Made by a program: the position numbers and the translations under genes. The notes under the pieces are model-generated. The model was not told where the DNA came from. It saw only the letters and a program-made list of their open reading frames with translations, and did not search any database. Shown piece after piece: positions 1 to 64,000 of a stretch of DNA of 64,000 nucleotides. This stretch comes from Octopus vulgaris. Lineage: Eukaryota. The stretch spans positions 23,746,001-23,810,000 of the forward strand of contig OX597816.1 of assembly GCA_951406725.2 (NCBI GenBank). The letters run 5' to 3'. Position 1 is the stretch's first letter. Each line of letters starts with the position of its first letter.

Positions 1-404
1 AAGCCTAGTACTTATTCTATCGGTCTTTTTTGCCGAACCGCTAAGTTACGGGAACGTAAACACACCACCATCGGTTGTCAAGCGATGTTTGAGGGACAAA
101 CACAGACACAAACATATACACACATACATATGTATATATTAATCAGCCGAAATTGACTGAAGATTGAAGGCTTCGAATGTCCCGTCCGTGTTTTTTGTAT
201 CGTCTTCTAAATGTTTTACGTTCTTGTCCCAGTTTATATTTTTCTACATATAATATATATATATATATATATACGACGGGCTTCTTTCATTTTTCCTCTA
301 CCAAATCCACTCACAAGGCTTTGGTTGGCCCGAGGCTATAGTAGAAGACACTTGCCCATGTGGTTGGTAAGCAAGCTACTTACCACACAGCCACTCCTAC
401 GCCT
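1..404 (-). mobile_element. tRNA-derived CORE-type SINE (family A), truncated by window edge, with a ~110-bp foreign insert in its internal (TA)n
   Basis: Reverse complement of the family A consensus seen at 4391-4840; non-SINE sequence at ~140-252 lies between TA tracts. Confidence 0.8.
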
Positions 405-504
405 ATGTAATCGACTTATATATTTGTATATATTGCAAAATTTGTATATATTTATTTTATTATAAATACAAAGCAACACCACGGAGAAATCAACGTAAGC
501 TTAG

Positions 505-552
505 ATAATAAACCGCGATAGGTAAACCGCGATATGGCGAGGGATTGCTGTA
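505..552. mobile_element. Possible pogo/Tigger-like DNA transposon end
   Basis: Reverse complement reads TA-CAGCAATCCCTCGCCATATCGCGGTTT, resembling Tc1/pogo-type TIRs from memory; no partner TIR found. Confidence 0.35.
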
Positions 553-1251
553 TATACAATTTTTTGTCATCTATGTATCCCGTCTCGCCCCCCCCCCCCC
601 CTCCCCGCACACACTTCCGGGGCGATTTTGTCCAATATTTTTTGCACTACGCACTTAAAAACACTAGCAGGTACCTTTTCGGTAAAATAAATATTCTTGG
701 AAATTTATGAATTTATGAAATTTATTAATTTTTTGGCACTACGTACTTAAAACGATGGGAAAAGCCTTGAAGGTTAAAAGAAATTCTTTGGAAATCGGAG
801 ATTACCATAACAATTCCCTCTTCCTTTATTCTTAAAAAGAAAATGAAGCGTAATTTAGAAGTGAAATTTTTTTGAACTTTTGCATTAACCCAGCCCCACC
901 TTACGTCCTAAAATTTCAGTTTTTTCCAAAATTTCTTTTTAATCATGGTGTTAAAATACGGTCAGTTCGAATCTGCAATTCATTTCTGCTTAAACTTTGA
1001 AAATAATTTTCAGACGAAAAATTGATTAAAGGGAGTTTTAGCTATTGTTTCCAGCACACCCCACGACCACCTGCTCTCTCTCCTTCGTTTCTTTGTCATT
1101 CTGACATTTATTGATTTTTTTTTTTTCAATATTTTTCTTCCCGTAAACACATTTTATGGAATGTTGATGCGGTGTTTAGAACTTGAGCAACAATAAGGAA
1201 AAAAATATTTAAATCTTTAACCCCCACATCGAATGAGTCAATGCATGAGTA

Positions 1252-1295
<44 letters not shown>

Positions 1296-1299
1296 TGTG

Positions 1300-1332
<33 letters not shown>

Positions 1333-1896
1333 AAGAAAAATCATATTTACTAACAGAAAAGTATGGTGTTAAAATAAATCGTCTTTTACATACCTTTTTT
1401 CAATCACGGTCGTCCTGATGAAATTCCTTGCACACATGCATAGGCACACACTGAAAACCACACACACACTTACACACTCAGTGTCAGTGATATAGTTGTG
1501 TAGAGAGTAAAAAAGATTGCCATGAGAAAATGAGATAGAGATCTCTTCTGTAGTCAACATATTTTGAAACTTTTAAATTAAGGGAAATTTTAAAATTTGG
1601 AATGGCAGGGAAAGGACTTCAACAAGCCTAGTTGATTTATTGACTAACCGAACGATTAATCAAACAATCACTGGTTTAATTAGTCAAATGATTAACCAAT
1701 TGTCTAGCAAAAATAAAAGAAGTTAAACAGAACGACGCGTGTGTTTATTAATGGCATAATGACCTTCCCGAGATACAACACAATTGTGTTAGTGTTTCTT
1801 TATCTATTTGAAAACAAATGAATGTCGCACTGTCTCGTCTGATAAAAGTTTAGTGTCTGAATTGGCCACAGACTCAACGCAATACCAGCAGCGTAG

Positions 1897-2040
1897 AGGC
1901 GCTATGGCCCAGTGATTAGGGCAGCGGTCCGGGCACTGTGATAGTTTATTGAGCAAAAACACCTAAGCTCCACGACGCTCCGGCAGGCGGGGGTGAACCC
2001 CGCTGTACTCTTTCACCACAACTTACTCTCACTCTTTCTT
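1897..2040 (+). mobile_element. tRNA-derived SINE (family C), internally deleted and 3'-truncated
   Basis: A-box-like TGGCCCAGTGATTAGG; matches the reverse complement of 30914-31290. Confidence 0.7.
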
Positions 2041-2334
2041 CCTACTTCTGCCACAAAGCAGAGGAACCATGGTGTAACCCACTATAGTGTGGTAAACTTT
2101 CAGACCCTAATCTAGATTGCGAATCCTCTGTACCCCAGGATGTTTCAGCTCTGCACCCATTAAAAAAGCCACCGTTTACGGAATGAGGATAACAACGTAG
2201 CTCTCGCACTCGTGCAACCGCCAGTCTATCGCGTGTGGTGAGTGGATCTTCAAGTTGCCACACGCACTCTTAGTAGCTTAGAGTAGGCACGAATTAGAGA
2301 TTATTCTTTGTGGCTAATGGCGTGAGTCCTGATT

Positions 2335-2870
2335 GGAAGAAGAAGAGGGGAGGGGAGCGGGAGAAGAAGGAGGAGAAGACGGAGGAGGAGGAGGAGGAGG
2401 AGGAGAAGAAGAAGAGAGAAGAAGAAGAAGAAGAAGAAGAAGAAGAAGAAGAAGAAGAAGAAGAAGAAGAAGAGGGGAGGGGAGCGGGAGAAGAAGGAGG
2501 AGAAGACGGAGGAGGAGGAGGAGGAGAAGAAGAAGAAGGAGGAGGAGAAGGGGGAGGAGAAGGAGGAGGAGGAGGAGGAGAAGAAGGAGGAGGAGAAGAA
2601 GAAGAAGAAGAAGAAGAAGAAGAAGAAGAGGAGGAGGGGGGGAGCGGGGAGAAGAAGGAGGAGGAGGAGGAGAAGAAGAAGAAGAAGAAGAGGAGGAGAG
2701 GAAGTAGAAGAAGAAGAAGAAGAAGAAGAAGAAGAAGAAGAAGAAGAAGAAGAAGAAGGAGGAGGAGGGGAGCGGAAGAAGAAGGAGGAGGAGGAGGAGG
2801 AGAAGAAGAAGAAGAAGAAGAGGAGGAGGGGAGCGGGGAGAAGAGGAAGAAGAGGAAGTAGAAGAAGAAG

Positions 2871-2902
<32 letters not shown>

Positions 2903-2955
2903 GAAGAAGAAGAAGAAGAAGAAGAAGAAGAAGAAGAAGAAGAAGAAGAAGAAGA
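2335..2955. repeat. Polypurine (GAA/GGA)n tract with recurring GAGGGGAGGGGAGCGG subunit
   Basis: Directly visible. Confidence 0.95.
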
Positions 2956-3577
2956 CAGCAGCAGCACGATACGAACTAATAATTTCCCCATGAGTTATCT
3001 GTTGCACTATAAACCAGGCAACGATGCTATTCAAACAGTCTTGATGTTGCTAATAATACATACCTTAGACGATGTGGTGCTAAGAGTCTTTAAATAAAGC
3101 GATGGGGAAAAGAAAATACAACTTAACCGAACTGAATATTGATTAAGCAACAGTTGATAATAACCGAGTATGGAATCTCACTTCACAAAAAGAATTAACA
3201 TTGTGTGTGAAAAACAATAAAGCGAAGAGTAATTGCGTTTTAACAGTTTCCGTTTTTACTCTTACGTAAGTTGTCTTACGTGGAGCAAAAAAGCATATAA
3301 TAACGATTGTGTATATTTTATTAAAACTTTAGTTTCGGGAAAAGAGGCAGGAGAGCCGTATACACAGCTTGCTCAGATAGCTCGAGGACTTAGGGTATAG
3401 AGACTGTAAGAGGTTTTGAGGATATTAAAAGTGTTAATGTTCAGTGAAATGGGAAGAGATAAAGAGAGTTTGGATTACTAAGAAGTGCAGTCTTTGAGAG
3501 CGATGCCGAGTTGAAGACACAGTTCGAGAACATGTAGTGGAAGGAAGTTAGATTGGAAAACAAGTATTTATTGAATA

Positions 3578-4379
3578 CTAGCAGCATAGCCCGGCGTTGC
3601 CCGGGTATGTAAGAGCCCCTAGTAAGCAACGACTAATCCCAATCTAGTCCTTTCCCTCTAGGGAACGAAGGCGCATGTGTAGGTTGCAATCTCTTCTCTT
3701 CACTCCCAAATAACTATCAAACAGCTATCGATAATTCAACCCAACCAATTCCTACCAGGAAGAAATTACATTCGAGACTTTACCCCCAACTTTACCCCCA
3801 CTTCTGCTAATAGCTGCTGCAGCCGCAAGTTATTCGAATACATTTTTTGTTTACACTTTCTTTATAACTACCACCCCAAACGTTTTACCTTAAATTTTTG
3901 ACGTACCCTAAGGGTCCTCGGACGCTACTTGCACACTCTTGGTTTATTATAAACCGCTTTTGTCGTGTGCATCAAAAAACCTTTTCCATTCGTTTGTTCA
4001 GTTTGGTCACTTTTGACTTTTTCGTTGTTGTCACTCACATTGCTGCCTGCTTTTTTGCCGTTTTTGTACATTTTTATACATTTTGGGATACTTACCCAAC
4101 GTGTTCCGAGAGTTAAAAAGGTCGAGTTGCGTCCCCTAGGCAGTCTGCAGAAAATGTGTTGCATATAAAAAGCTTAGATTCTCGACCCATGTCGAATTTA
4201 TCAATTTTTTTTCAGAACTGGGGGAACTTTTCAAAATTTTCGCTGCGTTAGTTTTGAATTATGACATTGGGCTATGTGTGTGTCAAGTTTGATCAGAATC
4301 GGTTGAAATCCGTGGTCAGGGTGAGGGTACAACCTGACAGACACACAGACAGACAAACTGCCGTTTATATATAGAGAGA
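3578..4379 (-). mobile_element. Non-autonomous Helitron
   Basis: On the minus strand it starts TC, ends CTAG after hairpin CCCGG-gcaacg-CCGGG and sits between A and T; related copy at 19913-20352. Confidence 0.85.
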
Positions 4380-4390
4380 TTATATATATA

Positions 4391-4553
4391 GGCGTAGCAG
4401 TGGCTGTGTGGTTAGTAGCTTGCTTACCAACCACGTGGTTCCGGATTCAGTCCCACTGCGTGGCACCTTGGGCAAGTGTCTTCTACTATAGCCTCGGACC
4501 GACCAAAGCCTTGTGGGTGGATTTGGTAGACGGAGATTGAAAGAAGCCCGTCG

Positions 4554-4639
<86 letters not shown>

Positions 4640-4840
4640 TGTGTCTGTGTTTGTCCCCCCAACATCGCTTGACAACTGATGCTGGTGTGTTTACGTCCAC
4701 GTAACTTAGCAGTTCGGCAAAAGAACTCCGATAGAATAAGTACTTGGCGTACAAGGAATAAGTCCTGGGGTCGATTTGCTCGACTAAAGGCGGTGCACCA
4801 GCATGGCCACAGTCAAATGACTGAAACAAGTAAAAGAGTA
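4391..4840 (+). mobile_element. Full-length family A SINE (tRNA head, CORE-like CACCTTGGGCAAGTG, internal TA/TG microsatellite, AAGTAAAAGAGTA tail)
   Basis: A box TGGCTGTGTGG, B-box-like GGATTCAGTCC; about 20 related copies in the window. Confidence 0.9.
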
Positions 4841-5318
4841 ATAGATGTGTAACTATTCATATGTATGTATATATGTATGTGTGTGTAAAATCAGAGGAGT
4901 AAGGTTTAGGAAGAAAATGTGCTTCAAGCAATCCGTATAAAATAGGAAAAAAACGACTTTCAGGAACAATGATTTATTGGTGTGGAAAGTTGTATATTTT
5001 CCGGTATGGAAGTACGATAAGCAGGAAAAAACCATTTTATAGTTCACGATTGGCAGCCAGGGTTCCTGGGGATGCGAATAAAAAAAATCCAAGAACTAAA
5101 GAAAGGAGTAGATGTTCTTTTACTCGATTCGGTCATTAAACTGCGGCCATGCTGGAGCATCACCTTAAAGCATTTTAGTCAAATGAATCGACGTCAGGAT
5201 TCTTTTATATTTTAAGCCTGGTACTTATTCTATCGGTCTCTTTTTTTGCCGAACCGTTAAACACACCAACAACGGTTGTCAACCGGTGGCGGGGGACTAA
5301 CGCAGAAACATCTATAAG

Positions 5319-5372
<54 letters not shown>

Positions 5373-5469
5373 CACACATATATTTATACATACATATATA
5401 ATACATATATGTATATAGATATATATATATGTATATATGTATATGTAAATAAATATATATGTATATCGT

Positions 5470-5812
5470 GCGTGGCACCTTGAGCAAGTGTTTCTACTAT
5501 AGCCTCGGGCTGACCAAAGCCTTGGGAGTGGATTTGGTAGACGGAAACTGAAAGAAGCCCGTCGTATATATGTATATATATATATATGTATGTGTGTATA
5601 TGTTTGTGTGTCTATGTTTGTCCCCCCAACATCGCTTGACAACCTATGCTGGTGTGTTTACGTCCGTGTAACTTAGCGGTTCAGCAAAAGAGACCGATAG
5701 AATAAGTACTAGGCTTACAAAGATTAAGTCCTGGGGTCGATTTCCTCGACTAAAGGCGGTGCTCCAGCATGGCCACAGTCACATAACTGAAACAAGTAAA
5801 AGAGTAAAAGAG
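5470..5812 (+). mobile_element. Family A SINE lacking its head, back-to-back with an inverted 3' half at ~5117-5310
   Basis: Similarity to 4391-4840. Confidence 0.8.
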
Positions 5813-6355
5813 AATATCTACTATACAAAATCCGTTCTGTGTGTGTGTGTGTGTCTTCTCGGATCTCGGGCATCCTCCATCCGATTGCGCTCAAATTTGA
5901 TATGTAGATACCGACGGTATCAGGGCGTGTTTAAGTTTTGAAAATTACGGAAATCGATTCCAGCTAAGAATGCGATCGATACTGCATTTCTTCCGTCAAC
6001 CTGTACATAACTGCACCTTCCTCTTTTTTTTTTTGTTTTTGTAATGCTTAAAGGTACGTTTGTTTCCTGCCAAGCTTACTATTTAAACCATGTTTGTGTT
6101 CTCCCAGTCAACAGCCTTATCATTACTGGTACTTTAAACTCTTTGGCTGCGTATTTGTGTGAATAAAATCGTTTTTCTTCGGAATAGAAAAAAGTCTATC
6201 TTTATTTCTTCTTTTGCTGGTGTCTCAAATTTAGGTTAAATCAGTGTTTCTCAAAGGGGAGGCTTATAGGACGGTCGGACAAATTGTTTTGAGAAATTTT
6301 GGTTTAAATGTTTGACAACCCGGCACCGTCCATTGGACGGGGGGGCGTTTTGCTC

Positions 6356-6393
<38 letters not shown>

Positions 6394-6424
6394 TAACATC
6401 GTAGATTTCGTCTTGGTATATGCT

Positions 6425-6494
6425 TGGCTGATGAAGGTAAAATAAAATATGGGTGAGAGACATATCTTGTAAAACCTGAAACCTGCAGGTCCCA
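6425..6494 (+). ncRNA. Type I minimal hammerhead ribozyme
   Basis: TGG-CTGATGA-AGGT...ACCT-GAAA-CCTGCAG-GTC-CCA: intact core, stem I TGG/CCA, stem II AGGT/ACCT, palindromic stem III ACCTGCAGGT, GUC site at 6491. Confidence 0.88.
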
Positions 6495-6854
6495 CATTGT
6501 CCTTTTCCGGGTGTTTCATCTTTCAGATGTTCTCCCTGGAGGTAAAACGTTTTTTTACTCTAGTTTGTTGCACACACGCATTTTGCTAATACATACGCGG
6601 TGAAGCTACACGTTAGCGTCGTATTTTTACGTTCGCTATTTCCAGTAAATATCGGTACTTAGTTGTGCCATTTATTTACTAATTTGTGTATTTTTCCCTC
6701 ACGGGCTACTTTTTACTGGAAGGCGATACTTTGTATTGCATTACTGATATTTTGAAACTTCTTCACCGTTTCTCGTACTGTTAGCGTTCCGCATTTCAGT
6801 CGAGTGTGATAGTATTAATGTGGTAACATCGTAGATTTCGTCTTGGTATATGCT

Positions 6855-6924
6855 TGGCTGATGAAGGTAAAACAAAATATGGGTGAGAGACATATCTTGT
6901 AAAACCTGAAACCTGCAGGTCCCA
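6855..6924 (+). ncRNA. Type I minimal hammerhead ribozyme (second tandem copy)
   Basis: Same motif 430 nt downstream; GUC site at 6921. Confidence 0.88.
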
Positions 6925-7101
6925 CATTGTCCTTTTCGGGTGTTTCATCTTTCAGATGTTCTCCCTGGAGGTAAGACGTTTTTTTAGTTGCACACACGCA
7001 TTTTGCTAATACATACGCGGTGAAGCTACACATTAGCGTCGTATTTTTACGTTCGCTATTTCCAGTAAATATCGGTACTTAGTTGTGCCATTTATTTACT
7101 A

Positions 7102-7134
<33 letters not shown>

Positions 7135-7135
<1 letters not shown>

Positions 7136-7553
7136 GGCGCAGGAGTGGCTGTGTGGTAAGTAGCTTGCTAACCAACCACATGGTTCCGGGTTCAGTCCCA
7201 CTGCGTGGAACCTTGGGCCAGTGTCTTCTGCTATAGCCCCGGGCCGACCAATGCCTTGTGAGTGGATTTGGTAGACGGAAACTGAAAGAAGCCTGTCGTA
7301 TATATGTATATATATATATGTATATGCGTGTGTGTGTTTGTGTGTCTGTGTTTGTCCCCCTAGCATTGTTTGACAACCGATGCTGGTGTGTTTACGTCCC
7401 CGTCACTTAGCGGTTAGGCAAAAGAGACCGATAGAATAAGTACTGGGCTTACAAATAATAAGTCCCGGGGTCGAGTTGCTCGATTAAAGGCGGTGCTCCA
7501 GCATTACCGCAGTCAAATGACTGAAACAAGTAAAAGAGTAAAAGAGTAAAGAG
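7135..7553 (+). mobile_element. Full-length family A SINE
   Basis: Consensus match with (GTAAAAGA)n tail. Confidence 0.9.
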
Positions 7554-8073
7554 TATACGGCAGACTTCTTTCAGTTTCCGTCTACCAAATCCAATCACAA
7601 AGCTTTGGTCGGCCCGAGGCTATATCTATAGACACATGCCTAATATGCCACGCAGTGAGAGTGAACCCGAAACCACGTGGTTAGGAAGCAAGCTTCTTTA
7701 CATGCTACAAATTAATTTACATTGCTCAGGTGCTTTTCAAACCAAGTATTCCTTTCTAAAAACCTCATATTCTACACAGTACGTTACGGATAAAATCAAA
7801 TCGAACACAAAATCCATAATCCATATAGCCATTATTGAACTATTAGCAATGAGATATTACTTTCTGTACATTTATTTAATGACTTAATCATTTTATTGAA
7901 GTGAAGTGTTGTGAAGAAATAAATCTAATGCAATCTACTCGTCTTTCAAGTTAGTTTAGCGTAGAGTTCCAACAGCGACTTCACTTAGTATTCCATTTCA
8001 GATCTGTCTCCGGTTTAAAGAGAGACAAAGTGGAGTAAAGATACAGAAATGATGAGAATGCGTTTATCTACGG

Positions 8074-8180
<107 letters not shown>

Positions 8181-8387
8181 TGTGTGTGAGAGAGAGAGAG
8201 AGAGAAAGAGAGAGAGTGTGTGTGTGTGTGTATATATTTTGTGAGGGTGGGGAGTGCGCATGTGTATGTGCGTATATGTGTATATATTTATATAAAAGCA
8301 TGATATAATGCATACGAATACTGTGCGTGTATATATATGTATATATATGTACATATAGGTTTTGGTAAGGAGGAGTAAGTTCTATAA

Positions 8388-8425
<38 letters not shown>

Positions 8426-8717
8426 GCACCCATCATTATATACCTGTACACATGCACGTACGTTCGTGTGTCTGTATGGGTGTGTGTACATATATAATAT
8501 ACATGTGCATATGTAAATGTTTGCATATCCTTATGTTAGTTATACATACATATACACATGTATATACATGTGTATGCATATATATCCATATATATATACA
8601 TATATATATACCTATATATATGTGCATCCATGAATATATATATCTATACATATATGCGTGTGATCAAGTGTGCGCGTATACGTGTGTGTGTTTGAGAGAG
8701 ATCATGTGTGCCTATAT

Positions 8718-8801
<84 letters not shown>

Positions 8802-9511
8802 TGCATATATAATATACATGTGCACATGTAGGTGTTTGCATAGCTGAATGACAGTTATATGTGTGTGTGCGATGGTTTAAGCAGTTTGCTCTTTAGAATT
8901 TTCTCTTCTTCTCCATGACTCGAAACTAAATGAATAAATGATTTCTAACTTCCCACCTACAATGCAAAAAGACATCTATTTAACGATCCATCAAGATTGT
9001 AACATCGGCTTAAGCAGAATAATGCATTTACCTTGTAAGCCATAATGCTACCATTACGTTCGGGGTATTTCGTTCTTCTATGGAAAGATATAGTATTGAT
9101 TTTTAATATTGCCGCAATTTCACAGAATCTAAGTGAGGGTTATGTCGATTTAATTGACTCCAGCACTTGACTGGTACTTTATTTTAACCGTCCTGGAATG
9201 ATAAGAGGCAAAGGTGACAAGTAGCTGGATTTGAACTAAGAACTTAAGCTAAATTACTGTAACTAAATACTGGATGAGAATATAATTCAGTGATTATAAT
9301 CAAGCGATTTTAGAAACCCATCGTCTTTTATGAAGGATATGATGTAGGATGATAATAATTTGTAACATTAACACGAGATCCTCAATTCTAGGGGAAATGT
9401 ACGTTAATTAAATCCCCACCCCACCCCATTCAGCATTTGACTGCTATGCAGTTTATCGATCCTCTGAAAGGAAGAAAGATAAAGTTAGCCTCAACGGATT
9501 GAATTTGAACT

Positions 9512-9537
9512 CATACATACATGCATACATGCATGTA

Positions 9538-9570
<33 letters not shown>

Positions 9571-9968
9571 CCATACGTACATACATACATACATACATGC
9601 ATACATGCATACATACGTACGTACATACATGCATACATACATACGTACATACATACATACATACATACATACATACATACATACATACATAAATACATGC
9701 ATACATACATGCATACATGCATACATGCATACATGCATACATGCATACATACATGCATACGTACATGCATACATACATACATACATACATGCATACATGC
9801 ATACATACGTACATACATACATGCATACATACATACATACATACAAGCACACATACATACATACATACATACATACATACATACATACGTACGTACGTAC
9901 GTACGTACATACATACATACATACATACATACATACATACATACATACATACATACATACATACATAC
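9512..9968. repeat. (CATA)n/(CATG)n tetranucleotide array
   Basis: Directly visible. Confidence 0.95.
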
Positions 9969-10333
9969 GTAACACACTGCCTAGATACCAATCTTGAGAA
10001 ATTAGGCTTCTCAAAACCGGAAAGGAGAAAGCTGATTCGAGGACTACAGATCCAAGCCAACACTGGAACTGTAAAAATCTGTAAAACTTTCCAGAGGTTT
10101 ATCATTCAAGTATATATGAAAATGTCTAGATATGCAAGTATACGCATGAGAATACATACATAAAACAAAACATACAAATAATCTGCAGGTATACATATAT
10201 ACATACATACATACATACATACAAAAATATCCTGTTGTTGATGTTGAAATTCCAACGAAGGAGCCTTGGATCTGGGTTAAAAACCGGTCCTTTCTCTATT
10301 GGCAAGAAATCCTGAAATAAAACTGAATAATGA
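9969..10333 (+). mobile_element. 3' end of an R4/Dong-like RLE non-LTR retrotransposon within (CATA)n
   Basis: Translates VTHCLDTNLEKLGFSKPERRKLIRGLQIQANTGTVKICKTF, like the C-terminal tail of a restriction-like endonuclease; 3' UTR ends AATAAAACTGAATAATGA then (CATA)n. Confidence 0.7.
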
Positions 10334-10360
10334 CATACATACATACATACGTACATACAT

Positions 10361-10559
10361 TATCCAGATTACAAGTTCAGGTTTATACCAGTAATTATTG
10401 GGGCCCTGGAATATGTAACACACTGCTTAAATACCAATCTTGAGAATTTAGGCTTCTCAAAACCAGAATAGAGGGAGAAAGATAATTCGAAAACTACAGA
10501 TCCAATCCATCACTGGAACTGTAAAAATGTGTAAAACTTTCCAGAAGATTATCATTTAA
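10361..10559 (+). mobile_element. Second R4/Dong-like RLE fragment
   Basis: YPDYKFRFIPVIIGALEYVTHCLNTNLENLGF, matching the P-V-I-I-G-A-L-G RLE motif; begins directly after (CATA)n. Confidence 0.7.
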
Positions 10560-10661
10560 TGATAGTATTATCATCAAAATACCATCACTAGTGGCAAGCG
10601 AATAGCATCCGTACAGGCAAATTAATAAAACATATATATATATACATATATTCAAGACGTG

Positions 10662-10698
<37 letters not shown>

Positions 10699-10837
10699 TA
10701 GAGGACTGACCACTAAAACTGGTCAGTCCTCTAACTTTTGTATGTTAAAAAAATGTTTTTGATCTTCGAACATTTTAAAATTATGCTGGGCCACTGGTTT
10801 TAATTCATTAATATCAATTTCTACCCTTATTTAATTT

Positions 10838-10889
<52 letters not shown>

Positions 10890-11231
10890 ATAAACACAAG
10901 CGTACTACATGAGTACCTGCATCGCTAAAAATAGAAACCAAAAATATTTTTGTGCCACGTTATAGTCACAAAATAAATACTGGCAAGGTAGGAAAAAATC
11001 CCCGTGAACAATAAAACCGTCTTACCTTTGCTAAGTGATGGTATTTTGATAATACTAGAGAAAGTATTTCTGTTTCCGCCATTCAAATCCACTCACAGAG
11101 CTTTGGTCGACCCGGGGCTATAGTAGAAGACACGTGCCCAAGGTTCCACGCCATGGGACTGAACCTAGAACCATGTCGGAAAGCAAACTTTTCACCACAC
11201 AACCACATCTGCACCTGTATATAAATATTCA

Positions 11232-11715
11232 ATACCAGACTTGAGAAATATTGCCTGAATACCAATCTTGAGAAATTAGGCTTCTCAAAACCAGAAAGGA
11301 CAAAGCTGATTCGAAGACTACACTGCAACTGTAAAAATTTGTAAAACGTACCAGAAGTTTATCATTCAAGTATATATGAACATGTCTAGATATGCAAGTA
11401 TATGTATGAGAATAAATAAAAAAACTTAATGCGGCCTTTTAAAGCCTAGCCAGGCTCATGGGCCCGGTTTCCCGGTTTCAATGGCGTGTGTGTTCCCCAG
11501 CTGGACAGGACGCCAGTCCATCGCAGTGTTACTCATTTTTGCCAGCTGAGTGGACTGGAGCAACGTGAAATGAAGTGTCCAGTCCAGGAATCGAAACCAC
11601 AATCTTACGATCATGTTGCTGACACCCTAACCACTAAGCCACGCGTCTCCAAATATGTATGAGAATATATACATAAAACAAGATATACAAATAATCTGCA
11701 CGTATACATACATAC
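11232..11715 (+). mobile_element. Third R4/Dong-like 3' fragment, interrupted by a SINE
   Basis: Similar to 9969-10210; split by the SINE at 11415-11652. Confidence 0.7.
11415..11652 (-). mobile_element. tRNA-derived SINE (family D-related) with TSD
   Basis: Head GGAGACGCGTGGCTTAGTGG...GGTTTCGATTCC; flanked by direct repeat ATATGTATGAGAATA. Confidence 0.85.
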
Positions 11716-13235
11716 AGTGTAAAATTCAGATACTAACCCAGGTTACATCTAATCGATTACATTGCTTGGAATAAAGATAAGGTGATGTATGTATGCTCAA
11801 AGGCGATCTTGTTAGTTGAATGCACAGGAGAATAAGAAAATATTATGGAAGAGAAAATATTAAGTTTTGGCTTAATGAATTCCATAGTCATGTACTGAAT
11901 GACGTAAAGAAAAATATTCTTAATCGATCAGAATTTAACTTCAAATTTATAAACAGAAAAGAAAATCTTAATTGCAAATTGCTAGTGAGTTTCAGTTAAT
12001 TAGGGGAGCTTAACTGTTAGTTAGGGGAAGGTAATTTCGTTAAATTGATTTCTAATTCTGGCACAAGACCAGCAATTTCGGGAAAGTGACCAAGTCGATT
12101 AGATCGACCCCTATGCTCCACCGGCACCCATTTTATCGACAAACGATGAAAGGCAAAATCGACCTGGCGGAATTCGAACTCAGAGCGAAATGCAGTTAAG
12201 CATTTTGCCCAGCGTGCCAACGATTCTGCCAGCTCACAATATTCTAATTTCATTAAATTGAGAATTAATTACGAATGATTGTTTGTATATTCATTAACAC
12301 GTCTAAACAGATTCAGATGCAAAATACGCTGATCGCTGTAGTGTATGTCACAGGAGAATAACTTTCCCTCATTAGACGTCGGTGTGTTCGACACACTCAG
12401 ATCATTGGCGCATATCATTCTACAACACTGGTGCTTCGATGCATTGTATTTATGAAATGTAGACAAAGCCAGCAGCCACATTAGGCTCAGAGTTCCGGCT
12501 ACTTCTGACTGACGCGACCCCAGATATCGAAACACCGGGGCTCCGGAATACCGTGCGTCACCGAGCCGCGTGTATTAAACACACTCATAAAAAGTTATTC
12601 CTCTATTACATACATTACACTGACCAGCATATTTTGCGTGTGAATATACTTAGAGGTGTTAAGAACAATTATGCGAATAGTCATTCCAGATCTTGCAAAT
12701 AACGATTTTTAAAGAATTAATTACTGAAAGCTAATTTACATGTTTGGTGGAACGTTTAGAGTTTGTAGGCAAGAAATAATGATAAACATATTAGATACGT
12801 TTCGGTCTACTGGACACTCATCAGAATTATATACTCTACTGAAATCTGTTTTACCAAAATCTGTTTTACAAATACAAAAATATATTAGCGTGTATAATTA
12901 GAATAATTACCAAATAAAATGAGCGAAATAAGCTAATAGTATGCAACTAATTTGCATAATTAGTGCTAAGTTACAACTTTGTAAACAAAGAATAACATTA
13001 TAGACATGTCTCGGTCTCCTAGACACGGATCAAGATTGTGTAAATGTAATCTTTTTAAATCTTATATCTTTCCCTTCTTTCAGTCATTGGACTGCAGCCA
13101 TGCTGGGGCACTAGCTCGAGGAGTTTAGTCGAAAAAAATCGACCCCAGTGCTTTTTCTTTTTAAGTCTTGTACTTATTCTATCGGTGTCTTCTGCCGAAA
13201 TGCTAAGTTGCAGGGACGTTAACAAATGAAAACTG

Positions 13236-13674
13236 GGATCTTTTCGGTTTGAACGGCAGTTTTTTTTCTAGCAGTGTCATATGAAATTGTCACCCATAAT
13301 TATGATCCTAGTATCGATCTACTGCATTTCAATCTGTTTTAGGGTTAGGGGTGGGGGAAAGGTATCTTTTTTTCTTCAGAAATGTAAATAAACCCGATTT
13401 GTTTCTTAAACGAGGGACATATTCATACAGCACAGAATGTTTTCACCTCAATAGACGTCATCGATTGGTTGAAAATGCAGAAACTGAAGAAAAAAAACAA
13501 ATATCTATAGTTTGTAAACTATTGAATTCTATAGTTTATAAACTATAGAATTTTCTCAATAAAGCCAAGAGAAAAAGATGTTTTATAAACACATTCTACC
13601 AGTATACGAAACTTAAAAGTGTTTAGTTACGTGGAAATTATTTTAAAAAACTGCCGGTCAAACCGAAAAGATCC
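13236..13674. mobile_element. MITE with ~30-bp TIRs and 8-bp TSD, inserted in a degenerate family A SINE
   Basis: GGATCTTTTCGGTTTGAACGGCAGTTTTTT ... AAAAAACTGCCGGTCAAACCGAAAAGATCC; TSD GAAAACTG on both sides. Confidence 0.9.
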
Positions 13675-14119
13675 GAAAACTGGATGTCAACCACAGACAA
13701 AAAGACACACGCGCGCACATACATGCACATACACATACATGCGCACGCACGCACGCAGACACACACACACACTCACACACACACATACCGCATGAGGCAT
13801 ATGTATATATTCACCTATTATTCATTATATTATTAAATAAAATGTTTTAGGTTTTGGTTAATGAAAGTTTACGGGTAGATTGTAACATTTATTGACAATA
13901 TTTTACGCATATTTACAATTCAAAATGGCTTCCCATTACGTTCCGTAGTTATGTCTGAATAATGAGTAAATCATTATGTAGATTATCATATATAAATAAT
14001 GGGTAAATGTTTATGCTGCACCCGGTATACATATATACTTATATACAGGCGCAGGAGTGGCTGTGTGGTAAGTGAGCGGTCTCTGGGAGTAAATTAACTC
14101 GTATATCGCAACATTACTG

Positions 14120-14164
<45 letters not shown>

Positions 14165-14520
14165 ATAATGGGCTTCTTTCAGTTTCCGCGAACCAAATCT
14201 ACTCGCAAGTCTTATTAGTAGAAGACACTTACCTAAAGTGCCACTTAGTGGGACTGAGCCTGGAACCATTGTTATTGAGAAGTAAGCATCTTACCACACA
14301 GTCACTCCTGCGCCTAATTGTTTAAATATGTTTAATATTTATTTAGATTACAAGTGACCATCCGTGGTTCATAAAAATCAACCATCCGGAAAGGCTTTGG
14401 AGTAAAAGGTTCCGGGAAAGGGATACCGTACCTTTAGTCTGATATTAGTAAGAGTTTACTGCTACTTTTAGCAGGCCTAGTGACCTCGCAGAAGGATGCT
14501 TCCATACTTTGTAGTAATAC

Positions 14521-15121
14521 CTATTTCTTTACTACCCACAAAGGCTTAAACATAGAGGGGACAAACAAGGACAGACAAATGGATTAAATTGATTATATCG
14601 ACCCCAGTGCGTACCTGGTACTTATTTAATCGACCCCGAAATGATGAAAGGCAAAGTCGACCTCGGCGGAATTTGAACTCAGAACGTAGCGGCAGACGAA
14701 ATACCTATTTCTTTATTACCCACAAGGGGCTAAACACAGAGAGGACAAACAAGAACAGACAAACGGATTAAGTCGATTATATCGACCCCAGTGCGTAACT
14801 GGTACTTATTTAATCGACCCCGAATGGATGAAAGGCAAAGTCGGTCTCGGCGGAATTTGAACTCAGAACGTAGCGGCAGACGAAATACCTATTTCTTTAT
14901 TACCCACAAGGGGCTAAACATAGAGGGGACAAACAAGGACAGACAAACGGACGAAGTCGATTACATCGACCCCAGTATGTAACTAGTACTTATTTAATCG
15001 ACCCCGAAAGGATGAAAGGTAAAGTCGACCTCGGCGGAATTTGAACTCAGAGCGAAACGGCAGACGAAATACCGCCAGGCATTTCGCACGACGTGCTAAC
15101 GATTCTGCCAGCTCGCCGCCT
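14521..15121 (-). mobile_element. Family B SINE trimer (one head plus three 184-bp body units)
   Basis: Period 184 (14521/14705/14889); TSD CTTTGTA(G/C)TAATAC; central GTCGACTTTGCCTTTCATCC...GGGGTCGAT recalls the Deu/Nin domain. Confidence 0.85.
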
Positions 15122-15652
15122 TCTTTGTACTAATACCGCACTTTAAACAAGGCTGTTAGTTTGTTTTCCTCCTTTCTCTTTTGATTGTTTACTTGAATGT
15201 TGATGTTGTTATAGTTGTATTCACTGTCTCCTCATGTGACCCTTTCATTGAGAGAAGTAACGGCAACTGGGTGATTTGTGTGTTAGGCAATAAATGTACG
15301 GCCACGTGATCGGAATTTTCAATGCAATGTTAATGGTAGTACTTCAAATCGATTTAACTATATACATTTCAGCCTTAAGTAGCATCTAAAAATATTCGCT
15401 TTTACTCTCGGCGAGCATGAAGCAAAGAGAAAACATTAACCTGAGCAGAGGTCAGTTGGAGATTTGCTGTGACCTGAATCTTCCTTGAGAGTCAACACCC
15501 TCTCTTTTGTGAGATCCTTTCTATGTTTTGTCTGTTCTTAAAATTATATTATACTACGTATATAAGTATGTGTGTGTAGGTGTGTGTATGTATAGGTGTG
15601 TATGTGTGAGCCCATGTGTGCATGTATATGTGCTTGTATCTGTGTATGTTGA

Positions 15653-16210
<558 letters not shown>

Positions 16211-16718
16211 GTGTCGAGGGCGTGTAGCCTAGTTAAAGTATTACACTCGCGATCGGCAGTGTAATACTCCTAATCGCGAGATAGTGGCTTCACTTGCGTT
16301 GTGTTCTTGAGCAAAATGATCTCACTGCAATCACTTCCTGTTCCGGCAACATCGATTTGATGGAGGGAGTGAATTAATGTGCAGCACATATGAGAGGGTG
16401 CTGAAATGTTCCTGGCTTTAAGGCTACCACGAAAGGCCTACCGAGTTATTTTAAATGGCGTAGAACTGAAGGACCGCAGAAATAAGCATGTGAATCTGAG
16501 AGAGGAATGTTGGGTATCTCTTTACTCTTTTACTTGTTTCAGTCATTTGACTGTGGCCATGCTGGAGCACCGCCGTTAGTCGAGCAAATCGACCCCAGGA
16601 CTTATTCTTTTGTAAGCCTAGTACTTATTCTATCGGGGTTCTTTTGCTGAACCGCTAAGTTACTGGGACGTAAACACACCAGCATCGGTTGTCAAGCGAT
16701 TTGGTGGGGGGCACAAAC

Positions 16719-16777
<59 letters not shown>

Positions 16778-16865
16778 AAAACGGTAAGATAACAAAAGAA
16801 AGAAAGAGACCTCAATATTATGTAAATAGAGGAAATTTATCTATACAATATGTTACATTACTCGG

Positions 16866-16939
16866 TAGTCAAGATAAAACTCTGAGTTTCAGATGCCGAA
16901 GTGGAAATCCACAACACCATCTCATCGGTTATCTGGCTA
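16866..16939 (-). ncRNA. Minimal hammerhead ribozyme in the PLE 3' region (U4C variant)
   Basis: Mirror copy of 18655-18728. Confidence 0.7.
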
Positions 16940-17130
16940 TTTGAAAACGTTATGAAAAAATATACCGTTAAAAATGAAGGGAAATTACTCTGTTATAACT
17001 CTGCTTTGCCTGCGTACTTATACATCGCTCGCATTTTTCGTCATAAAAATTATATAAAAATACATAAAAATATATAAAAATATATAAAAATATATAAAAT
17101 CTTCTTGGGACATAACACAGAAAGCATGTT

Positions 17131-18089
17131 CTATCCGTTTTCTTTAGGGGACCAAAAACGTAACAGAAATTTAGTCACATGTGGGCATGATCCGAAAAGT
17201 TCTGTCCTTGTATTTAGACATGTGGTAGGGTCTAAGCTGCTTTTCCAGATAAGCCATCTCTCCATGTCGCATAAACCGCACCTTCCGCTGCCGTTAGTAT
17301 AGGGCTTACATCTGGCCAAAATCTTCCATTGTATGTTATAATCGACACCTTTATCTCTTAAAGACCAAATATGATTGGATAATTGTGTCGCTTTTCTTTT
17401 GTTCCAGTGCCTAAAGCTCAAAGTGTGGTTATTGAACCTGGCCTTGAAATTACCCTCTGTCAGGCCCACGTATTTCTTCGTCGAAACGGTGTCTTTAGTG
17501 GTTATAGAGTTTACGGTAGCTTCATATATGATGGTCTTGGACATGCAAGCTCCATTTAGCGGGCACAATTCTTTATTCCTGCATGAACAGCTGTTTTCTT
17601 CTTGTGTTTTTTGTATGTTATGATTGATTATGTTTTTAAAATTGGTAGTTGAACTAAAACTAATTTTTAAATTGTGTCTATTGAAGAGTTTCCTATAAGC
17701 ATGGTTAACTGGAAAATGTCTATCTATCAGTGCTAGGAAATATTTACCTATATTGAAGGCCACCTCGGGTGAGTAAGGGGGCGTAAACCAGATGACCTTC
17801 CTATTTCTATTATTCCTTTTCCTTATTGTTGGGCTGGTGATAGGTGTATATTTTATTTTTTCGCTAAAACCACTATCTTTTAAAGCTTTATTATAAACTG
17901 GGGCAACGCTATTGAAGATGTCCTCATTAGATGAGAGGCTAGAAATCCTCTTACTAATATTTTTAACTAAATTTTTGAATACTATAGGGGGATGGCATGA
18001 ACCTACATTAATATAACTTTGTCTATCATTGGGCTTACTATAAGGCTTATAAATATTCTTATTAAGATCCAAGGAAACGTCTAAGAAAC
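17131..18089 (-). CDS. Penelope-like RT C-terminus/thumb plus GIY-YIG endonuclease (partial, no genuine start)
   Basis: FLDV..Y.KP....Y....S.HP thumb motif; CSCRNKELCPLNGAC (CxCx5Cx5C); IIY...YVGLT...FKARFNNH. The N-terminal ~43 aa of the listed ORF come from the inverted arm. Confidence 0.9.
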
Positions 18090-18654
18090 TAACCACTAAA
18101 GACACCGTTTCGACGAAAAAATACGTGGGCCTTACAGAGGGTAATTTCAAGGCCAGGTTCAATAACCACACTTTGAGCTTTAGGCACTGGAACAAAAGAA
18201 AAGCGACACAATTATCCAATCATATTTGGTCTTTAAGAGATAAAGGTGTCGATTATAACATACAATGGAAGATTTTGGCCAGATGTAAGCCCTATACTAA
18301 CGGCAGCGGAAGGTGCGGTTTATGCGACATGGAGAGATGGCTTATCTGGAAAAGCAGCTTAGACCCTACCACATGTCTAAATACAAGGACAGAACTTTTC
18401 GGATCATGCCCACATGTGACTAAATTTCTGTTACGTTTTTGGTCCCCTAAAGAAAACGGATAGAACATGCTTTCTGTGTTATGTCCCAAGAAGATTTTAT
18501 ATATTTTTATATATTTTTATATATTTTTATGTATTTTTATATAATTTTTATGACGAAAAATGCGAGCGATGTATAAGTACGCAGGCAAAGCAGAGTTATA
18601 ACAGAGTAATTTCCCTTCATTTTTAACGGTATATTTTTTCATAACGTTTTCAAA

Positions 18655-18728
18655 TAGCCAGATAACCGATGAGATGGTGTTGTGGATTTCCACTTCGGCA
18701 TCTGAAACTCAGAGTTTTATCTTGACTA
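18655..18728 (+). ncRNA. Minimal hammerhead ribozyme in the inverted pLTR (core CCGAUGA)
   Basis: TAGCCAGATAA-CCGATGA-GATG...CATCT-GAAA-CTCAGA-GTT-TTATCTTGACTA; stem I AGATAA/TTATCT, stem III AACTC-A-GAGTT. Confidence 0.72.
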
Positions 18729-18744
18729 CCGAGTAATGTAACAT

Positions 18745-18810
<66 letters not shown>

Positions 18811-19912
18811 TACGACGGTCTTCTTTCAGTTTCCGTCTACCAAATCCACTCACAAGGCTTTGGTCGGCCCGAGGGTATAGTAGAAGACATTTGCCCAAGG
18901 TGCCACGCAGTGGGACTAAACCCGGAACCATGCGGTTCATAAGCAAGCTACTTACCACACAGCCACTCCTATGCCTATTCATAATTAACTGATTGTCTGT
19001 TATATTCTTTTATCCAAAGCCAGGAACTTTTCAGCATCCCCTCGTACGTACATTTGATCTCTTCAAACAAATCATCTATGACGACAGTTCTGTAAGAAAT
19101 TGCAGAACTGTCCTTCTCGGACTACGAGAGACTGCTGTCCGTGTATGTATGCATGCAATGAATAAATGCGAGCCGTATGAGATATGACTCATCATCAGGA
19201 AAGCCGCAATACAAATACTGGATCACTGTCTACAATTTTGTTCCAGTTGTTTTCAAATATAGATTAAGCTTTGTATACTAATCATGAAAATGAAATTCGT
19301 TTTTCCTATAAATCCATAATCAAAAAGTTATTAGCCTTTAAAATTTGCAAAATTTGGGTATTCCAGCCAATCAGAAGCGTGTATTATACACATTACCGTG
19401 GCGAAGAACTCTGTTTCCATAGTAATCAAAGCAAAAAAGCACCACGTATTGCCTAGCTGAGTGCGAAGAACTCTGTTTCCAATTCAACTAAAGATGCTGC
19501 GCATGCGCACAAGGAGCGTAACCACTACATATTCTATAATTGTTTTCATAACAGAAGGAATTCGATCGTTCCACGGTTGGCCTTTATCTTTGTGAATTTA
19601 TGTGGTGTCGCGAATGTTTCAATGTTTTATTTACTGTTTGTTGTAGGAAGTTTAAGGTTTTGACATGCCGGTGCCTCTCCCCCATACGCACCGCCATCCC
19701 CGATGATGGAAGAGGCAGCGAACGCGCTGTTTTGTGATTGGCTGAAAATTCTGATGATTATCAAACTTTGAATACCTGTAATATTTTCGCAAAATTTTTC
19801 TGGAATAAATGAATGACAAGTTCGGATTTAGCATCAAAAATTACATCTATACGATACATTAAAACGTTTTTTTTTTTTAGATTTCGACATGCAGTGACGA
19901 TAACCACAAAGA

Positions 19913-20352
19913 TCTCTCTCTATATAAACGGCAGTTTGTCTGTCTGTGTGTCTGTGTGTCTGTCAGGTTGTACCCTCACCCTGACCACGGCTTTCAACCG
20001 ATTCTGATGAAACTTGACACACACATAGCCCAATGTCATAATTCAAAACTAACGCAGTGAAAATTTTGAAAAGTTCCCCCAATTCTGAAAAAAATCAATA
20101 AATTCGACATGGGGTCGAGAATCTAAGCTTTTTATATGCAACACATTTTCTGTCCAAGGGACACAACTCGACCATTTTATCGCCCAAAGGAACAGCTAGG
20201 AACATCGTATACACAGAAGTATTCGAGTGAAGAGAAGACATTGCAACCTACACATGCGCCTTCGTTCCCCAGAGGGAAAGGACTAGATTGGGATTAGTCG
20301 TTGCCTACTAGGGGCTCTTACATACCCGGGCAACGCCGGGCTATGCTGCTAG
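19913..20352 (+). mobile_element. Non-autonomous Helitron, internally deleted relative of 3578-4379
   Basis: A|TC start, CCCGGGCAACGCCGGG hairpin, CTAG|T end. Confidence 0.85.
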
Positions 20353-21927
20353 TCCCCAATATAATTCAAGATAATTTATTGTTAAAAGTACCATTCAGAA
20401 TGTCCCGCAGGCTGTAGTTTGCCCGTAACTGGTGTAAGCAACATTGATGAATGGGGAGACAAGTAGATCACATCGACCACTGGACTGGGGGATACGATCG
20501 CTACGTCCACCACCACCTTACTTGATTGGTACTTAATTTTATTGACCCCAGAGGGATGAAAGGCAAGATTGATCCTGGTACAATTTGAACTAACAATGTT
20601 GAGAATCAGAAGTAGCACGAGGCATTTCGTCCAGCTCTTAATGATTCTGTCAGCTCGCCACGTTTCTCAAGGTATTAATAATGGTTTAAAATTTTGGTAC
20701 AAAACCAGCAATTGTGTGGCGGTGGGGGTACACGTCGATTACATCAACCCCAGTGCTCAACTGGTACTTATTTTACCGACGCAGAAAGGATGAAAGGCAA
20801 AGTAGACTCCGCTCCCCCAAAAATGAAATTAAACTGATTCAGTCAAAGATTGAAACCGCTTCGCAATTTCCGCTTTCCGGGTGTTTATACCTTGTTTCTA
20901 TAACACTCCAGACACTATTGATTTCTTCCTGTATTATATGATCAACTGATTTTTATTTTTTTTTTTTTTTTTTTGTATTATTATTGTGTATACTTGAGAG
21001 TTATGGTCGATTTGATTGACTTGTACTAATGTTATCGATCCCCAGATTGATAACCAACAAGGCCAAGCTTAGCAGAAATCGAATCCTGAGCAAGAAAGGT
21101 TTCGATCTAAGAAAGCTCGTAAAGAATCTAATACAATGTTTTACTTCCTTGTCCATCTCCAAAAACATAAAAACTGCTACTATTCAATCGAATTTGTTGC
21201 ATTTAAAATGAAGTTTTTCTCTTTTTAATATATTAATTTTTTTACAGATAAACCATCATATATTTCTCAGTTTGTGTTGTTTTTTTTTAAAAAAGACATT
21301 TATTGTAATTTTGTTTTTTATTTTGTTTATTCATCATCGGTGGTTAAAAGGTTTATTTTATATAAAAGAAATAAATACTCGATAGAAATATCTGATCAGA
21401 CATAATTTTCTCCATACAATGGCGAATCTCTCTCCTTTTCGCTTTCCTTTACATTTTAAGCTGAACGAGGCCAGTTTAAACCGCTACACAAAAGGATTAC
21501 GCTCTTTTAAAGATGTTTTCGTTGCGCTATATTGCTTACGATAGATTTGTTTTTTGTCCGTATATTTAGATTAATAAACCTTATATCCTCTTTTTTACTA
21601 AAGTAATTGAAGAGATATGCTTAGATGGCGTCAGAGCTACCATTTATTTAAACTGAGATCGGGCTAATAACCGTGGGAAATATGTTCAGACGAGGTGTAT
21701 TCAACAGATACGATGCCACGGTGTAGACATTAATAATTGGAAAAAAAAATTAATAACAACAATATCCTTATCAAAAACAAACTCTGATATACAGAATATA
21801 TAAATATGTAGAATTTCAAACGAGGCAGGTGATTACGCACACAAATACACACACATACACACTCACACATACACAGTAACACAATGCATGCAACACATTT
21901 ATATGACATGATATGTATATGTATATA

Positions 21928-21983
<56 letters not shown>

Positions 21984-22182
21984 TCAATAAATTTATGTGT
22001 GGGTGTGAATCAATAACATGTAATACGCATATACATAAGTGTGTGTAAGCAGATATGAATTAATAACATAATATATATAACATACGCATATATATATATA
22101 CATACATACATATTTATATATAAATATGCATATGTATACATATATATACATATTATATATGTGTGTGTGTGTGTGTGTGTAT

Positions 22183-22230
<48 letters not shown>

Positions 22231-22280
22231 GAGATAGAGAGAAAGAGAGAAAGAGAAAGAGAGAGAGAGAGAGAGAGAGA

Positions 22281-22345
<65 letters not shown>

Positions 22346-23038
22346 TGTGTATGTATGATGGTGGTCTCTTGTAGTATGAGAAAGACTGTTCTACAATTTC
22401 TTGCTGAACAACCAGGACATATGATCTGCTTATAGTGGTCCAGTGTTTGTTTATGCAGTACCTTAGCTCACTGGCTTTGTCAAATCGACGTTGCTCGAAC
22501 AGAGACGGCTGTGCTACATGTCAGGCGTCGATGCGATCACAAAGCAACATGAGATGAAGTGTTTTGCTCAACATAACACAACGCACAGCCCTGGTTCAGG
22601 AATTGAAACCACGGTCTCGCGATCATGAGTGCAACACCCTAACTTCAAGACCATGCGCTCCGACATGTATGTATATGTGTTTGTGTGTTTACAGGTATAT
22701 ATATGCGTGTGTGTGTGTGTGTGTATAAGTGTGTGCGTATGTGTGTATGTTTATATATATGTACATATCTATATGTATTATACACACACACTAACACACA
22801 GAGACACATATATATATATATACATGTATATGACGGGTTTCTTTCAGTTTCCGTCTACCAAATCCACTCATAAGGGGTCGGGCAGCTCGAGGCTAAGGTG
22901 CCACCACACAGGGAAACAGAACAGTAAAGCATGTGGATCGGAAGCAAGCTTCTTACTACACAGCAACGCTGTATAATGTGCATATATATATAAGTTCAGT
23001 AAAAAGTTTGATTCCGTTGCTTATTTCGATTATATATA

Positions 23039-23437
23039 TCTATATATATAAAAGTGAGGTTGTGTAGTGTCTGTCTCCTACGATTTAGATTCCTAACTAC
23101 TCCCACATTTTGCGGTGCAGTTTAACCAAAAGCGGGTATCTTATAGTCGAGATTCATATCGAGCCCTTCTAGGTATTAGCGCGTGTCTACGATGAGTCTA
23201 CGATTTAAAAAAAAAATTAACCTTAATTTTTCCGCATTTTTAATGCATTTTCGCTCAGTTTATATAAGGGAAGTAACTCTCTAAAAATGTATTATTAAAT
23301 CTCAAAACGTAAAAGCTACAGTAACACCCCCCTTTGTGGTTAGCCATATTGAGATGGCTATTATACTTTACATCTCTAAAAATGCTTATATAGTTATTTC
23401 CCTTACAAACCCGAGCAACGCCGGGCGATACTGCTAG
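23039..23437 (+). mobile_element. Non-autonomous Helitron, second family
   Basis: A|TCTATATATATAAAAGTG start; CCCGAGCAACGCCGGG hairpin; CTAG|T end. Confidence 0.85.
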
Positions 23438-23616
23438 TATATATATAGGCATATATGGGTACAGGACGTCACCAACTGTATAAATAATATGAAGTACGAA
23501 AACAAACGAGTTAAATATGCAAACTAGAGAAAAAATGGAAAACAGGAAGTAAGACGGAGAATAACCCTACATCTGTTGTCGGCTGTCTATCTATTCCTCA
23601 TTTAGAGCATTCAACG

Positions 23617-23653
<37 letters not shown>

Positions 23654-23823
23654 AAAGTTTAGTTGAGTTAGAAGTTAAAATAACTGTCTAAGGGATAGAA
23701 GTATCCATTATCTATGTTTAACCATGGACATACATATGGAAACATATTATGTTCAGAAGTTATAGTTAAAGACAAAATTCAAAGAAAACAGAAACGCATA
23801 TGCTTTTCTTCTCTATTCATTCT

Positions 23824-23957
23824 CCACTCTGATGAAGCTCCTTGTTTCAGATAGGTTTTATTACCACATATGGTTAATATTTTTACATATTTTTACATAT
23901 TTTGAATATCAACGGCAATACCATATAACACTGGAAGCAGAAACAGCTGTTAGATGG
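23824..23957 (+). ncRNA. Hammerhead ribozyme with ~100-nt extended stem II, inside a TA-flanked element (~23651-24050)
   Basis: CCACT-CTGATGA-AGCTCC...GGAAGCA-GAAA-CAGCT-GTT-AGATGG; palindromic stem III AACAGCTGTT. Confidence 0.62.
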
Positions 23958-24070
23958 GATGCAGACTTTTTGCATAGAATTAATAAATAATAATTGATGT
24001 AAGTCAATTGTTCTTAATCAGAACTTCTCAAGTTTCTGTTTTCTTTATATACATACAAATATATATATAT

Positions 24071-24678
<608 letters not shown>

Positions 24679-24687
24679 TGCATATGC

Positions 24688-24719
<32 letters not shown>

Positions 24720-24955
24720 CTGTATATATATATATATATATATATACCTATATATATATACATATGCATGCATATATATGTAAGTGTGTGTGTGTATAAA
24801 TATACAATGTATTTATATATAATTATATATGTGCATATGTATAAATCCATGCTTGTATGTATATAATGTGTGTGTGTTTGTGTTTGTGCGTGTACATTGA
24901 TGTAAGTCAATTGTTCTTAATCAGAACTTCTCTAGTTTGTTTTCTTTATATACAT

Positions 24956-25011
<56 letters not shown>

Positions 25012-25070
25012 CTGTATTCATATATGCATATGCATATATATATATACATATATACAAATATATATATATA

Positions 25071-25111
<41 letters not shown>

Positions 25112-25282
25112 GCATATATATATGTGAGTGTGTGTGTGTATAAATATACAATGTATTTATATATAATTATATATGTGTATATGTATAAATCCATGCTTGT
25201 ATGTATATAATGTGTGTGTGTTTGTGTTTGTGCGTGTGTGTACATTTGTGTGTTTGTGTGTGTGTGTGTATACATTTGTGTG

Positions 25283-25325
<43 letters not shown>

Positions 25326-25756
25326 ACGTAATTTGAGACTTAGCTAGACGATTCTCTCTAAATATATATATATATTCTAAGATACTTAGTTCATACGCTT
25401 TATCCATTCTAATTCCCCGTCATTCCTTCAGCTAATAAACATCACCAAACAACATTACAACCTCGCTGTAGTATGCGAGCTTTCAGTGCAACTCTTAATA
25501 AAATCACTTCACTGTCTAACGAAGAACTGAATGGAGGAATGAATATACGTTTTTTTAGCCAGCAGCGAACAATACTGGAAAAGCAAAAGAATCTGATTTT
25601 ACTTGATACCACCCAGAGTTTAATCCAAACAAATAAAACTGTGATTTCCAAAAGGTATGAAGTGCAGTGGCATTCATATTAGATTTTTTTTTTTTTTTTG
25701 TGTGTATAAGAACTCTATAGTACTTTTCACCTTTAACTTATATACTCTTTTACACT

Positions 25757-26224
<468 letters not shown>

Positions 26225-26282
26225 ATATATATAGATAGATAGACAAGCAGACAGGCAGACTCTCTCTCTCTCTCTCTCTCTC

Positions 26283-26377
<95 letters not shown>

Positions 26378-26378
26378 G

Positions 26379-26462
<84 letters not shown>

Positions 26463-28110
26463 AAGTTATTTATACGTATCGAAATTTCAAAAGAGCTAAA
26501 GTCAGGTTTCTTTCTTTGATTTTTATTGTGCCACTTCAGTACACTGGTCCCATTAGAATTAAAGATTTACAAAGTTTCTAACTAAACACATCTTTAGTGA
26601 TGAATCTGTTTATACTATTTAAGTCAACAAAGACAGTGGAATCTTGGTATTGTTAGAACGGCGAACGCAAGCATTGAAGTAATTATATCCCCTTATATCT
26701 ATGTTCAAATTTAGCTAAGATTTAGCTAAGATTACCTTTGCATTTTCTTAGAGAGGATAAAATAAAGTAATTATCAAGTACTTAGATCTATGTAATTGAC
26801 TATATCGCTGTGGTCGGCTTTGCCTTTCGTCTTTCGGGGTCAGTAAAATAAGTACCAGTTGAGCACTGAGGTTAATATAATCGACTCAACTACTCCTGGG
26901 TATGAGTATAAAAACTTGAATCCCTCTGCCAAGCTATATCGAGCCAGTGTGGCAGAGTAGGCTCACCAGACCAGTATGTTCTCAAGCCCAGATTCGCGGA
27001 CTCCACATCATAATGTGGTTGGTGAACTGAATATGGGCAGAGCAATTCCACCCAGTCTCTCTTCCAAATATCGAAGGAGGTCAGAAGAGGAGTAGACCAA
27101 TGTTCGTCACTGTCTACAAATGCTGACTGAGTTGGCTGAAAAAACTGAAGGAAACTGAAAGAAGCCCGTCGTACATGCATGTGTGTGTCTTTTGTGTCAA
27201 TGTTTGCTCCACTCCACCATCACTGCTTTCCAACCGGTGTTGGTGTGTTTATGTCACCATAACTTTGCGGTTCGGCAAAAGACAAAGATAGAATAAGTAC
27301 CAGGCTTACAAAAAAAAAATAATAAGCAGTGGGATAGATCCGTTTGACTAAAATTCTTGAAATCGGTGCCCCAGCATGACCGCCGTCTAATGACTAAAAG
27401 TAGTAAAAGATAGAAGATAAAATCAACATTCTCATCAATAAGGGATGCAGATTCGGTAGGATTGTTGGAGACACGGACAAATTGTTTTGAAGTATTTAGT
27501 TACATTCCTTTACGTTTTGCGTTCGAATCCCGGCAAGGTCAACTTTGCATTTCATCTTTTTCGGAATTGATAAAAGTAAATACCAGTCAGGAACAGTGAT
27601 CGATATTAATTGATAATTAAGGCGGCGATCTGGCAGAATCGTTATCAGGCCGGGCAAAATTCTTAGTGGCATTTCGTCGGTCTTTACGTTCTGAGTTCAA
27701 ATTCTGGCGAGATTGGCTTCGCTTTCATCCTTTTGGGGATGTAATCGACTTTACCCTCTCACCCGAAATTACTGGCCTTGTGACAAAATTTGAAACCAAT
27801 ATTATTTGATTATACCCTTCCCCCAAAACTTAAGGCCCTGTGCTTCTGTTAAATATCAAGCATTCACATCAAGAAGGGTGGTGGGGTAACGAAATTGTTA
27901 GAATAACTGACTAAAAGTCAAGGTGTATGTTCTCACAACACTCGGCTTTTAAGTCCAAACCTCACCGAGGGTGACTTCACCTTTTATTGTTCCAGTACAA
28001 TGATTTCAAACTACGCCCATCTTAAGTTACCTCCCGCTAGTCTCAAATTGATTTCATATTTCTAGGTGTTACTTAATCTGTTTTAATATATTACTCCATC
28101 ACTGTCATAT

Positions 28111-28274
<164 letters not shown>

Positions 28275-28369
28275 CATATATATATATATATATACCCTTC
28301 TTTCTCTCTCTCTCCCTTTCTCTCTCTCACTCTGTTTCCCTCTTTCCCTCTCTCTCTCTCTCTCTCTCT

Positions 28370-28403
<34 letters not shown>

Positions 28404-28406
<3 letters not shown>

Positions 28407-28616
28407 TCTTTATTACCCATATAAACATAGAGGGGACAAATAAGGACAGACAAACGGATTAAGTCAATTACATCGACCCCAGTGCGTAACTGGTACTTAA
28501 TTTAACGACCCCGAAAGGATGAAAGGTAAAGTCGACCTCGGCGGAATTTGAACTCAGAACGTAGCGACGGGCGAAATGCCGCGAAGCACTTCGTCCGGCG
28601 TGCTAACGTCTCTGCC
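28404..28616 (-). mobile_element. Family B SINE monomer
   Basis: Consensus match. Confidence 0.8.
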
Positions 28617-28703
28617 ATATATATTTCTAGGTGTTGCTTAATCTGTTTTCATATTACTCCTGCACTGTCATATTACCTCTCCCTCACCTCTCTCTCTCTC
28701 TCT

Positions 28704-28770
<67 letters not shown>

Positions 28771-28928
28771 TCGCCATACTAATATGGCATTCTTATAAAA
28801 ATAAGAAAAAGCTGTCCGCTTATTAGCTCCATGAGGCCATCGCCTTAAGTTAGCTATTTGATACACAAACTGTATCCATATAACCTTCGAACAAGGGAGG
28901 TCAGTCGCTCCACACAACTTGACCGGCA

Positions 28929-28970
28929 GCTACAGACGCGTTTCGGGGTATTGCCCCTTTTCAATGCAGC
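28929..28970 (-). ncRNA. Minimal hammerhead ribozyme, U3:A8 core variant
   Basis: Minus strand GCTGCA-TTGAAAA-GGGG-CAATA-CCCC-GAAA-CGC-GTC-TGTAGC; palindromic stem III ACGCGT. Confidence 0.85.
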
Positions 28971-29283
28971 GTAGCCAGCCAGTAGGTGTCGCTTCCGACA
29001 ATCTCTGTTCGATGGTTTTATTAACTTAGTTTCGGTGGAATACATCCACTTGTTTTCAATAATAGAAATATTAAAATTACTAAGTCTCTCTAGCAGAACA
29101 GCGGCAGCGTCTCCCGAAAATAATAGTTATCGCCATACTAATATGGCATTTTATAAAAATAAGAAAAGCGTCCGCTTATTAGTTCCATGAGCCATCGCCT
29201 TAAGTTAGCTATTTGATACACAAACTGTATCCATATAACCTTCGAACAAGGGAGGTCAGTCGCTCCACACAACTTGACCGGCA

Positions 29284-29325
29284 GCTACAGACGCGTTTCG
29301 GGGTATTGCCCCTTTTCAATGCAGC
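29284..29325 (-). ncRNA. Minimal hammerhead ribozyme, U3:A8 core variant (second copy)
   Basis: Identical motif 355 nt away. Confidence 0.85.
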
Positions 29326-29555
29326 GTAGCCAGCCAGTAGGTGTCGCTTCCGACAATCTCTGTTCGATGGTTATATGGATACAGTTTGTGTATCAAATAG
29401 CTAACTTAAGGCGATGGCCTCATGGAGCTAATAAGCGGACAGCTTTTTTCTTATTTTTATAAGAATGCCATATTAGTATGGCGATAACTATTATTTTCGG
29501 GAACGCTGCCGCTGTTCTCTTTTAGAGAGACTTAGTAATTTTAATATTTCTATTA

Positions 29556-29587
<32 letters not shown>

Positions 29588-30248
29588 CATATATATATCC
29601 TTCTTTCTCTCTCTCTCCCTTTCTCTTACTTTCTCTCTCTCTGTTTGGTGCTCTGATTTCACAAAAATTATACATTTTTTAATGCTATAAATCATGTTTA
29701 TGGCAGAAAGTATGTGACACGCACGTATTTGAAAACTAGTATTGAAATCTGAAAAACAAATAATAAAAATGTCACAAAAATGTTAATAGTCCTTTTAAAA
29801 ACTACTCAAGTTGCTTGTCATATTAGATACAAACATAAGATATATTAAACGCTCTGCCCAAACTAAAGAAAACAGGTTTTTCATACGTTCTGTTCATATA
29901 CATAAATGAAACAATTGCGTAACGAAAGGGAGGGTCGGAATGTTTCCACTCATTTAACCACTAACCCACAAGTGAACCTAGGCGTTCCTAGAAATAGCCA
30001 TGAAATTACTCTAAAATGACATGCTACTGCTTTAAAAAAGAACAGATTGGATAACGTAATCTTACTGAGAAATAGACTTTATTGCCATGCGATAGTCCTG
30101 GCAGGAACGTCTTTGGTGACATGTCTGCATGACTTTGGACAACGATTCCCAACTGGGGTCCATGTAAGATTTTGTTGTTAAAATATTTCTGCAATAAATT
30201 GGTTTTCATTCCACAATACACGAAGTATTTTAATAATTAATTTTTAGA

Positions 30249-30680
30249 AGTGGCTGTGTGGTAAGTAGCTTGCTTTTACGAACCTCATGGTTCCGGGTTC
30301 AGTTCCACTGCGTGGCACCTTGGGCAAGTGTATTCTACTATAGCCTCGGGCCGACCAAAGCCTTGTGAGTGGATTTGGTATACGAAAACAGAAAAAAGCC
30401 AGTTGTGTTTATATTTATATATATATGCATGTGTGTGTGCTTGTGTACGTGTGTATATATGTTTGTGTGTCTGTATTTGTCCTCCCAACATCGCTTGACA
30501 ACCGATGCTGGTATGTTTACGTCCCAGTAACTTAGCAGTTCGGCAAAAGAGACCGATAGAATAAGTACTAGGCTTACAAAGAATAAGTCCAGGGGTCGAT
30601 TTGCTCGACTAAAGGCGTTGCTCCAGCACGGCCACAGTCAAATGACTTTCACAAGTAAAAGAGTAAAAGAGTAAAAGAGT
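30249..30680 (+). mobile_element. Family A SINE
   Basis: Consensus match. Confidence 0.85.
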
Positions 30681-30913
30681 AATAGGGTAATTCCTAATGA
30701 TATTTAATTATAAAAGTATAAACAGGATTATTTTTTAAATATCAAATGGTTATGAGGGTCCAGTAGAGTAAAATAAGAATCCATTAGATCCATGGGCAAA
30801 AAAATGGTTGACAACCACTGACTAAGAATAAAAGAGCTAAACAACGACCTCACTGTAAAATGGTAGTGACGAGTATAATAGCATAGAGAGAGATGGACAG
30901 CGGTGGATGGAAG

Positions 30914-31290
30914 CACTCCGTCGGTTACGACGACGAGGATTCCGGTTGATCCGAATCAACGGAACAGCCTGCTCGTGAAATTAACGTGTAAGTCGCTGAG
31001 CACTCCACAGACACGTGTACCCTTAACATAGTTCTCGGGGATATTCAGCGTGACACAGAGAGTGACAAGGCCGGCCCTTTAAAATACAGGTACAACAGAA
31101 ACAGGAAGTCAAGAGTGAGAGAAAGTTGTGATGAAAGAGTACAGTAGGGTTCGCTACCACCCCCTGCCGGATACTCGTGGAGCTTTAGGTGTTTTCGCTC
31201 AGTAAGCACTGACAACGCCCGGTCTGGGAATCGAAACTGCGATCCTATGACCGAGAGTCCGCTGCCCTAACCACTGGGCCATTGCACCTC
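30914..31290 (-). mobile_element. Full-length family C tRNA-derived SINE with TSD
   Basis: Head GAGGTGCAATGGCCCAGTGG...GTTTCGATTCCC; TSD GATGGACAGCGGT; 3' part shared with 54175-54482 and 58832-59145. Confidence 0.85.
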
Positions 31291-31415
31291 CCCGATGGAC
31301 AGCGGTAAGGATGATCTAAATACGTAGTGCATTGATAGTGTCTTTGATTTTATAAGGATTATAAAAGAGTAGAAAGGACGCAAAACATTGCTCTTTGCAT
31401 CATCACAAACTGCAA

Positions 31416-32018
31416 GGCGCCGAGCTGGCAGAAACGTTAGCACGCCGGGCGAAATGCTTGGCGGTATTTCGTCTGCCGCTACGTTCTGAGTTCAAATTCC
31501 GCTCTGAAGTCGACTTTGCCTTTCATCCTTTCGGGGTCGATTAAATAAGTACCAGTTACGCACTGGGGTCGATGTAATCGATTTAATCCGTTTGTCTGTC
31601 CTTGTTAGTCCTCTCTGTGTTTAGCCCCTTGTGGGTAGTAAAGAAATAGGTATTTCGTCTGTCTTTACGTTCTGAGTTCAAATTCCGCTCTGAGGTCGAC
31701 TTTGCCTTTCATCCTCTCGGGGTCGATAAATTAAGTACCAGTTACGCACTGGAGTCGATATAATCGACTTAATCCGTTTGTATGTCCTTGTTTGTCACCT
31801 CTGTGTTTAGCCCCTTGTGGGTAGTAAAGAAATAGGTATTTCGTCTGCCGCTACGTTCTGAGTTCAAATTCCGCCGAGGTCGACTTTGGCTTTCGTCCTT
31901 TCTGGGTCGATTAAACAAGTACTAGTTACGCACTGGTGTCGATGTAATCGACTTAATCCCTTTGTCTGTCCTTGTTTGTCCCCTCTATGTTTAGCCCCTT
32001 GTGGGCAATGAAGAAATA
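31416..32018 (+). mobile_element. Family B SINE trimer with TSD
   Basis: Three ~185-bp body units joined at AAAGAAATAG|GTATTTCGTCTG; TSD ACAAACTGCAAG. Confidence 0.88.
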
Positions 32019-32220
32019 ACAAACTGCAAGTAGACTATCTGTGTAACGAAATATAAATATTAAAAATAAAAGTCCACCTTGGGAGGTGAAAAGAATAGTA
32101 ATTTTATAGCAGCAAAACATCAAATGCCCAGAGAATCTAGAATACCCTATGATTCCACCGAGATGTTACCATTAAATTGCCTGTCTCTTCCACTGAATCC
32201 AGATAAACAGATAAACATTT

Positions 32221-32553
32221 GAGACCCCCTTCAGTCATGACTGCCCGTGTGATTGCACCTCGAAAGTTACCCTCCCAGGCACAAGTCCGGGCAAGGTTGT
32301 TTATGGAAGACCAGCAGTCGCCCATACATACCAGCCTTCCCTCTCCACGTCACCAGTGTTATACAAGGGAAAGGCAAAGGTCAATACAGCTTGGCACCTG
32401 TGACATCACAGCCCATTTCTACAGCTGAGTGAACTGAAGCCGCGTGAAATAAAGTGTCTTACTCAAGAGCACACAACACGCAGCCCGGTCCGGGATTCGA
32501 ACTCACAACCTCACGATCGTAAGCTCGACGCTCTAACCACTGAGCCATGCGCC
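32221..32553 (-). mobile_element. Family D tRNA-derived SINE with TSD
   Basis: Head GGCGCATGGCTCAGTGG...GAGTTCGAATCCC; TSD ACAGA(T/C)AAACATT; sister copy at 54510-54842. Confidence 0.85.
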
Positions 32554-33265
32554 TTTACAGACAAACATTCACAAATATCTATATACTAAAATGGCTGTTG
32601 CATCAATTACATAATTAGCCTCAAAATATGCGTTGTAATACACAGTAACAATAATAAATGCAAGGAGCATTATATGTCTCACTCCACCGAGTTCTTATTG
32701 CATATGTTCTGACTGCAACCGCCAGAATATGTAGCAGTCAAGGGCAAAATGCGGCCCGTGGAACTTTCTAAATTGGCGAAAAATTACCTTGAAATTTTGT
32801 AGTAGTGTGACCCGCATAATGATGTGTCATGTGATGTGCGACCCGCTTCTCAGAAAAAGTTGCCTATGCCTGATCTATAAACGTATAGAAAGAATGCGCA
32901 CAACATGCTCTGGCGGCAACACTGCATCGCATACGATTAAACATAACGTATTAGAATGTACAGAATGAGGCTCAATCAACCGGAGATATCGCATATCCGG
33001 AACTAGAGACATAAGCATTGAATCTAGTTGTTGTTCGTTAAGTGCTGAATCTGAGACCACACAACAAGAACGAACAATAACGATAACAATAGCAACATCA
33101 ACAACAACAACAAAAACGTTTGTGTATATTTCCATCGTATTCATCGACCAGTGTTATACTTTCAAACAACAGTGTAACAATATCCCCCAAAAAATAATAA
33201 TAATACAACGATAAATAACTAATATATCAGATTGTTCTTTTCTGTCACTTTTAAATTCAAAATAT

Positions 33266-33352
<87 letters not shown>

Positions 33353-34060
33353 CATATACATATATATACATATATATATATGCATACATATACATATATA
33401 TATATATACACATATATATATATATGTATGTATGTACGTGTGTGTGTGTGTATATGTATGTATGTATGTAAGTATGTATGTAAGTATGTATGTATGTATA
33501 TTTAAGTCGTCATTGCTTATTGAGCAAAACAACAAAATAATACCAAAATAAGGAACGTTATTTCTTCCAATAAATATAGCAATTCCATTTCGTTTTGACA
33601 TATATTAAAAATATATATTGAGATTTCAAAATGTATTTATAATAAATGTTAATAACTTTCTGATAAAATGGCTCGAAAATATTTCTCGCAATATTTTGTA
33701 CTTCAATGACACTTGTTATTTCTTTGAATATAGAAACAAATACTATTTTTAATGTGTTTTAACATATTCCTATTCAGTGTGCACATACACAGTATATGCA
33801 CCTATGTATGTATGTATGTATGTATTATGTATATATGTAACAGTGTATGATTTTTTTTTATACGTAAAAATATTGATTATGTAAGACATGTAATAGTGAA
33901 GGCACATGGCCTAGTGGCTAGAGTAGCGGTCTCGCGGTTGAGGGATCGCGGGTTCGAATCTCAGACCGGGCGATGTGTGTGCTTATGAGCGAAACACCTA
34001 AGTTCCACGCGACTACGGCAGAAGGTAATGGCGAACTTCTGCTGACTCTTTCACCACAGG

Positions 34061-34215
34061 GGTGGCTGTGTGGTAAGTAGCTTGCTTACCAACCACATGG
34101 TTCCGGGTTCAGTCCCACTGCGTGGCACCTTGGGCAGGTGTCTTCTACTATAGCATCGGGCCAACCAAAGCCTTGTGAGTGGATTTGGTAGACGGAAACT
34201 AAAAGAAGCCCGTCG

Positions 34216-34247
<32 letters not shown>

Positions 34248-34451
34248 ATCCAAACATGAGAACACAAAGAGCAAACACAACAACGCGAGGACGTGGAACA
34301 AATATAGTATTATTGGACGCTCAGGAAGGAAGGGCAGAAGGAGGGTTTTACATTTCAAGCAGAGCTCTTCGTCAGAAACATAGGAAAAGGAAAGATTCAG
34401 AGAAGGGAAGACGGAGGAAAAAATGACCAACGGTACACACGCGGTCACATT

Positions 34452-34546
<95 letters not shown>

Positions 34547-34795
34547 TGTATGTATGTATGTATGTATGTATGTATGTATGTATGTATGTATGTATGTATG
34601 TATGTATATGTTTGTGTGTTTGCTTATCTCCCCAACATCGCTTGACTACCGATGCTGGTATGTTTACGTCCCCGTAACTTAGCGATTCGGCAAGAGAGAC
34701 CGATAGAGTAAGTCCTGGGGTCGATTTGCTTGTCTAAATGCAGTACCCCAACATGGCCGCAGTCAAATGACTGAAACAAATAAAAGAAAGAAAAG
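34061..34795 (+). mobile_element. Family A SINE carrying an HHR-element insertion (34244-34455) in its internal (TA)n
   Basis: SINE halves are colinear around the TA-flanked insert. Confidence 0.85.
34345..34379 (-). ncRNA. Minimal hammerhead ribozyme (slightly degenerate)
   Basis: Minus strand GTTT-CTGACGA-AGAGCTCTGCTT-GAAA-T-GTA-AAAC; same family as 62473-62505. Confidence 0.65.
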
Positions 34796-35099
34796 AAAGT
34801 AATCTTATATCTATATATCAATGGTTCTGGTTACCTGCATTTCGAAAGATACAAGGTCCGAATCCTCCTTTGAGATCTTGTTCTCTTTTTCTGACTTAGA
34901 TTAGTACTCGTAAATACCATGTGGATGTGGATGCATGTGTACCTGTGAGTAAATAAGAGCAAAAGGTTTATTTTTCATAAGTATGGCATCCATTTAGGCC
35001 GTCTGATCATTTCTTTGCCAGTGTCCATGTTTCATTGCTGCTAATTCGGCAGTTGCAAGGAAGAGCTTGGTTTTGGTTTTGCTACGAATAGCCTTAAAT

Positions 35100-35390
35100 G
35101 TAAAATGGCAGCAGAATATCACAAATGGATGCCGAACGTTAGCGAGAAGATCGTGCGAAGTGGGCTGCGACAATCTGGTCCCTGCGTGCGCCAACCTGAG
35201 CAAGAATCATCCAAGTTAGTCTTGTGAAAGCCATTTCATGGTGGTGTAAGAAGAGGAAAACCTCGTCATGCTTACATCAACAACTTGAAAGCAGACACTG
35301 GCCTGGAACGCATCCAGGACTTCTGGCAGTAAAGATAAACCGAGAAATGTTACGTGGAGGCTTAGTTGCTGCGACCCGGATTAGAAAGCG
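35100..35390 (+). mobile_element. Degenerate RTE-like LINE 3' end
   Basis: ESSKLVL*KPFHGGVRRGKPRHAYINNLKADTGLE resembles an RTE ORF2 C-terminus. Confidence 0.55.
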
Positions 35391-35452
35391 GACATAGATA
35401 TGTATATTTGATATGTATTGAAAGCACAACGGTTTTCGAGTTCTTTTTTTCG

Positions 35453-35497
<45 letters not shown>

Positions 35498-35642
35498 GCA
35501 TGAGTGGCTGTGTGGTAAGAAGCTTGCTTGCCAACCACATGGTTCCGGGTTCAGTCACACAGTGTGGCACCTTTGCCAAGTGTCTTCTACTATAGTAGCC
35601 TTGTGAGTGGATTAGGTACACGGAAACTGAAATAAGCCCGTC

Positions 35643-35690
<48 letters not shown>

Positions 35691-35734
35691 TATGCATTCT
35701 TTAGCGATCATACTGACGAGCTACAGATACAAAA

Positions 35735-35773
<39 letters not shown>

Positions 35774-36633
35774 GCAAACTCACCACCCTGTAAAGGCGAT
35801 TAATAATTTTAATATTAGCACAAAGTCAGCATTTTTGTTGTTGTTGATCCTTTGCTTGTCTGTTTTGTTTTTGTTTTTGTTTTTTTGTTTTTTTTTGTTT
35901 TTTTTCTCATAGTCGGGACAAGTAGATTACATCGACCTCAGTACTTCATTGCTACTGTTTTATCGACACCGATAGCATAAAAGGTAAATTCAGCCTCGGT
36001 GGCATTTGAACTCAGAACGCAAAGAACTGAAGGAAACGCCTCTAAGCATTTTTCCGATAATGGATGGATGGATGGATGGGTCGATGGGTCGATGGATGGA
36101 TTTTAGAACCTAATATGGTTCTCAAATGGGTGGATGGGTGGATGGATGGATGGATGGCTGTAAATCTAAGAAGAACTTCTTATACACTGGCGAATTTCGT
36201 TTTCTTACTCCGAAATTCTTGCTTGACTATCCATGAATTCCGCCTCAAGATTCGTGAAGTAAGAAACTCTTAGCGGGAAAATAGTGATGATCTCTGTGTG
36301 TATGTGTGTGTGTGTGTGTGTGTGAGTTGCTGGGTGTGTATATGTGCGTGTAGCTCGGTGTCTGTGTGCGTCTATGTAAAATAGTCATACGCAGATAAAT
36401 ATGTGTGTGTGTGTGTGTTTGTGTTTCTGTGTGTCTGTGAATCTGCTGTTTTCAAATATTCATCCTTTTTCATTTTAACCAGAATAAACTACCGTGTACC
36501 AACAAGAGTAGATAAAGAGGTCTTTTGTTCAATATAATACATAAACACATACGTACACACGCACACACATCCTACATATACACACATATACATATGTATA
36601 TATATACATATATATATATAGACATATATAGAC

Positions 36634-36698
<65 letters not shown>

Positions 36699-36715
36699 TT
36701 TCATATATATATATT

Positions 36716-36747
<32 letters not shown>

Positions 36748-36760
36748 TTATAATATACAT

Positions 36761-36813
<53 letters not shown>

Positions 36814-37255
36814 CATACAAATACTTACATAAATATATATATATGTGGGTGGGTTGGGTGTACACACACACACTCATTTTATTGGAGATAGAAACTCATG
36901 TTCGATACAAATAACATATTAGGTTCTCAAACCAATACCTTTTAAGTGTATAAAATCGTATTAATATGTCTTTTGACTCGTATATTAAGTTTTTAAGGTA
37001 ATCAATATAAGTGTGTTACTTATATCATTTACTCTGAATCTGATTGCACCATTAACGTCTCCAGTTTGATATTGTCCCTTCTTGAGCTGATATCATAAAA
37101 GAAAAAAAATTACAAGTCAATATGTGCTTCACAGTTTTATAGGCATTATTGCTATCAGAATGTCCATAAAATGATATAAACTATGACGCTAACATTCTTA
37201 TAAACATAACACTGTTTTCATGACACTCTTAACTTTTTCGAAAGATCTTCGTTGC

Positions 37256-37288
37256 ATAATAATAATAGTAATAGTAATAATAATAATG

Positions 37289-37366
<78 letters not shown>

Positions 37367-37600
37367 GGAAGAAGAAGAAGAAGAAGAAGAAGAAGAAGAA
37401 GAAGAAGAAGGAGAAGAGATGAAGAAGAAGAAGAAGAAGAAGAAGAAGAAGAAGAAGAAGAAGAAGAAGAAGAAGAAGAAGAAGAAGAAGAAGAAGAAGA
37501 AGAAGAAGAAGAAGAAGAAGAAGAAGAAGAAGAAGAAGAAGAAGAAGAAGAAGAAGAAGAAGAAGAAGAAGAAGAAGAAGAAGAAGAAGAAGAAGGAGAA
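37256..37600. repeat. (AAT)n followed by long (GAA)n
   Basis: Directly visible. Confidence 0.95.
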
Positions 37601-37790
37601 GAGTAATAGTGGTGATAATAAAAAAAATAATAGTAATAACGATAGCAATAATAATAACTAAAATAATGGAAATTACATAAATGAAAAAAGGATAAAAATA
37701 ATAATAATGATAACAACAACAACAACAATAACAATAACGATAATAATAATGATAGTGATAATAATATTGATAATAATAAATAAAGTAGTA

Positions 37791-37858
<68 letters not shown>

Positions 37859-38004
37859 GGTTGTGGTAATGGTGGTGGTGGTAGATTAGAGAAATATTTT
37901 CATCTCTTCAAGAATATATTTTCAAATATGTTGGTAGTGTATATAAATATATACATATATATATACAGACATATATATACACATATACACATACACACAT
38001 ATAC

Positions 38005-38108
<104 letters not shown>

Positions 38109-38321
38109 GTATATACATATATTTGTGTGTGTATGCGTTTGTGTGTGTGTGTGTCCATCGATTGGTTTATCCGCTGATCAGATATATGTAGGTAGGAATA
38201 TAGGTATGTATGTATGTATACATGTATGCATGTAGGTAGGCTGGCAGACAGGCATGCAGGTAGGTAGGTTTAGGGAGGGAGGGAGGGAGGGAGGGAGGTA
38301 CTTACGTAGGTATGTGGGTAA

Positions 38322-38407
<86 letters not shown>

Positions 38408-38761
38408 CAGCAGGCAGACTGATTCATTCATTTTTTTTCTTTCGTTTATTCAGTAATTGATACCGTCGTGAATGGTTTAATCTCTCTGAGTCAGAGGAAT
38501 CTGATTTATAAGTCCTCGACTATTATCTGGCAAAATTGACTTCAGTGGTGTTTGAACTCAGAATGTAAACAGCCGAAAGAAATAGGGAAAAACATTTTAT
38601 CCGACGCTATAACGATCCTAAAATAGCGTCGTATTACACGAATCGAGTAAGGTGCCTGTTTTGCGATTGTAAGATCAACAGTTCATATTCTGTCACTGCG
38701 GATTCAATTTTTTCATAGCCGGGGTTCATTTCTCTCACGAGGCACGCCTTTACACACTCAC

Positions 38762-38833
<72 letters not shown>

Positions 38834-38914
38834 CATACTTGTGTAAATATATATATATGTATATATACATATATGTATGTTTATCACCCATCCCAAACAT
38901 GAAAAAAGCGTTAG

Positions 38915-39560
38915 ATGGAGAAAAGAATCTGGTTTAATCTTTCGTACAAGCCTGGTATTGCCACTAATATACCTAGGTACCTTCTGACGCTCATTAAAAT
39001 GTACACCCTCATGAACCCATACATATAATAAATCTTTTGAGCGTCATAACGTGAAGGTTAATTACTCATGCTTAGATAATATCGTTTTTAATATTACAGG
39101 CTAAAACAAACGCAAACACGCATCTTCACAGCCTTTACCATACATTTCAACATGCAACTGTCGAAATCCAGCCAAGTGTCCATCGGGAGGACCTTGTCTC
39201 TCAGATACTGTATTCACCCTCACACTATCCTAAGGTATCACCAGACTCTACACGAACATGATGAGTAACAGTTTTAAGGGCGATATACGCAACGTGTCTA
39301 CTCCTCCAGATATAGACACATCGAAAACTTCACTTTTCTTTTTCACTTCATCTAAAGACTTCAGAATTATTAAAGTAACTTCAACATCACATGGAGCATC
39401 CTTGACGGAATCCCTTCTTACAAAACTGGAGCTCATAATAGTCAAATCCACGTCCATAAGAAACTGCAAATACTCCAACAGTTCGCAGTAATAAGAAAAA
39501 ATACTTGCCATATTGTTGCTACCAGAGGTACGCCCTGTAAATGAACTTCAGTTCTCTAGC
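38915..39560 (+). pseudogene. Old degenerate Penelope-like GIY-YIG remnant
   Basis: Across frameshifts IWFNLSYKPGIATNIPRYLLTLIK, CNCRNPAKCPSGGPCL and FNITWSIL, colinear with the 17131-18089 protein. Confidence 0.72.
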
Positions 39561-39750
39561 CGCTCATAACTCAGATGTAGCACCCTAGACTCAGTTTCCC
39601 TACGCACAATGGCAGAGCAAATAATTCCCGGTTTTCAATTGCCTGAATTCCGAATAGCGATAAATACAAATTCGATTTTGGATAAATATCTTTGTGTATC
39701 TGTGTGGATGTATGTATATCTGTTTGTATGTTCTCTTCTGTTTTTAATTA

Positions 39751-39916
39751 GGCGTAGGAGTGGCTGTATGGTAAGTAGCTTGCTTACCAACCACATAGTT
39801 CCGGGTTCAGTCCCACTGCGTGGCACCTTGGGCAAGTGTTTTCTACTATAGCTTCGGGCCGACCAAAGCCTTGTGAGTGGATTTGGTAGACGGAAACTAA
39901 GAAGCCCGTCATATAA

Positions 39917-39954
<38 letters not shown>

Positions 39955-40118
39955 TTTATAGAAGGAGCTTCTACAGGACTAGAACTGTTTCATTCAAATG
40001 AAATCATCATGAAACAGTTCTTGTCCTGTAGAAGCTCCTTCTATAAAATAAATTAATTTACTCTGCTATGTATTGAGTACCTTATTTACTGTGGTTAACC
40101 CCGACTCAACCCGGGACC

Positions 40119-40203
<85 letters not shown>

Positions 40204-40492
40204 TTATATGACGGGCTTCTTTAAGTTTCCGTCTACCAAATCCACTCATATATATATATATATATACGTGTGTATATGTTTGAGTGTCTGTGTTTGTACC
40301 CCAAACATCGCTTGAAAACCAATGCTGGTGTGTTTACGTCCCCGTAACTTAGCTTTTCGGCAAAAAAAGACCGATAAAATAAGTACTAGGCTTACAAAGA
40401 ATAAGCCCTGGGGTCGATTTGCTCGACTAAAGGCGGTGCTCCAGCATGGCCACAATCAAATAACTGAAACAAGTAAAAGAAGAAAAAAGAGT
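39751..40492 (+). mobile_element. Family A SINE with a fold-back insert (39950-40120) in its internal (TA)n
   Basis: SINE head and 3' half flank the insert; a short inverted SINE piece lies at 40210-40248. Confidence 0.8.
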
Positions 40493-41369
40493 ATTTAAAT
40501 TCTTACTCCGGAAGGAGCTGCTTTCTAGCAAAGATACAAAGCTACAACTTTGCAATGTCGCTAACGAAAACAATGCCATATTTTAAACTTCAGAAATGTT
40601 TTGCATATTTATACTGTTCCGCTTACAGATTGTATTTGCAGCCTGCAAGTTAGTTGGTTGATTTCTTTTTCTGAAAATCCAAGCTTATCCACACCGTCAC
40701 TTAGGCATTTACTCACAAAACCAAGAACACCAATTAGTTTTGGTATAAAAGTGAATTCATACTCTGAATATAGTAATATCCTGGCTAACCTGGATATAGA
40801 AGCTGAGGTTTCGAAACAGTTGTCCGTAGTTATTCGCTTTTTCCCTGATTATCATAGAGGTATTCACATCAGTAGGACAGCTGGTTTTATGTATTATTAT
40901 ATGTGGGGTGCAGTTGAGCGAGAGACCAACAAAACTTCTTATACTTTTATGTAATTTTGGTAAATATATCTTTTAAAATGAAATGTCAGTATTATTTTTA
41001 TTTTTGCGTAATTTACACGACTATTTATTCACCGCACCCTGTATATAATCTCAAATTGTCACGTTTGGGAATCCAACCGAAAAATCAAATGATGGTTGCT
41101 TGTAATAGAACCCTGTGGAGGAGGGGGCCCTAGGATTCTACCCCCACAAACTTCCCAGGAATAGTGGACGGAAAGGATGAACGAATGGATGGTAGGATGG
41201 TAAGATTGAACTGAGCACTTAGCTTCAGAATAATGAGTCCCACGTTTGTTTCATAATAATGTTAGTATTATACAACTGTGAAATACACCACTCCCAGAAC
41301 TTGCTTATTCATAACTAGGCTTAATCATTGAATGTTAAGTTTCAAAACCATATGTAAATGACAGCACCA

Positions 41370-42030
41370 CAGGCGTAGGCGTGGCTGTGTGGTAAGCTTG
41401 CTTGAAGGCGGTGAGCTGGCAGAAACGTTAGCACGCCGGGCGAAATGCGTAGCCGTATTTCGTCTGCCGTTACGTTCTGAGTTCAAATTCCGCCGAGGTC
41501 GACTTTGCCTTTCATCCTTTCGGGGTCGATAAATTAAGGACCAGTTACGCACCGGGGTCGATGTAATCGACTTAATCCGTTTGTCTGTCCTTGTTTGTCC
41601 CCTCTGTGTTTAGCCCCTTGTGTGTAGTAAAAGAAATATGTGTGGTAAGCTTGCTTTTCAACCACATAGTTTCAGATTCAATTTCACTGCATGGCATCTT
41701 GGGCAAAGTGTCTTCTGCTATAACCTCGGCCCGATCAAATCTTTGTGAGTGGATTTGCTAGGCGGAAACTAAAAGAAGCCCGTCGTATGTGTGTGTGTCT
41801 GCCTGTCAGTCTGTCAGTCTGTATCTGTGTTTGTCCGCCACCATTACCTGAGAACCGGTGCTAGTATTTTTACGTCCCCGTAACTTAGCAGTTCGGCAAA
41901 ACAGACCGATAACAAAAGTACCAGGCTGTAAAAAATTAAGTACTGGTTTCGATTTCGACTAAAAATGCTTCAAGGTTGTGCCTCAGCATGGCCGCAGTCT
42001 AATGACAGAAACAGGTGAAAGATAAAAGAT
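41370..42030 (+). mobile_element. Family A SINE with nested family B SINE (41407-41638)
   Basis: Direct repeat TGTGTGGTAAGCTTGCTT flanks the nested element. Confidence 0.85.
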
Positions 42031-42724
42031 ATATAAAATCCGAAAACGACAATGTTTAAGTTGGTTGCTCAATAGACTTGGCATTTGGTCAACTTCGGTC
42101 TGGCTCCAAATAGAAATAAATATAATCTAATACTTTAAGAGGACATTTGATTACGAAACGTAAAGCAATCTATTTTAGATTATTTCTCTCTCTTGCATGA
42201 GATCAATAAATATCGATTGGTTGGATGATCGATTCAATGAATTAATGATTGGATGAGTGAATGAATTGAATGAATCAAATCAATGAATCAATTAATGATC
42301 TCAAATATAAGCTATACATCAATCTAAAATGAACTTCAAAAACTCTTCCTAAACTCAACTCTTCAATTTCTGTCAAGTGGAGGTTAGAAAGTATATCTGC
42401 AGAAAGTGAAAGTAGAACAAACATTTGAAATATTAATTAATATCAACTGTTTGGGAGAAATGTGTGATAAGAATTCTCATTTATACTTTTTCTTCATTTT
42501 TTTTTGTTTGTTTGTTTCGGATTTTTATTGAAAAAAAAATACATATTCATATAATTTTCATGAAATTTCCAAATTAAATTAACATTTGGAACGGAATAAA
42601 AGAGAAAAAGAAATGAAGACCATTTGACGTAACAGAAAATTGTTCTCATAAAATAAAGTGCGTATGAACAGAGATATAAATGCATACTTTTATATCCAAA
42701 CGGATGATATCTGGATGACATTAC

Positions 42725-42755
<31 letters not shown>

Positions 42756-43697
42756 TGTATGTATGTATGACATTACATATGTATGTATGTATGTATGTAT
42801 GTATGGATGGATGGATGGATGGATTGTATGTATGTATGTATGTATGCTTGAATGCATGCATGCAGGCATGTATGTATGTATGTATGCATTGTATGTATGT
42901 ATGTATGTATTGTATGTATGTATGTATGTATGTATTGTACGTATGTATGTATATTTGTATGTACATATGAATGTATGTATGTATGTATTGTATTTATGTG
43001 TATATTATATGTATGTATGTATGTATTGTATGTATGTATGCATTGTATGTATGTATGTATATTTGTATGTATGTATATTGTATGTATGTATTGTATGTAT
43101 GTATTGTATGTATGTATTGTATGTATGTATATATTGTATGTATGTATATATTGTATGTATGTATGTATTGTATGTATGTATTGTATTGTATGTATGTATT
43201 GTATGTATTATGTATGTGTGTATGTATGTATGTATGTATGTATGTATGTATGTATGCATGTATGTATGTATGTATGTATGTATGTATGTATGTATTCATA
43301 AATGTACAGAAATATGAACGTGTGTATATTTGTGTGTGGTGTGTGTGAACATGCATATTATACAGAGAAATGCATCTACATGTGTGTGTGTGTATGAATG
43401 TATATGTGAATGTATAGTATGTATGACTGAATGTATACACGAATGTATAGTCCGTATGGATGAATGGGTGAATGAATCCTTTTGTGTGTGTGTGTGTCTG
43501 TGTGTGTGTATAATAACAAAGAATAGCAACGCACTGACCAAGTCTATGCAATTATATGTAAATGTATTTATAATAACTATACGCGCTTTGCGAGGTATTG
43601 ATATATATCATTATTCAAATACACACGGCAGTTCTTTTAACAATAGTAAATCCCAACTGCTCCAATCTACCAAGCTGAATATATGAGCCATTGGAAA

Positions 43698-43928
43698 GGT
43701 GGCGAGCTGGCAGAAACGATAGCGCACCGGGCGAAATGCTTAGTGGTATTTTGTCTGTCGTTACGTTCTGAGTTCAAATTCCGCCGAGGTCGACTTTACC
43801 TTTCATCCTTTCGGGGTCGATAAATTAAGTACCAGTTTCGCACTGGGGTCGATGTAATCGACTTAATCCCTTTGTCTATCCTTGTTTGTCCCCCTCTATG
43901 TTTAGCCCCTTGTGGGCAGTAAAGAAAT
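43698..43928 (+). mobile_element. Family B SINE monomer with TSD
   Basis: TSD ATATGAGCCATT(G/A)GAAAGG. Confidence 0.88.
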
Positions 43929-44399
43929 ATATATGAGCCATTAGAAAGGCACAGTGCATCTCTTATATGCTGTAGACAGCTGTGTCATCAATGCCTGTTA
44001 TTTTCATACAATTCATAATTTCTCTGTATGCAGACTCGTGGCTTAGTGGCTACGGACGTTGCGTTCATGATCGTAAGACCGTGATTTCGATTCTCAGACC
44101 GGCTGCGCGTTATTTTCTTGAGCAAAACATTTCATTTCATTCTGCTCCAGTCCACTCAGCTGTGAATGAGTAACCCTGCGCACGGACTAGCCTTCTGACC
44201 AGTCTTACATCGAGACACAAACTATGTATCGCGAGTGTGTGAGTGAGAATGTAAGTATCTTTGTAAATAAGAGCAAAGTGATGGAAAGAAAAACGAATGA
44301 GAGGTGGGGGGAATATATATATTTGGAGAATGTGAGAGAGTGGGGGAGACAGAGACTAGATGCACACTGATTCTAGTATAAAGAGAGAGGGAGGATGGG

Positions 44400-44781
44400 G
44401 AGGTGAGGGGGGATAAGAAGTGGAGGAGGAGGAGTAAGAAGAAGAGGAGGAGGAGGAGGAGGAAGAAGAAGAAGAGGAGGAGGAGGAGGAGGAAGGAGGA
44501 GGAGGAAGGAGAAGAAGTGGAGGAGGAGGAAGAAGAAGAAGAAGAAGAAGAAGAGGAGGAGGATGGGGAAGAAGAGGAGGAAGAAGAAGAAGAAGAAGAG
44601 GAGGAGGAGGAGAAGAAGAGGAGGAGGAAGAAGAAGTAGAAGAAGAAGAAGAAGAAGGAGAAGAAGAAGAAGAAGAAGAGGAGGAGGAGGAGGAAGAAGA
44701 AGAAGAAGAAGAAGAAGAAGAAGAGGAGGAGGAGGAGAAGAAGAAGAAGAAGAAGAAGAAGAAGAAGAAGAAGAAGAAGAA

Positions 44782-44828
<47 letters not shown>

Positions 44829-44870
44829 AGAAGAAGAAGAAGAAGAAGAAGAAGAAGAAGAAGAAGAGGA
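44400..44870. repeat. (GAA/GGA)n polypurine tract
   Basis: Directly visible. Confidence 0.95.
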
Positions 44871-45142
44871 TGTATCGTTAGTGTGTGAGTGAGAATGTGT
44901 GTGTGTAAACAGGAGCAAAGTGATAAAGACAAAAGAGAGAGGAAGGTTCAAACAACCTCAACATTAGTTTCAGAATTCATTCACGGCTAGGACCGCAGGT
45001 CATACGTCCCCTACCCAATTCAGGATCACAACACATAAATACTCTGCAACACAATTTCTTTTCCTGAACAGGCTCTGCCCTCTGCGAAGAGCAGACATCC
45101 ACTACGCATGTATACTTGCGTGTATGAATATATATATAAATA

Positions 45143-45533
45143 CTCTTTTACTTGTTTCAGTCATTTGATTGGGGCCATGCTGGAGCACTGCCTTTAGTCG
45201 AGCAAATCGACCCCAGGACTTATTCTTTGTAAGCCTAGTACTTATTCCATCGGTCTCTTTTACCGAACCGCTAAGTTATGGGGACGTAAACACATCAGCA
45301 TCGGTTGTCAAGCGATGTCGGGGGGGGGGAGCAAACACAGACACACACAAACATACACATACATATGTATATATGCATATATACGACTGGCTTCTTTCAG
45401 TTTCCGTCTACCAAATCCACTCACAAGGCTTTGGTCGGCCCGTGGCTATAGTAGAAGATACTTGGCAGTTGGAATGAACCAGGAACCATGTGGTTGGTAA
45501 GCAAGCTACTTACCACACAACCACTCCTGCGCC
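45143..45533 (-). mobile_element. Family A SINE
   Basis: Consensus match. Confidence 0.85.
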
Positions 45534-45594
45534 TAGCAGTATTAGTACCAGAAAGTAATCTTTATTTCCAACCTAATGAGGATTCCTTGTTAGA

Positions 45595-45776
45595 ACACCG
45601 AATACTGTGTTATTATCTTTGAGAGATCTTCTCATATTGGCGCTTGATGCATAAAAGCGATGAGGTGGCGTTCATAACAGCCGAATCTTGTCTGCTACGA
45701 TCTATGCATGTGCTTTTATAGACCAAACACGTATATCAGAGGATCTCTCAAGGCTAATAATACAGTATTCGGTGTT
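45595..45776. mobile_element. Small degenerate MITE-like element with ~44-bp imperfect TIRs
   Basis: AACACCGAATACTGTGTTATTA... and ...TAATAATACAGTATTCGGTGTT. Confidence 0.5.
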
Positions 45777-47127
45777 AAATTGGATAGCTAGCTAGAGAGA
45801 GAGAGAGAGATGCAAGCATAGCCGTGTGGTTAAAAAAGTTAGATTTGAAGCTAATCACACGGTTCCGGTTTCGAATCTATTGCAGTCTCGTGACACGTTT
45901 CATTTAGGAGGAATCTACGCGGAAGCCTATCAGATAATCTATATCTGTTCGTCAATGATAGACTTAATCTGTCACCGGTTTCTTTAGGTTCTTTTGGCGT
46001 CTCGGGCCTTCTTTAAATCTCTATTGCAAGTATTGAGACCAGGTTTGTAGCTTGTGTATGGTCTACAAATCATGGTTTCTTCAATTTTTCTTCTCAGCAG
46101 TTCTAAAATTCCTGCAAGAAGGTCATAGATGCTAAACTATCTTGCTTGTAGATATGTATATTCCTCCACAAACTTTAGTCCTTGTTACGATGTGATGGCT
46201 TCTATGCCTCAATGACCGTGAAAGCTATACTAGTGAAGGGTAGGGTCTTCCATCTGGGAGAGGTTAAAGGATAGAGACGAGTTTAATGTGGCCCACTTTT
46301 TGCCAGAAATAAAAATAGGTTTTCGTAGGGTGATCACTCCTACCAAGAAATAAAACAAAATTAGAGAAGTATCGATGACAATTCGAAACCAAGATCTGGG
46401 AGAGAAAGGCCTTCTGTCAAGGAAAGTAAAATACTGAAGCAGAGCTGAAAAAAGCAGGGATCCACTTGGGGAGAAGTAGGAATGACAGCCTCAGGTTCGA
46501 ATACAGAAGAGAAAAGCAGTTAGTGGCCTGTGCTCCACAGGGAGCGAAATACTTATCAAGAAAGACATGTGTATTAACCTGTTACACTGAAATTGGTATA
46601 CCGATATTTAACAGCTATCTACTTTAACCAATAAACTATGCACATTACAGCATAGAGTATACAGGCAGAAACAAATACTTGTGAATAAAAAGATGAAGAT
46701 AAAGCAAATAACATATGCGTAAAAAAATGCACTAAAACAAGTATAAAGAAAATTAATGGAAGAATTATTTAGAAATGACAGTTAGTGGTGTTTGATGGAT
46801 TCCATATGGTGAGTGCTGGGCGATGTTTGGTAAAATGGCCGCTGAATTTGTTTCATATGCCATAAGAGAATGATATGACATTTCTCAATGGCGACTAGAG
46901 ATATTGTAGATTGACTATAAATTTAATATTAACACGGTCTGCCTGTCCCCGTAAGCATCATATATACAACATAATTTTCCCCCCGAGTATTATAAACATC
47001 TCACCTCAATCTCCACTAGTGTATTTTTTTTATTTTATATTGTTTATTTTTTATTAGTTTCTTATTTTTTTTATGTCCACCCGATGATATCTCGAAATCA
47101 ATTTTGATTAATATAAATGTAGCTTAC

Positions 47128-47136
47128 TGCTTAAAG
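47128..47136 (-). other. Candidate 9-nt microexon CTTTAAGCA
   Basis: Minus strand TTTTTTCCCCCCTCCATGCAG|CTTTAAGCA|GTAAGC within a duplicated conserved block. Confidence 0.5.
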
Positions 47137-47650
47137 CTGCATGGAGGGGGGAAAAAATTGATCACTTGGAATTTTACGCTTTCGAGATTATTAACTTCTG
47201 TTTATTGATAGCCTGACTAATACCAATGATAGCATGATTCCAAAACTGGTGTTATTTAAAAACGTGTGTTACTGCGTTAGTCTTCAGTATTTCTTTTTTT
47301 TTTTTATCAACAGTACAACAATACTATTCTCATTTTCTTTTACTTTCCTCATATTTTCTTTAAATTTGTTTGATGTGTAACGAACATAAGAAAATGAAAT
47401 ATCAAATATGATATACCATAAAGAAAAGAAAAACCGCCATGAGAAAACAAAAGAAAATAACATTGTGTTTCTTTCTCTTGTGTGTCGTCTGCTCTTTCCA
47501 TTTGGTCACGCGCATCGCCTGTTCCGTGTATCAAATTTCTGTTGGCACTAATATCACTCTCGCTTTCCTCCGCTTCCTCCTCATCCTCCAACCTGTTTCT
47601 CTCTGTCTCTCTTCATGTACAGTAATAGCATATATCCAATTCTCTTTCTA

Positions 47651-47757
<107 letters not shown>

Positions 47758-47995
47758 GTAACACCTGTTTCTTAGTCCCTTTCCAACTAACTTTCACATT
47801 CATGCTGTGTTTCCCTTCTTATTGTTATCTTTTTTTCTCTCAGTTTCTGTGCACAACACGCACACACACACAGACACACACATGCATCATAGGATGCATA
47901 TTCCATATAATTTCATAATTACACGCACACATACACGTACACAGACACACACGAACACAAATACGCAAGCATACATATATGCGTGTGTATGCCTG

Positions 47996-48046
<51 letters not shown>

Positions 48047-48077
48047 ATGTATATCTATACACACACACTCACATATA

Positions 48078-48141
<64 letters not shown>

Positions 48142-48659
48142 TGTATATCTATCTATGTGTCCGTGAATCATCATCGTCATCATCGTCATCATCGTCGTCA
48201 TCATTATCATCATGATCATCATCTTATAATATACTCTACCAGAGTGTCGACTACCGCCTCTTTTGCTCTTCTGCGATAGAGTAGTGGTTGTTGTGGCTAT
48301 CTTGAAATAAGTTATATTATAAGTTTCAGTCCCACCACCACCACCACCAACGCAGAGTGGGAGAAAGAAAAGAAGAAGAAAGAAGAATTAATCTCTTACT
48401 CCACTGGGAGTCTTATTTAGCAACCCGAAAGAATGAATGTAAAATTTCAACTGAGAGTGCAGTTAGACGGCACAAATACCGTCATTCGTTCTATCCAATG
48501 TTCTTCAGGCTCTGCCATTTCGTTACCGTGATGGCACGAGCATGGTTAGCGGTAAGGAGGAAAGGGTCAAGAGCAGGTGCACCTCGGGCGTCGCTTTCAT
48601 AGGTTTTATGGGTGCGGCACTTTTAGGTCGGTTGTACAAGCCTGTAGAGAGCTCAGGGG

Positions 48660-49170
48660 CGTAGTGGGGGAAGGAGCGCAAGTGCAAGGGATTGCTCGGG
48701 CGGGTAGGCAAATGAAGTGTTGTCCGGGCGGGTGCGCAAGTTCACGGATGGGCTACACAGGAGCACAAGTTCACGAGTTGCCCGGGCTGGAACACAAGCT
48801 CAAAGATCGACCGGGCGGGAATGAAAGTTCGAAGGTTTCCCAAGCTGGAGTGCAAAGCTCAAATGTGCCTGGGCGTGGATGTAAGTTCAAAAGTTGCCGG
48901 GACGGGAGTGTAAGCTCAACGGTTGCACGGACGGGAGCACTAAGATCAACGTTTGCCTAGGTGAGATTGCAAAGCGCAAGGGCTTCCAGGTCTGGAGCGC
49001 AAGCTCAAAGGTTGCCTAGGCAAAAACGCAAAGCTCTACGGTTGCTCGGATGGGAACTTAAGCTCAAGAGTTGCCCAGGCGGGAACGCAAAGGCCAAAGC
49101 TCAAATGAATGAATTTATATACGAATGTATAGCACGTATGTATGAATGGGTGAATGAATCTGTGGGTGGG

Positions 49171-49262
<92 letters not shown>

Positions 49263-49695
49263 TGTGTGTGCATGTATGTAATAACATTGGTCTCTCCTTC
49301 AACTGCGCCCCACACATAATAATTAAGGGAGTTGCCATCTGAAGAGTTAGATGGCCAGATGTTAAGGGCAATGTGGTCGCAGAAATTGTCTGACAGCCAT
49401 GACTGGGTTCTCCCGCTCGTGTGGCATGGTACAGAGTCCTCCAGGCACTTGATCTAGGCCTCCGTGTTTAGTGTGAGGTCGTGTGGGTAGATGAATGGAG
49501 GCATGACGTTGCTTAGGTGGGGGAACAAAGCTCAAAAGTTGCTTAGGTGAGGGCTCAAAGCTCAATGGTTGCTCGGATGGGAGTGCAAGCTCAAAGATCA
49601 CCCAGGTGGATATACAGGCTCAAGGGTTGACCGAGCAGGAGCGTAAGGCCCAGTGGCTGCCCAGGCGGGAACACAAACTCAAGGGTTGCCCGGGT
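48660..49695. repeat. Degenerate GC-rich ~29-bp minisatellite in two blocks (~48660-49105 and ~49510-49695)
   Basis: Units such as AAGTTCACGAGTTGCCCGGGCTGGAACAC and AAGCTCAAAGATCGACCGGGCGGGAATGA. Confidence 0.8.
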
Positions 49696-50352
49696 TGCAC
49701 ACACACCATTGCAACACTACCGTGATGCCTCTGAGTTAGTGTGTGCGTGTACTTTTGCACGTGTGTTTGTGTGAATATGTATACGTATGTTTATGTACGT
49801 ATGTATATGCGTCCGCATGTGTGCACACACAGCCGCACGTACATACACATATGTACGCATACATCACACATGTTTTCAACTAAGATGAATACTTTAAATA
49901 TGCACAGATATGCACATATTATGGTGCATCAAATATGCACGAATAAACTCAACACAACACAGATGCTCACTAAGACAGCGCATATATATGTGTCTATCTA
50001 GTTACATAATTTACAAGTGTGTGTGTATCTGTCTTTGTGTGTCTATGTTTCTACGTGTTTATATGTATATCTAAGTATGTATACATGTAAGTTTGCACGT
50101 ATGAAGACGTATGTAACTGTGAGTACAAATGTATGTGTCTACGAAAGCATGAATGAGTTAGCAAGTGTATGATATTTCTAATACACATTTGCATGCTCAA
50201 CTTTATAAAACTCTGCTCACAATAAAATTAATCTTAACACGGCCTTCCTTTTCTCGTTATCATCATATGTAAAACACAATTTCTTTTTCCTTATTTCTTC
50301 TTTTCTCCCCACCACTTCTTTTTTTTTTTTTTGTTATTGTTTTGTTTCCCAA

Positions 50353-50394
<42 letters not shown>

Positions 50395-50484
50395 ACCCTC
50401 TCACCTTAAAATTCTACTGCTGGTCTATTTTCCACCCGATGATATACGTAAAAATCAATTTTGATTAATATAAATGTAACTTAC

Positions 50485-50493
50485 TGCTTCAAG
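50485..50493 (-). other. Candidate 9-nt microexon CTTGAAGCA (paralog of 47128-47136)
   Basis: Minus strand CTGAT..TTTTTCCCTCCACGCAG|CTTGAAGCA|GTAAGT. Confidence 0.52.
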
Positions 50494-50979
50494 CTGCGTG
50501 GAGGGAAAAATTTATCAGTTGGAGTTTTGCACTTTCGATATTATTAATTTTCGTTTATTGATAACCTGAATAATACCCAATGATGGCGTGATTCTCTATC
50601 ACTGGATTTCGGTAAAAGCACATTTTAGTTTTTAATATTTTTTTCTTATTTCTTCTTTATCGACTTGCTTTTGCCTCTTAATTCGAGCACACTGTTGCTC
50701 AAAGATATTGCAGCTATGTTGGTTAGTGTATTGCCCATCCCAACACATTATTTATTCATTCAGTTATCTATCTGTTTATTAATTTGTGTTTGGTGGGGTT
50801 TTTTTTTTTACGATATGGAATCGCAGCGTCCATTATAAGTTGGATTAAGTAACTTAGTATAAAAGCGTATTAAAGTACTGACTGGACAGACACTCTATGT
50901 GTAGATGAGTTCAAATGTACAGCAGGGGGTTTGTTATGTTTCTAAGTCGAGCATCTCATTCTACATCACCTCAATTAGC

Positions 50980-51019
<40 letters not shown>

Positions 51020-51029
51020 CTGCAGCAGC

Positions 51030-51061
<32 letters not shown>

Positions 51062-51287
51062 CAGCGGTGGTGGTGGTATGGCGGCGGCTGCAGTTGTAGT
51101 AGTAGCAGCAGCGGCGGCGGTTGATGGTGGTGGTGGTTGTGGTGAAGGTAGTAGTAGTAGTAGTAGTAGTAGGAGTAGGAGTAGGAGTAGTAGTAGTAGT
51201 AGTAGTGGTAATAGTAGTAACAGCGGCGGTGGCGGTGGTAGTGGTGGTGGTGGTGGTGGTGGTAGTGGTAGCACCAGCAACAGCAGC

Positions 51288-51320
<33 letters not shown>

Positions 51321-51722
51321 CACTGCTGCTGCTGCCGCCGTTGTTGTTAATATCATTGTTGTTTAACCCTGAGTCGACTCGAGCAGCTATGACCAAAGTC
51401 ACCTAATCCATCGCCGTTCCAACTTTGTTTCGGGAATCATCTATCACGGACTACATAATACGAGGCAAAGTGTGTGTGTATGTGTGTGTGTGTGTGTGTG
51501 TTTAAGTGAAACAATTTAGCTGTTATTTCTAGCACGCCTAGCAATCACATAGCGCTGTTGTTCTCAGTTGTTCGTAGCTCAGTTTTTCCCTTTCACTGGC
51601 TGGCATTTTACAAACGCTCCTTTTTCCAACATTGAAGAAATAAACAGCGGATTATTTTACCCAAATAGAAACCAATTGTATGTAGTGGTTTATTATCTAC
51701 GTTTTATATACTAAACCAGTCA

Positions 51723-51840
51723 GTATATGCAATATCATGTTGAATACACCGGTTCTCGTCCGGCCACCGAAGTTAAGCAACTTCATGCCCAGTTAATATT
51801 TCGATGGGTGGCCGCTAGGGAAACCTAAATGTTGTAAGCT
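51723..51840 (+). pseudogene. 5S rRNA pseudogene
   Basis: GTTGAATACACCGGTTCTCGTCCG..CACCGAAGTTAAGCAAC...GATGGGTG.CCGC..GGGAA...TGTTGTAAGCT matches metazoan 5S over ~118 nt with many substitutions and no oligo-T terminator. Confidence 0.85.
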
Positions 51841-51856
51841 ACACTCACTTTCTGAA

Positions 51857-52085
51857 GGCGGCGAGCTGGCAGAAACGTTAGCACGCCGGGCGAAATGCTT
51901 TGCGGTATTTCGTCTGCCGTTACCTTCTGAGTTCAAATTCCGCCGAGGTCGACTTTGCCTTTCATCCCTTCGGGATCGGTAAATTAAGTACCAATTACGC
52001 ACTGGGTCGATATAATCGATTTAATCCGTTTGTCTGTCCTTGTTTGTCCCTTCTGTGTTTAGCCCCTCGTGGGCAGTAAAGAATA
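51857..52085 (+). mobile_element. Family B SINE, followed by an older related copy at ~52087-52290
   Basis: Consensus match. Confidence 0.85.
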
Positions 52086-52312
52086 AGAATCGTTAGCACG
52101 GCGGGCAATAATACGCTGAGCGGTATTTCGCCCGCCCTCATGTCCTGCGTTCAAATGCCGCTGAAGTCGACTTTTCCTGTCATCCTTTCGGGATCAATAA
52201 AATAAGTATCAGTTGTGAACCTTGGGGTCGATATTATCGACTTACCCGCTGCCCCGAAGTTACTGGTCTTGTGCCAAAATTTGAGACCGTTAAACTAAAC
52301 CATCCAGTATAT

Positions 52313-52510
52313 TCTTTTACTTGTTTCAGTCATTTGACTGTGGCCATGCTGGAGCACCGCCTTGAGTCGAGGAAATCGACCCCAGGACTTATTCTTTGTA
52401 AGCCTAGTACTTATTCTATCGGTCTCTTTTGCCGAACCGCTAAGTTACGGGGGCGTAAACACACCGGTATCGGTTGTCAAGCGATGTTGGGGGGGACAAA
52501 CACAGACACA

Positions 52511-52600
<90 letters not shown>

Positions 52601-52948
52601 TACGACAGACTTATTTCAGTTTCCGTCCTCCAAATCCACTCACAAGGCTTTGGTCGGCCCGAGGCTATAGTAGAAGACACTTGCCCAAGGTGCCACGCAA
52701 CGGGACTGAACCTGGAACCTTGTGGTTCGTCAGCAAGATTCTTACCACACAGCCACTCCTACGCCTATATAGATATACATATATACGACGGGCTTCTTTC
52801 AGTTTCCGTCTACCAAATCCACTCACAAGGCTTTGGTCGGCCCGAGCTATAGTAGAAGACACTTGCCGAAGGTGTCACGCAGTGGGACTGAACCCGGAAC
52901 CATGTGGTTGGTAAGCAAGCTACTTACCACACAGCCACTCCTACGCCT
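52313..52948 (-). mobile_element. Family A SINE with tandemly duplicated head half
   Basis: 52601-52766 is repeated at 52786-52948. Confidence 0.85.
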
Positions 52949-53524
52949 ATGTGCATCTTTTTAGACATTTGTGTGGACTGGTACCTTCTGTGTTGAGCTT
53001 TAATGGAAATTACTGAAGAAAGCAAGGACTTTATAAAGCAATTTCACTGGAAACTGCCTCATCAATCATATTTTTGTTCATTGATAACATAACATTGTTG
53101 AAAACGCGTTTAAAATATAAATATATCTTAATATTAAATACTTCCCTTTTTAAAAAATCACAACCCCTTTTAAACACACAGCACGCCCGTTGTATCTCTT
53201 GTGACATTTGCCGCTCTTTATAAACTCACAATACACTCTAACGTTAAGAATCACTGACGTAGAGGCTCTCACGATCGCCATTGTATTTTAGTTTATTCTC
53301 GTTTTCGGACTTTGGTCTCGATAAAGAGCTGCTCACGATGGCTATCTCACTGTTAAAGTCATCAGATGCAGCACGTCCATCGCCCAACGTACATCTTCCT
53401 CACTCACGTTCGTTCCCGCCTTAAATATAGATATGTGCATGTGTTTCTTAGAACTATATGTGAGCGTGTCCTACAAATATGCATATTTTCTTGCTGTTTC
53501 CAATGGAATAAAGTAAATTGTTCC

Positions 53525-53600
<76 letters not shown>

Positions 53601-54174
53601 ACAGATAGGTGGATGGATATATGGATGAATGGATGGATAGGTGGATAGACAGACAGACGGACGGAAGGACGGTCGGGCGGGCGGACGGTCGGACGGACAG
53701 ACGGACGGTCGGACGGACAGACGGACAGTCGGACGGACGGACAGACAGATGGTTGGATGGATAGATAGATGGATAGACACACAGACACACACAGAGATGG
53801 ATAGATGGATGGATGGGTGGATGGATGGATGGATGGATGGATGGATGGATGGACGGACGGACGGACGGACGGATGTATAGATGGGTGGATGGACGGACGG
53901 ATGGATGGATAGATGGATGGATGGGTGGACGGACGGACGGACGGACGGACGCTCAGATGGACAGATGGACAGATAGATACATACATACATACATTCATAC
54001 ATACACACACAACCACACAATTCCGACGCGGATTGGACTTGTTTTGTGCGTGACTTTTGGCCCATCCTGTACTGTATAGAACAGTATTGTTGGCATATGA
54101 ATAGAGTAAGAACTTATGTTATCTTTTGACGTGTATGGTCCGACATCAGGTGACTAACATTGCAGACCAACTGA

Positions 54175-54842
54175 CACTCCGTCGGTTGCGACGACGAGGT
54201 TTCCGGTAGATCCAATCAACAGAACAGCCTGCTCGTGAAATTAACGTGCAAGTGGCTGAACACTCCACAGACACACCTACCCTTACGTAATTCTCTGGTA
54301 GATTCAGCGTGACACAGAATGGGATGAGTCTGGTGAATTACAGGTACAGCTCAATTTTGCCGGTTCAGTGGTCTTGATCAACGTGAAATAAAGCCTCTTG
54401 CTCAAGGACACAACGCACACCAGAGTATCGAACTCGCAGCCTTACGACTGTGAACCGAGAACCTTAACCACTAAGCCACGCACTTTAACCTCTGGCCAAC
54501 TCCGGTTGGGACCCCCTTTGGTCACGACACTGACCATGGGATTTCACCAAGAAAGTTACCCTCCTAGTCACAAGTCTGGGCAAGGTGGTTTATGGAAGAC
54601 CAGCAGTCACCCATGCATACCGGCCACCCCTCTCCACGCTGCGAGTGTTATCCAAGAGAAAGGCAAAGGGGCCGATACAGCTTGGCACCCGTGACGTCGC
54701 AACTCATTTCTACAGCTGTGTGGACTGGAGCAACGTGAAATAAAGTGTCTTGCTCAAGTACACAACACGCAGACCGGTCCGGCATTCGAACTCACAACCT
54801 CACGATCGCAAGCTCGACGCTCTAACCACTGAACCATGCGCT
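54175..54842 (-). mobile_element. Two adjacent tRNA-derived SINEs (C/D-type)
   Basis: Similar to 30914-31290 and 32221-32553; the second is flanked by CTCTGGCCAACT repeats. Confidence 0.8.
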
Positions 54843-54982
54843 TTCACTCTGGCCAACTATGATTCCTTTAACGAAAGGGCGTGTCTCGTATCTGAATCAA
54901 ACACTAACACGGGTTATTATTGTTTTGATTCTGCTAAAAATTGTAAAACAATTTGCCTTAGCCTTTGTTATTATTCTTCCTC

Positions 54983-55013
<31 letters not shown>

Positions 55014-55670
55014 AGTTGTTGTTGTTGTTTTAGCTGCTGTAGTAGTTGTTATTGTTGCTGTCTTAGTATTATTTAAATTTCAAACAAAAAAAAAACTACT
55101 CCTTAATGTAGTTATTGATGTCTTAGCTTGTTTGGTTTCATTCTAGCTATTTCATATTTCCTCCTAGCTTTTTATTTCTATTTTTAATTAAATAGATTTT
55201 TACATGACCAATTGTCTTCCATTTCTGTTTTACTTCTTCTCCTTCTTCTTTAAGCAATAACGAAAACTTTAAATTTGGAATATTCAAGCAGCAGCGCTAT
55301 AAGATTTGGCTCAAATTATTTTGTTTCTTACGCTGTCGTCATCGAGTTTTGTTTATTTCCTTTCACTTTTCCTTTCTTTTCTTAGTTTCTCAAATCAGAT
55401 ATTATACCATAGAACCTAAGAATTCTGTTTTCAAAGATATCCATCTGATCTGTAACCATCAATAAACCTGCTGCTGTTATGATAAAGACCCAACTGAACG
55501 ATAATTAGTATAGCAACATCTTTCCTTCTAATGATGAATAACGGTTTGTTTCAACAATAGCCGAAACACATGAAGAAAGATCCGCCTTTTCCAATATAAC
55601 CTTGAAGCTTGGAATTCGATACTCTCGCTTTATTTTCATTTGTTCTCTCTTTCTTTCTTTCTGTTTTCTT

Positions 55671-55705
<35 letters not shown>

Positions 55706-55865
55706 TTGCATTCTATTTTCATTTTTTCCTCCAATTACATATTTACAAACTCCATCCTAGCATATTTGGCATTTATTTGCATCATTACACATATTTATCG
55801 CAGAAATACATTTTCAAATATAAATAAACATTCTTTTTCTTTCTAGATCTTTCTCTCTCCCTCTC

Positions 55866-55918
<53 letters not shown>

Positions 55919-56400
55919 CTATCTCTCTTTCTCTGTTTCCTTCCATCCATGTCTCGCTTTTTATCTCTCAATTTCTTTCTCACCATCTCACTCTTTCTCT
56001 TTGCGTTTCACTACACGCTCTCTCTCTCTCTCTCCATATATATATATATATATATGTATATATATCCTTAAATAAATACACGAATGAATCATGAAACAAA
56101 GCGTCGTTTAAATGAAAACAACAACAATAACAATAACATTTTCTTTAACAGCCACAAGGGCAACACAAACGACATGACATTACAACAAAATATAATTCCG
56201 AGCGACACGAATAAGATTCTAATATTTGAAAATACAATGGTTCGCATACACACAAGTGCATAACACTAGGCTCAAACAGCTGCAAGCAGACATATATATA
56301 TATATATACTTATACATACACGCATACAATCAAAAATACAAGCACATTTAGACATGCATATATAAATATATACGTACATATGTACATGGAAACATTGTAT

Positions 56401-57560
<1,160 letters not shown>

Positions 57561-57819
57561 ATAATGACGACTTTCATAATGATTATGATAAGTTGTAAAG
57601 CGAAAACGCCATATTTATAATGGAAATTGAAACAGTTTTACACCATCTCCAACATCGCACACGCACACACATACACACACACACAAACACACATATACAC
57701 ATACACAAAATATTTAAGTAAATGAGTTATAAATTCATACATATTTATTCATTACTGACAGATTGTATATTTTATATAATAGTATTTACGTGTTTATCAA
57801 AATATACATATGTGCATAC

Positions 57820-57858
<39 letters not shown>

Positions 57859-58080
57859 TATATGTATATATATACTAATCTATGTATATATATTTATATT
57901 AATACAAATATATATACATATGCATATATATGTATATATTAGTATATGTATATATATTTATATTGATATAAATATATATGCATATGTATATATATATATA
58001 TATTAATATATGTATGAATATATATATATATTAATACAAATATGTTTATACATATGTATATTATATATATTGATATATGT

Positions 58081-58141
<61 letters not shown>

Positions 58142-58168
58142 CAGATATATATATATATAAACATATAC

Positions 58169-58215
<47 letters not shown>

Positions 58216-58831
58216 TTTGTTTGTTTGTTTGTTAAGGTATTATTCAGTAAGTTCTCATCACAATACGTGTTATGAATTTTGTTCAGACAATAAACATTTT
58301 TTTCTTATATTAAAAGCTCCGAGGACAAGGTATGGCATCCATTTGCATATTTTCCATTTCATTATTATTACTTTTAATAATAACAATAATAATATTAATA
58401 ATAATCCTTTCTGCTATAGGCACAAGGCTGGCATTTGATGGGAGGGGAAAAATTGATTATATCTTTGACCATCATCCATCTTTTTTCTCCACACGTGTTC
58501 ATTTTTCCTTTCTTCTGGTCTGACCAGACATATTCTTGTCTGTCTCCTCTCCTATCTTTTCTCCTGTCAAAGAATGTTCCTCAGCGTTCGCCACCTTACC
58601 ACGTCTGGCTTAGCAGCCCTCACTATTTATTTCACTGTCCTGTTTTTGTTACTAGCTTTGCCTCTCCGCAAAATCCCAAATTTTATTTTGGAGCAACTGT
58701 TTTCTCGAAGGCACATATTGTCGTGAACATACGAATACATCTGAAATGTTGTGCATACTTGTGTTATACTAATTGCATAATGTATCAAAATACTAGCTAC
58801 ACCACCACCAACTACTACTATTCTTACCGGT

Positions 58832-59145
58832 ACTCCGTCGGTTACGACGATGAGTATTCCAGTTGATTCGATCAACGGAACAGCCTGCTTGTGAGATTAA
58901 TGTGAAAGTGGCTGAGCACTCCACGGTTACGCGTACCATTAACGTAGTTCCAAGGAAGATTCAGCGTGACACAGAATGTGACAAGGCGAGCCCTTTGAAA
59001 TACAGGTACAACTCATTTTTGCCAGGTGAGTTGACTGGTGCAACGTGAAATAAAGTGTCTTGCTCAAGGACACAACGCACCGCCGAGCTTCGAACTCATG
59101 ACTTTACGATCACGAGCCGAATATCCTAACCATTAGGCCACGCAT
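58832..59145 (-). mobile_element. tRNA-derived SINE (C/D-type)
   Basis: Similar to 54175-54482. Confidence 0.8.
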
Positions 59146-59614
59146 TTTCCCCACCACCACTAACAATAGCAACATACTTTGGGACTGTCAGAAGAAAGAA
59201 TTATATAGAACTTTGAAGAAGTTCGTCAATTTGTCGAAATTAATCCTAATTGTCATTATCACCATCATCATCATCATCATCATCTTCATCATCGCTATCA
59301 TCATCATCGTCTTCATCATCACTATCATCATCGTTGTCTTCGTAATCACCATGTAATACAACAGATCAGCATGATTCTTGCTATTCAGTGATTGGCTCTT
59401 ATCTTGTTATATGAAACAGAAATAATTATTAAAAGAGACATCGACCGTAGTATATACAGCGACAAAGATTTTGCAACTAATGAAGCTGTTTGGATTTCAC
59501 ACAGAATTTCACTAATGACTTCGCCTGATAAGTACGTATTATTAATACAACTGAACTTGCAAAATGGTTTAATAAACAGAGCGACAATTTCACTTGGATG
59601 ATGACGTTGATGAC

Positions 59615-59662
<48 letters not shown>

Positions 59663-59862
59663 GACGACGACGACGATGGTGGTGGTGGTGGTGATTACAT
59701 AAGCTTGCATAATTCGACAGACTGCGATAATGCAGATGGTAACTGCATTCTTAGTAGAAACATATTGCATGTTCCTATATTCAGATATTGTCGTACACAA
59801 ACGCGCGCTTGTGCATGAATACAGTATAGTACAACCTTAGACTCATACATACGTACTAATAT

Positions 59863-60258
59863 AGGAGTGGCTGTGTGATAAGTAGCTTGCTAACCAACCA
59901 CAAGGTTCCGGGTTCAGTCCCACTGCGTGGCATCTTGGGCAAGTGTCTTCTGCTATAGCCCCGGGCCGACCAATGCCTCGTGAGTGGATTTGGTAGACGG
60001 AAACTAAAAGAAACCTGTCGTATATATGTATATATATATGTGTGTGTGTATGTCTGTGTTTGTCCCCCTAGCATTGCTTGACAACCGATGCTGGTGTGTT
60101 TACGTCCCCGTCACTTAGACAATCGGCAAAAGAGACCGCTAGAATAAGTACTGGGCTTTAAAAAAAGAATAAGTCCCGGGGTCGATTTGCTCGATTAAAG
60201 GCGGTGCTCCAGCATGGCCGCAGTCAAACGACTGAAACAAGTAAAAGAATAAAAGAAT
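59863..60258 (+). mobile_element. Family A SINE
   Basis: Consensus match. Confidence 0.88.
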
Positions 60259-60722
60259 AAAACAATATATATATATATATATATATACGCTCTCAAATAT
60301 AATATCTATGTATGCAAATTCATGAGCATGTGTGTGAGGGTTGGGTAAATGTATCCGTGTGCAGATACATGTATATGTATATGTACATATATATTTATAC
60401 ACATATGTATGTAAGTTGGTAGGTAGGTAATCTTGTATGTATATGCATATCTATGTATGCCATTTCATGAGCATGTGTGTGTGAGGGGTACATGTATCAA
60501 TCCCTACAATACACCAAGATGTCTAAACCTTTGAACTTTACGTAAAACTATTATTATTATCATTACTATTATTTTTATACTTTCTAAACTTTCCTGTATA
60601 TCTCCCCTACTTGTTCGCTCTCCTGTGTAACTCTTCTGTCCGGCAATCGCCATGATAGATCGGTAACCACTACACGCATTTTCTCCCCTTGTTTCTCTCC
60701 TTGTTTTTTTTTTTCTGTGTCC

Positions 60723-60758
60723 CTTTCTGTAGAAGAGTGTAGGCTCGAAACGTAAAAG
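60723..60758 (+). ncRNA. Hammerhead-like motif with a core substitution (CUGUAGA), in an element ending at (TA)n (~60500-60845)
   Basis: CTTT-CTGTAGA-A-GAG-TGTAGG-CTC-GAAA-C-GTA-AAAG; all stems intact, A6 mutated. Confidence 0.6.
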
Positions 60759-60845
60759 ACTTTTTCAATTTCCTACTATTCTAATACATTTGTGTGTTTT
60801 ATACACCACCTGTCTTCGTCTTTTGTTTTTTTCGCGAACTTTCCC

Positions 60846-60925
<80 letters not shown>

Positions 60926-61370
60926 TGTGTGTGTGTTTATTTTTAAACACATATATGTATGTAGGTTGGTAGGTAGGTAATCTTGTATGTATATGCATGA
61001 ATACACATAGACATGCTCTTACCTTAATACAGGTACATGGGCAAATATCTGTGTGTATATTTATGTATGTACGTATGTATGTATGCATATGTCTATAAAT
61101 ATATAGATATATTTATATGTATGTGTGTATGTATTGTGTGTGTATGCAATTTTCTATGTATGTATTTATGTATGCTTGTACGTACGCGCATGATCACACG
61201 TATAGGTACATAGACATAATTCATACGGATATATGATCATTCATAACGACTCATACACATTCTTACAAACAACACAATCAAAGCTACGGCAAACAGACAC
61301 ACATGATCACGTGATATAGTATTATAAAGCGGTGATGGTGGCGACGGTGGAGAGAGTGGCAGTAGTGGAA

Positions 61371-61543
61371 GCGATGGCGGCAGCGATGGCGACAGCGATG
61401 GCGACAGCGATGGCGGCAGCGATGGCGGCAGCGATGGCGGCAGCGATGGCGGCAGCGATGGCGGCAGCGATGGCGGCAGCGATGGCGGCAGCGATGGCGG
61501 CAGCGATGGCGGCAGCGATGGCGGCAGCGATGGCGGCAGCGAT
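61371..61543. repeat. 12-bp minisatellite (GCGATGGCGGCA) x ~14
   Basis: Directly visible. Confidence 0.95.
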
Positions 61544-61972
61544 GAAGCCTACAGAAGGATTTCTTTCGTTCGACGATTGAAATTCAGTTGTTCGATCGAC
61601 TGAATAACCTGCTCCTTACAAAACTTGTCATTCCCACTGACGCGTGTACTTTTAGCATAATTCTAAAGCCAAACCAGCGTGACTTTGTGCGTATAACAAG
61701 ATTTGTCTTTTGAATCATTCGTACAATCCACCTGGTGAGATTCTACAAAGTTTCTGTCTGTTCAGTTTCGCTCTCGCTCTCAAAGTATTGGTCGACCCGA
61801 GGCTTTTATAAGTGATCTTTGACTAAGATGCCATGAAATAGGATCGAACACGCGACGTCGAGGATGCAAAGATAACTGTTTAACTATTCGGTTAGACTGC
61901 GTCTGTCTGCAGGCACAGACTTATAGACAGAAATATAGAAATATAGATAGATAGACAGATCGATAGATAGAA

Positions 61973-62011
<39 letters not shown>

Positions 62012-62043
62012 TCGATCGATCGATAGATAGATAGATAGATATA

Positions 62044-62099
<56 letters not shown>

Positions 62100-62105
62100 T
62101 CGATC

Positions 62106-62162
<57 letters not shown>

Positions 62163-62175
62163 TCAGACAGACAGT

Positions 62176-62298
<123 letters not shown>

Positions 62299-62472
62299 AG
62301 ATACATACATACATGTACGCATGCATGCATACATACATACAGCCAGACAAGCATGCATACATATACATACATTCGTGTGCGCATGCATACACACATCCAA
62401 ACATATATACATAAATACATGCATACATGCATACATCTCCGTATTCCCTTCCTTGGATCTTTCCTTTTTCTG

Positions 62473-62505
62473 TTTCTGACGAAGAGTTCCGCTCGAAACG
62501 TTAAG
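62473..62505 (+). ncRNA. Minimal hammerhead ribozyme
   Basis: TTT-CTGACGA-A-GAG-TTCCG-CTC-GAAA-C-GTT-AAG; palindrome AACGTT; flanks homologous to the insert at 34244-34455. Confidence 0.7.
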
Positions 62506-62550
62506 TCCTCCTTCTTTCTTTCCTTTCCTCAGCGTCCAAGAACACTATAC

Positions 62551-62812
62551 AGATTGCGCCTGTAATGTACGAATTATCCGGTCGATTTCTCTTTCTGTAA
62601 ATCCCAATTTATCCAGATTCTCCTTTAAGCATTTACTAACAAAACCTAGTGCTCCAACTATTATTGGTATTAATATAAATTCATAATCTGGATATAGAAG
62701 ATGGAGGTTACGAAGCAGTTGTCCATAGATATCCTCTTTTTCTTTGATTTTCAAAGAAATATATTATATCTGCAGGGCAGCTGATTCTATGATGGTACAT
62801 ACTTTTGTCCTT
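62551..62812 (-). mobile_element. R4/Dong-like RLE domain fragment (diverged subfamily) abutting (CATA)n
   Basis: Across frameshifts KVCTIIE.SCPADI..LKIKEKEDIYGQLLRNLHLLYPDYEFILIPIIVGALG, matching the RLE motif. Confidence 0.75.
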
Positions 62813-62888
62813 ATGTATGTATGTATGTATGTATGTATGTATGTATGTATGTATGTATGTATGTATGTATGTATGCATGCATGTATGT

Positions 62889-63061
62889 CAGGAGTGGCTG
62901 TGCGATAAGTAGCTTGCTAACGAACCACATGGTTCCGGGTTCAGTCCCACCTGCGTGGCACCTTGGGCTAGTGTCTTCTACTACAGCTTCGGGCCGCCCA
63001 AAGCTTTGTGAGTGGATTTGGTAGACGGAAACTGAAAGAAGCCCGTCGTATATATATGTGT

Positions 63062-63147
<86 letters not shown>

Positions 63148-63300
63148 TACGTCTCCGTCGCTTAGCGGTTCGGCAGAAAGAGACCTATAGAATAAGTACT
63201 AGGCTTACAAAGAATAAGTCCTGGGGTCGATTTGCTTGACTAAAGGCGGTGCTCCAGCATGGCCGCAGTCAAATGACTGAAACATATAAAGGAATAAAAG
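62889..63300 (+). mobile_element. Family A SINE
   Basis: Consensus match. Confidence 0.85.
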
Positions 63301-64000
63301 AAAAAAGAAAATATGTATGTATGCATGTATGTTTGTATGCAAGAAAGTTAAAACTTAGTGCGCAAGCACAGCAGAGTTCAAGGTCAATCTGTACCGAGCG
63401 GCTTTACTCTGAGTGCTTTAGCTTCGTTACTATGGCAACAGTCCGGATACTTATTGATCTGACCACGTACGCATTTATATACGTTGCGTAATTTTTACTG
63501 TTAATCTAAGTCACGATATTGTTGTGGCCATTGTTGCCGCTGCTATTGTTGTTGTTGTTATGTGAGTATTTTTGACAGAGAGAGAGAGAACGAGAGAGAG
63601 GGGGAGACAGAGAGGGAGAGAAAATTAGTGTATATTCTATGTCTGTTTCAACATTGTGAAGCGCTATTACATTTGCTTACATCGTTAATCGTCAGTTTTT
63701 TTAATGGCGGTGATGGGAAGGAATTGCTTATAGGATAGATATGCTGTTTATTAATGTTTTTCCTGTCTAGTTTTGCTTTGTGTTATGTTATGCAATGCGT
63801 TGCGATTATTCCATTTCGAAAATACATGCTGAGCCGGGGGAAAAGCTTAGTAGCTTTAAAGCCAATATAACAGAGGGAGTCGAAAAGTTTACAAATTTTA
63901 CGTTCGCAATTAAATTTGCAAACTACGTCGGGAGTTTAATCATAGGCTTACAGGTTTGGGTTTATAATAGATGAGGGAAGTTTTAAATTTTAATGTTTTG

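Follow-up and report, generated by a model that had tools for sequence, protein, structure and literature searches.

Positions 6392-7104 of the window (the whole 64,000-nt stretch of Octopus vulgaris DNA analysed here) probably hold a 5′-truncated insertion of a protein-less 430-nt hammerhead family, likely copied into TA microsatellites by the reverse transcriptase (RT)-endonuclease of a Neptune-type Penelope-like element (PLE), from an RNA that is predicted to cleave itself as a dimer and is likely re-joined to a circle. By its sequence definition the family is an animal non-LTR retrozyme, i.e., a non-autonomous PLE derivative, with cleavage, expression and the circle being predicted. Animal non-LTR retrozymes in general are argued to be such derivatives in the preprint of Li, Clavereau and Pollet (2026; bioRxiv 10.64898/2026.07.22.740005).

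The Window Copy and Its Unit

The window copy is composed of unit 1 (6392-6821, plus strand), which has the full period of 430 nt, and unit 2 (6822-7104, plus strand, 283 nt), which covers unit positions 1-293 and differs from unit 1 by three substitutions, a 1-nt deletion and a 9-nt deletion. It is bordered by (TA)n on both sides (6359-6391 on the left, 7105-7132 on the right) and amounts to 1.66-1.7 units, while its longest stop-to-stop frame has 87 codons and the longest one from a Met has 72, which confirms the initial description of a 430-bp unit present about 1.7 times between TA tracts without a meaningful ORF. The start of unit 1 is the 5′ truncation point of this copy and not a family boundary, and unit 2 ends at the major 3′ end of the family. 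Since a fixed family 3′ end is here combined with an arbitrary 5′ end, the window copy is an ordinary insertion product and not a specially built dimer. The term head-to-tail dimer, used in the earlier note, therefore holds for the two tandem units with their cores but not for a special locus, since tandem two-core loci number 11 among the 153, this one included. SINE-like common repeat copies flank the locus at 4388-4845, 5399-5811, 7133-7545 and 7554-7698.

Several further features were recognized within the unit, all on the plus strand. The RNA predicted between the two cuts (6492-6921) is 430 nt long with 39% GC. The family has two fixed 3′ ends, at unit positions of about 297 and 359, and the "tail" of about 60 nt between them lies at 6689-6750. 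A 10-bp inverted repeat (6640-6721, with 6640-6649 pairing to 6712-6721) brackets the major 3′ end point, is kept in five of six copies tested across subfamilies and is paired in the circular minimum free energy (MFE) fold. From motif counts and by analogy with PLEs (PMC8557442), a putative retained intron (AG/GTAAG ... TTTCAG/) may be placed at 6542-6799, with a conserved donor at 6542 (GTAAAA in unit 1, GTAAGA in most copies) and a conserved acceptor at 6799, and it would span the major 3′ end point; in Penelope and Chlamys-3 an intron is likewise described across the 3′ end point (PMC8557442). No spliced genomic copies of it were found among the family loci examined.

When the window was searched with the unit by blastn, only units 1 and 2 matched. 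A second TA-flanked element of about 500 nt, at 24050-24560, carries an intact type I hammerhead (24227-24277, CUGACGA, cut after GUA), at which the unit finds no match, in agreement with the view that the 430-nt unit is unrelated in sequence to the other hammerhead elements here. The window also contains tandem arrays of 182-186-nt units with two to three copies each (14516-15073, 31463-32018, 52583-52950) and a solitary 5S rRNA-like sequence at 51723-51840 (Rfam RF00001, 58 bits).

Distribution of the Family

The search of the 2.8-Gb genome with the unit gave 1,365 first-look candidates, 40 of which were scored. Exact genome matches number 731 for a 30-mer from the 3′ region and 1,307 for a 17-mer (reversed controls, 0), and the copies are dispersed over most large contigs, in subfamilies ranging from about 98% down to about 76% identity to the window unit. 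The same unit with the head-to-tail joint was also found in contigs from three other organisms (sequencing runs of unspecified kind). In runs that are only presumed to be RNA, contigs extend over parts of the unit with low depth and without joints, which counts neither for nor against an RNA. In run X15 contig depth at 6632-6676 is 20- to 30-fold above that at the hammerhead, with recurring loose ends, and the peak may come from a relative that is more abundant and has just this 3′ motif in common. The 17-mer census for such a relative returned only further subfamilies of the 430-nt unit, which explain the peak only in part. One loose contig end, considered as a junction with a partner element, proved to be the unique flank of one copy.

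Structure and Conservation of the Hammerhead

Type I hammerheads lie at 6420-6497 and 6850-6927. Both contain CUGAUGA (6428 and 6858), a helix II of AGGU/ACCU, GAAA, the palindromic helix III ACCUGCAGGU (6481-6490 and 6911-6920) and GUC. The cuts are predicted after 6491 and 6921, at a distance of 430 nt. The sequence check thus bore out a perfect CUGAUGA/GAAA/GUC core and a 10-nt palindromic stem III in each unit. The label "canonical hammerhead" can be kept for the core but not for the architecture, which is not of the loop-loop type: helix II encloses 43 nt in two stems, and helix I is composed of 3 bp, a 2-nt bulge and 3 bp. At the Rfam gathering thresholds no hammerhead is called in the window copy, and the MFE fold of 6400-6520 differs from the hammerhead (z +0.84).

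Exact core patterns of the window clade have 90+84 genome matches (174 cores at 153 loci, of which 132 are single, 11 tandem and 10 inverted), against none for the reversed control, and so the recurrence of the core is more than chance. In alignment A1, made of 42 of 55 picked copies after leaving out L169, L178, L185, L200 and L213 (truncated or spurious) and eight others, 95.4% of cells are paired in the named structure, compared with 25-42% in slid controls. Double-sided changes number 34, compared with 11.4 for shuffled data, and none of 500 shuffles reached this value; the count is inflated by relatedness, and the base pairs that change on both sides number three, equal to shuffles. A further clade has AUGCAG/CUGCAU instead of AUGUGG/CCACAU in helix I (two pairs swapped) and AGAC/GUCU in helix II (one pair). 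Judged from these sequences, helices I and II covary across subfamilies, and helix III varies in length yet stays palindromic.

Among 194 helix III words, ACCTGCAGGT occurs 160 times, ACCGGT 16 times and ACCTGCGCAGGT five times. The forms ACCGGU, ACCUGCGCAGGU and ACCUGCAGGU are all perfect palindromes, accompanied by a few imperfect 12-mers. They sort by clade in an unrooted tree built without that segment, with rows subsampled to 24 of 163 CCTGCAGG and 16 of 28 CCGG sequences; being unrooted, this tree gives no order of the helix III changes. For the window form the computed energy is −17.7 kcal/mol for the intermolecular duplex and −0.4 kcal/mol for the hairpin, and because of this difference the calculation favours the dimer cleavage model put forward in PMC4209133, with a 3-bp monomer helix being possible.

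Insertion Pattern and Template Switching

The first insertion analysis comprised 165 distinct insertions, 118 direct and 47 with an inverted arm. In 110 of the direct insertions the 3′ end falls within unit positions 287-304, in seven within 357-361; their 5′ ends are scattered. TA follows 111 of the 118 and precedes 72, and 18 of them span two cut sites. In 40 of the 47 inverted insertions (manual count) the two arms have different ends, one near 300 and one near 357-362. Locus spans are mostly below 1.2 kb, with at most about 2.6 head-to-tail units. PLE insertions are described as partial tandems with an inverted 5′ copy and a tail at one end, and their (TA)n bias is connected with the CX2-5CxxC linker that Neptune elements carry (Craig et al., 2021; PMC8557442). 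The family insertions match this published pattern, showing 5′ truncation, partial tandems, inverted 5′ arms, a one-end tail and (TA)n, and mobilisation of the family by a PLE is considered very probable.

The use of RNA templates and a switch onto host mRNA are shown by a chimera at L031:5380-8089 (G000:C4, ~98.494-98.497 Mb), where a family dimer carries an intronless FMR1/FXR-like retrocopy directly at its 5′ end. This retrocopy is about 1.95 kb long, truncated at both 5′ and 3′ ends, retains an open frame and joins the dimer with 3-nt microhomology. The FMR1-like source gene (L305-L310 on C19) has at least six exons, lies on another contig and is 97-100% identical. The 503-aa frame beside L007, examined as a PLE, was rejected, since it is FMR1-like. 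At L032:1989-2320 (minus strand) a 5′ LINE part, recognized by its motifs as the AP-endonuclease start, is joined directly to unit position 371 and is absent downstream; this junction is possibly a second template switch.

5′ Ends at the Cut Site

If the RNA were cleaved, cDNA might end at the cut. Among 95 arms chosen by their 3′ end, three begin at the cut site and about 97% continue past it. As these arms run across the site, and 18 of the 118 direct insertions pass it twice, most templates were uncleaved or re-ligated; the roughly 3% of arms that stop at the cut also fit poor cleavage. In the window clade none of the 118 insertions has its 5′ end at position 101, in a sample chosen mainly by the presence of the hammerhead.

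Searching the genome with a pattern for ACCGGU-clade copies without an intact core 10 nt upstream gave 32 matches, 30 of which were inspected. The break lies at the cut in 11 and at −7 to −9 in six, and the other 13 represent point changes, deletions or another variant. Six of the 11 cut-site breaks are free of TA ambiguity, five being in a subtype whose intact copies have GUC or GUU and one being an inversion. As background, 36 breaks were counted over 10,574 nt at risk, so that about 0.9 would be expected per position, and about 3.7 in four positions, compared with the 11 observed. Six breaks at one position have a probability of about 4e-4, and 11 in four positions one of about 1.4e-3, both values being post hoc (two of the 11 prompted the test), confined to ACCGGT clades and obtained with breaks that are not uniform, as the six at −7 to −9 illustrate. 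The excess is likely a footprint of cleavage in vivo, and it suggests that the reverse transcriptase sometimes runs off a cleaved 5′ end.

Relation to Penelope-Like Elements

About 288 insertions were inspected together with 1.5-3.5 kb of flank, and in none of them is a PLE RT/EN ORF attached; such an ORF would have been visible, since PLE 3′ UTRs in this genome are only about 300-900 nt long. Six insertions have a same-strand PLE fragment within 1.5 kb upstream, separated by a TA-rich tract in five and by a LINE fragment in one. Family copies run 5′ into more of the same unit and never into an ORF, and no RT + GIY-YIG ORF between pLTRs, as in an autonomous PLE, was found in them. The PLE ORFs beside L034/L035, L099, L170, L193 and L302, considered as partners, belong to elements that have unrelated 3′ UTRs and inserted separately, into the same TA tract or one close by.

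The earlier note had left the choice between a non-autonomous retrozyme and a solo-pLTR family, and had proposed that a family with most copies joined to an RT ORF would be an ordinary pLTR. With 0 of about 288 joined, that case does not apply, and the former term is supported, for a family with a dimer-type hammerhead. The solo-pLTR description found no support, as copies continue 5′ into the same unit. Independence, which the note also ascribed to the element, is to be qualified: no ORF is attached, but the insertion pattern is that of PLE reverse transcription.

Candidate drivers are present. The PLE search gave 30,078 first-look candidates, and few families were sampled from this large set. 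Intact Neptune-type PLEs have a 775-aa frame with RT, CX4CX2C and GIY-YIG, and their 3′ ends also run into TA. All 73 scored PLE matches (L067-L096 and 43 further places) are 99-100% identical at the protein level and without stops; this PLE family is very young. A weak PLE RT-like fragment (27% identity, E 1.5e-4) lies in the window at 17725-18018 on the minus strand.

A homologous pLTR partner was not found among the few PLE families sampled, as the alignments of 16 PLE 3′ UTR stretches with the unit do not score above those of shuffled sequences. Yet AACCGGT occurs in eight of nine PLE 3′ UTR stretches examined (two of which are copies of one family; chance about 1% each), ACCGGT is helix III of the diverged clades of the 430-nt family too and also occurs in autonomous PLEs here, and in a relaxed scan six of the nine stretches fold as minimal hammerheads with U3-A8 or A3-U8 cores. 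Because GAAACCGGU(A/C), the 3′ hammerhead half of the diverged clades, is shared with PLE 3′ UTRs, the sequences suggest that the family originates from a PLE pLTR. The U3-A8 core swap is seen in five PLE 3′ UTR stretches (among L167, L302, L256, L170/L099, L193 and L070) and A3-U8 in L193; the L070 3′ UTR, read by eye, has the C4 variant CCGAAGA with the palindrome AGUACU.

Alternative Explanations

The same element and PLE enzyme could operate without a circle, on a linear, mostly uncleaved read-through template of tandems or by re-priming on a linear monomer, with the ribozyme cutting occasionally. The passage of nearly all arms across the cut site agrees with such a template, and so does the low in vitro activity reported for PLE hammerheads, described as weak in PMC4209133 and, for Xenopus dimers, as one cleaved out of nine (bioRxiv 10.64898/2026.07.22.740005); template switching is, moreover, common here, given the FMR1 chimera and the LINE junction in L032. 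Against it, loci are short and 5′ truncated in each round, so tandems would have to be regenerated, and clades that differ by up to about 24% retain both the palindrome and the core. On balance this alternative is unlikely.

Still less probable is an origin of the copies as 3′ remnants, in the form of solo or tandem pLTRs left by an autonomous PLE with few or no copies in the assembly. The PLE-type insertion pattern would be expected of them, and the genome sample is partial (the roughly 288 insertions compare with 1,307 17-mer matches), but copies longer than one hammerhead region enter the preceding unit and not an ORF, and the six nearby PLE fragments are set apart by a TA-rich tract (five) or another repeat (one). 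A DNA-level satellite or local duplication with a decayed, inactive hammerhead would accord with the lack of an Rfam match and with cleavage and RNA being predicted from sequence; it is very hard to reconcile with the dispersal over most large contigs, the fixed 3′ ends, 5′ truncation and inversion, or with the fusion to a spliced mRNA copy, the compensatory changes and the cut-site excess, and has hardly any probability left. The preferred reading remains that of a PLE-copied hammerhead RNA.

Comparison with Known Systems

As in the animal non-LTR retrozymes described by Cervera and de la Peña (2020; PMC7229834) and in bioRxiv 10.64898/2026.07.22.740005, the element is a dispersed multicopy family without an attached RT ORF, with a non-coding tandem unit of a few hundred nucleotides and below 45% GC (the bound being 45-50%), one type I hammerhead per unit, monomers and dimers and a proposed PLE pLTR origin; complete type I hammerheads in at least two consecutive units are found at the tandem two-core loci. 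It differs from those families by lacking long arrays (at most about 2.6 head-to-tail units), by its long two-part helix II without a canonical loop 1-loop 2 contact, and by the inverted arms and the two fixed internal 3′ ends of its strictly (TA)n-targeted insertions; "microsatellite" and "truncat" are absent from PMC7229834. The 4-bp helix II and loop 1-loop 2 contact of the coral family are absent here, and minimal hammerhead types are also admitted in the retrozyme definition given in bioRxiv 10.64898/2026.07.22.740005. RNA expression and circles were demonstrated for the described families, whereas the present one is known from DNA.

With Neptune-type PLEs and pLTR hammerheads (Cervera and de la Peña, 2014, PMC4209133; PMC8557442) the family has in common partial tandems, 5′ truncation, inverted arms, a one-end tail, (TA)n bias, a palindromic helix III, a long helix II and a putative intron across the pLTR end. 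It lacks the RT-GIY-YIG ORF, has a tail of about 60 nt compared with 30-40 in the PLEs described, and, apart from the helix III word, shows no homology to the pLTRs of those PLEs that were sampled in this genome. Non-autonomous Chlamys elements such as MRC1 (PMC8557442) are likewise PLE derivatives with head-to-tail insertions, but they are green algal, are described as mostly without canonical hammerheads and generally resemble an autonomous family at the 3′ end, no such partner being found here. Plant LTR retrozymes, defined by type III hammerheads in LTRs around a unique middle, with PBS/PPT and a 4-bp TSD, are different, as the hammerhead is here of type I and the units are head-to-tail with no middle. 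The literature search found no paper on the 430-nt family, which may be catalogued already in Repbase-type libraries and preprint supplements, as these lay outside the search, and no paper on 5′ ends piling up at hammerhead cut sites.

Proposed Life Cycle and Its Meaning

A two-unit copy would be transcribed, its two palindromic helices III would pair with each other and the RNA would probably be cut; the cut monomer would then, with slightly better than even confidence, be ligated into a circle. A PLE protein would nick (TA)n and prime cDNA at an internal position that is always the same, some 195 nt downstream of the cut; synthesis would run back across the cut site over as many as about 2.6 units, by which tandems would be regenerated, or alternatively stop at the 5′ end of a cut RNA. 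A circle, as proposed in PMC4209133, would explain both the passage of the cut site and the regeneration of tandems. Units diverge by 1.4% within an insertion compared with 1.0% from the nearest other insertion (median 3.3%), a comparison that does not separate a circle from a tandem master.

More tentatively, and with somewhat less than even confidence, the insertions could be read as a record of the whole retrozyme life cycle, in which the PLE primes at a fixed site of the 430-nt circle, rolls through the ligated junction to make tandems, falls off at the scissile bond of a linear template and switches to host mRNA (FMR1). The in vivo action of hammerheads in PLEs and animal retrozymes and the origin of PLE tandems are stated to be open in PMC4209133, PMC8557442 and bioRxiv 10.64898/2026.07.22.740005. 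The element class is already described, and what the family adds is a clean PLE signature, a helix III series and the cut-site footprint. It provides a young, countable test set, with about 1% divergence within insertions and helix III variants of 6, 10 and 12 nt, to which come constant priming positions and, from the same genome, intact PLEs as candidate drivers. If the life-cycle reading is true, cleavage in vivo and PLE rolling-circle insertion would be readable from DNA alone, and helix III would be under selection to stay palindromic for dimer-gated cleavage.
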